From Selaginella moellendorffii (taxonomy: Eukaryota; Plantae; Lycopodiophyta): a stretch of 64,000 nt of DNA. Positions 1 to 64,000 of this stretch are shown in pieces. Numbering within the stretch: position 1 is the stretch's first letter; every line of letters starts with the position of its first letter. The translations under genes and the position numbers were made by a program. The notes under the pieces were generated by a model. That model was not told the DNA's origin and did not search any database. It worked only from the letters and a program-made list of their open reading frames with translations. The stretch lies in contig NW_003314345.1 of the NCBI RefSeq assembly GCF_000143415.4, positions 762,574-826,573 of the forward strand, written 5' to 3'.

Positions 1-1275
1 GCGAAGGAGAAGCTCTCCGCAAGCCGCGAGCTCCTGGCGCGGCAGATCCACGCTCGCGCTGCGCAGCGCGGTCTCCTTCCTGGCGACGTGATCGTCGGCA
101 GTGCGCTCGTCAACATGTATGGCAAGTGGGGGATGATCCGCGACGCGCAAGCGCTCTTCGACTTGATGGAGCGGAGGAACTGCTTCACCTGGTCGGGGAT
201 GATCGCGGCCTACGCGCAGATCGGCCAGCCCCGGCGCGCGCTGGAGCTCTTTCGATCCATGGACGTGAGACCCAACAACGTGACGCTCATCAGCGTGCTA
301 GACGCATGCACGCAGCTGGGCGACGCTGCCACTGCCAGGATCGTCCGCGAGCTCTTCGATCGATCACGAGAAGAGGGCATCGATCGGGATGGTACCGGCG
401 CCATCACTCTCGGCAACGCGCTCATCAACTTCTACGCCAAGGTTGGCGACTGGGAGCTCGCGCGCGAGATCTTCGAGAGGATGCCGCGCAAGAGCGTCGT
501 CACCTGGACGTCGATGCTCTCGGCCTACGCGCGCAATGGCCACTCCGCGCAAGCGCTCGAGCTCTTCCACCGCATGGAAGGATTCGAGCTGCAGTCACAC
601 CCGGTGACGATCATCAGCGCGCTTGACGCCTGCGCGGACGGAGCCGGATCGCTGAAGGAGGGGCGGCGGATCCACCAGCAGCTCCTCCAGAGCGGGATCA
701 AGCCCGACGGCGCGGTCGCCAACGCTGTGATCAGCATGTATGGCAAGAGCGGCAGTGTAAGCGAGGCCTGGGAGGTGTTCGCGGCCATGACTGATCGAAG
801 CGTGGTCTCGTGGACGTCCATCTTGGCTGCGTTTGCCGAGCACCAATCCATCGACGAGGCGTTCGCGATCCAGAGGATGATGTGCCAGGAGGGGATGGAT
901 CCCGACGATGTCACCTTCATAAGCCTGCTCTTCGCTTGCAGCCACGCCGGGAAGCTCGAGCAAGGCCGCGAGGTGTTCTTGGCGATGGTGGCGGACTTTG
1001 ACACGAGGCCGATGGTGGAGCACTACCGGTGCATGGTGGACTTGCTGGCCAGGACGGGGAGGTTGGCGGAGGCGGAGGAGCTGGTGCGGAGGATGCCCGG
1101 CGGCGCTGACCTCGTGTGCTGGTCAACGCTGCTCAACGGGTGTAAGCTCCATGACAACGAGGAGCACGCCAAGAGGGCCGCGGATGGCCTGTCGGTTGCC
1201 ACGCCCGGCAGCTCCGGGGCTTTTGTGCTGCTGGCCCAGAGCCTGTGCGCCAAGGAATCTTCCAAGGCCCGTTGA
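1..1275 (+). CDS. PLS-class pentatricopeptide repeat protein with E-like C-terminus (5' end outside window)
   Basis: Frame open from base 1 (AKEKLSAS...GDVIVGSALVNMYGK). Repeated PPR motifs (NALINFYAK, VVTWTSMLSAYARNG, PDDVTFISLLFACSHAG, HYRCMVDLLARTG). No DYW domain. Confidence 0.93.
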   Translation, partial: AKEKLSASRELLARQIHARAAQRGLLPGDVIVGSALVNMYGKWGMIRDAQALFDLMERRNCFTWSGMIAAYAQIGQPRRALELFRSMDVRPNNVTLISVLDACTQLGDAATARIVRELFDRSREEGIDRDGTGAITLGNALINFYAKVGDWELAREIFERMPRKSVVTWTSMLSAYARNGHSAQALELFHRMEGFELQSHPVTIISALDACADGAGSLKEGRRIHQQLLQSGIKPDGAVANAVISMYGKSGSVSEAWEVFAAMTDRSVVSWTSILAAFAEHQSIDEAFAIQRMMCQEGMDPDDVTFISLLFACSHAGKLEQGREVFLAMVADFDTRPMVEHYRCMVDLLARTGRLAEAEELVRRMPGGADLVCWSTLLNGCKLHDNEEHAKRAADGLSVATPGSSGAFVLLAQSLCAKESSKAR

Positions 1276-1592
1276 CCACATTGGACTTTTGCCTTTGTAT
1301 ATGTCCTGAGTTTAGCTTTTTTAAACAGTCAACTCAATCGAGAGCAGCTGAGATTAGTTTGCTTGTTAAGTGGAGCATGGATTACTTGAACTTCTTTTTT
1401 TCCTTGGCCGTCTTGATCAGGTCAAATTTTGTTTGCAGTTGCTTGGCCGCTCCTCGTTGGCTTCCTTCTGTGTGGGCTTCCAGTGTTTCTAAGTTGACTC
1501 ATCAAGCTTGGGTCGCCATTTGAAGTTGCCAATAATTCTAAGCATCGTCATCACAAAGGTTTGAAACTTCATTAAAGAATTGACAACAAATC

Positions 1593-4163
1593 TCATCTCG
1601 CAGACACAGTGTCGGTGTCCAAAAAGAAATTCTTGGAAGTAGCGGTAGAGGAGGAGGAGCCACTGTTGAGGTCGAGGCGAAGCTCCCCTTTGGACGCGAA
1701 GAACAGGCCTTCGACGGGGACTTTGCTGTCCACGGTCGAGGAGCCTTCGAGCATTTGGACAACGCTGCCCATGGACGGCCTCGCGCTCGCATTCTCTTGC
1801 AGGCACAGGAAAGCGATCCTGATAGCTCTCACGACTTCCCCCTCGTCCGCCTGGCTAGAGATCCTGGGATCGACCACGTCCATGTCCCTGCCTTGCTGGA
1901 CCAGCTCCAAGCAAAAGCTTGGTAGATAAAACTTCTCCGTCTCCGAGACCCGCGAGAAGCACTTCCGCCCGCTGATCACCTCCAGCAGCACCACTCCAAA
2001 GCTGTAAACGTCGCTCTTCTCGGTGATGGAAGCCTCGAGCAGCCACTCCGGAGCCAGGTATCCTGGAGTCCCTCGCATCGTCGTCATCACGTAGCTTTGG
2101 TCGCGAGACATGAGCCTGGAGAGTCCAAAGTCCGCGACTTTAGCCACGAAAGACTTGTCCAGGAGTATGTTCTGCGGCTTGATGTCGAGATGGATGATCC
2201 TTTGCATGCATTCTTCGTGAAGGTACGCAAGGCCTCTCGCCATCCCCAGCACGATCTCTATGCGTTGCTTCCAGCCTAGCACCATCAAGTTCTTCTCGGA
2301 GTCCTGGTAAATCCACTTGTCCAGCGATCCATTCGTCATGTGCTCGTAGACGAGGAGCCTGTTTGATCCCTCCGAGCAAAACCCGAGCAGCTTTACCAGG
2401 TTCCAGTGATGGAGACTTCCCAGCACTGCCACCTCTGCGTAGAATTCCTTCTTTCCCTGTCCCGTGCCTTCGAGCTTCTTCACTGCCACCGTTCTACCGT
2501 CTGGAAGAGTTCCCTCGTACACACCACCAAAGCCTCCAGTGCCGAGGAGCTTGCTAAAGTTGCCGGTGATCCGCCCGAGAGCCGAGAGGGAGAAACGCAT
2601 CGGCCTCAAGTTCTCGATCGACTCGAGGAAGTTGTCACTGTCGTAGTCCACGGCTGCTTTAATGCTCGTCCGCCGTCTCCTGATCCAGAGAAACACCAGG
2701 ACGACGAGCAAGAGGGTTCCAAGAACCGAGACGACGATCCCGGCAATGACTCCAGCCGAGAGCTTGGAGCTTGTTGTCCCTGCTATTCTCGTCGCCTTGA
2801 TATAACCAACGTGAGATTGAGTGGAAACTCGCTGGAGGGTGCCCGTATTGTCGACCGTGAAGCACGAGTTGGATTCTTCCCAGAAGAAAAATGCCGAGCA
2901 CGAGCAGTTCCTCAAGCACCTGCCGCGGCACTCGTCGATGGTGACTTGCGAACCATTTACATACTTGCTGGAGAAGTGTTCCACTCCAGGAACTGGAACG
3001 AACTCGAGAGATTCGATGTCGCTGCAAGACTCCACTGCCGGAGCGGAGCAAGTGTCTGTCCAGCCAGCCGTGGTTCCGTCCGAGTTCAAGCACCCGACAC
3101 AAGCGCTGCTCGAGCAAATTCCAAAAGGCTGGCACCGCTGAGGCAGCAAGCACGAGTCATTCCTCGCGAGAAGATTGTAACTATCCGACCATACGAGCAA
3201 ACTCTCCAGAGTATACGCGTGAAGATCCCCGTCAAACTCAAGCCGGATGAACGACTGGTTACGTGGAGTGTTTGCCGATGATCTCGTGAGCAGAAGACCT
3301 CCCGTTGCATTCAAGCCACACAGAGCTTGAGACCTCGTTCCGGACGGAGCCGTGTCGTTGCTAAGCATCATGTTGAGCACTAGATTCAAACCATCTCCAT
3401 TGAGAACCGCCGCTGCGAGCGAGTCACAAGCCTGTCGAGCAGCTGTCAGAGTGTCAACTCCATGGTATCCTCGAATCCAGTAAGGCTCTTGACGAGTCCC
3501 CGAGAAGTTGGAGTAGAGAACCAGACCACCGGGTTCCATAACTAGAGAGTAGAATCCTGGAGAGGGATCGGTCCTGCTCCTCCGGCTCTGGAGCCTCATT
3601 CCCGGTCGAAGGACTTGGCCAGCCATCAAAGTATCTGTGGGACGATCGAAGCTTTGCCACAAGATGGTGTTGTTGCGAAACACCACCAAGTTCCCAGTCT
3701 CTCGCACAACTTCCACCCGGGTAGCTCCCCTGTTTGCTGTTCCAGTCGACCACACCAGCCTCCCGTCGCGATCTCTCAGCACGAGATCACCGTCCGAGGC
3801 GAGAGAGAGCGTGGCGTTGAGTCCGACTGGATCTTCCCGGTTTGCCTCCCAGATGATCCTCTGCGTGGTTGGAAAACCCGAGTCGACGTTCATGAGCACT
3901 GCGAGTGTGTAGCGATCTGGAGTAGAGTTGACAAAGCCAAGGTTGTAGACGCCACTAAAGAAACCTGTCATTCTCGTGGTAGCGCCATAATCGTCCTGGT
4001 TCTCAGAGTTTTGGGTAGCTCGAGCCGGATCATTGAAGAAAATATAGCCAGTGCCAGTGGGCACATCGAAGGCCAGGGACGGCACTGCTACAAATGCTAA
4101 CAGCACCAATGGCGCTGCAAGGAACAGGAGAGTGGTACCTTGTTTGCTGCGCGCCGAATCCAT
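1593..4163 (-). CDS. G-type lectin S-domain receptor-like Ser/Thr kinase (SD2-like), 856 aa, intronless CDS
   Basis: Signal peptide, B-lectin (IIWEANREDPV, WQSFDRPTDT), EGF-like, PAN (CRGRCLRNCSC), TM helix, kinase motifs (GTGGFGGVY, VAVKKL, HLDIKPQN, DFG, GTPGYLAPEW). Confidence 0.96.
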   Translation of the reverse strand: MDSARSKQGTTLLFLAAPLVLLAFVAVPSLAFDVPTGTGYIFFNDPARATQNSENQDDYGATTRMTGFFSGVYNLGFVNSTPDRYTLAVLMNVDSGFPTTQRIIWEANREDPVGLNATLSLASDGDLVLRDRDGRLVWSTGTANRGATRVEVVRETGNLVVFRNNTILWQSFDRPTDTLMAGQVLRPGMRLQSRRSRTDPSPGFYSLVMEPGGLVLYSNFSGTRQEPYWIRGYHGVDTLTAARQACDSLAAAVLNGDGLNLVLNMMLSNDTAPSGTRSQALCGLNATGGLLLTRSSANTPRNQSFIRLEFDGDLHAYTLESLLVWSDSYNLLARNDSCLLPQRCQPFGICSSSACVGCLNSDGTTAGWTDTCSAPAVESCSDIESLEFVPVPGVEHFSSKYVNGSQVTIDECRGRCLRNCSCSAFFFWEESNSCFTVDNTGTLQRVSTQSHVGYIKATRIAGTTSSKLSAGVIAGIVVSVLGTLLLVVLVFLWIRRRRTSIKAAVDYDSDNFLESIENLRPMRFSLSALGRITGNFSKLLGTGGFGGVYEGTLPDGRTVAVKKLEGTGQGKKEFYAEVAVLGSLHHWNLVKLLGFCSEGSNRLLVYEHMTNGSLDKWIYQDSEKNLMVLGWKQRIEIVLGMARGLAYLHEECMQRIIHLDIKPQNILLDKSFVAKVADFGLSRLMSRDQSYVMTTMRGTPGYLAPEWLLEASITEKSDVYSFGVVLLEVISGRKCFSRVSETEKFYLPSFCLELVQQGRDMDVVDPRISSQADEGEVVRAIRIAFLCLQENASARPSMGSVVQMLEGSSTVDSKVPVEGLFFASKGELRLDLNSGSSSSTATSKNFFLDTDTVSAR

Positions 4164-4831
4164 ACTATCATCAGAACCAATCGATGTGCTCTTCCTCCTC
4201 TTCTCCGCCTTGAAAATGGATGAGCGCGCTGGCTAGATTGACTGCGTGAAATGGATCAACGCGCCTTTGACCCTGCACTGTATATGAAAAAGTAGTCGGC
4301 AGTCGTACAATACGTATAAAACAATATTGGGCTTGGCATTACCTTCGCATTATCCCCCTCTTTGCGAGCCAACGAAGATCTGAGAACGTACACTGACAAT
4401 CTGGAAAACCAACAAACGAAAATACAAAGATTGGAGAAAACTTGGCCTGAAACATATACATGAAACCTTACACTCACCTGTAGTTACAGTGAACCTCGAA
4501 TCGGTCGTAATTCTCATGACCGAGATCTAGGAGGGCCTTCTCCAGAAGCACGATCGTCACGAGGATTGATTCATCGGTCTTGAAGTAACTGCCGGACTCT
4601 GAAAAGAGAAGCAAGTTTTAAGAACCGAACAAGCGAAGGCGAACAGGAAAAGTAAAGACGTGCCTGAAAGCTTTACCTGAGTCCTTGTCGGTTAGAAAAA
4701 AGTAAGGAAAAGAAAAAGAGAAAAGCTCACACCTATGAGCTTTTCTCATAGCTCATCTATGTGGTGCTCTTTTTTCACTCCGAATAGATAGCGATTGATC
4801 AGAAGTTTCATAGTGCAGGCTTTGTGATCCT

Positions 4832-4971
4832 TGTGGTATTATGAAACGGTGTTGTGTTATTATTATGACGGTTGATACATGGTTAAATGTATGGGTTTAT
4901 CGTGACGATCCGTGGCGGCGTCTGGATCGCTCACGTGGCTGTGTGCTGACGTGGTCTTGTTCACTCCCACA
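4832..4971 (-). repeat. Copia 3' LTR (140 bp)
   Basis: Identical by eye to 17013-17152. Adjacent purine tract GAGGAGGAG on the minus strand. Confidence 0.95.
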
Positions 4972-7880
4972 CTCCTCCTCAAGGCCAACGTCTAAAGTCA
5001 GCCCAAGAGCCTTCGTGAAGACTTCATGTTTAACACGAGGAAGTGGTTTTGTTAGCACGTCCGCTAGCATGGAGTTTGTCGGGCAGAACTCCAGCTCGAT
5101 CATTCCTCTCTGGATCTGCTCTCGTATAAAATGGAAGCGCAGCTCAATGTGTTTAGTACGAGAGTGGAACCTGGAGTTCTTGGTCAAAGCTATTGCAGAC
5201 TGGTTGTCACACAATAGCTTGACCACGCCCGTGTTGATTTGTAGATCCTGGAGAAGTCCCTTCAGCCACGCTGCTTCCTTGGTTGCAGCTGCTGCAGCTA
5301 TGTACTCAGCCTCGGTACTCGACATTGCTGTAATAGCCTGTCGTTTGCTGCACCAGCTTGCGACATTTCCATTTAGCAGGAAAACGTAGCCTGTGGTTGA
5401 CTTCCTGTTGTCTGGATCCCCGGCCCAATCAGCATCAGAGTAACCAGCCAGCTTGTTGCCGCTCTCGCCTCTGGAGTACTTTAAAGTTAGCTGGTTAGTC
5501 CCTGCCACGTACCTCATAATACGTTTCAAAGCCTGCCAGTGTGCTGTGGAGGGACGGTCCAGGTACTTCGCCACTGTTCCCACAGCATACGCAAGGTCAG
5601 GCCGAGTGGAGATTACCAGGTAGATCAGGCTGCCGACCATAGAGCGATAGACTGCTCTAGATGCTTTCTCCTCCTCGGGAGATTGATCAAGGTACTCTCC
5701 ACTCTCAGCAGATAATTTCGTGCCTGTTTCCATGGGAGTAGCAACCGGATTAACATGAGCAAGGCCATACCTCTGGAGCACGTCGGAAACATATTTTGCC
5801 TGGCTTAGCTCCAGAGTGCCTCGTTCCCTGTTGCGCGTCACCTGGATACCGAGGCAGAAATGCAACTCACCGAGGTCTTTCATGGCAAATTTAGCGCCAA
5901 GGTACGTTTTAAATTTGTGGATCAAACGTAGCTGATTTGCCACGAGAATAGCATCGTCCACATATAGCGCAAGGAACAAATAGCCCTCAGCGTCAAAATA
6001 TATGTAGAGGTTACAATCAGCAGCACTGCGCACGAAACCAAGGGAAATTAGAAAAGAATCTATTTTCGTGTACCATTGGCGTGGCGACTGCTTGAGTCCG
6101 TAGAGAGCTTTGTTAAGCTTGCAAACGAGGTGTTCTTCTCCAGGCTGGATAAAACCAGGAGGCTGAGCCACATACACCTCTTCATCGATGTCGCCGTTAA
6201 GGAACGCAGTGCAAACGTCAAGTTGATGGAGCTCGAGATCCAATTCTGCAGCTAAGATTAGTAGCATACGAATGGTTGTGAGTTTCACCACCGGGCTGTA
6301 AGTCTCCGAGTAGTCCAGCCCATGAACTTGAGAAAATCCGCGTGCCACAAATCTCGCCTTGTAGCGCTCAATGCTTCCATCAGCGTTGTACTTTTTCTTA
6401 AACAACCACTTGGATGAGACGAGCTTTCTGCGAGCTGGAAGTTCAACCAGCGACCAAGTGTTGTTTTTCTGGAGAGAATCATACTCCTCCTGCATAGCTG
6501 CCTGCCAGTGTTCAGCTTCTGGTCCATGTAGAGCCGCTTGGGGACCGAGAGAGGCAGGTGGAGCCGACAGAGCCCAGAAGTAGGCACGCTTTCCTATAGG
6601 CATCGCCTCCTTGGCTTTAAGAGATGGTTTCACGACACGACCCAAGCGTGTCACCACTGCTGTGCCGGCTGGAGGAGGTGGTAGCTTGGGAATGCTGGGA
6701 GGAGTGGTGGCATCTTGATATAACTCGTCGCCAACGAACAGGTCAGCCACAAGCGTGGAAAGATCTGGCTGTTCATTGGTGCTTGAGGATGCAGCCGCTG
6801 TGGCCTGTGGAGTCGTCAGAGGAGGTGTCGAAGGAAGAGAAGTACCGTGATCAGCTCCTCCTGCCAGACCGCCTCCTTCGGGCGCTCCTTCAGCAACTCC
6901 TCCTGGCTCTGCAGCGGCTGGATTGTCTGGTGCTGGGTGGAGATGTGGAACGTCGTCCAAAATCTCAGAAAGATCCACCAGAGATGGTGGAGAAACAGGA
7001 GGGAGTCTCAGGGTATCTCGATAAAGACGAGCTTCATCAAACACCACATCTCGGCTCACCACCAGTTTCCTGCGCTGGCAGTTATAGAGTCGATAGGCTT
7101 TTACCTGGGTGTGATAACCCATGAAGATGCATTTCTCGCTCTTGGGATCCAGCTTCCGCCGCTGAACATTGGGAATGTGGGCGTAGGCTATGCAACCAAA
7201 CACCCTCAAGTGCCCTAACTTGGGGCGCTTCCCAGTCCATACTTGAAACGGCACCTGTCCTGTGGAACGTGTTGGCAGCCGGTTCCGGAGATACACTGCT
7301 GTGTTGAGTGCCTCTCCCCAAAACACCTTGGGCATGCCAGCGTGCTGGAGAAGGCAGCGTACACAGTCCATAAGTGTCCTGTTCAGGCGCTCGGCGACCC
7401 CATTCTGCTGCGAGGTGTGGGCTGCGGTGTACTCGTGGTGGATGCCAGCCTGAGCAAGAAATGCCAGAAACTCCTTGCTCATATACTCACCGCCGCCATC
7501 TGAACGTAGTGTCCGGATGGTACAGCCAGTGGCATTTTCTGCCCAGCTTTTGTAGACCTGGAAGTGATGGTAGACCTCTCCCTTGTGTGCCATGCGAACA
7601 GCCACCGCATAGCGTGAGTAGTCGTCAATGAACGAAACGAAGTACCGCTTGTGACTGAGAGTTGCTTCTGGCACATGGCACACATCCGTGTGTACCAGCT
7701 GAAGAAATCCTGAGGCGCCATCTTCTGGACTTCTGCATGGAAAGGGTAGTCTTGGCTGCTTCCCCAGTTGGCACGTCTCACATACTCCCAGTTGGCTGGC
7801 ACCGGTGAGGGTAAAATCATCAGCAAGCTTGTGGCTAGCAAGTAGCTGGATGTCGTGAGAATTGGCATGCCCTAGCCGAG
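4897..7880 (-). CDS. Copia pol, 3' part (integrase, reverse transcriptase, RNase H)
   Basis: ARLGH...CETC zinc finger, LVHTDV, SDGGGEY, QQNGVAER, YKARFVARGFSQ, LYVDD, YSDADWAG, SSTEAEY, ADVLTK. ORF runs through the PPT into the LTR. Confidence 0.95.
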
Positions 7881-7885
7881 CGTGC

Positions 7886-9606
7886 TGTGAGACACAAAAT
7901 CCCTAGGCCCCAAAGTGGAGCCGGAAGGGCGCCACATGGTAGTGGCCAAAGCGAGAGCCAAACGAGCGCAACACGTTTGGACCAAAAGCTCCAACTTGAA
8001 AAGTCAAGAGCGGGAGTGGAACTCCCAACGAAGTGCTCGAGGAACGAGCACAAAGCGAGCAAAAGGCAAGGCTCCAAAAAGGGACCCAAAAGGACCAACA
8101 CATGACACGTGGGAGTGTCCGAGATGGAGTCCGAAGTGGAGTCCGAGGTGGACCCGAGATGGACCCGAGTTGGAGTCCGAAGTGGAGTCCGAGATGGAGT
8201 CCGAGGTGGACCCGAGATGGACCCGAGTTGGAGTCCAAAGTGGAGTCCGAGATGGAGTCCGAGGTGGACCCGAGATGGACCCGAGCTGGAGTCCGAAGTG
8301 GAGTCTGAGATGGACCCGAGATGGAGTCCGAGATGGAGTCCGAGATGGAGTCTGAGGTGGACCCGAGATGGACCCGAAATGGAGTCCGAGATGGAGTCTG
8401 AGATGGACCCGAGATGGAGTCCAAGATGGAGTCCGAAGTCAAGACCGAGACCGGGACCGAGACCGAGACCGAGACTGAGATCGGGACCGAGACCGAGACC
8501 GAGGCCGAGGCCGAGACCGAGCCCGAGCCCGAGTCCGAGTCCGAATCCGAGTCCGAGTCCGAGTCCGAGTCCGAGTCCGAGTCCGAGTCCGAGTCCGAGT
8601 CCGGAGCCTGAGAGGGTGAAAGCCCAAAGCGTTCGTCTCCCAGACCCTGGGGGGTTTGGTGAGCTCCAAAAGTATAGTAGGGGAAGGACTGCAGTGGAGC
8701 CAGTTTGGCCAGGAAAGGCCAGTTTGGCCCAGGAAGGCCAGACCCAGTGTTGGGTGATGAGCTGCCCACTGGGAAGTCCAAGACTAGAGTGAACACAGAC
8801 CGACAAGCGGGGTGGCTTGGTGAAGTGTTCAAGAGCCAGCTCTAGTTCCCCCGGGAGATCGACTGGCCGATGCTCCCAGTCCAAGTGTGGGTGGCACTAC
8901 CTACTTGGATACCTGGTGTGGCTCAACGGAACCCGCTCTAAGCCCATGGCTAGAGCACCCAAGGGCAGAAGGCGAGGAGAGTACCCAGGTGGCTCGCGTA
9001 AGGCCACGGTGTTCCGAAATGTTGTCCCAAAGGCCTAGACTGTGGAAAGGAAGAGGAGCAGTCCTTTGGGGTAGTGACCAAGGACACAGTCGTGTGGTGA
9101 GGAAGTCCCAGAGGACTGTGGGACTTAGTGGTCGGGCCTGTGGGTCTCGATCCAGTGGTAGTGTTGGCAAACACGGCCAGGGGCAGAAAGGGACTTAGTG
9201 GGGACTGACAAAGGGATATTGGGGAAGGCTATTCCCCTTGTCGGTGGGCATCCTAAGGATGCTAAGGAGTGGATCTGAGATGACCACTCACGGATGGTTT
9301 GCCTAGTCTTGGGGAGCCAAGACTGTGATGCAAGTGGTATTGGACTACCAGTGTGGCAAAGGTGATTGGGCATGGCCTTAGCGTAACGGGCTGCTATGTC
9401 GGTGGTACCTTTGAGTGTCGGTCATGGGATCGGACACGTGGAGCACTTGGACCAAGTGCAAATGTTGAGTGGCATGGATGCCGTTCTCGGGGCTAGCAAA
9501 TCCCAAGTCCTGGATTGGACTTATGGAGGTTGTGAATGAGACTCCTCCAAGTGGTCGGAGGTGTGGTTAAGTGACTAAAGTAGAATGGAAAATTTAGTCG
9601 CTTACA
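7886..9606 (+). repeat. 5' LTR of nested element
   Basis: Direct repeat at offset 5,783. Six substitutions seen versus the 3' LTR (7964, 8399, 8601, 9401, 9459, 9500). Confidence 0.95.
8112..8605 (+). repeat. Hexamer-based tandem array inside the 5' LTR (GAGTCC/GAGATG/GACCC/GAGACC/GAGCCC)
   Basis: Visible 6-, 11- and 12-bp units. Source of the low-complexity SD/GL/RT ORFs in the track. Confidence 0.9.
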
Positions 9607-9609
9607 ATT

Positions 9610-9621
9610 TGGTATCGGAGC
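9610..9621 (+). promoter_or_regulatory. Primer-binding site (tRNA-iMet type) of nested element
   Basis: TGGTATCGGAGC 3 nt after the LTR end, one mismatch from canonical TGGTATCAGAGC. Confidence 0.9.
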
Positions 9622-11722
9622 TGTTCCTTAGTCCGACTTTTATTGGTGCTCAAGTATATCACCACTAGTGTTGGCATCGGAAGGTCCGAGGAGTGGGCCT
9701 ATCCTTGAGGAGTAGCAAGTCTGGAAGACATGGCTCTCCATTACAGTTCATGTGTGAACTTGTAGACGAGGTGGTGGATAGAAAAGGGCCAATAATGGAA
9801 CGACTTTGGGATCTTGGGAACAGTGCAAGGTTTTCCTCATTGAGTTGAGGATGTGATCTGGATGAGCATTTGTCTCAGCAAATTGGCTTAGGTTGTTGTG
9901 GTAAACAACTAAAGTTGGGATCACGGGAAAGATAGAGACTCCAAAACAATAAAGGAGTCACAAGATTATCCTCATATAGTTGAGGTTGGTGCTCATGAAT
10001 GTGAGACCAAAGGTAATGACCGTGGAAGGTCAAATACGGAAGAGGACTCAAGTCCTTGAAATGGTAGCCGGGGCTACCTCTAATAAATGCTGGAACAACC
10101 CAAGGAGTTGGGGGTGTATTAAGTGGATGAGTTGGTATTCTCATCACATGGACAAGTAGTCCTAAGGGGCAAAGGTTGCCCCCAGAGAACAAAATCAAGT
10201 GTCGGAGTAACACTTTTGAAAATAGTCCTTTTGAGTAGGACAGGAATGCAATAAGTGTATTCCAGTGAGCTAGTGCCTCACAAGTAGGACCTTACGAGTC
10301 TGTGGATTGACCAAGTCCAAAACTGCTGGATGACTCAAGTAGAGTCAACGGATGGTCCTAAAAAGGACTGAATGAAGCATTTGGACTGAGGTGCGTTGTA
10401 CCCCACAAAGGATGGGGGGGGATCATAGGATCCAAGGATGAGAACAGAGAGTATCTCATCGATGGCAAAATGTGCCATGCTAAAGTTATAGGAAAGGTGT
10501 TCCCAGAAGAAAACAACTTTGACATGAAGTTGTGTGTGACCTCTATGGGGCAGTGCTAACAGATGGTTGGCATGAAAAAGAGCGGTGTTGGTCTTGGCAA
10601 AGACTTAGACACGAATGGAAATGTCATAGAGGTAGGCTCGTGGAGCCGATAGTGTGGAGACACCAAATGTGCCAAGGTGTGATACCTTGAGGCTATGTTG
10701 GTGGGTTCATGAGAACCCCTTGCCAAAGGAATCCCAATGGAAATGGGAATGGCATAGCCTAAGCTGCAGAGCATGCAGTTGGAGTGTGGTGACCCAGATA
10801 GTGATGGAGGTGTGAAAGCACCAAGTAATGAGTTGTAGGACTTGACAACTATGAGGCAACTAAGCAAGAGGTGCAAAATAACTGGTTAAATGGGTAGAAG
10901 GTAGCTACCCAAGACTTCTAGTATAGGGAAGTCGGATATACCCTTACGGGGGATAAGTTGCTTATGTTGCGATATAGTAAGTCAATGTCATAAAAGGAAA
11001 TACTCATTGTCAAGAAAGCCATCATTGGGACACCCGAACACTCTAGAACACCAGAAGGTGGTGTTTGATGTCGCGAGGGCAATGGATAAAGCCCAAGGGA
11101 CTAAGTCCCTAGCGAATGATGGATAGAAGGTGCTATCCAAATGTCCAAGGTTGCGGAGACAGGAGAGGACTGTCTACCCAAGTTGGACAAAGCCAAAAAT
11201 GGAATTTTGGCAAGGCTAGTGATGGGCATGTAAAGGCCCATAAGCAACAATGTAACCCCAGTGTGTGGGATTATAAGCTGAGCATACCCGGATTGAGGAA
11301 CCACTCCCTGGGCTATTGGGTAGGTTCATCCCTAAGAATACTTGCTAAGGCATGATAGAAAGTGCAAAGCTATCCTCCTGGTCTGGAGGAGAATGACCGA
11401 AGGAAAGGTGTGAAGCCAAAGGCAAGTAGTGTTGGGATGGAACTAAACCATAGAAATCAAAGGGCATATCCAACAGTGGTTATGAAAGTTGGGAGTGGAG
11501 AATCAAGAGGGTGCTCAAGGATGTTGTTGCTAGCAACCGTGATGCCATGGAGAGTCTAAAATATGGAATTGTCCATGTTAGACTATATGGCAACTATAAA
11601 GCTTGCGAAAGGGGAGGCCTTAGCAAGCTGAGGGACAGAGTTCCTTCAAGGTTCCCAAAGACGATTCTAGGTAGCGTAGTACCTAAAAAGGCCAAGTGTA
11701 AATGGTTCATGGAACGTGCGAA

Positions 11723-11749
11723 ATCAGAGTGGCGCAGCAGGAGCGTGGT
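11723..11749 (+). other. Fragment matching the 5' 27 nt of plant initiator tRNA-Met (contains Pol III A box); not a full tRNA
   Basis: ATCAGAGTGGCGCAGCAGGAGCGTGGT versus recalled plant tRNA-iMet ATCAGAGTGGCGCAGCGGAAGCGTGGT: 25/27, first 16 exact. Confidence 0.75.
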
Positions 11750-12143
11750 CTTGAAGCTTGCCATGAGGCAAGGTTATCAAGGTTAGGGAAGTAGTTCCCG
11801 AGTGTTCAAAGAGAGGGCTTTGAACGAAAGTCGATGGTCAAGGACTTTCACGCTTATGCAGGAACCATGTTACAATGGTCGGAGGACTTGCCAAGTGAGA
11901 TTGGCACGTCGGGGGAACAAAGACCCTAGTTGAAGGTGATATCTTCAAAAAGGGTGGGCCAGGGGGCCGAGCATGGAGGAGTCCATACATGATCACAGAC
12001 ATGTCAAGTGAGAGGACTTGGCAGTGTGGAGGAACTAGGTTCCTAAGCTGTGATCTGTAGCGCGCTTTAAAAATAGGTTGGTGCACCGGCGTGGGGAGTC
12101 ACGCCAGGCATCTAGCGTGATGCCGTCCGTAGATGCATATACG

Positions 12144-12200
12144 GAGGTTGGGTTCGAGTCCCGACCCTCTAGTGCTTGGGTTCGAGTCCCAAATCACTAG
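12144..12200 (+). other. Two tandem tRNA T-arm-like hairpins / Pol III B-box motifs
   Basis: GGGTTCGAGTCCC at 12150-12162 and 12178-12190, each in a longer stem (GGTTGGG..CCCGACC; CTAGTG-C-TTGGG..CCCAA-AT-CACTAG). Confidence 0.7.
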
Positions 12201-13668
12201 GGCGTGGTGATGGTTTGGAATATGAGGACACTCATATTTCGGTGGTCATGGACTCTCAGTGGGGAGACTGGTTTGGGCACACCGCCAAGCGAGGGATGCC
12301 TCGGAGTCGTGATGCACGGTTAGATTGCTTAGTGTGAAAGCTCGGCATATCTAACTTGAACGCTTTGGTGCAAGTGGCACCAAGGTCGTGGTGAGTGAGA
12401 TGGGGACACCTAATCTCAGTTGCTATGAACCCTTGGCCGTAAGGGCTAGCTTGGGTGCACCACCAAGTGTGGGGGATGCCCCCGGGGTTATAGTCAACAA
12501 CTTGGAGGTCTAGAAGACCAAGTACCTCTTGGCAACTCTGTTAAGGTGCCAAGGTGAGATCACTAGGTGATCTTATGGCCAGATAAGGACAAGGTCCTTG
12601 GTTTGCTAAGGAATGAAGTTCCTGGTTCAAAATGTTGAAATTGAACTGTTTAAGATGGTGTGGCTTGGTCGTGATGACCAAGTGGGAAGAGCACCTAAGG
12701 GAAATAAACTATGTCCGTCCGATGGCATAGTGAGTCCGAGGAAAGTAGTCTCTATAAAAGACCCATGGGAGGGTCACGAAGTTGGGCCATGGATAGAGCC
12801 CATAGCAGAATATGCTAAAGAGACATACTAGGGGTGAACATCCTCCGGACTTGGCAAAGAAGAGTCTTTGCTATGGAACCGAATGGATACCTCAAAAATG
12901 GAGGTAGCGATCCGATGTTGCTGGGTGCAACAATCAAGGATAGGAGCAAAGGACTAGTGGCCAAAGTTTGGGCCATGGAATTTAATGGAAGGGATCCAAA
13001 TGGCAAAGTTAGCCAAGGAACACTAATGTGTTCGATGCTAACAGCTTGTGGGAAAGGAAGCGGACTTTCAAGGATGGATTCCTAAGTGCTCCAATTTGGC
13101 GAAGTAAAGGCTCCAAGTGAGGGAGCGGTAAGGTAGCCAAATGATAGGGCCATGGACAGCCCTAGCACAAAGTATGATAAATGGAACTTAGTGCCCAAGG
13201 TGGCACGAAATAGAAGAGAGGATGATGGTGCCCTCAAGTAATGAACTTCCTAGGATAGGGAAGTGGAGTTGCACAATCTGTGCAATGCAAGGTGTTGGAG
13301 ACACCTAGAAAATTGACTTCCAAAAAGTCAAAAGAGTAAAAGTTCCAAGGTGCAAACATTCAATAGATGGAAATTGAGACTATTCGAGAAGGAGTAGTGG
13401 GATTGACTTAGAGAAGGGTCTCTAAGAGGTTTAGCGAGAACTAAACCAATAAAAGGGGAGAACCATTACATGTGGTCCAATCAGTCTTTAAGTTGGAGAG
13501 ACTACGCTCCTTAAAGGATGGACAAGGCATGGTGAGCCTTTGATGTCAAACCATAGACAAAGATTGGCTAGGTGCCAAGGATGGAAATGGTAACACGTGT
13601 GGGTGTTACTTTATGAAAGGGTTTACCGTTCGATGAGGACATCGAACTTCGTCTATGGGTGGTGGAGT

Positions 13669-15389
13669 TGTGAGACACAAAATCCCTAGGCCCCAAAGTG
13701 GAGCCGGAAGGGCGCCACATGGTAGTGGCCAAAGCGAGAGCCAAACAAGCGCAACACGTTTGGACCAAAAGCTCCAACTTGAAAAGTCAAGAGCGGGAGT
13801 GGAACTCCCAACGAAGTGCTCGAGGAACGAGCACAAAGCGAGCAAAAGGCAAGGCTCCAAAAAGGGACCCAAAAGGACCAACACATGACACGTGGGAGTG
13901 TCCGAGATGGAGTCCGAAGTGGAGTCCGAGGTGGACCCGAGATGGACCCGAGTTGGAGTCCGAAGTGGAGTCCGAGATGGAGTCCGAGGTGGACCCGAGA
14001 TGGACCCGAGTTGGAGTCCAAAGTGGAGTCCGAGATGGAGTCCGAGGTGGACCCGAGATGGACCCGAGCTGGAGTCCGAAGTGGAGTCTGAGATGGACCC
14101 GAGATGGAGTCCGAGATGGAGTCCGAGATGGAGTCTGAGGTGGACCCGAGATGGACCCGAAATGGAGTCCGAGATGGAGTCCGAGATGGACCCGAGATGG
14201 AGTCCAAGATGGAGTCCGAAGTCAAGACCGAGACCGGGACCGAGACCGAGACCGAGACTGAGATCGGGACCGAGACCGAGACCGAGGCCGAGGCCGAGAC
14301 CGAGCCCGAGCCCGAGTCCGAGTCCGAATCCGAGTCCGAGTCCGAGTCCGAGTCCGAGTCCGAGTCCGAGTCCGAGTCCGAGTTCGGAGCCTGAGAGGGT
14401 GAAAGCCCAAAGCGTTCGTCTCCCAGACCCTGGGGGGTTTGGTGAGCTCCAAAAGTATAGTAGGGGAAGGACTGCAGTGGAGCCAGTTTGGCCAGGAAAG
14501 GCCAGTTTGGCCCAGGAAGGCCAGACCCAGTGTTGGGTGATGAGCTGCCCACTGGGAAGTCCAAGACTAGAGTGAACACAGACCGACAAGCGGGGTGGCT
14601 TGGTGAAGTGTTCAAGAGCCAGCTCTAGTTCCCCCGGGAGATCGACTGGCCGATGCTCCCAGTCCAAGTGTGGGTGGCACTACCTACTTGGATACCTGGT
14701 GTGGCTCAACGGAACCCGCTCTAAGCCCATGGCTAGAGCACCCAAGGGCAGAAGGCGAGGAGAGTACCCAGGTGGCTCGCGTAAGGCCACGGTGTTCCGA
14801 AATGTTGTCCCAAAGGCCTAGACTGTGGAAAGGAAGAGGAGCAGTCCTTTGGGGTAGTGACCAAGGACACAGTCGTGTGGTGAGGAAGTCCCAGAGGACT
14901 GTGGGACTTAGTGGTCGGGCCTGTGGGTCTCGATCCAGTGGTAGTGTTGGCAAACACGGCCAGGGGCAGAAAGGGACTTAGTGGGGACTGACAAAGGGAT
15001 ATTGGGGAAGGCTATTCCCCTTGTCGGTGGGCATCCTAAGGATGCTAAGGAGTGGATCTGAGATGACCACTCACGGATGGTTTGCCTAGTCTTGGGGAGC
15101 CAAGACTGTGATGCAAGTGGTATTGGACTACCAGTGTGGCAAAGGTGATTGGGCATGGCCTTAGCGTAACGGGCTGCTATGTCAGTGGTACCTTTGAGTG
15201 TCGGTCATGGGATCGGACACGTGGAGCACTTGGACCAAGTGTAAATGTTGAGTGGCATGGATGCCGTTCTCGGGGCTAGCAAGTCCCAAGTCCTGGATTG
15301 GACTTATGGAGGTTGTGAATGAGACTCCTCCAAGTGGTCGGAGGTGTGGTTAAGTGACTAAAGTAGAATGGAAAATTTAGTCGCTTACA
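13669..15389 (+). repeat. 3' LTR of nested element (tandem array at about 13895-14388)
   Basis: Direct repeat of 7886-9606, followed by TSD CGTGC. Confidence 0.95.
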
Positions 15390-16743
15390 CGTGCCAGAGC
15401 TGGAGAGAGTTGGCAGCCCAGGAGCTGGGGCGAATTGCAAGCAAATGCCCCTGCTCGTGAGTTGAGAGGATCAACTGAGCATTGAGCTTGTAGAGAGTCT
15501 CAGCTCGTCTACCAAAAGCTACTGGATGGCCAGTCTCGTCAAAGATGGTGCATCCGTCTGCATTGAAGAGTGTTGAGAAGCCTTGATCTGCTGCTACACC
15601 GACTGAGAACACTGTCTGTCCTGCTTCTGGTACGTAGTAGACCTGGTTCACGAGCTTCTCAGCTCCACTCTCCAACTTTATGATGACCGTTCCTTGTCCT
15701 TCCACTGTTAAGGGGCGTTTGTCTCCTACAAAGACTTGCTTTTCTTGCTCCAGTGGCCGGTACTTGTGAAAAGCTCTCTTCAATGGTGTGAGGTGCATCG
15801 AGGCTCCAGAATCCATCCAGAGCACTTCGGCTTCGGACACAGTGGATGAAGATGCAGCGAGCGTCATCATCAACATCGTGTCAGGTTGGCGTGAAGAAGA
15901 GCTTCTTTCAGCGTGAGCTTTCTCTGCGGCTTTCTTGATCCGGCATTCACGCTCCACGTGGCCAGCTTTGCCGCAGTAGTTACATGGGCCCTTGCGTTTT
16001 TTATTGGTTGCAAATCCAGGGCTGGGAGAAGGGCTCTTTTGTCCTCGAACAGGGCCATCTCGTTTCTTCCCACCCGATTGCTTTCCCATGATCAAGGCCT
16101 GCTCCACCCGAGCAGCCTGAGAGGGCGCCTTTTGTCTCCGCTCGTTCTGCTTTCGTTCTTCCTCGATCAGGTCCGAGTAGAGCGAGTCCAAGTCCTTTCC
16201 AGGTACAGCCGAGAGCATCGATGCGAAAGGTTGGAGATCAGGGGAGACAGAGCTCAGAAGGAATGCCTTAGCTTGGTCAAAGGTGATTGCCGCTTCCGCG
16301 TCCTTCAGCTCGCTGATCATCGCTTTAAACTTTCCAATGTAAGTGGCCATGGTGTCATCAGGTTGCATTCTCATCGTGAAGAACCTTTGTGTTAGCACCA
16401 CCTTAGCATTGGCAGCTTTGGCAGCGAAGATTTGTGTAAGGGATGTCCAGTTCTGGTGGGCTGTTTTGGTAAGATCAAGGAGATGAACGAATTCATCCCC
16501 AAGACCTAACCCGATGACAGAGAGCGCTTTTCGATTCTTGGAGTCCCAGTCGAGCCGTTGGGTTACATCCGCAGCAGCCGGACGTTGAGTCGTTCCATCC
16601 ACTATAGGCCAGCAGTCCTTGGCCAAAAGGATAAGCTGTACTTTTGTTTTCCAAGTGGAGAAATTCTGTCCCGTGAACTTTTGGAGAAGTTTCTCCCAGC
16701 CCCCAGAGTCCCAAGAATTTCCTGCTGCGTTAGCAGAAGACAT
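15390..16743 (-). CDS. Copia gag-protease, 5' part of the interrupted gag-pol
   Basis: FTGQNFSTWK gag start, CNYCGKAGHVEREC zinc knuckle, WMDSGASMH protease. Ends at LQLWH at the insertion point. Confidence 0.95.
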
Positions 16744-16780
16744 TCTATCTATTAATCTAAGAATAGATTAAACAGAGAAT

Positions 16781-16987
16781 TTAGAAAGGACGGCGTGGAG
16801 AAGAATCGTGAAAAACTCGGCCGCAACAAGGGCACACCTTCCGGCAGGCTGGGCAAAGAGCTTGTTGGCGCTTTCGCTCCTGGATCTTCCGCTCCACCCG
16901 CGCCAGCACTGCCAAAGCCCTCGCGCGCTCCTGAGCCAAGGGTTCCTGGCCCCTTTGATTTTTCATCTGCCACTGTCCTCTGGCCAT
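16781..16987 (-). CDS. Putative 68-aa upstream ORF in the Copia leader with a CxxC-x3-CxxC motif
   Basis: ATG 13 nt after the PBS. Basic helical stretch followed by LCPACRKVCPCCGRVF. Confidence 0.35.
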   Translation of the reverse strand: MARGQWQMKNQRGQEPLAQERARALAVLARVERKIQERKRQQALCPACRKVCPCCGRVFHDSSPRRPF

Positions 16988-17000
16988 TAGATCGTTCGCT

Positions 17001-17012
17001 GCTCCGATACCA
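17001..17012 (-). promoter_or_regulatory. Copia primer-binding site (tRNA-iMet type)
   Basis: Plus-strand GCTCCGATACCA abutting the LTR. Confidence 0.9.
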
Positions 17013-17152
17013 TGTGGTATTATGAAACGGTGTTGTGTTATTATTATGACGGTTGATACATGGTTAAATGTATGGGTTTATCGTGACGATCCGTGGCGGC
17101 GTCTGGATCGCTCACGTGGCTGTGTGCTGACGTGGTCTTGTTCACTCCCACA
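17013..17152 (-). repeat. Copia 5' LTR (140 bp)
   Basis: Identical by eye to 4832-4971, followed by TSD ATCCT. Confidence 0.95.
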
Positions 17153-19944
17153 ATCCTCCACTGGTATTCTCCAGCAGCAGGATCGTGGACAGCATCCCAA
17201 TCCATCGTGAGAGTACCGAATTCCGAGTAGCATCTGTCTTGAACTGTGGAAACAGCCAAACATCGCTCGAGTCTGAAAAGATAAAAATGTTAGAGAAAAC
17301 GATGGAAGAACAAAGACGTGCCAGGATTTTGCCGCGACAGATTTTCCAACAACCTGTCGAATCGAAGAACCAATAGAAAGGAAAGGCTCGTAGCTTGCCA
17401 AGATGCGTTTATCCTCGCAAGGTACACGAGATCTGGCCATGATATCGAACAGCAGAAAAGAAGCGATCTACTCACCGAGGCGCAGGCGCTCGAAATCCGG
17501 TAGCGCATTCACAAGGCGCTCAACCCCGCCGCTGCTGCTGCGAGAAAGATCCATAAACCCTAGCTCGTGCCCCGGCATATTCTCTTTTTTGAAATGATTC
17601 TTAGAATATTCAATTTTAGGCGTACCGTTAATCCTTTAATTTTCTGGTAAGCTTAAAGCATTCGCACTGCATGCTCACGGATTTATTCGATTCCATAGAA
17701 ATTCAAGCTTGTACATGAGGTCGTGTCCTCCGACATCATCGGATAAAAAACAGTGCCATACATCTGTGTTCTAGGCGAGGAATTATGGAAATGTGAAACA
17801 ACACGGATGGATCGCGAGAAAAAGCCAAGATTCAATAACAAAAGGATATTCTCTTTGAGCTTTCAGGGCATCACAGAACAATATGTAGACAGCAATTTCT
17901 ACCAGATTACTTATTTGATTTAGTAGCACTATGCTGCTGAGGGCGCTTGCTATCTTTGCAAGTCTCATGCCCCCAACCAGCAATACTGCTTGTTTCCTGG
18001 CATAAGTTTTCCGACCAGTACACAGCAAATGCCGCGACCAGGCACCTGCGACCTTAGGTCTGATTTGTAGTGTGAGAATGACAGGGGGCGGGGGGGGGGG
18101 GGGGGGGGGGCGGCGCTATTATTTCTATCCTAAGAGAAATAGCTATTGACCTCAAACACTCGCCCTAGAAACGGCCATGGCAGGCCATTAGCTACTTTCA
18201 TAAAATGGGCAAAAATGAGTACACAACCTCATCTCCTACATACAATGTGGTTTTGGGCACATGCCACGTGGTGGCACTGGAAAGAGAATTTTCTTTATAG
18301 CCATTTTTTGAGAAAGTATAGTTATAAATGAAAACTATAAATAGAGCTTCATGTGGATATATTTGTGTATTGTGCTACTTTAAAATCCACAAATATCTTT
18401 ATATTCGTGTGGATCTATTTGTGGATTTTAAAGTAGCACAATATTTATCACAGATTGTTGTAGAAATATTTCCATGTCAATTGCATCTACATGAAGCTCT
18501 TTTGTTCAATATTTTCTTCCTAGATTATTAAAAAAATACATTAGTGTCAAGATCTATCAATAACTAAATATCAACTTGAGTGTTTGTTTTGCCATAACAT
18601 ACAAGCATTTATAAAACTTATTATAATATGTCTAAACTTGTTGGCATAGTGAATTTTTCATTGAGCTCTATCACTATTTTTGAATGTGATCAATACTTTT
18701 TAGTAGTTGAACAATCATAACTGTTGAATGCCATAATTGTATTTCTCACAATATACACAAAGCTACACTAAAAAGAAATAGGTTGATTCAATTTTTATTT
18801 TTTCTTGAATTGGAAGGTAAACTAGCTCATGAGCAATTATAATTGTCATAACCATTCCACATCATAACCTCTTTAATATTGGATAAGTTTACCCCAACAA
18901 TCACATAGTTTCCCACAAAAAATATAATGTCCCAAATTTTCAATTCAAAACGGGAAAATGAATATACCCATCTAATACCCAAGACATGATCCTCAAAAGT
19001 CATCTGAAGGGCTTAAATGGGACATGCAGTCACTACAAAAGAATGAAACATGGATCCATCTGCTGCAGAATCCACTTACACTGATACAGCAGATCTCGTG
19101 ATTGTTCCAAACAAGCCATTCAACATCAACCCGATACCCTGCAAGCAAGGACAGAAGGTCTTGCCATCCGATGCTTCTTCAACCAATGAATAAAGGTGGA
19201 GGAGTCGCATTGGCGAGCCATGAAATGCCATATATCATGGCTGTTACTGTTTGTTCAGATCAGTACCCAGTTGTGAAACAAACGCTGATGCATTCACTGG
19301 CATCAAAAAGTTGGAGCACCCACTCCAGTTGATACGGGATTACTACCCTGTACACCATGCTTTCCAAATCAGAAACTAGATTCGTAAAAGGAAACAAACT
19401 AACTTGGGTGAGAACTATAAGAAGAAGTTCTGGCAGTCCAATTTCAATACATTTAGCTCCCTGGGAAAAGAAAGGAAAAAGTTCAGGGACAGCGACATTC
19501 AAATTGAAAGACATTGCGGGAATCCATACTCAAACAATCCAAGACCAACCAGAGCGGAGAACAACCAAGCCGAGAGGTCAGAACCCGTGCAAGCAAAAAG
19601 GAGACTCACTGGAGCAGAGTTCCCCAAAGCCCTCGAAAGCCAAGTACATTGATTTGTCGACGCACAAATCAATGCCCCCTGAATGTCTCAGAATCTCTGA
19701 AGATCAAGACAAAGGAAAAGAATGTTTTCACTTGAATGCGAAGAGAATAAAAACTTTCTGACCTCATGATCATCAAAGATAGAGCGAATTCACAATCCTC
19801 TAGATTGGAATAACATACGAGAAGGATGGATTCAAATTTATGTGAAATTGTTAGTAAGAAAAAGTTAATTGAGTTTTAAAAATTTCTATTTATAAACTAA
19901 AAGTCATTCTTTCTCTTAGATGAAAATTTTTCATAAATTTTTTT

Positions 19945-21057
19945 AAGCACTACAAGACTCCACTACCAGAGCGGAGCGAGTGTCTGTCCAGCCAGCCGTG
20001 GTTCCGTCCAAGTCCAAGCACCCGACACAAGCGCTGCTCGAGCAAATTCCAAAAGGCTGGCAATGCTGAGGCAGCAAGCACGAGTCATTCCTCGTGAGAA
20101 GATTGTAACTATCCGACCATATGAGCAAGTTCTCCAGAGTATACGCGTGAAGATCCCCGTCAAACTCAAGCCGGATGAACGACTGGTTACGTGGAGTGTT
20201 TGCCGATGATCTCGTGGGCAGCAAACCTCCCGTTGCATTCAAGCCACACAGAGCTTGAGACCTCGTTCCGGACGGAGCCGTGTCGTTGCTAAGCATCATG
20301 TTGAGCACTAGATTCAAACCATCTCCATTGAGAACCGCCGCTGCGAGCAAGTCTCAAGCTTGTCGAGCAGCTGTTAGAGTGTCAACTCCATGGTATCCTC
20401 GAATCCAGTAAGGCTCTTGACGAGTTCCCGAGAAGTTGGAGTAGAGAACCAGGCCACCAGAGAATAGAATCCTAGAGAAAAATCGCTCCTACTCTGGAGC
20501 CTCATTCCCGGTCGAAGGACTTGACCAGCCATCAAAGTATCTGTGGGACGATCGAAGCTTTGCCACAAGGTGGTGTTGTTGCGAAACACCACCAAGTTCC
20601 CAGTCTCTCGCACAACTTCCACCCGGGTAGCTCCCCTGTTTGCTGTTCCAGTCGACCACACCAGCCTCCCGTTGCGATCTCTCAGCACGGGATCACCGTC
20701 CGAGGCGAGCGTGGTTAGAAAACCCGAGAGCGTGGCGTTGAGTTCGACTGGATCTTCCCTGTTTGCCTCCCAGATGATCCTCTGCGTGGTTAGAAAACCC
20801 GAGTCGACGTTCATGACACTGTGAGTGTGCGATCTGGAGTAGAGTTGACAAAGCCAAGGTTGTAGACGCCACAAAAGAAACCTGTCATTCTCGTGGTAGC
20901 ACCGTAACGTCCTTGTTCTCTGAGTTTTGGGTAGCTCGAGCCGGATCATTGCCAGTGGAGTTGATTCGTGGCACATCGAAGCCCAGGGACCTAACAGCAC
21001 CAATGGCGCTGCAAGGAACAGGAGAGTGGTACTTTGTTTGCTGTGCGCCGAATCCAT
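19945..21057 (-). pseudogene. Truncated, frameshifted duplicate of the G-type lectin kinase (lectin/EGF part only)
   Basis: High nucleotide similarity to about 3020-4163 with several indels. Ends in an AT-rich tract before PAN/TM/kinase. Confidence 0.92.
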
Positions 21058-22229
21058 ACTATCATCAGGACCAATCGATGTGCTCCTCCTCCTCTTCTCC
21101 GCGCTGGCTAGATTGACTGCGTGAATGACTGGATCAACGCGACCCTGCACTGTAGATGAAACAATCATAAAACAATTACTGGCCTTGGCATTACCTTGGC
21201 ATTATCGTCCTCTTTGCGAGCCAACAAAGATGTATGAGAACGTCATGTTTCACACTGACAATCTGGGAAACCAACAAAACGAAAATACAAATTGGAGAAA
21301 ACTTGGCAATAAGCATATACAACCTGTAGTTGTTCACGTTACAGTGAATCTCGACCGATCCAAATGGGTCAGTATTCTACTCGTGGAGCATCATCGTCTC
21401 GGCGTATGCCAAGATCTAGACTCCAGAAGCACGATCGTCACGAGGATGGATTCATCGATCTTGAATTAACCGCCGGACTCTGAAAAGAAGAAGAAACTGT
21501 TAAAAACCGAACAACCGAAGAACAGGAAAAACAAAGAGAAAAGCTCACATCTTTGTGCTCTGCTAGCAGCTTTTCACGTCAGTAGATAGCGATCAATCAA
21601 AAGTTTCATGGCGCAGGCTTTGTGATCCTCCACTGGTGTCCTCCGGCAGCAGGATCGTGGACAGCAGTACTGAATTCCGAGTGGCATCTGTCTGAACTGT
21701 GAATTGTGAAAACAGCCAAACTCTAAAATGAAAAATAAGATTAAAATGTTAGAGAAAACGTGGAAGAACAAAGACATATCAAGATTTTGCCTTCCAATGA
21801 CCTATCGAATCGAAGAAAGAATAGAAAGGAAAGCTCGTAGCTTGCCAAGCTGCGTTTATCCTCACAATGTACACGAGACCTTGCCATGGATATTTTGATT
21901 GATATCGAACAGCAGAGAAGAAGCGATCTACTCCGAAATCCGGTAGCACATTCACAAGGCGCTGTTGCGAAAACTTTGCTCGAGAAAAACCCCCCCTGGC
22001 ATATTCTCTTTTTTGAAAAGATTCTTGGAAGATTCAATTTTAGGCGTGACATGCTTTTCTCATCCTTTAATTTTTTGGTTAGCTTCTTGGTATGAAAAGC
22101 ATTCATGCGCACTGCATGCTCTCACCTTCGAAATTCTTTGTATGACACGGATTTAGTCTATTCCATGGTATAAAATGGCACAATTGCAAGAAATCCAAGC
22201 TCGTACGTGAGGTACCTCTCTTTGTCACC

Positions 22230-24260
22230 ATGTCGGTGGCGGCCAGCTTGATCCTCCTCCTCTTCTTGTCCTCTCGAGTTTCTCCATCAAATTCTACTTC
22301 TTCGTCCTCGCCAATTAACACTACTGCTGCTTCATCGATCACTCAAGCCCAAGATCAAGCTCCATGGCTGCACCGGGACGATGAGTTTTGCCTCAATCTC
22401 ACAGCCTCCCCAGATCTCGAGAAGTTCGTGGACGCGCTCCCAACAATTCCGGTGATCTCCCTGTTCAGGAACCCCAGGATCACAATCGGAGCCTACAAGA
22501 TCACCCAGGTTTGACTTTGGCTACCATTGACTACACCGTTGACAATGCGCTGACTCGATTGACCTGTCCCAGAAACTCCACAGGGACCTCCCACCCACGA
22601 CGCTCTACGCCTTTGGTACCAGCCAGTCAACGGCCACGTACCCCGGCCCAACGCTGGTCGCCCAGCAGGGTCAAACCGCGTGGGTTCGCTGGGAGAACCA
22701 CATCCCCGACGTGGAGCCCATGCTGCCGTTGGATCGGAGCCTAGACTGGGCGAATCCACGGCTGGGCGGCGTGCCGCACGTTGTCCACAACCACGGTCAA
22801 GAGGACCCGCCCTGGTCGGACGGTCACCCCCAGGCGTGGTTCACCCCACTTGGGGAGCACGGCCCCAGTTACGTCACTCAGGACTACGTCTACCCGAACG
22901 AGCAGCTCCCCACCACGCTGTGGTACCACGACCATACGTACGGGATCACGCGGCTTAACATCGCCGCGGGGCTCGTGGGGGTATATCTGGTGGAATCTTC
23001 CGCGTTGACTCCTTCGTGGGTTCCTCGCGAGTACCATACATTGCTCATCCAAGACAAGGCGTTCTTTGCGGATGGAGGGATTAAGTATCCCAGCGTGGGG
23101 ATCAACCCTAGCGTCCACCCGGTGTGGTGCCCGGATTACTTTGGCGATGTGGTGCTAGTTAATGGCAAGGCCTGGCCGTATCTCAATGTTTATCCCAGGA
23201 TCTATAGGTTCCGGCTCGTCAACGCTGCCAATTCCAAGTAAGTTGGATCTGTTCTTCCAATTTTGCTTTTGTTAAGGGTTCCATTTGATAACCTTTACCA
23301 CCTTTTGTCGTCAGGTTTTTCGTTCTCACGCTGAGCGACGATTCCTTGCGTTTTATCAAGATTGGATCCGACAGTACTTTCCTGCGAACTCCAATCTCCC
23401 AAAGCACCATGCGAATCGCACCAGCCGAGCGCTGGGACTTTGTCATTGACTTCTCCCGCGTTCGTCCCGGAGGCACGATCGAGATGCGCAACATCGGCGC
23501 CACTCCATTCCCAGCCGGACCCCCAGCAAACCAGAGCGTCATGCTCTTCCGGGTCGTCCATGAGCCCGAACGGAAGAACCCACCAGCCAGCAACTTCCCA
23601 GCTCCAATCCCGGTGGAAAATCTCTTGCAGATGCCTCCAGCTCGCATGATCGAGGAGACCACTGGCTTGAAACTCACAGACTCGGAGTGGTACCGCCTCT
23701 ACAATCGCCCATTTGTGACAAGCGCCCAGTTCGACTCGGGTATGGGTCTCACCGGGCTTTTCCTCCAGGATCACCTCCACTTTAACGATCCGGCTACTGA
23801 GGTTATGAAGCTCTACTCCGACGAAGTTTGGGTTTTCATCAATGTCCTCCAGACCAGCCATCCAATTCATCTCCACCTCGTCAACTTTCTCATAGTCGCT
23901 AGCCAAACTTTCAACGTTACAAGATTTCTGGAGAACTCGTGTTCTTTCCACTTCGGCTACCCGGATCCCAGGAGCTGCTACACGGCTCCACTCCAAGGGC
24001 CCGACCAGGATCAACTCGGCCTCAAGGACACGGGCGTGATCGCTGCTGGCACGGTTACGTGGTTTTACGTGACAGCATCGCCAAACTATGGCACCCGGTA
24101 TTCGTTTGATCCCACCGCGTCTCCTCACTACATTTGGCACTGCCACCTGTTGGAGCACGAAGACAATGAGATGATGCGACCATTTGTCATGTCTGATACT
24201 CGGGCTTTGATGGTTAATGCGTCGTTCCCTCCACTGGATATCATGAGGCAGTATGGCTAA
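22230..24260 (+). CDS. LPR1: Multicopper oxidase, LPR1/LPR2-like. Exons 22230-22508, 22573-23237, 23315-24260 (629 aa)
   Basis: Signal peptide, LEKFVDALP, KLHRDLPPTTLYAFGTS. Cu motifs HNHG, WYHDH, HPIHLH, HCHLLEHEDNEMM. GT-AG introns keep frame. Symbol is family-level. Confidence 0.92.
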
Positions 24261-25218
24261 GGGAAGAGGCAGTGCAAATGCTAAGCGATTTGACAATAAA
24301 TTGAATATTACACAGAAAATTTAATAAAGGTAACATTGATTTAAGATGGGATCTCCCACGTGATGACGTTTTCTTTCGGAGTCGAGCAACTAATGGAGGA
24401 GAGTGCTTTCAAATAGTTTTTGCATTTTATTATGCTCCAAAAGGTGGTAGAGAGTCAAATGAATACTGTGCGAAGTGCTTTTTGGATCACGAGCCCTCCA
24501 AATAACTTATCACGTTGAAATCCTCAAGCCAAATTAACAGTGTACTGTACAGAAGAGTAGTCTAGCTTTGGAAACCATTGGATGAAAACTTCTGTTGGAA
24601 GCTTTTAAAAATGAAACGTGCCTTTAAACATTATCAAGTCAATGGATGTCCTCAAGAAATGATGATATAATCATGTTTAAAAACATTTACGGGAATTCGA
24701 TCCATCGATCTAGCGCTAGCCGAGCTCATACTCGCGGAGAGAAAGTATACGGTTTCATGGGTCATCAAGTTGAATATTGTCAACGAATGTAAGCAGAGAG
24801 AAGTTAATAAGCAGACAAAAAAGTTTTTTTTTTCTAAGTGTGGAGTGGTGTTGATAAGTTTCAAGTCCAGATGGAGATGCAATATAAATTAACAAATGAG
24901 CCACGTGTCAAAAAAGAATCACGTAGGAGAAGAGAAAGAAAAACCTTGACAAATGTACACTACCATCGAGTGATATATATACCTATCGCTTTGGAGACTG
25001 ATTTTTTGCGTTTTTTTTTTAACATCAGAATGTGGCGGCCGTTTTCAATAGGAGGATCTATAAAAAATATGACTTATGAGAAGCTGAGAACCATTGTCGC
25101 CAAAGCCTTGTCCAACAGGTTTCTTTGTCATCGTTTTCTTGCTGCCGTCTTTCTATTCTAGAACGAATTTACATTTATAGAGAAGAGCTTGACATATTTC
25201 TCAGCTAGAAATACAGAC

Positions 25219-26125
25219 ATGGCTCGGCAGACAATGTTTCATGTGTTATTGCAAAAAATTCCAGGATTATGTATTTATGTGAGACAGATCAAAAGATGGG
25301 AATCTATGTGGGAAGTCTCTTCTTCTATGCGCCAGAAACTAGAACTTCGCATGTGGATCACCTCAAATCGTCCCTGGCTGAGGTGTTGGATTCAGATGAT
25401 TTCTGGGGCGGAATGCTGAGATTCGGAGCTGGAGATCGACTGTAGCAATCAAGGAACTTTCTTCACATTTGCTACTTCTGATCTTGGCATGGAACAAGTG
25501 ACAGCTGATGACTTGGATGATTTTTTTCTCTTTCGACGATGACAATATTAAAACCTCGGAAGATCTTCCATCGTTGAGGATCCAGGTACGCCACAAAACT
25601 CACATAAGTTTTTTAGAAAGCTTTTCTCCATAGGTGACTCACATGTTGGTAATGGCTACTCAATTTGATAATGTTTCACCATGTTTTGGTTGATGCAGCA
25701 TTCATTATCACAACCTTGCATCGATCAACCGGGCGATGGTATCTATAAGGCCCCAAATGGCAAGCTCAAGCAAGTTGTTCGACAAAGGACCCTTGACTTG
25801 CACCACTTTTGAGGCTCTGGCAGCTTTGATATGGTGAACACACGCTCGATCCATCCCAGGCAAATCTAGCAATGATGTTCTTCACCTTGAAATTTTGGTA
25901 TGACCCACCCTTATCCTTGCGTTCTATCCGGTGCATGCCGACACTTATGGATATCCGCAAGCTTCTACTCGTTGCTCGACTGCAAAAGACGAAAAATGAA
26001 TGACAAATGAATACGTTCGATCTGGACGAGATTTTTTCCATCTCAATCCCAACTGCACCGATGGTGATCAAAGCGTGGTCCCGACTGATGTAAAAGCTCC
26101 TGGTTGGGGTAAGCCTTCACAAGTA
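25219..26125 (+). pseudogene. BAHD acyltransferase pseudogene (deleted/frameshifted copy of 29687-31067)
   Basis: Colinear blocks (GATCGACTGTAGCAATCAAGGAAC, GAGGATCCAGGTACG, GGTTGGGGTAAGCC) with many indels. Confidence 0.88.
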
Positions 26126-27009
26126 ATTCCCTGACGCTTAGTCTTGGAAACTATAATCCCTAGGGGTATCTTTATTCAACTTTTCAACACCCTTTAACTA
26201 GAATAATCTAGAATATTTTACCTATTCACAGGAAAAATAAATAAAATAAAATAAACTAATTAAATTGATTGCTGACAAATCCATGAAATATGTGTAACTT
26301 CATGGCATTGTCTATAATGGAAAGTTGTTTTCTTTCAACAAATGTTTTTGTTTATACATGAATTTTCTTTAAACAACTAAGAGGACGATTTGTACTCAGT
26401 GGCTGTGTCCAAATCAAAAGGATAGATAACACTTATATATATCCCATAGTATACCTTAATTGAGTAATAATGTATGATTTCTTCCAAAATATAATAGCTA
26501 CAATTGCATGAATACATGGATTATTAATTTTATGTCAATTGAAGCAAGAAGAAGTTGTTTTGGCAATGTTTTGAGTGACTCTTGAATATTGTAATATCAA
26601 CCAACCAAACAATATAATAATAAGTATAAATGGATGCTTCACAAATTTGAGCCTTCCATTAAATTAATGGAAGCCATATCAATTTTGATCTAATGACTTT
26701 TAATCAAAGAGAATGGCTTAAGAAATAATTTATTAATATAGCACATCTGATAATAGGATGAGATTTAAATATAACTGTGGATCTTTAAAACTTTAAAGGA
26801 TAAATAGGGATAAAATAACTATTAATTAAGTAAGAATAACTATTAATTAAGTTTTCTAAATTTAGCTATGTTTTCTATTACATTTTGCATTGCCACCTTT
26901 TAGAGCACTTTCATGATATAATTACAATCTTAGATGGGAGAGCTAGATCATTCACTTGAGGACATTTCTAGGTGGTCTAGAGTTTAGTGGGATTCATTGT
27001 AGAGAGCCA

Positions 27010-27360
27010 CCTAAACAGCTTTGTCAATCTCATTTAACATTAAAAGCTTTCTAGAGAACTCATGTTCTTTTCACTTTGGGTAACCAGATCCCCCAGCAGC
27101 TACACAATTTCATTCTTGGGTAGGATTAACTTGGCCACTTTGGGTAACCAGATCCCCCAGCAGCTACACAATTTCATTCTTGGGTAGGATTAACTTGGCC
27201 AAGGATATGGGCATGATTGCCACCAGCACTATTACATGGTTTTATATGATGACTGTGCCCCACGGTCACGCGGTCACTTGTCTACTTGTTTGATTCCACC
27301 ACATCTCCTTAATATACTACATTGGCATTGCTGCCTTTTGAAAACATGAAGCTGATGTGG
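27010..27360 (+). pseudogene. Degenerate 3' fragment of LPR-like oxidase with an internal 64-bp tandem duplication (27072-27199)
   Basis: Aligns by eye with about 23880-24170 (FLENSCSFHFG, ITWFY, HCH region). Confidence 0.7.
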
Positions 27361-27909
27361 CTTCTTGTTATGTTTCATAGGCAAGAGTTGAGGAAGTTGA
27401 AGATCTACACAGCTGGAGAAGCTCTTAGGCATAATACAGTGTGAGTGCATATGAGATGTAACATGGTATTAGAAGTTCATTTTGGTTAGCATCATTTATT
27501 AGTGTTAGTAAATTGTGTTTAGCACCTGTATTTAGCCAGATGGACATAAGGTAGGAACTTCTATGTGTTTCTTGCTGAGTATGCTTGGCTTGGCTCTTAA
27601 TTCTGTTTTGCTCTATCTTGCATTGACTTGAAGAGAACCTTTGCGTATTGAGACTAGTCCCTCAATAATGCTAAATGATAGCTTACCGTGTTTGCCAAAC
27701 ACCCTACCCTTTATGTTAGTACCATTTTGTCCTAAATATTATTTATGGAAAGTGTCGAGATTTTCTCATTTGGCATATCTACGGAATGTAGAGATTGTCT
27801 TGAACACAATGGTGTTTATCTCATGTCCAAATTCACAATCTACGGACATTCCATATTTAGTAAATTTCAAACTTGTCCCAGAGACTAACTCCTGGTACTA
27901 AAGGTGGCT

Positions 27910-28351
27910 AAGAGGGGGTTGTAGGGGGTTCTAAATGTATAGTAAGGATAGTGGGTAGATTGGGCATAGCAAACCAACTTGAGGCATAGTCTAGCTCTTG
28001 CTTGCGTGTTTGTCTTTGTGTTGCGTCTAGCTTGGGTCTAAGCCTAAATTCCATGGTGGAGTCTCACGTTAGGCCACCAGTATGCTGAAATAGCACCAGA
28101 CTTCATTTGGCTCTGTTTTGCATGTTGGTCCTGGCATTGGGATGCTAGATACTCTAGGACAGTTCCAAGTCACTCCGCGCTTCTGTCCCTTTGCTCCTTA
28201 GGCTGTATGCTTAGGAGTTGTTCCATGCTCCAGTGCCATCGTTCCTTGGGTTCATGCTTAAGAGTTTGGCACCATTCCTTCATTTAGTGGCCCAAGGCTC
28301 TGAAACTTAGGTTCTGCATTGCTATCCTTTGGATGTGTGGCATGTGTCACA
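27910..28351 (+). mobile_element. Possible LTR remnant
   Basis: AAGAGGGGG purine tract just before TGTAGG, ends TGTCACA. No partner LTR seen. Confidence 0.3.
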
Positions 28352-28469
28352 TAGCATATGGATGGTTTAGGTTCACTTCATGGTTATCCTATAGTAAAAC
28401 ACTATAGAATAAAAGGTGAAAACCACATGCACGATTCTGGAGATCTGGAGTGCGAGAGAGCTAGAGCAT

Positions 28470-28825
28470 GATGGGCAATTCCACAGAGCCGCCAGCGTCC
28501 ACGTAGAGCTGGGAAATCCCCAAGGTTGCCGCAAATTCCAGCTTCACAGATGGTGTGGCGTCACGGGATGTCAAGCTCGGCAGTGGCGATAGTCGTGTGT
28601 GGGTCAAGCTCTATCTCCCCGCGGCAGCACTCCAGATCAATTCCAAGTGCAAGCTCCCAATTGTGGTCCATGTCCATGGTGGAGGATTCGTCCGATTCAG
28701 CGCTGCCACGTCCTTGTACCACGATTTCTGCAAGAACGTAGCCACTGATGCCACTGCTCTTGTTGTCTTGCTCAACCACAGATTTGCGCCGGCCTCACGC
28801 CTCCCCGCCGCCTACCAAGACCTGA
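28470..28825 (+). pseudogene. Carboxylesterase (CXE/GID1 family) N-terminal fragment
   Basis: ASRDVKL..VWVKLYLP..LPIVVHVHGGGF..YHDFC..RFAPASRLPAAYQD. No GxSxG half follows. Confidence 0.82.
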
Positions 28826-29686
28826 GTATGCCAATCTCTTTGAATTTAACATATCGTCTGAAGCCAAGATATTTAGTAAGGAAAGGAAGTGTGAGAGAAT
28901 GGGAAAGCAATTGGAGAAACATGAGCTGAGCTCAAGGACCCTAATGTACTAACACATCCTAAACTTAATTCATCATACTCACATTAATATGAGTTTCTTG
29001 AAAACTATATATAAGTTTTTGCTACAAGTTTCTCAAGGATCTCCTAGTGCACTCTTTCCATGCCTGGAGACATGTATGAACTAAAAAGACTGGTTAAATT
29101 GACTTGCACTGTTTATAGCTCATCTTATCAATCGGAATCTAGCAGCAAGAAAACGACAGAAAAGAAAACTGTTTGCTAACTTCAGAACGGCAATGGAGAT
29201 TAGAAATGTTTTTATTTGTCACGTCAGTGGTGTCATTCCATTTGGCAGCTCTATTCCATGAGGATAGAGCATACGTTTTGTCTCAGCTATATCTCCACCA
29301 CATAGCTTTGATCCTCCATAGAACTTTCAGTAGTTTCCAACACTTCATTATGGCTGTGCTTTGATTTATATATGAGAATTTCAACGTGATAAGCTCTTTA
29401 GGCTAGGAGCTCACAGGCCCATTCGTTTAATATTCTGCCACCTTTTGAAACATAATAAAATGCAAAAATTATTTTAAAGAAATGGTTTCATGGTGTACTT
29501 GGGGCGGCTGTTTTCAATAGAAGCTTTGAATCCTCAAAACGGAGACAACCATTGCCGTCCAAGCCTTGACCAACAGGTTTCTTTGCCATCGTTTTCTTGC
29601 TGCCATCTTGCTATAAAATAGGAAAGTCAGGCGTTGCTCGAAACAGTCATTCGTTACATAATTCTTAGATCTCAAGCAATACATAC

Positions 29687-31067
29687 ATGGCTCCAGGCAT
29701 GGTGAGAGTTTGCAATGTTTCATGTGTTATTCCCAAGAATCCAGGCCCCAATCGTACTATGTATTTATGTGATATGGATCAAAAGGTTGGATACTATGTG
29801 AGAACTCTATTCTTTTATGCGCCAGAAACTAAGACTTTGGATGTGGATCGTCTCAAATCGTCCCTGGCTGAGGTGTTGGATTCACATGATTTCTGGGGTG
29901 GAAGGCTGAGATTCAATGAAAATGGGCGTATGGAGATCGACTGTAGCAATCAAGGAACTTTCTTCACATTTGCTACTTCTGGTCTTGGCATGGACCAAGT
30001 GACAGCTGATGACTTGGATGATTTTTTCTCTTTCGACGATGACAAGATTAAAACCTTGGAAGATCTTCCATTGTTGAGGATCCAGGTACGTAGTTACAGC
30101 AAACATATAAGCTAGAAACTTGGATTTTAAACTGCTTTCTCTACAGGTGACTCACATGCTTGGAGACAATGGTTACGCAATTTCGATATTGTTCCACCAT
30201 GCTTTGGTTGATGCAACATCTGCTATCAATTTCCTGCTCAACCTTGCATCCATCAACCGGGGAGATGGTCTCTATATGCTACCAAATGGCGACCGGACTC
30301 GACTTAAATTCCGGGATCCACCACAAGTAAATTTTGAGCACGAAGAGTTTTCTATACAAACACCTCACAATGGTGGGGTCGGTGTCTTTACTTTCACCAA
30401 GGAGTCGGTGATTAGCTCGGAGTTGAGGCAAAAAATGGCTCCAAAGAACGAGAGGAAGACCTTCCTCTTCAGGTTTGACAAGCTCCGCGAGCTCAAGAAA
30501 GCTGTTCTAGACGAAGGACCTTTGAGTGAATGCTCCACTTTCGAGGCTCTGGCAGCTTTGATCTGGCGAGCCCACGCTCGATCCATCCCAGGCAAATCGA
30601 ACAACGATGTTCTTCACCTTGGATTTGTAGTGGATACAAGAAACATCCTGGATCCGCCATTGGGTGAAAACTTCTGTGGCAATGCGTTCTATCCAGCATA
30701 TACCGAGCTGACACTTATGGATATATGCAAGCTTCCACTCTCTTCCGTCGTTGCTCAAGTGCAAGAGGCAAAAACACGAGTGACGAATGAATACGTTCGA
30801 TCTGGACGAGATTTTCTCCATCTCAATCCCAACTGTTGGTACCGACGGTGTGAGACGGTGATCAATGCTTGGCCCCGGCTGATGCAGAAGTCCCTGGAGC
30901 TCGACTTTGGTTGGGGTAAGCCATCACGAGTGGAATTTCCACTGGATCCACGATCCTCGGTTATCGCGTTCCTCCCGTTTAGCTGGGATGGGATTTTAGT
31001 CTCGGTCTCTGCTAATGGCATTGCACTTGGCATCTTTGAAGATGCTATAGCACAATTCTACAAGTAA
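29687..31067 (+). CDS. BAHD acyltransferase. Exons 29687-30085 and 30147-31067 (439 aa)
   Basis: HALVD (HxxxD) and DFGWG motifs. Single phase-0 intron at the conserved Q position (IQ|VT). Confidence 0.94.
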
Positions 31068-31669
31068 TGCCTTCTTATTGTCTTCGGAAATTTACAAGGC
31101 AAATCCGTAACATATTCCTCTTTGCTTTGATTTTATCTGATTTTAATTAATTCTGATTGTATATGCAAAATGCCGGACTTTAAAAGTTCACTAAGCATAG
31201 AGTGTTTTTCTAGCTTGGAAACTCTTCTTATTTGGTTATAGCATTAAAGAATCCCCATTTGAAAGTGGTAGCAACGTCTTTGTATATAGACGGAAATAAC
31301 AACAGATAATAGATATGGCTGATTTTATTGGAAATTTTAAAATACATTATGATTAAAGTGGTTTCAACTTGGTATCATGTCTCCAGTTCAGACCTCGATG
31401 AAGCCATGCATTTCTAGCAAATCAAATTTGGCAATTCCATCAACCATGCATGTCGTTCAGTCACGGTTAGCATTAAGGTTTTACCTCAAAAGTTAGTGCA
31501 GGCTCAAAGGAGTAAGCTTGATTTGTGCAGGCTCAAGCTTTGACCTATGTCAAACTCCAGGCATCGCTACACCAGTTCCTATTTCCAGCTTCAGTTCCAG
31601 TTTGTTCTACACTGTCCCTGAGTTCTTCCAACTAGCGAGCGTGCTTTGTGTGAAAAACCACAACTCTCT

Positions 31670-31955
31670 CCATGATGGCTGGTCAGAATCCCACTGAGCG
31701 CGGATCCTTAATCTTGGTGTCCTCCCCACCAGCCATCCAATCCATCTCCACTTCGCCAACTTTGTCATTGTCGCTAGCCAAGCTTTCAACCTTGCTGCCT
31801 GCATACCAGGAGCTGTCCGGCCAGACAACTCGGCCTCAAGGACACAGCCGCCAACACGGTTACATCGCCAAACTATGGCCCACGGTAGTTGTTTGATTCC
31901 AGCGTCTAAATTGGCACTGCCACATTTTGGAGCACGAAGACAAAGAGATGAAACA
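31670..31955 (+). pseudogene. Degenerate LPR-like oxidase 3' fragment
   Basis: CAGCCATCCAATCCATCTCCAC (SHPIHLH), CAACTCGGCCTCAAGGACAC, TGGCACTGCCACATTTTGGAGCACGAAGAC (WHCHILEHED). Confidence 0.8.
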
Positions 31956-32199
31956 ACCTCTTGTCCTTGTTCCCTCTGATGAAGATCACGGCTAAGAAAA
32001 GAGAATTTTTCATTATAAAAAGAAAATGATATTGTTGTTAGTAATGAAGCCATTAAAAAATTGACAGATGTATCTCATAAATGTATGACTTTTAAATTGA
32101 TCTCTTAGAAGAGGTGAGAACAAATGTGAAAGTTCGCACACATTTTTACCAATTTTCCAGCAAATCCAAGGATTTTTGAAATTCAAAATAGATGCTGCT

Positions 32200-32505
32200 T
32201 GGAGAAATACGCTCACCTCTGCTTGGTGCCTCGCACCAGCCCTCTCTCAGCGCCTCTGCCAGAGCCTCCGGGCCGGTCTCTGCTCAATCACGCCCTAGCA
32301 CCTTGCGCAGTGCCAAATCTTGGCACCTCTCAGCCACGTCCGGGCATTGTCATCCTCGCTAGCCTCTTCAGCCAGCACCATCATCCCAGGATCTGGAGCC
32401 CCTCAGGGCTCCGATACCATGAAGAGATATGTGGAAGCTGTGATGTTATATATCGACTATCTTTCAAGTCATCTTTGTCCATCGTAGCGTCCGCATATCT
32501 CTTCA
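32200..32505 (-). mobile_element. Remnant of an LTR element with an 86-bp LTR (32420-32505) and tRNA-iMet PBS (32408-32419)
   Basis: GCTCCGATACCA abuts TGAAGAGATATGTGGA...TCCGCATATCTCTTCA (15/16 terminal inverted repeat). Left boundary approximate. Confidence 0.65.
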
Positions 32506-33527
32506 AATCACCGATGAACTTGGTCACCTGCGGGAGCAAGCAAAAAATAGGATTAGAAACACTCCCTCGAGCTACCAAGTTGAGGACGCTACGATGGGCA
32601 CAGCGGCCTGGAGGCGGCTCAGTATATCTACGACCATCTCTGGCAAAACTTGCAAAGTGTGTGCTCGATTCTTTTGCTGTATGGTAGTCTCTAACTCTTC
32701 TTCTTCCAGGACTTGCTTCGCAGGAGGGTGACTTCACGAGCGATGTTTTGCGAAGAGTGATCTTGTCAACCGAGGATGGTTTCGAGAGATACGTCGCTGG
32801 CTCCTGGGCATTAAGACCACAGATCGCGACGGTTGGATCGTGCTGCCTCGTCGGGTTGATACGAGGGAACCAACTGTTCGTCGCCAACTTGGGCGATTCG
32901 AGGGCGGTCATGGGAACTTTCCTGGGACGGGATAACAGGATCACAGCGATTCAGCTCTCTGCTGAGCACAATGCCAGCATAGATGCCGTGCGTCAGGAGC
33001 TCAAGGACTTACATCCAGACGACTCACACATTGTCGTTCTCAGGCATGGAGTCTGGCGTGTCAAAGGGATAATCCAGGTACAGTCTCGATCTGGGTGTGA
33101 TCCTCGAGTATGGAGTTCGCCTGTACTACAGCTATGGAGAAGTCGCCAAATGCGTGCTTCCCAATGTCGTGGAGCCAGAAGAGAGCATCGTTGCGACTGG
33201 GAGCTGTGGCGCCGATATGGACATACTCTCCAGCATCCTACTACCATCTTCGACAGTCGTGCCAGCATCCCTCATTTCATCACAAAAATTCCACGCGTTC
33301 CACAAACCTGTGCATTCTTCCTCATCTTTATCCCTCCATCGATCAGCCAACCTCGTTTCGCATGGCGCCCTGGAAACCATGGAGACAGCAGTCCGCCAGA
33401 TTGCTCAGCATATCAATTGCGAGTCATGCAAATGGCAAGAAATGCCCCAATCAACGGATTGGAGAGCGGAGGACCAGAAATGGAGCTGGGTAGCCGCTTG
33501 CTGCAGCTGGAATTCGAGGAAGAAGCC
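32506..33527 (-). pseudogene. Partial PP2C-D duplicate with an internal inversion (about 32589-33080)
   Basis: 32506-32588 matches 38783-38865, 32589-33080 matches the reverse complement of about 38866-39358, and 33083-33527 matches about 39385-39840. Confidence 0.9.
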
Positions 33528-33954
33528 CATCAACTCTCACACCATGCATATAAATTAAATGCCAAGATCCAATCTCTCTTAAAAAAACTTACATTTAGAT
33601 AATTTTGAATAAAGTTTGTTGTCTTTCAAAAATTGCAAAACATTTTATATATGCATCTTATGTGTAGAGTTAAACATTACAATATCATTAAAATAGTCAA
33701 TCACAAACTTCCCTAAATAACCTAGTGCAAGTTATGCAGCAACCCCTACACATGCACTAAGCCACTCTAATCCTGGCACTCAGCAAGACTCATCCTCCTT
33801 GCTAGCCTCTTCTTTGCTAGCGTCCATTGTCCCACCTTCAAAGGCAAAAACTAAAGAGGCTCACAACCTTTGATATTATACTGTGATGATATTTGAGCAT
33901 ATACCGCTTGTTTTATGACATGGTATTGGTAATCTCCAACAATCCCCCCATGTA

Positions 33955-34000
33955 GTTGGCACTGCCACCTTTTAAAGCACGAAGACAATGAGGTGATGCT
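33955..34000 (+). pseudogene. Short LPR-like oxidase fragment (HCH...HEDNE motif)
   Basis: TTGGCACTGCCACCTTTTAAAGCACGAAGACAATGAGGTGATG resembles 24134-24176. Confidence 0.6.
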
Positions 34001-34095
34001 CTAAGCCACAGATTCAAAGCTCGAGTATCAGGTATGACAAGGGCATGGAGAAGAGTGTAAACGCTAATTCAAGAAAAGAAGCCGAGAAAGCTTCC

Positions 34096-35344
34096 CTACA
34101 TGTCCCAATTATTTTTTGCAGGAAATCGGAGTTCTGGGATTTCCGCAGTTCCTATGAATCCCATTGCAATTGCCCCCTTTGAAGAGCTTATAACACACTC
34201 CACTCGTGATGGCTTTCCCCAACCAAAGTCGAGTTCCAAAGACTTTCGCATCAGCCTCGGCCAAGCGTTGATCGTCGTCTCACATGGCTGGTACCAGAAG
34301 TTCGGATTGAGGTAGAGAAAATCCCGTGCAGAACGAACAGACTCATTTGTCAATCGCTTTTTCGCCTCCTGGATTAGAGCAACGATGGAGGAGAGTGGAA
34401 GCTCGCCTAGATCCGCGAGTGAGAGCTCGGTATGCGCTAGATATATCGAATTACCGCAGAAGTTTTCACCCAATGGAGGATCCAGAATGTCAACTGTGAA
34501 TCCAAAGTGAAGAACATCGCTGCTGGATTTGCCTAGGATGGATCGAGCGTGGGATCGCCAAATCAGAGCTGCCAGATCCCTCGCTCAAGATTCCTTCGTC
34601 CAGAACAGCTTGCTTGAGCTTGTCAAACGTGAAGAGAAAGGTCTTCCTCTCAATTTTTGAAGCCGTTTTCCTCTTCGATTCGGAGCTAATCACAGACTCC
34701 TCGGTGAGAGTGTAGATACTGTGGCCACCATTGAGAGGTATCTGTTTAGAAAGCTCTTTGTGCTCGAAGCTCACCCGCGGTGGATCTCGGTATTTAAGTT
34801 CCATTTGGTCTTATATAGAGACCATCTCCCCGGTTGATGGATGCAAAGTTGAGCAGGAAATTGATACCAGAGGTTGCATCAACCAAAGTGTGGTGGAACA
34901 ATACCGACATTGCGTAGCCATCATCAAGGAAACGAGTTACTTGTAGGCAACAAGCTCATGCCACAGGGGCTGGGTAATTTTTGAGTTGAGTTCAAGTCAA
35001 CAGAAGTCAACATAGTCTAGGTTTTAATCTTGCATCAAAGTGATCAGCGTCACTTGATCCAAGCTAAGATCACACGTTGCAAACGTGAAAAAAGCTCCCT
35101 GGTTGCTACAGCTGATCTCCATACGCCCATGTTCATTGAAGTGCAGCCTTCCAGCCCAGAAATCATATGAACCCAATACCTCAGCCACAGATGATTTGAG
35201 GCGATCCACATCCAAAGTCTTAGTTTCTGGCCCATAGGAGAAGATACTTCTCACATAGAATCCCAGCTTTTGATCCGCATCCATTATGCGGTTAGGGCCT
35301 GGATTCCTTGCAACAACACATGAAACACTGCAAACTTTCACCAT
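34096..35344 (-). pseudogene. BAHD acyltransferase pseudogene (inverted paralogue)
   Basis: MVKVCSVSCVV start, HHTLVD and DFGWG present, but split over several frames. Confidence 0.85.
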
Positions 35345-36735
35345 GGATATCCCTTGCTCTTATGTAAATCGGTTCTAGCAATAGAAAGACGGCAGCAAAT
35401 GACAAACAAACGTGTTGGACAAGGCTTGGGGTCATTTTGAGGATTCAAAGCTTCTCAGTCAACCCTATCCTATTGAAAACAGCCGTCACCTTCCTGTTTC
35501 AAAATCACGTAAAGATCAAGAAATTGAAAGTAGTTTTTTGAAAAGAAGACGGCAGCATTGAATGTTCCAATTTCTAAAGAACAGATGAAGAACTTAATGT
35601 GGATATTTTTCTTCATTCTTTTGTTGTGTGTTTGTTTTGTTTGTTATTGGTCAATTTGTCATCACATCAGTGTAAGTCTCCAGTTCGATCCTCGATGAAG
35701 CCAGTGTCAGACAAGAGAAAGAATGTTGCACCTTTCCAGCTGGAAGGAACTCGAAAATTGTTCCTTGAAAGTTTACGAAGAGATCACTACAACCACGAGT
35801 CAAATCCCCCTGTTGCTTTCGAAATCATCCACCACCCTGCCAATCTAAACATTCTTTAAGAGAAAAATGGAAACGCTACGAAGCAGTTTAAAACTGCAGC
35901 TCTCGAGGACACAGTGAAGGAAAATACGACCTGAGCATAGCTTTCAAAGCAAACCTGGATTTGGCAGGAATTTAGGAAGAAGAAGAGCATTATAATCGTT
36001 CCTTTATAAACAAGAGAGGGAGAGAAAAAAGATTCTACTTAACCTCAAGCCAGCCTCAAGCTTTGAGCGAGCTATAACGAACGAGATAGTGGGAGTCCAC
36101 TGGGCGACGCGCTCCTCTCTTTTGTGATCTTGGTGTTGGAGCTGGCGTGTCGTTAAGCAGTGTTCTTCATCGTGAAGCCTCGAGATTTCTGGCGCGGAAA
36201 CCGACATGCGGAGAGGCGCACTCGCTGATGCTATGATCTTGCTGAGAGCCACCATACGAGAACACAGGCCAATTCTCTCTCCATTCATTCCAGTAAATTT
36301 CCTGTTCGCTCGCGAGTCCCCGTCTTACGATGCCAGCAGCTTCTTCCCAGTCGCTTGGACGGTCTCTATAAGCTTCCAGCAATTCCTTCCTGTCTATGCC
36401 GGTGACGTTTCGTCGGACGTACTGCCTTCGACAGCCTCCACGAGGTATATAAGCCTGGTCATCTGGACGAGGACTTAAAAAAAAGGTGCTGCTGCTGCTA
36501 ACCAATCAGCTCTGCCAGTGGGAACAGCAGGGAGAAGGATTCTTGTAAAGTAGGAACATGATGTTAATGTGCATTGGCTGGCATTACGTACCTTCTTTGT
36601 TTGCTTTCAAATAGTCACTGAAAAGGAAGACAAGTTAGATCCATAAACCGGTTTTGAACAGCTACAAGCGCAGGTTGCTGGCTAGCTTGAGCAAAGCCTC
36701 TTGAACATAATATTTTCGAATGTTTTATTTTGCTA

Positions 36736-38110
36736 TCAAGCCAAGATGTCTTTAATAGAAGCAATTGTGCCAGTTACTGCCAAACAAATCCCCACTAACA
36801 ACATGATTACAAGTCCAACCATGTGTGCTCTTGGTAGTGTAAACTGATAGATCTTCAAATAGAAAACTATAGGCAAAATTACTCCTAGTAGCATGTCAAT
36901 GGATGACCCAACAAACTCGATAATACCAGCAAATTTAGGAAGGCCCAGCGCAATAGCCATAATCACGAGAGTAGTAAAAGAGCTCACAACAACTCTTATC
37001 ACTATAGACACAAGGCTCTTTGGCTGAATACTGAATTTCCTTGCAATAATTTCATGGACATCCGATGTTATAGGATGCATAAGAAGTGGAAATTTAGAAA
37101 CTGGAATAACAAAAGATACCCAGATAGCAAGCCTGAAACCACATACTATATAATCTAAAAAGACTAATATAGAAAATCTAATGAACAAACCTTGAAGCCA
37201 GCAAATGACTTGGTAAGTTTTGAGTGATCAAAGGGGCTGTAGTGAACCCAAACATAAAGCTTCCCAATAATCCAAAGAGTAAAAATACAGCTGTGAACAC
37301 TCCAAAAGCAATTGAGAGTACCTGAAAAGAAGTGCAACACTTCCATGAATATTGGTTTACAAAATAACGCACCAGTGTGAAAGATCCTTGGTTTCTCATT
37401 GAATAATAGATGCTTGGATAAATTGGAGCTGATCCATAGCCAAAAGAATAAATTCCAATGGACTTTGATATCTGTGAAGTTCGAACAAGTGGAATTCGGG
37501 CTTTGAATCCAACCCCATCAAAGAACCCGATGTAAATGGTCAATGCCATGACAAATAAGAGCCCAAGTGTACAACACAACGAGAAAAAGGAGACTGTAGA
37601 TAACTTCTCGAACCAAGTCGCAGGAACGATAACCCCCATAGCAACAAATGTTGCAAACTCTCTTGTGTTTAGTAACCCAAAGTGATGCAAATGAGTTGGA
37701 ATACTTTGTGCTAAATCCCCCACTGCAATTAGAAATCCCAAAAGCGTGCATAATGTTTCCAAGTAGAAAAGTAAGCTTGTGATTAATCGCCCCCATCTGG
37801 GAAATGCTGTGGAAGCAATCAGAGTGTAACGTGAGATATCTCCACTATATTGCATGCATCCTATCATCAGGAGCACTCCACACCAATAAAATAATCCAAT
37901 GCCAATGCAAATGCCAACCCCAACATAGCCAGAAGTAACCATGCTGTATGGGCTAGCCAAGGTTGATACACCTGATCAAAAAGAGCTAATAAAAACCCAA
38001 AGAGAAAAAGAAAAAGAAATCAATATACCAAATAACACAATGAAAGAATTCCACATCGCTTGCCAGAAAGTAGAATTGCCACCACCAGTGTGTTCTTGAT
38101 GATCTGCCAT
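36736..38110 (-). CDS. AAAP-family amino-acid transporter (AVT1-like). Exons 38110-38029, 37971-37373, 37321-37191, 37132-36736 (402 aa)
   Basis: Multiple TM helices, GNSTFWQAMWNS, GIYSFGYGSAPIYPSIYYSM, ITQNLP. GT-AG introns keep frame. Confidence 0.88.
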
Positions 38111-38241
38111 AGCTTTGCTGTACCAAAAGCCCTTTTCAGCATTTGTATATTAGGGTTTATACTGCATTGTTCCAAGGGTCCACCAGAAATGGAATGTTCG
38201 AATCTTTTTGTATAGCGTTTTTGTGAAAAATTAATCGTAAT

Positions 38242-39581
38242 TTACACTCCAGTAGCTCCATTAGCTCTTGCTGCCACCGCGCTCTCGCCCCCGGCTCTTA
38301 TGGACAAGGGGCTCATACTCCTCGAGCCTCCAGAGATCACCATCTCCCTGTCAAGAAACACCACCGCCACAGTTATATCGTCGTGGAAATGCCGCCTCAC
38401 GCCGCGCTCGATGCGTATCAAGTCCAAGTATCTCATCTCTCGTTTCCTGGCCGCCTCTTGCAACGCAGCCTTGATCAGTCGCCTCGCGATCCCCTGGAAA
38501 ACAAACCGTTCAGTCCAGCTATAGTTTGAGTCGCACCAAAAAACGAGCAAAGAGAAGGAAAGCTTACTGCTCGAGGATGGCTGTATACAATGTCTACGGC
38601 TTCCTGGCTGGACAAGTGCTCCCACAGCCCGTCCGACGCGAATATCAAAAACTGGTCCGCTGGTCTGAGGGTGAAGACACTGATCGATGGTTCCGCAGTC
38701 AGCACAGGCCTCTCTAGTGGCTGTGGAAGGCGAAACCGAGCGATAAGTGGCTCCCTGTTAAATTCCGCTTTCTTTAGGTACACATCACCGATGGACTTGG
38801 TCACCTGCGGGATCAAGCAAAAAATAGGATTAGAAACACTCTCTCGAGCTACCAAGTTGAGGACTTACCTGGATTATCCCTTTGACACGCCAGACTCCAT
38901 GCCTGAGAACGACAATGTGTGAGTCGTCTGGATGTAAGTCCTTGAGCTCCTGACGCACGGCATCTATGCTGGCATTGTGCTCAGCAGAGAGCTGAATCGC
39001 TGTGATCCTGTTATCCCGTCCCAGGAAAGTTCCCATGACCGCCCTCGAATCGCCCAAGTTGGCGACGAACAGTTGGTTCCCTCGTATCAACCCGACGAGG
39101 CAGCACGATCCAACCGTCGCGATCTGTGGTCTTAATGCCCAGGAGCCAGCGACGTATCTCTCGAAACCATCCTCGGTTGACAAGATCGCTCTTCGCAAAA
39201 CATCGCTCGTGAAGTCACCCTCCTGCGAAGCAAGCCCTGGAAGAAGAGGAGTAAGAGACTACCATACAGCAAAAGAATCGAGCACACACTTTGCAAGTTT
39301 TGCCAGAGATGGTTGTTGATATACTGAGCCGCCTCCGGGCCGCCGTGTCCATCGTAGACGCCAACGAAAGTTTTGCCAGGCCCGGTCTCGATCTGGGTGT
39401 GATCCTCGAGTATGGAGTTCGCCTGTACTACAGCTATGGAGAAGTCGCCAAATGCGTGCTTCCCAATGTCGTGGAACCAGAGGAGAGCATCGTTGCGACT
39501 GGGAACCGTGGCGCCGATATGGACATACTGCTCAACGCGTTTCCAGCATCCTACTACCATCTTCGACAGTCGTGCCAGCAT
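38242..39581 (-). CDS. Protein phosphatase 2C, clade D. Exons 39581-39290, 39236-38869, 38804-38568, 38493-38242 (382 aa)
   Basis: [62 protein letters not shown]. Confidence 0.95.
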
Positions 39582-40306
39582 CCCTCATTTCATCACAAAA
39601 ATTCCACGCGTCCCACAAACCTGTGCATTCTTCCTCGTCTTTATCCCTCCATCGATCAGCCAACTTCGTTTAGCACGGCGCCCTGGAAACCATGGAGGCA
39701 GCAGTCCGCCGGATTGCTCAGCATATCAATCGCGAGTCGCGCGAATGGCAAGAAATGCCCCGATCGGCGGATCGGAGAGCGGAGGACCGGAAATGGAGCT
39801 GGGTAGCCGCTTGCCGCAGCTAGAATTCGAGGAAGAAGCCACCCTAAGAGAAACCCTAGGAGAGGAGGGGCACCCAACGAGGCGAAAATTCCACTGGCGA
39901 TCCACACAGAATGGAGGAACCACCGAGGACGCCCCGAGCTGCTGGAGGCCAAGAAGAAGAAACGAATGGATTCCCCTCTCCTCCACTCCACTGTTCCTCG
40001 CGAGCGCCTTCACAGGGCAAAATGAGAAGACCTAAAAACCCACACATACGCGCTTATATCTTTAAAAGTCGCCATTGGCGAGCCACGTAAGCTAATGGAA
40101 TCTCTCGGCATATCTTCCCATGAGTTCGAGAATCTTTTCATCTGGCACTAAACTAGAACGATTCCGAGCATATGCTGCCTGACGTGGAAAGTATTTAGGG
40201 CGTGCTGACTTGGCAAGGGATATTCGTTTGCGAGAAGCCCTAGAACATCAAGGGTTTCGGGATCCTTGCGGCTTGGGCGCGTAGGTTCTAGGATTGCGAT
40301 CTAGGA

Positions 40307-41083
40307 ATGAGTTCTTCCGCAGCTCCGGAAGAGGAGGCACAGAGCAAGGCGGCGGCGGCAGCGGTGGCGGCGGAGGTAGAGCAGGGCTCGTCGCCGGAGG
40401 TAAACGATGCGGTGGGAAGTGAGAGCGGAGCGGCGGCGCAAATTCAAGCCGAGGACAGCGGCAATGGCCAGGTTGAGGCCGCGGATGGGAATTCTCGGGA
40501 TGGCGTGTCGGTAGAGAATGGGGGGAAGGAGGAGGGAGTGGTTTGTCTGGAATCTCCGGGGCCCCTCTCGGACATGGAGAAGAAGCAGCGGCGCGCCGAG
40601 CGCTTTGGCGTGGGCTTGAATTTCAGCGAGGATGAGAAGCGCAAATTGCGAGCGTCAAGGTAAGAAAGAGCTCACATCCTTTTTGTTTCTTTGCATTCCA
40701 GGCTAATATCTTGGCTTGCAGGTTTAACGCCAGTGATAAGAAAGGTGTGTCGAAAGCTAAAGTTTCGATTGAATCAGAGACGGAGAAGAAGAATGCCCGG
40801 GCTGCGAGGTTTGGAACCGCCAATGTTGCGAGCGCCAACGAAGACGCCAAGAAAAGGGCCCGGCTTGATCGATTCTCTGGAGTAGATTCCAACTTAGAAG
40901 CCGAGAAGAAGAAGGCAAGAGCTGCGAGGTACGTAGTGCTCGCTTCGAGTTTTTCCATTTTTTTCTCTTCTGTGGCTCACTGCTCTTTGTTGGCACAGGT
41001 TTGCGGCGACATCAAACGAGGAAAATCTGAAGAAGAAGCTGGGAACCGACACGACTCCGGTGGCTACTGCAGCGCAGGGATAG
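40307..41083 (+). CDS. MOS11: MOS11/Tho1-like mRNA export factor. Exons 40307-40659, 40722-40928, 40999-41083 (214 aa)
   Basis: Acidic N-terminus, then repeated KK..RAERFG / RASRF / RAARFG / RLDRF motifs. Confidence 0.78.
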
Positions 41084-41442
41084 ACGCTAACAATCCGGAT
41101 GGACGCTGACAGGAGTTTATGGGTAAGAGCTTACTGATGCATCTTCGCATCGTCGTCACAAGGTCCTTAGTTTACTGCATTCTTGGGTGAATTTTTGCCT
41201 GTTTGACTGCTTGTTTGCTTCTATTAGCGTAGAGCTTGTAGAGCTTGTAGTGTTCTTTTCGTGTAATGTATAAACAGGTGTTCTTCGTTACTCCCACAAC
41301 TGTGTAGCGTCAAACGCAAGCGTTGTCCGGTCCTGGTATATTCGTCACGCGTCCATTGCTTGGGGAGCAAGGCATTGTCTCGTAGTATAAAAACTTCTTT
41401 TTTTGAAACTGTTGCGAGTGGAGTCGAGACACTCTTTGCGCG

Positions 41443-41823
41443 ATGGTGACGATAATTCACACGAAGACGAAGGCGGAGGTTCGCGAGGAGGAGAGGAGAG
41501 CGAGAGAGGCAGCGAAGCAAGGTTGGTGGCAGCCGCATTCTTGTTTTTCTCTGCGAATTTAGCTCTAAATCTTCTTTCTTTCGCAGGGGCCGGAACAAGC
41601 ACGAAAACTCCGGAAAAGACAAGCACGAGAACTCCGGAAGCGGCGCCAAGAAAGCCTGAAGGTGAGTTCGAGGAACGAGAGACCGAAGTTACGTTGTTCC
41701 TTTCCAGCTGCAGAGCCAAAAGATGAAAACACGAAGAAGAAGCTGGAAGAGGATGAGCTCCAAGACGTAAAGAAGAAGCGCAGAAAGAGCCTGGAATCAG
41801 GGGAGTCGAGTAACCCAGCTTAA
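41443..41823 (+). CDS. Predicted 89-aa charged protein of unknown function. Exons 41443-41521, 41587-41661, 41708-41823
   Basis: Two GT-AG introns with pyrimidine tracts join three exons in frame. KKKRRK basic motif. Confidence 0.6.
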
Positions 41824-41861
41824 GCTTCTTCTCTACGGAGGTCAAAACCTTTTTTTTTCTT

Positions 41862-43916
41862 TCAAAACTTGTGTTCTATGATGTTTGCCAGAGCTACGTA
41901 AGGCCCGGCGTTGCAATTCTCGTCGTTGATCGCCGATCGAGCAGCATGGGCTGCGAAGTCCGAGCGGCTGTGACGCCTACAAGCCCCCAGCAAATTCGCC
42001 CAGTCGTGGAAATCCGGCTCGAAAGGCATATGGGCGATGAGATCTCTCATGTCGCGAACGTATCCCGCTCGCCCAAGCATGTCGATCAAGCAGCCGTAGT
42101 GCTGCTTTGTTCTCGAGACCTGGTGATCGCCCAGCATCGAAACGAAGAAGTTGGAAGCCACTTTGACGTCGCCCGAGTGGCTCGAGCCGAGCAAAACGCA
42201 AGTGAAAGAGATTTGCTCCGGCTGGACGCCCTCCAGTTTCATGGCCTGGAAGTAGTTTAGCACATCGCTTGGATCCGCATTGTGAGCAAACACTCCGAGC
42301 ATACAGTTCCACGAGACAAGATCTCGCTCGGGCATTCTAGTGAAGAAGTCTTGCGCGAGTTTGTAATGCCCGCACTGGGCATACACTGCAAGCATAGCGT
42401 TCCACGAGATTAAGTCGTGATCGGGCATTTGATCAAACGTTTCTTTTGCTTTAGAGATTTTTCTGTGTTGGCCATAGCCGGCTAGCAACGCGTTCCACGA
42501 TCCGATCGCTCTTTCGGGCATAGAGTTAAAGATCTTCTCAGCATCTTCTATATGCCCGGCTTGGGTATATGCTGCTAGCATCGCGTTTCTTGAGATTACG
42601 TTCTTCTCTTGTATGGAATCAAAAAAGCATCTTGCATTTTCGAGTTGCCCCTTGTTTGCGTAAGCTGTGATCATCGCTGTGGCGGCTACGATGTCCGTAT
42701 GGGGCATCTCACCGAAGATCTTTCTGGCATCTTCCAAGCGTCCCAGCTGCGAGCACACCGCTACCATTGTACTCCAAGAAATAAGATTCCTTCCGGGCAT
42801 GGAATTAAAGAGTTCTCTCGCGTTTTCGAATCGACCGTTCTCAGCATATGCAACCAGCATTGCATTCCAGGAAATGACGTCACGATTGGGCATGGAATCA
42901 AAGACGAGCTTGGCTTCACGAAGATGCCCATTCTGCGAATATGCCGTGAGCATCGCGTTCCACGAGGCAGTGCTCCTGTCGGGCATGAGATCGAACAAGC
43001 GCCTTGCCTCGTGGATATTCCCTTCCTGGGCATATGCGGACAGCATCGCGGTCCAGGAGACGAGATTCCTATCCGGCATGCCGTCGAAGATTCTCCTTGC
43101 GATCTGGAGATGCCCAGCCTGAGAATATGCCGTCAGGAGCGTCGTCCACGAGACCAGGTTTCGCTCCGGCATTCGATCAAACAACGCTTGTGCCTCTTCC
43201 AGATGCCCGGTTTGGGTATATGCTGCAAGCATGGCGTTCCAGGAGATCAGATTCCGGTATCTTATTCCCGCAAACGCATATTCTGCACCACAGAGATTCC
43301 CTCCTTGGGCATATGCTCCCAGCATCGCGTTCCACGAGACGGCATCCCACTCAGGCATCGAGCGGAGAATCGCTTCCGCAGGTTTCAAATGCAGGTTATT
43401 CGCATATGCTGTGAGCATCAAGTTCCACGACACCATATCCATCTCGGGCATCGCATCGAAAACTCGTCTTGCTTGGATCAAGCTCCCGCTGCTGATCGTT
43501 GCAGTGAGAATCGCATTCCATGACACCACATCCCTGTCCGGCATTCGATCGAAGATTTGCTTCGCTCGATCAAGATCTCCGACACGAACATACGCCGCCA
43601 GTATCGAGTTCCAAGACACCACATCTCGATCGGGCATGGCATCAAACACCGCAGATGCCCACCGCAGATGCCCGTTCTGGGCATATGCTGCGATCAGGAG
43701 ATTCCAGGTATATACATCCCGGGCTTCCATGGAATCAAACACCGCCCTTGCGAGCTCCACGCTGCCACACCGTCCGTACATCTGTATGAGAAGATTCGAG
43801 AGATATACTCCCTGGCTGGTGGTGGAATCGATCCACGGGCTGGCTGCGTCGTGGAGATTGAGCGCGTCAGCGAAGCTTTGACAGCGCTTGATACAGTCGC
43901 CCAGATTCGCGGGCAT
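41862..43916 (-). CDS. PLS-class PPR protein dominated by 31-aa short repeats, 684 aa
   Basis: About 15 tandem 31-aa repeats (FDxMPxRxxxSWNAMLxAYxQxG), then an E-like region. No DYW. Confidence 0.95.
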   Translation of the reverse strand: MPANLGDCIKRCQSFADALNLHDAASPWIDSTTSQGVYLSNLLIQMYGRCGSVELARAVFDSMEARDVYTWNLLIAAYAQNGHLRWASAVFDAMPDRDVVSWNSILAAYVRVGDLDRAKQIFDRMPDRDVVSWNAILTATISSGSLIQARRVFDAMPEMDMVSWNLMLTAYANNLHLKPAEAILRSMPEWDAVSWNAMLGAYAQGGNLCGAEYAFAGIRYRNLISWNAMLAAYTQTGHLEEAQALFDRMPERNLVSWTTLLTAYSQAGHLQIARRIFDGMPDRNLVSWTAMLSAYAQEGNIHEARRLFDLMPDRSTASWNAMLTAYSQNGHLREAKLVFDSMPNRDVISWNAMLVAYAENGRFENARELFNSMPGRNLISWSTMVAVCSQLGRLEDARKIFGEMPHTDIVAATAMITAYANKGQLENARCFFDSIQEKNVISRNAMLAAYTQAGHIEDAEKIFNSMPERAIGSWNALLAGYGQHRKISKAKETFDQMPDHDLISWNAMLAVYAQCGHYKLAQDFFTRMPERDLVSWNCMLGVFAHNADPSDVLNYFQAMKLEGVQPEQISFTCVLLGSSHSGDVKVASNFFVSMLGDHQVSRTKQHYGCLIDMLGRAGYVRDMRDLIAHMPFEPDFHDWANLLGACRRHSRSDFAAHAARSAINDENCNAGPYVALANIIEHKF

Positions 43917-44361
43917 GTGCCGTTCGCCACGGTGTCACGCCGTAATATTCCGTCAAGACAGCTCACATCACGCGGGTGAGACGTGGCGCGCTCGTGCCTC
44001 TTGAGATCGACGACGCAGGGAGCTCCGCTGGTGCTATATAGCGTCTCTCCTGGGACGTGGTCTGTGTTCTCGCCCGAGCGCTGCCCTACTGGTTCTAGGA
44101 TCTCTCTTCTCTCCGCGAAATTCTCGATCGATCTTCTAGCAATGCCGACGCTTCTCCAGCAATTGCCATTCCGAGTGAGGTCGACGATCAAGCGCGACGA
44201 GGATGCGAGCGACGCGCCCCCGATTGGAGGTCTCCTTCCCTCGATCTCTCGAAATCTCTACTCATTCTCTTCGCATTGCGCCTTGTTTCTTGGATAATCG
44301 CTGTCTTTCTTGGTGTTCTCTCCCTTTCCTGATCGATTCCGCCTTCTTTCTCGCAGAATCC

Positions 44362-45445
44362 ATGGCGGAGAACATCTTCAAGGCGATGGAGAAGGCCATG
44401 ATCGAAGAGGAGGAGGAAGGCCGGTGTCTTTCGATCGCATGCACAGAGATTTTGGATGTCGATCTTTATGTTCTTGGTTCTTTCTTGCGCAGAGAGGTAC
44501 GAGCGGTACGGGAAGGAGAAGGAGCAGAAATTCAAGCTCCACGTCTCCTGGCTCGAGACATCCGAGAGCCACATCATCGCTGTCGAGCTGCCCGGTAGTA
44601 AAATCTCTCCCCTTGCGTTGCATCTCTATTCTCTCGGACATCGCTGACCCCCGCTGACATTCGCTGACCCTGGTCCACTAACTCTGACTCGTTGCTCGTT
44701 CTAACGATCGTTTTGCTGAATCGATGTAACCTTCTCTTTGTTGTCGCGAATGGGATTTCTAATCTTCCTCGTTTTCTTTCTTTATCTAGCGATCTAACCA
44801 TTTCCATTCCTCTTGTTGTCGCGATCTTTGTTCTTTCTTTCGCTCGTTCTCTCCATTTTTCGAAATTCTTTTGTTCTTTGCTCGGCTCGCGAAATTCTTT
44901 TGTTCTTTGCTCGCCTCTTTCCACCAATCCAGATTGCTCGGCATTGTTTTGTTCTTCTCGTTTTCTTCTTCGGAATTCTTATTGTGATCCAACGATTTCC
45001 ATTTCTCAGAGTTTTTGTCTTCCGGATAGATCGGTTGTTCTCTTCGAATTTCTCTTCCGCTGCTCGCTTTCCATCAATCTAGAGCGCGTGACTAACACTT
45101 CCATTCTTCGATGTAATTCCTCTTTCGTTGCGCTTTCGTTGCGCTTTCGTTGCTAATGGCTGGTTGGCTCTCTCGATCGCAGGAGTGGAAAAGTCGGGCA
45201 TCAAGCTCCAGAAGATGGGCGATCAGGCGCTGCAACTCTCGGGCGAGCGCGAGGACGTGCTGCCGCTGCCCAAGGACGACGCCAAAGCCAAGTTCCGCCA
45301 GAAGGAGCTCCGCGCAGCCACCTTCTCGCGGGTCTTCAAGTTCCCGTCCAAGGTCAAGGAGATCAAGGCCACCTTCACAAACGGCATCCTCACCATCACC
45401 GTCCCCAAGGAGCACGACACCGTCATGACCATCGCCATCCAGTAG
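44362..45445 (+). CDS. HSP20/alpha-crystallin domain protein, 3 exons (44362-44423, about 44497-44594, 45183-45445)
   Basis: VSWLETSESHIIAVELPG|VEK..LQLSGER..FSRVFKFP..IKATFTNGILTITVPK. First acceptor uncertain. Confidence 0.82.
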
Positions 45446-45697
45446 AACAAACAAGAACAAAATCTTATAGATCTCTCCTTCCCAATTCTCCTCTAGCTCG
45501 AGGCTGGCGCCATTTTTTTGCGCTGCCGAGAGAGATCTAGTTCTTTGCTGATCAATCAATCGATTCTATGTTAGCTTCCATCTACCCTGGGATCGATCGC
45601 CATCGATTTCCACGTGATCGATCGCTCGATCACTCCGCGTTTAGTTGTATCATTCCTCGCGCGTTTCTAGAGCTAATCATCACATTGTATTGTGATA

Positions 45698-47033
45698 ATG
45701 GCTGTGATAATGGCTGCCGCGATAGCGCTAGAAAGACCATGGCCAGTGCTTTGCTTGCCCAAATCCTCTTCGCGAATTCGATGTAGCGCCAGCGATTGCT
45801 CCGGTGGAGGGGCTGGACGAAAGAGAAGAGATCTCCTGCTGGCGTCGGGAATTCTCACTACCCAGATCGTTGGCGGCGCCGCTAGAGCGATCGAGGCGGG
45901 TAGCGCGGCGGGCATCAGGGCGCTCGTCCAGGAAGCCCAGGAGGAATGGGGACGAGGGTTGGATCCAGAAAACCCTGATCGCGCAACGAGCTTGGATCGC
46001 GCGTGCCGGATTTTCGACCGCATTGTCGCCATGGATCCCGCCAGGACCGCGTGGCTAGAAGGGCGAGGCCAGGTAAGATTCTTTCTTGGAAGATCGATTC
46101 GAGCTTCTTCTCTCGCGCAGGTTCGTGTGGATGCCAAGCGATTCGAGGAAGCGGTGGCCGATTTCGATGAAGCGATTCGCAGGTACTGAGGATTTTTTTT
46201 CTTTGTGATCTTAGAGGATTCGTGGCTTAGGCAGCCAGGGAACTATCGAGCTTACTCCGGACGAGCGCTGGCTTTCGAAGGGCTGGCGCAGTGGAGCAAC
46301 GCGGTCGCGGATTACACGGAAGCTTTGCAACGAGGAAGAGCCGCGACTGGGTATCGGGATCCATACGTGATGAACAGCCGAGGGAATGCTCTCGCTTCGC
46401 TTGGGCGGTACAAGGAGGCACTGCGCGACTACTCGGCAAGCTTTGACGTGAGAGCATCGATCGATCATAAAACTCTTCGTTTTGCTTGCTCGAGAGCTGC
46501 TCGATCTTTCTAAAGTTTAGAGTTATATGTGTATGATCTTGGCAGGCTTTCCAGGATGCAAGGGAGCTGGACGGGGCCATCTACGCGAAAGCCAACGCTG
46601 CTCTCATGCGTATCCAGGTAATTTGGCTTCCATCTCCCACCGATCGATCATCGAGAAACTCTAACTTTGAGAATGTTTCAATCAGGTTGGCGATGAAGCA
46701 AATGGACTCAAAGAGTTGCTAGCAGTGGCACGAAGAGCTCCCGGAAGCATCGACATGCGAGCGGCACTCGCGGCCGTGTACTGGTCCATGGTGAGAGCTT
46801 CGATCTCCAGGATCTCATTTCATCGCTACCATCTTTTCGAAACTTCACAGGGCCGAGCCAACGAAGCCGAGGACGAGTGGGAGTTTGCCTGCGAGAAGAT
46901 AAACTCGGGCAGGCTCTTCGACGGCTGCGAGCGCTACAAAGACACGGACTGGCTCAAGAGGATCCGGCGATGGCCCCCGGTTATGATCCAACACATGGAC
47001 GATTTCTTGCGAGTCCGTAAATCTCCAAGGTGA
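45698..47033 (+). CDS. Plastid-targeted TPR protein, multi-exon
   Basis: Transit-like N-terminus with RRDLLL twin-arginine motif. TPR helices (AVADFDEAI, AYSGRALAFEGL, NSRGNALASLG) and C-terminal IRRWPP. Several short GT-AG introns. Confidence 0.8.
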
Positions 47034-47103
47034 CCACCACCATGCCCGGATCATCCATTTTTATTTCTCGATCGCGGCCACAAGTTACGGAGAAAACCAG
47101 CTC

Positions 47104-47991
47104 TTACACTTCAGTGTTCGAAGCCCAGACAGGGATCTGCTCGTCACTTCTATACAAGACCAAGTTCCTATCATCCTGGAGCGCCAGAATCGACGACACG
47201 AGCTTGTAGCCGGAGACAAAGGTGTTGGTCGCCCAAAAGCAGACCTCGTCATTGTCGATCACTAGATTCCCATCCTGCTGGACCAGCAGGAAGCAGCCGC
47301 TTCCCTTGTCACTGGTCGGGGAGGCCCAGATCCTGTCGGCTCCAGCGTAGAGCACGGCCTCGCAGCTTCGCTCCATGGCGAGCCTGTATAGTCCGTTTGG
47401 AGACGAGAGAGCTTGGGTGGCGAGAAGCTTGGAGTATAAGCGCGGCCTTGGGCCGCTCTGGATCATACTGCCGTAAGGAAAGCAGGTGTAGGGGAAGGAA
47501 TCGATGCGCTGCAAGGGGGGAATGCTGCTGCTGCTGCTGCTGCCTGGATCCAGCGATTCCTCGACGGCGTACTCCATGCCGAATCGCCCGTCGATGGCAG
47601 TGATGAAGCTGTAGCCCCAGGCGAAGAGGGAATTGGCGACGGCGTCGTGGAGGTCGCGGAAGGCGCTGATGAGCATGAAGCCGGGCATGGTGTTGTCGGC
47701 GGCGGGCGTGGCGTGGCAGTCGCTGGTGAAGAACCAGAGGCGGAGGAAGACGCGGTGGCCGTCGACGGTGATGGTGTCGGAGAAGGAGCGCGGGGCGTGG
47801 GGCGTGTAGGGGATGTTGCTGACGAGCGTGGCCAGGGCGCTGCTCACCAGGACGCGGGAGTTGCTGGCGATTGCGCGGGGGATGCCGCGATCGAAGATCT
47901 CCGGGTAGCCGGCGCTGCCATCCAGGAGCAGCGCGAGGAGGACGACGAGTACGAGGAGGGATGTGCACGCTGGGATTGGCAGTGCTGCCAT
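47104..47991 (-). CDS. Secreted protein with C-terminal bulb-type (GNA) mannose-binding lectin domain, 295 aa
   Basis: ATG at 47991, hydrophobic signal peptide, LSSPNGLYRLAM, QQDGNLVI, QDDRNLVLY, VWASNT. Confidence 0.85.
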   Translation of the reverse strand: MAALPIPACTSLLVLVVLLALLLDGSAGYPEIFDRGIPRAIASNSRVLVSSALATLVSNIPYTPHAPRSFSDTITVDGHRVFLRLWFFTSDCHATPAADNTMPGFMLISAFRDLHDAVANSLFAWGYSFITAIDGRFGMEYAVEESLDPGSSSSSSIPPLQRIDSFPYTCFPYGSMIQSGPRPRLYSKLLATQALSSPNGLYRLAMERSCEAVLYAGADRIWASPTSDKGSGCFLLVQQDGNLVIDNDEVCFWATNTFVSGYKLVSSILALQDDRNLVLYRSDEQIPVWASNTEV

Positions 47992-48429
47992 GGACAGCAA
48001 ACTTTTGGATTCCTTCCATAGCTTTTTAACTTGGACAGACTGAATTATTTGAGCGGAACATTTTTGCAAAATGAATATTCCTTGGTGTTCTAACTTTTTG
48101 CAATAATTATAGACTTTACTTTATGAAATATATAATTGTTAAATGAAATTTAAAAAAAAAACATGATTTTTATAAAGTATAATAACTTATCATTGCCGGT
48201 GCTTTTAAATAAAGATCCACTCGGCATGCAGAGAAGATGATTTATTTTCTCCTGATGGTAGTTCATGCTTACTCATTAAATTCCTGTATTTGAAAGACAT
48301 GGTTAAGAACTTAGGCGAGGAAAGTACACTTTCCAAACTATGCAATAACCTTGTTTCCTGTTTCAAACGCAAACAAATTGAAGGCCCAGGTAGAAGAAAA
48401 GCTCACTTCAAACAAAATATGGAGGCAAG

Positions 48430-50153
48430 GAAATTTTAACGCCCGCAATCCTGCTCCGTGTTTATCAATTCTATGCATCTTCTTTTCATCTCCTTGTAGG
48501 CTGTGAAACAAAACGTAACGTTTGCAGCTGAAAGTACTTGAAGCTTACTCAATCAGTGTCGACGATTGCTTTGTCATCGCAGTCAAACGCTACAATCGTA
48601 TGCTCTCCGGCTGTTGGAACTTATTTGCGACAAGTTTAGTAACAATGGTGTGAGCAACACGATCAAACTGAAAGGGAAATATGGTTCAAATGACCATAGG
48701 CATTGCTGAGTTCTTTTAGTCACCTCCCTCCAGGCAAAACTTGTCCTTGCTCATTGCTCATTGTCACCCCACGCATAAACGTCACCTTATGATGTTAAGG
48801 CTACAGCATGACGAGCTCCCGCACTTGCCTGGACAATATTGTCATTTTCAAGCGCGCAAACCAGCTTTGAAACAAGGATGTTATCTTGAGTGTCTGACCC
48901 CAGTGACCATGCCCCAACTATAGCAAGCAAACTCGTAAGCTCATCCTAGTTCATGTATGCAAAACAGTAAAACTCACTGAAAAACGCTGGCCATCTGAAT
49001 CAATGGCCATGGTATAGTCCGCACCACAGAGAACCTGAGTGAGCAGGCGATCACTGAGAGCCGTGACGGGCACCGGCTGCAAATGCTTCTCAACGCTTCC
49101 ACAGCCAATCTGCCCATACTTTCCTCGTCCCCAGCTAAAGAGCGGCAAACTTCTCAAACTTGTTGCCTCGATGAAGTTCCTGAGTACAACATACCTGACC
49201 CTCAACTGTCAAAGCGCAGTTGTGATTGTCACCGTAGGCGATTAGCAATGCTGCATATCCATGGCATTCTAGTTTTCTGTCTAGCTAACACAGACAAATA
49301 CCTGGACGATTCCCAAGCCCCAAAGGCTGTCAACAATAACCGGCGCGCCGAAGCTTTCCGTGGCTCCGTGACCGAGAGCACCAAACATGCCTTGTCCGAA
49401 TGAGTAAACGTCCCCGCTGCCTGCACAGAAGTATAAATCTCATCAACCTTGAGCCATTTTACCTGTGAGAGCGAGTGTTCGGCCAGAACCACAAGCAACA
49501 CGGACAAACAGGAGTTCGCGAGATGAAGCGAGGCAGCGGGCTGTTAAAAACGCCAGCCGCATGGAGCTGGCCAAACTCTCCACATCCCCAGGAAACTAGC
49601 GAGCCAGTGTCTGAAACTCAAAGTTTAAGCTAGAAGGAACTCGAGGGAAAAACAAAAGATACCAGTCACAGCGACAGTGTGACCGTGAGAAACAAGTGAA
49701 GTATCTAGCGTTGAACCTCTCACAGGAGAGAATTCACACCCGGAAGATTTCGTTCCAAGCCGTCCGGAATCGTTCGAGCCAGTTGTGTAGAGTTCCCCTT
49801 CGTCTAGAAACAAAGAAACAAAAAAAAAAGGAGGATCGCCCGAATCACTCATTCTCACCTGTTAGAAATGCCGTGTGATAATCACTGGGCGCAATGTGTA
49901 CCACGTCCTTGTGAGCGAGGCTGCTGGTCCAAACGAAAGTGCTGCACTCGATGATCTTAGTGACAGTGGGCGACGCGCCAGAGAACAAAATATTAGGGTT
50001 TATAAGGACATGGACTGGGGGAGTTTTGCGCTTGTCCAAGAAAGGGGTGAATACACAGGTCTCGGAGCATTCCTTAGATTAGATGGTTTACACGGTTGTA
50101 ACGATTGATTGCATTGGGAACTAGGACCAAATGCCTCAACGCAGCCTGCCATG
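48430..50153 (-). pseudogene. RCC1-repeat protein relic
   Basis: GELYTTGSNDSGRLG and LFSWGRGKYGQIG...VLCGADYTMAI. Frames broken, boundaries approximate. Confidence 0.65.
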
Positions 50154-50329
50154 CCGAAGTGAGCGCTAGAAGAACATTGCTCAAGTAAGTTATCCCGTTG
50201 TTCCTCATATATATTGCAGGCGTTCCTACGGGTTTTTTTTGGTAGATGAGGGGCAAGATTCCCGAGTTTTTCAAGAGGGATGATAATGGCAAACTGCGCA
50301 TGCATCTCTACATCAGCCAGTCACCTTGT

Positions 50330-50430
50330 AAGTCTTACTATCTCTTTGATCATCCACTCTCTCTTTGACCATCTGGTTCTTCCACTCTATCTCTTTGATC
50401 ATCCGGTTCTTCCATACTATCTTTGATCAT
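50330..50430 (+). repeat. Short degenerate tandem repeat (CTCTTTGATCATCC core)
   Basis: Four CTCTTTGA(T/C)CATC units. Confidence 0.7.
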
Positions 50431-50451
50431 CCGGTTCTTTCTACTTGATAG

Positions 50452-51227
50452 TGGAGACGCATGCATCTTAGGAGTTGATCCTGGGGCCGGAGAAGACGAT
50501 CACAGTGTTTTTTGCTGCACGACGGTGGCAAAGCTGGTGTCTACACAAGTTCACTCGGAACAAAGCCTGCAGACAATGGCCATGCTTAGGCGAAAGCCTG
50601 GCCGGGGAGATGCCACTTTCTCTAGGAGTTGTAGCGACAAGATCGCAAGATGGAACGTTTTGGGAGTTCACTCCTGGATCAAACACTGTATGTAGGAGCT
50701 CTCTTGTCCTTGTTCCTCAACGAACCAGGATACATCTCGACGGTTACTGTTGCTAGGAGCACGAAAGCATCGTGTGCTCAGTGGCACGGAATCTAGAAGC
50801 TCCTTACAGACTCAACCAGGTAAGACTTTGTGAAATGCTTTTGTAATCCTCGTATGCAGCCAGTGATTTGGCTCGCACCAACACCTCCGGAGGATTACAT
50901 GCTCTATCCAAGTGGATTGCCTGCGGGTTTGGCTTTCACTCCGAGGCAGCATATGTGATGCTATCGTTCCCTGTTAGATATTCGATCAGCTGGGACTCGT
51001 CCGGCCCCACTAGGTTGTGATTAGAACAACGGGAAGGAAGCAAGGCACTGCGGGCAAAGGAGCGTTGTTGCTAGCTACAGAATCAAAGCTCAACAGGTTA
51101 GACAAAGAAGAAGATCACTCCATACTGAAAAACTTTCGTTTTTCTTCCTCAGGAAGTCACTGGGGAGATCATTTAGACACCTGTTGACGCATTTCTTCCC
51201 TGGCTAGCAACTACTTGGAGTGCAAAG
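50452..51227 (+). pseudogene. TAD1: tRNA-specific adenosine deaminase (TAD1/ADAT1) 3' relic
   Basis: [33 protein letters not shown] deaminase motif. N-terminal part absent, stops downstream. Confidence 0.72.
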
Positions 51228-52204
51228 TAAAGCATCTTAGTCTTCTGACTCACAGCTTCTTAACTTTCTCTTTCTTTTTTATTTTCTTGAAAGAGATTCT
51301 TTTAGATGGCTAAGTTGTTTTAGCTTTGTGACAGTTAGATGAGACACAATGCCTCCATCAGCCTTGTAGATAAGTTATTTATCTTCCATCAAGCTGGAAA
51401 AACCTCGTCATCTAAGACTATTGGATCGCTTGAAGCCACCATCACGGGGAACTTGGATCACTGTCACAACCTTGGAATTCTTGAAACTGCCCAGATATTC
51501 TTCTGGCAGCTCACATGGCGGAATAAAATCTTGTCATTGCTCACTCGCCAGCTGGAGTGCCTCCCATGACTTCTTGCCACATTCGTATATCCGCCCGATA
51601 TACAACGATTTGGCCCTGTTGGCTTTGTAGATCCGGTTGGACCCTTGCAATGTCCGCCACTTCCTGGGAATGATCTTGTGTTGAGTCGCTCCTATCACTC
51701 GAGCTCACAACCATCTTGTTGCGATCGACAACGAGGGTCATATGGTCTCCAGTGATGGGAGAGGATCCAATAGATCCTCCACCAGATTGTATACCTTGGT
51801 GTCTGGTTCCTTGCTCTTATGGTTGCCACCCCCGACGTAGAGCTGACCATCCATAGCTCCGGACACAGTCAAGGATACAGCATTGGTGCCATGGCGCTCC
51901 ATCAATTTGCATGTGAGTCAAAGATGCTAACTGATTTCCCAATGCCCCAGGAGAAGTTTAACAGTGATTCCTCTGCACAGGGCTTGGACTTGTCGTCATG
52001 ACGCATAGAATTTAGGAGCAGCCTTGCTGTTTAATATAAAGAGAGTGGTTATCAAATTTGGGCATGCTTCAAAACCCTTCCAAAAAATATTCTCCCACTT
52101 GAGAAAGTGAAGCCATCACTTTCCTTATCTCTTAGCTCAGCAACAGCGATGTCATTATTTTACCTTTTTCCCTCTGGATGAGATCTCTTTCTCTTTTTCT
52201 TTTT

Positions 52205-52660
52205 TCAACCACTAGTTTGTTGGTACAGCATATATAAAATATCCAAAATTGTCCATTTGAAAACCGCAGATCTTTCGTGGTTGCTAGAATATATATTCAC
52301 TCTGAGCCAAAAGCATCCACTTGTTTATAATAGTTCCACTTCAACTCATTTGTTGTCATGCTACTGTTCTTTGCTCTCTTTATATTTTTTTATTTTGTTT
52401 CCAATGGATGAAGATCAGATTAATACACATTTCTTCTTTCTCTTTTTCTTTTTGCACACAGTAACTGAACCACTAGTTTGTTGGTTGGGTCACATTACAG
52501 CATATATAAGATACTCAAAATTATCCATGTACTTTTCGTTAGGAATCTTTCTTGATTGAGTCCCCATAGTTGCTAGAATGTATATTCACTCTAAGCTATC
52601 CACTCATTTATAATAGATCCACTTGAACTCATTTGTTTCTTACTATATTCTACTGTTTTT
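52205..52660 (+). repeat. Diverged direct duplication, period about 260 bp
   Basis: ACCACTAGTTTGTTGG...GTTGCTAGAAT.TATATTCACTCT...AACTCATTTGTT occurs twice (starting about 52209 and 52470). Confidence 0.7.
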
Positions 52661-54638
52661 TACTCTCTGTCACTATCAAACCACGGGATTCAAGCTTAAC
52701 TAGCATTTAGAACACCCAAATTAGATTAGATTAGTTATCATTTTTCTTCTTTTCTTTTATCTTTATGCAAAGTGTTTTTGGCTACAATCTTCATTAGAAC
52801 AATGTCTTGCTCATATGTTTTATTATTCTTGCAAACAATTGTCATAATGTCTTGAGTTTAGGCTTCTTAAGGAATTATTCAACTTAATTCTATTCAAACC
52901 TAAAGAATATATCTAAATTTATTTACAATTTATCACACTTCCTTATAAGTTTAGACCTTCGTGAACAAAAGTTAAAAATTATAACTTTCCCATTTGACAC
53001 CCTATCTCTCAAGTTTGTCAATTTTTTGACAATATTGCTAAAAATGCTAGTGAAGTAAGTCTCTCAAACTATCCATGTTATATAACATTTTTTATTCATT
53101 ACATTTAACTTAATGCCAAAATTATTCTCTATATAATGTCAGTTTATCTTCAAGAGAAGGGAAGACAATAACAGACTACTAATAAAAACAAAAGAAAAAA
53201 ATAAGAATGATTAACTATAAAACATTTAACACTTTTAACTTATTAGTATGAAGTATTTAGAAACTAATATAATCCAACCGCAAACTAATCTAGAAGATGA
53301 GTTAATGTTAATTTTAGATGCCATATGGCAAGTCTTGGATTCAAATCCTATGAGCACACTTATGAGATTTGAATTGCATGGTAGACAATAGTGGCAAAAT
53401 ATACTTTAGTAAATATAGAAGATAGTGACATTCCCCTCTTTAATGATAAGCATCAAGTGGTAACTAAAAAGGTGTTAAACTTGAGTTGAGGGGATATGAC
53501 CAATGGAAATCCACAAGCATGAGTAAGATAAGAATATGATCACTAAGAAAATCTCAAGTTAGTCAATTAAATAATAAAGTTTGTAGTATTAATATTGATG
53601 TCAACCACCTCAAACTTCAGCTTATTAGCAATGATCTTAGGAGGATATGGTGGTGGAATATAAGTAGGATTAAAAAGCTTATGATACAATTTTAATAAAA
53701 AAACATAGAACACTAAATGAAATGGAGGAAGGTTGAGTTGGTAAGAATCTCAAAAGCATGAGAGAGCACAGAAAAAAGGATATAAATATTAATAATTCTG
53801 CTTGTTATACAAACATATGGTTTTTCAATAATAACAAAGAAGCTAAACTTGAAATTCATCTGAGAAAAAGGATTAAATTAATGAAAACAATTTACAATAT
53901 AGCAATTAGTAATTTAGGCATAAAAAAAAGTGATGATGAACTTCCATGTGAAGATAATCTAAGACACAACTATGCAATTTAAAGGTTTTTTTTATCCAGT
54001 CTTACAGCTATCATAATAATTAAATCATTGGTAAAACCAAAAGTTGGAGAAAGTGAATATGAACAATGAAAATAAAGCAAAATAATTTTTAAAAAGCTTG
54101 GGAAATAGATAATAATGTGAAAAGAGCAAGATGAAGAAGATGTTTTGATGGAGGAACTCTTTAGAGCTGATCAAAAGGAAGGTCATGTTATAAAAAGATC
54201 CAATAAGAAGTGTAAAAAGGACAATGCCAAATTTTTTTATGATAATGTCATTTGACAAAGAGTGATAAAGAATATAATTTGCATCCATTGCATTGTTGGT
54301 GCAACATGAGAAAAAACATGTTTATATATTGTCCATAGGTGTGTGGTTCTTTCATTTTCTTTGAATCTGAAATAAAGTGTATATCATGAGGTGGGATGCA
54401 CAGAAGTCTTACGAAAGTTTCCATGGCCAGCCAGTTGGTTTGTTCTTACTAAAGTAGAGAGATATGTTATAAAAGTTGCTTGGTTTTTTAAATTACAACC
54501 AGTTCCAAGAAAATTCTCCCTGGAACTTATGTCTGATATAGCGTAGTACATAGGGCTACATGGATTCTTTCTCATATTTATTTATTACATGTTTTAAATC
54601 TTTTATGTTTCTCGTAGAAACACACAGAGGATAAATGA

Positions 54639-56318
54639 CTAGCTAGAACTATTATTACGGTTTATAGCAATAGCTCTCTCTCCTTCGAACAATCTCTTGT
54701 GGACTCTAGCAAACACAGATGGCTGCGGACCGCAACTGTTGTCAGTTGTCTTGAAGTTGTCAAAATCCAAGCCGACTTTAGCAGCAGCAAGCCGCAGCTC
54801 GGGGAAAATGGACTTGGGGAGGCTTGAACTCCGTGTGTAGACGACAGCTCCACCATATCCGTCCCATGCATCGTTGGACCCATTGTAGTACACGAACATG
54901 TAGTCGTCAGGTTGCTTGTTGAGCCGGGCGGAAACGATGAACCTACGGAAGAGCCACCAATCAATCCGTCAATTGCTCATTCAGAATCCGCAGCTATGCT
55001 GTCAATCGCGCACCGGACCTATGCACACGGAAGCTTTGGAAGATTGCGAAACACTCACCAATCGTCTTTGTAATTGAGGTACTCGTTATCATGATTGGAG
55101 AGGACACCCGGGCGTTTGGGATTACTCTGCACGAAATTTTGTATTGCGTTGCGTGTGATGAAGCCGCCGTCGGGGGTGGTCACCCTCCACGTCAGTTTTC
55201 CGGTGAGCTTGTGGGGACTGGCCGAGAACTCATGAACTTGGCAATCGTAGAGATCGAACAGGGGGTTGAGACCGCTGGTAATATACCATGTGCCTGTGAA
55301 GTCTTGCGTGTTGAACTTTTCCACCAGAGCGCAGTCTGGAGGTACCGGGTAGGAGCCGTCGTTGGCACTTTGAGGGATGCACTTTTTTTTGCTCAGGAGG
55401 CATGTGTTGAATTCCTCTACGACCTTGTTCTGGAAAATGTCTCCGCATCTGACCTATATTCCGGTACAAAACGAGAGAACAGAAACATAGTGAGAAACTT
55501 GATCCGAGGAAACCTGTATAAAATCAAATAATACTTGGCAATTCAAGTCCCCTGGACTGCAAGTTTCCAGACAAACTAAATTGGCAGCGCATGAAGGATC
55601 TCCCACGCATCGAACCAGCTCGGATCTGAAGAACATGCACAACTATGAGATCAGGTGGATTCAAAATAAACAATGAAACCCAACAAATGAGAAGTGGAAC
55701 ACAACAGCACCTGCATCCACTCAGAAGACATTTCCATGTTTTTTGAGCAGTCTCGATGTCCAGAGCTCCAGCACGGTTTGCTGGGTGCAAGAGCAAACAT
55801 GCCCCCAGGAGCAAGCCCCATGCATTGACTTTGAATCCCGGTCCGGTACTTGTCGTTGTTACATTCTTCACACTTCGGACAAGCGGGGGCGGAGCCGTGG
55901 TACTGGCAATCATCTGCTCGTTCTTCTTCCCGCATAGCAGGTTACTACTCTTCACATTCGGCCCAATACTTGTTGTTGCTACTCTTCGAACAAGCCAGTG
56001 CGGAGGCGTTGTAGTGGCAAACATCTGCTCCTTCTTCTCCCCCTTCCAGCCGCAGCTACTCAAGTTGTAAGCGACCGCCTTGCAGTGATACATTTCAGGA
56101 AGCCTCCGCACAGGACCGACCTGAGATGGACGTGCGCGGGGTGCTCTTCCTTCCTCCTTCCACAGGGGTACAAAGTCCGTGTACGCAGCTGGTTTGGTCC
56201 GAGCTGCGTACAAGCCTTGCTGTGTACGTTTCTCGGACAAAGTCTTTTTCTCGATATGACATTTGGGTCCTGTGGGCCATTTTAAAAGCCTGGGACATTC
56301 CACCCGCCAAGATTCCAT
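54639..56318 (-). CDS. VDE: Violaxanthin de-epoxidase (divergent, C-terminally short). Exons 56318-55711, 55625-55535, 55453-55059, 54942-54639; start codon uncertain
   Basis: Cys-rich domain ([29 protein letters not shown]). Lipocalin motifs FTGTWYITSGLNP, TPDGGF, NHDNEYL..DDW, YYNGSNDAWDGYGGAVVYTR, TDNSCGP. Confidence 0.9.
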
Positions 56319-56457
56319 GTGATTCAAAAAACGCACGTTTTCTAAAGGTACGATAGTTTGAAGACCTGGTGTCAGCTTTATAGGGCCGATTTGCAGTCGC
56401 TTTTTTTAATAAATAATAGTAGTAAAAAATCTTTTTCGTGGTGCTACAATCAATCTA

Positions 56458-57576
56458 TTATTTTTTAAGCTGACGACTTGACACCAGCTTCTCCAGCTCC
56501 ACTTCTCCACCCACCGCTTCCAGTTCCTATCAGGGCAACGAATCCGTCAAAAATTTCGTTTCCATCTCTCACTCACCTTTAGCCCCAGGAACAAACCGTA
56601 CGGAACGCCATCAAACAGATTGGCATGGTGAATCTGAGGTTTGATGCTGAATCTAGAGCTGAATGATTTATGGACAAACCTGGTGAGCAGCTGCTACCTT
56701 CTGGAAGTATGGCACATCGGCCAGTGGGCCAACTGGAAACCTTTGGTGCACCAGGCCGTCGTGAACAAACATGTAGGCCATCCCGAAGATGGTGATGCCC
56801 AGGCCCTGGAATGCAATATTTTCAAAGCTACAAGAAATACTTCTATTACTTACTGCTCCAAAGCACAGACCAGGAAGGAGTCCTTCGTGGGAGAATCCGT
56901 AAGACATGAGAGCTATAGCAGGGACTGCGTTCACAATGGCAAAAACGTCGTTGAGCTCGAATGGACCTTGGCGAGGAACATGATGAGACTGTTGTAGAGA
57001 GACTTGTGGCAATTAACTGTCGGAAAATTTGTGTGTGCGTTACCTTGTGCATGCTCCACAAGCAAGAGTGCCATAGCGCTTTGTGTGCCCATCTAGCCCA
57101 AAACTCCATGCCCACCTGAGATTCGAGAAACAGAATAAAATCAATCTTGAACAGCAGCTTTGAACATACTCACAGCTGCGCCTAATGCCAAAGACACGGT
57201 ACCAAGGATTTCCAGAGCAGGCAATTCACTGCTGCCTTTCTGAACATAGTTAAAGATTTCTCTTTTGTGATCAAGCCTATGTGTGTCAAAGTTCACATAC
57301 CTCCTGCATTTGCCACACGAATCTGTAACACGCAGCTCCAATGCTGAGACCGCCGATCAATGTGCTTGAGGCAACAGCAGCGAACAAATATGTTGTGCGC
57401 GCTGCTTTCTTCTTCTTTGTTGCATCTTGCTTCTTGCAAGTACGAGATTGCCCATCCTCCGACATTGACGCACCCAATACAATCGCTTTCAACTTCGGCC
57501 TTCTCAGAGATTTGCGCAATGGCGGCAAAGAAAGGAGCCCGCGAAGATTGAACGACGAACAAGGCACTAGCGCCAT
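56458..57576 (-). CDS. BCH: Beta-carotene 3-hydroxylase (non-heme di-iron), 7 exons, 266 aa
   Basis: Exons 57576-57301, 57239-57174, 57115-57044, 56988-56854, 56805-56680, 56633-56577, 56526-56458. Motifs MEFWARWAHKALWH, HKSHH, FELNDVFA, HDGLVHQRF, HQIHH. Confidence 0.95.
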
Positions 57577-60099
57577 CGAAGCTGCCAATTCAGATAAACC
57601 TAGCGTTCCGTACAAGACTAGAGAACAGTATCCTGGACTCAACACGTGAGTTGCGAATCTCAGGAACTGTAGCAGCAATTTGAAAAAAAAAAGAAGAATG
57701 AGAATTTATCTCTGAGTTACAGATGTGTACATGTTCCAATATAGACAAATGCAAATTGAACAAGCAGAAAGCAAGAAGAGGTTGGACTCCACATGGCCAA
57801 AGAAGTCCAGCAGCAGATTGTGTGGAGCAAGGAGCTTCTTAACAACTCACAATACACTTGCATTTTTGCATTCATCAATTTCATGGTTCAAAATAGCACA
57901 ATAGAAAAATTGCTGGAGCTTGATGCCGTAAGCTTTGTGACCTCATGAAATGACAATTAGTGGAGCTTGGAAGCGTGCATTTCATCGCATTTGCATGGTA
58001 GTGTGGGTGAAATTCACGCTCGTCCAATCCTTCCACCATCTCCCATCACCATTGCTCCATCGCTCCATCACTTTTTTAGCTGTGGTTTGTAGTTGCGCTG
58101 GTTGAGGGGTGGTCTAAACTCTCTGCAGCTTGGCAATGTTGTCCACCGCCACCTGGAACAGCTATATCGATCTCCCAGGTGCTCGTGGGAGAATTATCGA
58201 TAGCCTTGTGATGAGCTCCTGAGGTGGAGTGACATAGCTGTCCAATGGCGGTGTCGTGTAGTTTAAGCTGGCTGTGCTAGTGGCGCTGGTTGTGGTAGTG
58301 CAGTAGCACTGGAGATCGATATATCGATACTCATGCTCTTTCTTTTTCAGACTGTCAGGATACTTCCAGATTAAAATGAGAATCCAGGACTGATTGGATG
58401 ACGCGCTTGTATGAATCTCCCCTCCAACTTTTTCTGGAGCACTTCGAAAGGTGGTGGTGTTGTATTCTCATTGAATTGTGCCAGCCAATGTAAAGTGCCA
58501 TTAGTTACACTAGAGAAGAAGCAGCCTGGCAATAATACTTCGTCTCTGCCATGGCCACCGATTCTTCCGGCTAGTGGTTCCACTGCCAGACACTCCAGCA
58601 CTCGTTCACCTCTCCAGAAAACTAGCCACAGAAGAATTCTCCATCATGACCATCAACATCGAGAGCATCCATAGGAGGAAGTGCCCCACATCCAGCTGAA
58701 GTCCATTCCATTCTCTTCGTCCATTCTGAATAGGCTCGACACTCAAGCCTTAAGAACTGTAGATCAAGTTTCTAGTTCTCTTAGTCATGCAAAGAGAGCT
58801 GTTGGGAGCTTTGCCACTGGTGAGAGCGAGATATTCCTTGAATATCCCAAGATCCTTGTCTAAAAACTCGCAGAGAATATAAGGCAAACATCATACCCCC
58901 AACAAATGGTGAACACGACCTAACACATGCTTTTTGATTGGAGATTGTTGTTCCACTATGGGCTTTGAGCGCTCTTTCCTCACTCATCTCTGAGTGGAAT
59001 TCCTTTGTTTTGCTTCGGAAAGTTTATGGTCTCCTCTTTCCAACAAGGTATGGTGCTAGCTTAGTTGTGGAGTGATCTTAGAGATATTTATATTTTTCTG
59101 TTGTGGTGCACATTTATTATGTCCTTGGAGCATGCTTTTTAGCTGGAGAATTCCTCAGTTTTTGAGCGGAGATCTAAGCCAACAGGAATCACCTTTCATC
59201 ACAATTGAGCCATGGGTTGCCACAAGCAACTAATTTCCTTTTGTACACACTTGGAGCTTCACTCACTTGGATCTTGGGATATGGTGCATGGTTTATGGTA
59301 ATATTTGGTTTGCTAGGAGCGTTTTGAGGACATCTATCACCACACTGAATACTGCTTCCATCCATGTTCAATCTTGTGAGTTTTAAAGATTTCTATTTTA
59401 GTTTTTACTTTGAGATGAGAGGCATTTTATTGTGGTTTGTCACGGTTTCTTAAATTTTTTGTGTGAATTTTTATGTTTAAGGTTTGGTCTTATAGTTTAT
59501 ACATTTCTTTTTTATTATTTTTTTATGTTTCTTTCTTGTTTTATATTTATTGAAGGAATTTGGTTTATATGAGAACATTTTTTTTTCATTTTTTTTTGTC
59601 ATTTTCTGGTGAGTATGAGCATGTTTGAGTCCTTGAGTGGTTCTGAGTGATTTGTATTTCTTTTTCTGGATCCTGACTTTTACCCTGAAGCGGCATTTAC
59701 AGGACACACAACTTGATGCCCATTCAAACTCTGGCTTAGAGCTCTACTCAGCTAGAGTGTTTTCTCCATAACATATTATTTTTAAGAAGTATTCACAACT
59801 CACAAAGGAACTTGAATTTCCTCTTGGCCCAGATATTGGTGAGGCTTCCTCCCTTGTGACACATCCCATTGACAGGCATTTATTGCTATTTGACAAACTT
59901 TTCAAGATGGAGCCTCTCGCTATCCATATCCTCTAGCGCTCCATGGAGATGCCATGGTTCACTTGTAGACAAGGTGTTGATGCTGAAGAACATGTTCAGC
60001 ACTTTGCTATGTATATTGCACATAATCATATCAATGATGAGGATCTTGTTCACGAGCATTTATTACTTTCTCTTTGTGGGTGAGTGAGTGGGCAACTTC

Positions 60100-63000
60100 T
60101 CTCCTTCCTACAGAATGGCCAGACCTTGAGACAATGAACAGAAAGTTCCGCAAGAAGTTGTAATAAGAGGACTAACATTACTCAGAGCTTTTCTCTTTTC
60201 AGCAATGACACAATAAGAGTATGGCAGATTATGTCATCTGCTTCAAACATCACTGGAAGGCATGCCTTACTCAAAACCTCATAGAGGACAAGAAGCTAAT
60301 CATCTCTGCTTTCATCCAAAGTCTCAAGCCAATGATCCAGCACAAAGTTGCAAAGCGACAACACACAGCATGCACTAATGCCTTTGATCATGCCAAGGAG
60401 TTGGAGCGTGAATGCCTCCAGGACTTGGTCGTCCCAGTCAGCACTGAGGATGATCCTCCACCAACTTGTGCCACAGCTTGTAGTGTGCCAGCTGTTTCAG
60501 TTGAGGAGAAACTCCCACCCATGATCGTGAAGGCACTTGACAAACTCGTGACTTACAAGCAACTGATCCAGCAGCAACAACAGCAACAAGACAAGTTTAT
60601 AGAGGAGTTGAGGTCCCTCAAGCTCCAGTCTTAGGCCGCACAAGAGAGCAAGCCTTGTGAGCGATAATGGTGTATGCATTGCCAAATTTCGGCAGATAGC
60701 ACCGATTGTTGCTGGACATTGCATCCAGAGCAGCAATCACTGAGGACACAGCATGTCCAGAAACAACCTCTTGCTGACAATAGCTCAGTTCCAAAGTTTC
60801 CTTTCTCATTGAGCACTTGAGGCATTCGTCAAGAGAAAGTTATCTTGACAATCTGGATTGCTGAAGAGGAGCATGCACGTATTTCTGTCACCAGGGCTCA
60901 GAGGAAGAAGCTCACTTCTGCAGAGGAGCTTGATGGTTCCTAGAAACCAGCCCAGGCCAAAGGAAAAGTTGCTGCTTACAAGATTCCCTTTCTTGAGGTA
61001 TTTGCCACACCTGACACACCCTTGAAATGCAGACGTCTGGATCGGCTCTAATTTTTTATCAGGTCTAGCCAGGTATTTCTTCCACACTCATATGTGCCCG
61101 AGTCCCTTATGCAACAGTTGCTTGACACCAAATGTTCGGTTTCACTTGATGAACTTTTATGGAGTATTCCTGGATTCTCACAGCTACTTGAGGCATTTGC
61201 CAAGCATCAGACCAGCCCTTCAACTCCTGTACAAGGTCTCCCACAGTCAGTCCAGATTTTGGACTTGAAATCTTCCCCAGATCCCGGGGCATTCGTCACG
61301 AATGTTACAATTGGAGGATGTAATGCCGGAAAAGGCCTTCTCGACTCTGGTTCTTTGAAAAATGTGATTTCTTCTCACCTGGTGAAGGCTCTTTATCCTT
61401 CAGAAAAAACGACCGTGCTGCTCAAAACCTTTGTGAACCATACAGTGGTGCCCATGGGAGTTTGTCAAGACATCTTGATCCAAACTGATGGCATTTCAGC
61501 GTGTGCAGACTTCATTGTGGTCAACTTCTAGATGTGGCGTGACCAAGATTAGCGACAAGACAAATGAGGCAAATCTTTTCAACTCTTCTGGATACATACA
61601 ACAACAGAAGCACGTGTCTACAGTTGCATACAAGCTGAGGCCAATCAAGCACTTGAGGAGATCTCTCTGGAGATCATTCAAGACTCCACTTTTCCGGTCG
61701 TCCATTTCCTTCAATGCAGCATGATCATGCATGTCATGGGACTCTCGTCAATCCTTGATGATAGACAACTTAATTCTACCCCAGGGATCTCAAGGCAATG
61801 CCACTTTGATGCCTTGGATCCGATCACGAAGCAGCTGGACGCCACACTGCAATCAACACTTCATGACCTTCCGCCTTGGGACTCAGAGCCTGACTTAATA
61901 GCCATGAGTGACCACTTTCTTTCCAAGAGTTGGGAGTTCTCATCCCATAATGGCCACACGACAGCTTTTGGGGGTGGATAGGCGGCCGGCCTCTACAGCT
62001 CCAACCTTCATATACCAGATTCTTATGACCCAGCTCACGAACAGTGAACACAATGCTGGAGAGTCACCTCCCCTCATAGCCACGACCTCTCCTTCATTTG
62101 TCCAACATGATGATGACGATATCATCAGTCCAGCGCCACTCTTTCCTGAGGACACTCCAACTCACATAGCTTTCTTTGATGGTGCATTTTGCCCGAGAGC
62201 ACAGCAAGAAGGCATTGGCATATGAGAAAAACGTGTTCTCACCTTTCGTGCACTCTCCCAGCACTTTCAGTGAATGAGGCAGAGTACCTTGCTGTGATTA
62301 CTGCCATGGAGACAGCTCGAGATAGCCGCATCCACCACGTCAACTTTGTTGACTCATGGTACAGCAACTCAATGGGGAGTACGTGGTCAGGAAGGAGTGC
62401 CTCAGAGATCTCTGGCAGTGAGCAATGGATCTTCGACAACACTTTCATTTCATCACGTTCACAAATGTTCCTCATGGTGACAACTTTTGGGCAGACAAAC
62501 TTTCACATGAAGCTATATTTAAGATGCGAAGTGCTCTAGAAAACATCCAGTCAGTTTTCAACGTGGAAGCCATTCTAGTTTTGTCTTCACCCAAGCCCGA
62601 TCCTTGCTGCTGTGAGACACAACTGCTAGAAGATGACCACAACGTCTTCATCAGCAGCTCTCTTGACGATACCTCCAGGTCAGCCCTTCTTTCTCTCCTC
62701 CAGAGGTACCACGACATCTTTGCATGGGATTATTACCACCTTATGGGAGTCCCCTTGGAGGTCATCATGCACAAGATTGAGTTGGAGACTTCAGCCAAAC
62801 CGATCCATGACAAAATGTGACGTACAACCACACTCTTGCTGGCAATCAAAGAGGAAATGAGAAGCTCCTTGCTGCGGGTTTCATCTTCCCAGTTGAGCAT
62901 TTTGACTAGATTTCCAACATTGATCCAGTCTGTAAGAAGAATGGGAAATTCCACATCTAAGTCAACTTTTGGAGCCTCAATGACTTAACACTCAAGGATC

Positions 63001-64000
63001 GTTTCCTGACAACCAGCTCCAGCTTCATCCTCATGATCAAGAAAAGACATATTTCCACACGCCATGGGGTCTCTTCACATACAAGGTACTTCCATTTGGT
63101 TTGTGTAATGTAGGAGCTACTTTTCACAGCTTTGTCACATATGCTTTTCATGACCTCCTCGACTCCTCTCTTCAAGTTTACATGGAAGATCTTTGCTCAG
63201 CATCTCACTCTTTTGGAGATCATCTAGTTGGCTCACGTAAGGCCACGATGTTCCGAATGTTGCCCCAAAGTCCCAGGCTGTGAAAAGGAAGAGGAGCCGT
63301 CCTCTAGGGTAGTACCTCTATTATTAATTTTGTATTCTCATGTATCAAAGACATTTCAAATGTTCAAATTGCAGCAAATAGATGAGTGAGTTTTCCAGCA
63401 TTGCCACTTATATCGATTTCACTCAACCCTGGCAAGTGCAAGTTTGGAGTCACACAAGGGAGGCTGCTCGGTTTTGACATCTCGGCTTCACTCCCCATGC
63501 AGAGAAGTGCATAGAGATTCTTCAGAGTCCACCTCTGACATCACCTAAGATGCTCCAACGCTTCCTCAGCCAAGCTGGTTGCTTTTGACGCTTTATACTA
63601 GAGTTTGCTGCAATCATCTGTCCTTCTCAGCATCTCCTCAAGAAGGACACGCCTTTCCAGTGGACTGGCAAACAACAACAAGCTTTCGAGGTGATCCAGT
63701 CCCTTCTTTGACAACTACTTATTCTCCAACCACCAATTCTTGGAGATCCCTTCAAGATTTTCATCACCATTGGAGCTGAAGCTTTTGGAGCATGTTTTTT
63801 GTCAACGAAAGGAGCCAGAGGACCCACTACATGCTGTCTAATTTGTCTCACATTCATTCAAGGTTTCAGAGCAGCAATACCTCAAGCTCAAGAAGGAAGC
63901 TGTGGTAGTAGTCTGCACATTATGATGTTTCTGCCACCTTTTATTTGGAGCCCATATCCACGTCCATGTCTCCTCCAATGTATTGACTTTACTTTTACAG
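60100..64000 (+). mobile_element. Degenerate Ty3/Gypsy Tat-lineage retrotransposon (gag, protease, extra RNase H, RT, RNase H); runs off the window
   Basis: gag-like 60221, LLDSGS protease 61094, IAFFDGA..NEAEYLAVI RNase H at about 62160-62520, YHDIFAWDY..HKIEL and VYMEDL RT, then RH. Many stops and frameshifts. 5' boundary not found. Confidence 0.82.
63230..63315 (+). repeat. About 85-bp diverged fragment of the nested element's LTR family inside the Tat RT
   Basis: GGCTCACGTAAGGCCACGATGTTCCG..AAAGGAAGAGGAGC.GTCCT..GGGTAGT matches 8991-9075. Confidence 0.8.

What the first reader, a model, noticed from the sequence alone, without database searches (positions are those of the whole stretch)
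11723..11749. Element carries a sense copy of the 5' end of its own primer tRNA (tRNA-iMet) 2.1 kb downstream of the PBS
Seen: ATCAGAGTGGCGCAGCAGGAGCGTGGT. Established (from recall): plant tRNA-iMet begins ATCAGAGTGGCGCAGCGGAAGCGTGGT, a 25/27 match, and the element's PBS is the iMet type. The match stops before the anticodon loop, so it is not a tRNA gene. ATCAGAG can sit in the loop of a TGCG/CGCA stem and is complementary to the tRNA 3' acceptor strand. Inference: captured by template switching during reverse transcription, and possibly kept as an auxiliary primer-docking site, a tRNA-fragment mimic or decoy, or a Pol III A box.
Basis: partly seen in the sequence, partly recalled or inferred. 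Interest (0 to 1): 0.8.

Follow-up and report, generated by a model that had tools for sequence, protein, structure and literature searches.

The report
Primer-tRNA fragment inside a spikemoss retrotransposon
A protein-less jumping element of the spikemoss Selaginella carries, in its non-coding middle, a 27-letter copy of the start of the initiator methionine tRNA that primes its own copying; it is most likely a fossil of a copying accident, and I found no sign that it does anything.

Summary
Window 11723-11749 (+) matches 25 of 27 bases of tRNA-iMet positions 1-27, judged against real tRNA-iMet genes fetched with tools rather than recalled. The match starts at tRNA base 1 and ends two bases into the anticodon stem. 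It lies 2,113 bases downstream of an iMet-type PBS. The carrier is a young non-autonomous LTR element (7886-15389; LTRs 99.65% alike; TSD CGTGC) of Selaginella moellendorffii. Chance is unlikely: about 0.004 such matches are expected in the whole genome.

Both mismatches are transitions in the D-loop, and one is a CpG decay. No cloverleaf is present. The segment lies in a hairpin-poor gap of an interior otherwise built of about 90 short hairpins. Contigs from other samples, up to 13% diverged, span it without gaps, so it is old in the family. I could fetch no sister copy as sequence, so "more conserved than its flanks" stays untested. The host's own tRNA-iMet gene was not obtained either.

Best reading: a passively inherited relic of capture, probably by template switching onto a co-packaged primer tRNA. 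It cannot prime, because ACCA finds no partner. It is a poor Pol III unit, because the B-boxes lie 421 and 449 bases away. The scan noted the same feature on another piece of this genome.

The parts
11723..11749 (+). Sense copy of tRNA-iMet bases 1-27: acceptor 5' strand, bases 8-9, the whole D-arm, base 26 and the first two bases of the anticodon stem. It matches at 25 of 27 bases.
   Evidence: The mismatches at 11739 and 11741 both lie in the D-loop. The D-stem GCGC/GCGT is kept.
7886..9606 (+). 5' LTR (1,721 bp, TG...CA) of the non-autonomous LTR element.
   Evidence: Self-BLAST shows 99.65% identity to 13669-15389. TSD CGTGC lies at 7881-7885 and 15390-15394.
9610..9621 (+). Primer-binding site TGGTATCGGAGC, iMet type, 11 of 12 bases complementary to the canonical tRNA-iMet 3' end.
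9607..13668 (+). Non-coding interior of 4,062 bp, built as a chain of short perfect hairpins.
   Evidence: No Pfam family in 10 ORFs. It holds 89 non-overlapping perfect hairpins, against 20.5 +/- 4.7 in shuffles and 22-37 elsewhere in the window.
11242..11756 (+). Hairpin-poor block of the interior. The tRNA-like 27-mer sits at its 3' edge, inside the 71-nt gap 11686-11756.
   Evidence: The three largest hairpin-free gaps and the eighth largest all lie here (172, 131, 91 and 71 nt; median gap 20.5).
12144..12203 (+). Two tandem elongator-type T-arm hairpins (GGTTCGAGTCC, B-box consensus). The second is extended by a 6-8 bp stem, like an acceptor/T-arm minihelix. They are not iMet-type.
   Evidence: (fold z = -4.07). 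iMet T-loops read GATCGAAAC.
13669..15389 (+). 3' LTR, preceded by the purine-rich tract GGGTGGTGGAG.

Best explanation
The 27-mer is a genuine relic of the 5' third of initiator tRNA-Met. It entered the non-coding interior of an ancestor of this abundant Selaginella LARD-type element once and has been copied passively with it since.

Most likely route (inferred): during minus-strand DNA synthesis in the virus-like particle, reverse transcriptase left the element's RNA and copied a co-packaged tRNA-iMet from about base 28 to its 5' end. It then ran off and resumed on element RNA. That leaves a sense copy whose 5' boundary is tRNA base 1.

Shown: the tRNA identity, the orientation, the exact 5' boundary, the lack of a cloverleaf, and the presence of the segment in diverged copies. 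Inferred: the capture route and neutrality.
For: The match is 25 of 27 to tool-derived tRNA-iMet genes, starts at base 1 and is in sense orientation. Chance expectation is 0.0035 genome-wide.

Both differences are transitions. One is G>A in a CpG, in an interior whose CpG observed/expected ratio is 0.44. Divergence from the tRNA is 7%, the same order as the 4-13% between family copies. That fits unconstrained decay since the family arose.

The segment sits in a hairpin-free gap, at the edge of a 0.5-kb hairpin-poor block within a hairpin chain, as foreign sequence would.

Contigs from two further samples, diverged by 4%, 5% and 13%, span the site with no gaps (table 8). The scan flagged the same feature on another piece of the genome.

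The functional alternatives fail simple checks. There is no TGGT upstream to pair with ACCA. The B-boxes are 421 and 449 nt away. No RNA-seq reads cover the site.
Against: No sister copy could be aligned, so neutrality is not demonstrated. The variant table shows none of its 40 best-supported variants between 11181 and 11874, which would also fit constraint.

Mature tRNA-iMet is expected, from general knowledge, to carry m1G9 and m2,2G26, which hinder reverse transcriptases. Bases 9 and 26 are nevertheless copied correctly here. That argues mildly for an unmodified template, such as a gene, a precursor or DNA-level capture.

Two template switches are needed. The element's PBS has G where the 27-mer has A at the matching acceptor position, so the true host primer may differ from the sequence I compared.
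Confidence: 0.55

Rival explanations
1. DNA-level or precursor-level origin. The fragment is what remains of a tRNA-iMet gene or pseudogene, or of a tRNA-derived SINE or TRIM, that was inserted into or recombined with the ancestral element and was then mostly lost.
For: Bases 9 and 26 are copied faithfully, although in mature tRNA they are expected to carry modifications that block reverse transcriptase (general knowledge). The upstream bases ...CGAA resemble the ...GAA/...CAA leaders of real iMet genes. S. moellendorffii has TRIMs with tRNA-like LTRs (Helenus-1_SMo, PMC10886601). Truncated iMet pseudogenes exist in plant DNA (L007, L102, L111, L118). Elongator-type T-arm motifs lie 0.4 kb away.
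Against: Nothing beyond base 27 resembles iMet anywhere in the element on either strand; the best other alignment scores 11, below the shuffle mean of 14. There are no LTR-like or SINE-like boundaries around the fragment. The nearby T-arms are not iMet-type.
Confidence: 0.2
2. Selected cis-element on the element's RNA. The fragment would be a primer-tRNA mimic or decoy, comparable in idea to the HIV-1 tRNA-like element. It would bind a factor that recognises the acceptor/D-arm side of tRNA-iMet, or weakly dock the primer's 3' strand, and so help a protein-less parasite obtain primer or packaging.
For: The fragment is from the element's own primer tRNA, not a random one. The D-stem and a GG in the D-loop are kept, and both changes fall in the loop. 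It is retained in copies up to 13% diverged. Two minihelix-like T-arm hairpins lie downstream. The scan noted an iMet D-arm-like sense stretch in an unrelated TRIM (untested). HIV-1 gives a precedent for primer mimicry (PMC5113203, PMC5689005).
Against: The fragment is 2.1 kb from the PBS. Only 7 bp to the tRNA 3' strand are possible, with no pairing for ACCA. No cloverleaf or L-shape is possible, because the anticodon arm, T-arm and 3' strand are missing. The predicted structure around it is weak and unstable (centroid open). The divergence is compatible with neutral decay.
Confidence: 0.12
3. Internal Pol III promoter. The 27-mer would supply an A box (TGGCGCAGCAGG, 11730-11741) that works with the two B-box T-arm hairpins at 12151 and 12179, as in Cassandra/Helenus-type elements.
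For: The A-box consensus TRGCNNARYNGG is intact despite the two changes. There are two perfect GGTTCGAGTCC motifs. No T4 run, the usual Pol III terminator, occurs on the + strand from 11206 to 15740; the probability of none in 2.46 kb is 0.006 by shuffling.
Against: The A-B spacing is 421-449 nt, against 30-60 nt in tRNA genes and SINEs (general knowledge). Without a terminator the transcript would exceed 4 kb, which is unlike Pol III products. In the known families the Pol III unit lies in the LTR (PMC10886601). RNA-seq gives no depth at the site, although small RNAs would be missed.
Confidence: 0.06
4. Chance resemblance in a purine-rich, hairpin-rich sequence.
For: The scan read thousands of windows and could have flagged a match to any small RNA, so the effective number of trials is large. 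One shuffle in 300 reached an alignment score of 20.
Against: The expected number of 25-of-27 matches to this tRNA in the whole 212.6-Mb assembly is 0.0035, and 4e-5 if anchored at base 1 in sense orientation. It is also the element's own primer tRNA.
Confidence: 0.04

Closest known systems
Helenus and Cassandra (TRIMp3): non-autonomous LTR retrotransposons carrying tRNA- or 5S-rRNA-derived sequence (Kojima 2024, PMC10886601). Helenus-1_SMo occurs in S. moellendorffii.
   Same: A protein-less LTR element of the same species class carries a piece of a small Pol III RNA gene that includes box-A-like sequence. That paper also found the tRNA-like part does not serve priming.
   Different: In Helenus and Cassandra the small-RNA sequence lies in the LTRs, spans boxes A and B at natural spacing, and the elements are miniature (LTR 120 bp, interior 85 bp in Helenus-1_SMo). 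Here it is only bases 1-27, lies in the interior of a 7.5-kb element, comes from the element's own primer tRNA, and has no B box within 400 nt.
HIV-1 tRNA-like element (TLE) next to the PBS (PMC5113203, PMC5689005)
   Same: A retroelement RNA carries a sense imitation of part of its own primer tRNA.
   Different: The TLE imitates the anticodon arm and overall fold, lies beside the PBS, and its binding to LysRS is shown experimentally. This fragment is the acceptor-5'/D-arm part, lies 2.1 kb away, cannot adopt a tRNA fold, and has no binding data.
Extended primer contacts in yeast elements: Ty1 boxes pairing with the T and D arms, and the Ty3 bipartite PBS (PMC5371799; general knowledge)
   Same: Sequences outside the 12-18-nt PBS relate to tRNA-iMet.
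   Different: Those sequences are complementary to the tRNA and pair with it. This one is the same sense as the tRNA and can pair only with the 7-nt 3' acceptor strand.
LARDs (large retrotransposon derivatives), long non-coding LTR elements moved by a helper
   Same: Long LTRs, PBS, PPT, a 5-bp TSD, a 4-kb interior without coding capacity, very high copy number and recent activity.
   Different: The LARD label describes the carrier, not the finding. I know of no LARD reported with a primer-tRNA fragment or a hairpin-chain interior (from my own knowledge, plus the limited literature searches).
5' tRNA fragments (tRF-5) that act on transposon transcripts in plants (PMC5605234). A 19-nt iMet 5' fragment was sequenced in wheat (PMC5411081).
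   Same: The same tRNA region (bases 1-19) exists as a small RNA in plants and is linked to transposon control.
   Different: A tRF targets complementary RNA. The element's sense RNA carries the same strand as the tRF, so only antisense transcripts could be targeted. Bases 17 and 19 are mismatched.

Membership tests
Functional tRNA-iMet gene | A complete cloverleaf with CAU anticodon, T-arm and 3' acceptor strand | tested here: not met
   ARAGORN finds 0 genes in the window. Rfam has no tRNA match at E<=10. The similarity ends at base 27, and no other iMet-like piece exists in the element.
tRNA-iMet-derived sequence (origin only) | Significant identity to authentic tRNA-iMet genes | tested here: met
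   25 of 27 bases match the 5' end shared by 126 gene hits in 120 loci. The expected chance count is 0.0035 per genome.
tRNA-iMet-derived sequence (origin only) | Identity to the host's (S. moellendorffii) own tRNA-iMet | not testable with these tools
   No iMet gene lies in the window or in about 115 kb of other Selaginella DNA fetched. A scan note reports one with C64. The moss-type C64 variant has the same first 27 bases. All three PBS in the window read G where the canonical tRNA predicts A.
LARD / non-autonomous LTR retrotransposon | Two LTRs with TG...CA ends, a TSD, a PBS after the 5' LTR and a purine tract before the 3' LTR | tested here: met
LARD / non-autonomous LTR retrotransposon | A long interior without gag or pol | tested here: met
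   No ORF exceeds 112 aa. No Pfam family scored significantly in 10 ORFs (two sub-threshold hits, E 0.18 and 0.39). The 91-aa ORF over the site has no homologue.
Helenus / Cassandra (TRIMp3) | The small-RNA-derived sequence lies inside the LTRs | tested here: not met
   The fragment is in the interior, 2.1 kb from the 5' LTR. The LTRs have no tRNA or 5S match.
Helenus / Cassandra (TRIMp3) | Boxes A and B (or A/IE/C) at gene-like spacing | tested here: not met
   The A-box-like motif is at 11730 and the B-box motifs are at 12151 and 12179, a spacing of 421 and 449 nt.
Retroviral tRNA-like element (HIV-1 TLE type) | Adjacent to the PBS and mimicking the primer's anticodon arm or global fold | tested here: not met
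   It lies 2,113 nt from the PBS. The fragment stops before the anticodon loop. The local fold is weak.
Retroviral tRNA-like element (HIV-1 TLE type) | Binds the cognate synthetase or another tRNA-binding factor | not testable with these tools
   This needs a binding assay.
Auxiliary or bipartite primer-binding site | Complementary to the primer tRNA, including its 3' CCA end or its T/D arms | tested here: not met
   The fragment is sense, not antisense. Only ATCAGAG can pair, with tRNA bases 66-72. The upstream bases are CGAA instead of TGGT.

The most novel reading that the evidence does not exclude
The interior of this protein-less element may be a platform of tRNA-part mimics: the 5' acceptor/D-arm third of its own primer tRNA-iMet plus two acceptor/T-arm-like minihelices 0.4 kb downstream. 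These would recruit tRNA-binding host or helper factors, such as the helper's Gag/RT that selects tRNA-iMet, or enzymes that recognise the tRNA top half. In that way the parasite RNA would be co-packaged with primer. This would be a plant analogue of HIV-1 tRNA mimicry, in a non-autonomous element.
Probability: 0.1. Interest if true: 0.75.

Novelty: new variant of a known kind. Interest (0 to 1): 0.33.

Why it matters
If it is only a fossil, it is a clean natural record that plant LTR-retrotransposon reverse transcriptases can copy their packaged primer tRNA as a template and stitch the product into the element. That is one way non-coding interiors of non-autonomous elements can be assembled from captured RNA. 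It also warns annotators that such elements seed tRNA-like fragments, and possibly apparent tRF loci, across a genome in thousands of copies.

If it were selected, it would be the first primer-tRNA mimic described in a plant retroelement. It would then bear on how elements with no proteins of their own compete for primer and packaging.

Tried and rejected
Fetching sister copies as sequence failed by every route.
- The 91-aa ORF over the site has no homologue in the 5.8-billion-protein search.
- Exact-product look-ups of five TE ORFs found nothing: three element ORFs, the flanking copia gag, and the copia pol by homology, where the best hit is only 46% identical.
- An exhaustive HMMER search with a non-repetitive LTR ORF gave only a spurious repeat protein from another organism.
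- The 27-mer is absent from IMG/VR.
- Five other Selaginella loci, reached through PPR paralogues and totalling about 115 kb, hold no copy and no iMet gene.

The one read-laying run showed the family is huge, but it printed only 40 of 753 variant positions, so no conservation profile could be built.

Rejected readings:
- A coding origin for the stretch: no significant Pfam match, and the best atlas score is only 0.81, below the 0.9 lead level.
- An extension of the tRNA similarity into the following hairpin CTTGCC-ATGA-GGCAAG: its stem and loop sizes do not fit an anticodon arm.
- A hidden iMet 3' half elsewhere in the element.

The Gumbel extrapolation from shuffles (about 3e-4 per element) is looser than the exact count, because it pools alignments of any length. 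I rely on the exact count.

Full report

The sequence ATCAGAGTGGCGCAGCAGGAGCGTGGT is at window 11723-11749 on the + strand. It occurs once, even allowing three mismatches, and none of 100 shuffles produced a match.

I did not trust recall for the tRNA. I scanned public metagenome contigs with a pattern that allowed either base at the two disputed positions. All 126 hits in 120 loci carried GGAA there. ARAGORN typed the sampled loci as 72-nt tRNA-Met(CAT) genes. Their T-loop GATCGAAAC is, from my own knowledge, the initiator type.

The element matches bases 1-27 of these genes at 25 of 27 positions. The differences are at 11739 (A for G) and 11741 (G for A). The match starts at tRNA base 1 and ends two bases into the anticodon stem. 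No other part of the tRNA, on either strand, is detectable in the element. ARAGORN and Rfam find no tRNA there.

The exact expectation for a match this good is 1e-7 in the element and 0.0035 in the whole 212.6-Mb assembly. That counts any 27-nt window of this tRNA on either strand. Chance is therefore very unlikely, even allowing for the scale of the scan.

**2. What carries it?**

The carrier is an LTR retrotransposon at 7886-15389.
- Its LTRs are 1,721 bp long and 99.65% identical, with TG...CA ends.
- It has the 5-bp target duplication CGTGC.
- The PBS TGGTATCGGAGC is at 9610-9621, and a purine tract precedes the 3' LTR.

The 4,062-bp interior has no ORF above 112 aa and no significant Pfam match. 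It holds 89 non-overlapping perfect short hairpins, against 20.5 +/- 4.7 in shuffles.

The element is nested in a copia element on the minus strand, with gag at 15385-16743 and pol at 4897-7683.

Exact-protein look-ups place the window on scaffold GL377649.1 of GCA_000143415.2. Neighbouring paralogues carry the source name Selaginella moellendorffii. Earlier scan notes describe the same very abundant "hairpin-chain LARD" in this genome. I confirmed the hairpin excess myself.

**3. Family evidence**

Laying public data on 9500-13800 showed an enormous family: 93,119 contigs of one DNA run aligned at 80% identity or more.

Long pieces from two other samples cross the site without any gap:
- X4, 11529-11968, 18 differences.
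- X4, 11423-11849, 57 differences, about 13% diverged.
- X15, 11633-11905, 14 differences.

The segment is therefore present in diverged copies and is old in the family. Independently, the scan holds a first-reader note of the same feature on another piece of the genome (s1-398925).

None of the 40 printed best-supported variant positions lies between 11181 and 11874. However, 713 positions were not printed, so the test "more conserved than its flanks" could not be made. Every route to a sister copy as sequence failed.

**4. Anatomy and what it allows**

The fragment comprises the 5' acceptor strand, bases 8-9, the whole D-arm, base 26 and the first two bases of the anticodon stem.

Both differences lie in the D-loop and both are transitions. 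The first is G>A in a CpG, in an interior whose CpG observed/expected ratio is 0.44. Read another way, the D-loop AGCGGAA became AGCAGGA, which still fits the A-box consensus.

Divergence from the tRNA is 7%. That is of the same order as the divergence between family copies, so neutral decay since an early capture explains it.

The 27-mer lies in a 71-nt hairpin-free gap (11686-11756). This gap is at the 3' edge of a 0.5-kb hairpin-poor block (11242-11756), in a chain whose median gap is 20.5 nt. Foreign sequence would look like this.

**5. Functional readings**

*Docking or priming.* Only ATCAGAG can pair with the tRNA, at bases 66-72. The bases upstream are CGAA, not TGGT, so the 3' ACCA end is unpaired and cannot be extended. 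The same 7 bp already exist within the tRNA itself.

*tRNA mimic.* The anticodon arm, T-arm and 3' strand are absent, so no tRNA fold is possible. The site is 2.1 kb from the PBS. This is unlike the HIV-1 tRNA-like element (PMC5113203, PMC5689005).

*Pol III A box.* The motif is intact, and two perfect B-box motifs exist at 12151 and 12179 inside stable T-arm-like hairpins. But they are 421 and 449 nt away, and they are elongator-type rather than iMet-type. The + strand has no T4 run from 11206 to 15740; the probability of none in 2.46 kb is 0.006. That is curious, but it would imply a transcript above 4 kb.

*Expression.* A 2026 RNA-seq run gave only 11 reads over 4.3 kb and none over the site. 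Small RNAs would not have been captured.

**6. Mechanism**

A sense copy cannot arise from plus-strand read-through of the primer, because that gives antisense tRNA next to the PBS (established reverse-transcription scheme). It requires the tRNA to serve as template during minus-strand synthesis, or else a DNA-level event.

I favour copy-choice onto a co-packaged tRNA-iMet with run-off at its 5' end. This explains the exact 5' boundary and the choice of tRNA.

Against it, bases 9 and 26 are expected to carry blocking methylations in the mature tRNA (general knowledge), yet they are copied correctly. Real iMet genes also have ...GAA leaders. Capture from a gene or precursor therefore keeps a sizeable share of probability.

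**7. An unresolved point**

All three iMet-type PBS in the window, from three different elements, read TGGTATCGGAGC. The canonical tRNA predicts A at the eighth base. The 27-mer has the canonical A at the matching acceptor position.

Either Selaginella has an iMet variant with G4-C69, or a G-U pair is tolerated. In the first case the 27-mer's A would be a third difference, again a CpG>CpA transition. I could not fetch the host gene. A scan note reports one with C64 (s1-344485), and the C64 variant among my loci has the same first 27 bases.

**8. Comparison with what is known**

The nearest described systems are Cassandra and Helenus ("TRIMp3"). Helenus-1_SMo comes from this same species (PMC10886601). 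These elements have small-RNA-derived sequence with Pol III boxes inside the LTRs of miniature elements.

The present case differs in place (the interior), extent (one third of a tRNA), the size of the carrier, and the fact that the tRNA is the element's own primer. It fails the defining features of those families, of tRNA genes, of extended PBSs and of the HIV-1 TLE. It is a LARD by structure.

**9. Verdict**

This is a real tRNA-iMet-derived fragment, most likely a passively inherited product of a capture event. No function is supported, and the decisive conservation test is still open. Interest is modest.

Noticed in passing
window 9607-13668: The interior is a chain of short perfect hairpins: 89 non-overlapping, with stems of 5 bp or more and loops of 3-9 nt, against 20.5 +/- 4.7 in shuffles and 22-37 in other window stretches. 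The + strand is purine-rich (A 30%, G 30%, T 23%, C 17%).
   Followed up: partly
window 12144-12203: Two tandem T-arm-like hairpins carry the exact B-box GGTTCGAGTCC. The second is flanked by the complementary arms CTAGTG...CACTAG, like an acceptor/T-arm minihelix. The surrounding 136 nt fold with z = -4.07. The T-loops are elongator-type, not iMet-type.
   Followed up: partly
window 11206-15740 (+ strand): No run of four or more T occurs over 4.5 kb, covering the rest of the interior and the whole 3' LTR. The stretch tested (11210-13668) holds 12 runs of A4 or more. By mono-shuffling, about 5 T4 runs are expected in 2.46 kb, and the probability of none is 0.006.
   Followed up: partly
window 9610-9621 (+), 17001-17012 (-), 32408-32419 (-): Three different LTR elements all have the PBS TGGTATCGGAGC, with G where the canonical plant tRNA-iMet predicts A. 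This suggests a Selaginella iMet variant with G4-C69, or a tolerated G-U pair.
   Followed up: partly
window 4829-17159 (- strand): The LARD is nested inside a copia element. Its gag (15385-16743; Retrotran_gag_2) and its integrase-RT ORF (4897-7683; rve, RVT_2) are split by the insertion.
   Followed up: partly
L123:4408-4478 and on to about 10900 (GL377623.1): A decayed element has an LTR end and PBS like the LARD's (74-84% identity; ttacaatt + TAGTATCAGAGC) but an unrelated interior, with a chromodomain about 6 kb downstream. A contig loose end at window 9621 in run X4 continues with a similar non-LARD sequence. Together these suggest a chromovirus helper or sibling lineage that shares the LTR end and PBS.
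   Followed up: partly
window 8046-8663 and 13829-14434: The LTRs contain nested tandem repeats of 12-nt and 58-nt periods. These create long low-complexity ORFs (GLGL..., SDSD..., PRPR...) and a weak, sub-threshold Rfam MIR2933 match.
   Followed up: no
PMC5411081, table of 'novel miRNAs': The wheat 'novel miRNA' tae-N11 (19 nt) is identical to bases 1-19 of tRNA-iMet. It is therefore a 5' tRNA fragment rather than a miRNA.
   Followed up: no
L007, L102, L111, L118 (metagenome loci): These loci hold truncated or internally deleted tRNA-iMet copies. Some keep bases 1-38 or 1-42 followed by unrelated sequence. Others have the body deleted between the anticodon arm and the 3' acceptor strand. 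They show that iMet pseudogene fragments occur in plant-associated DNA.
   Followed up: no
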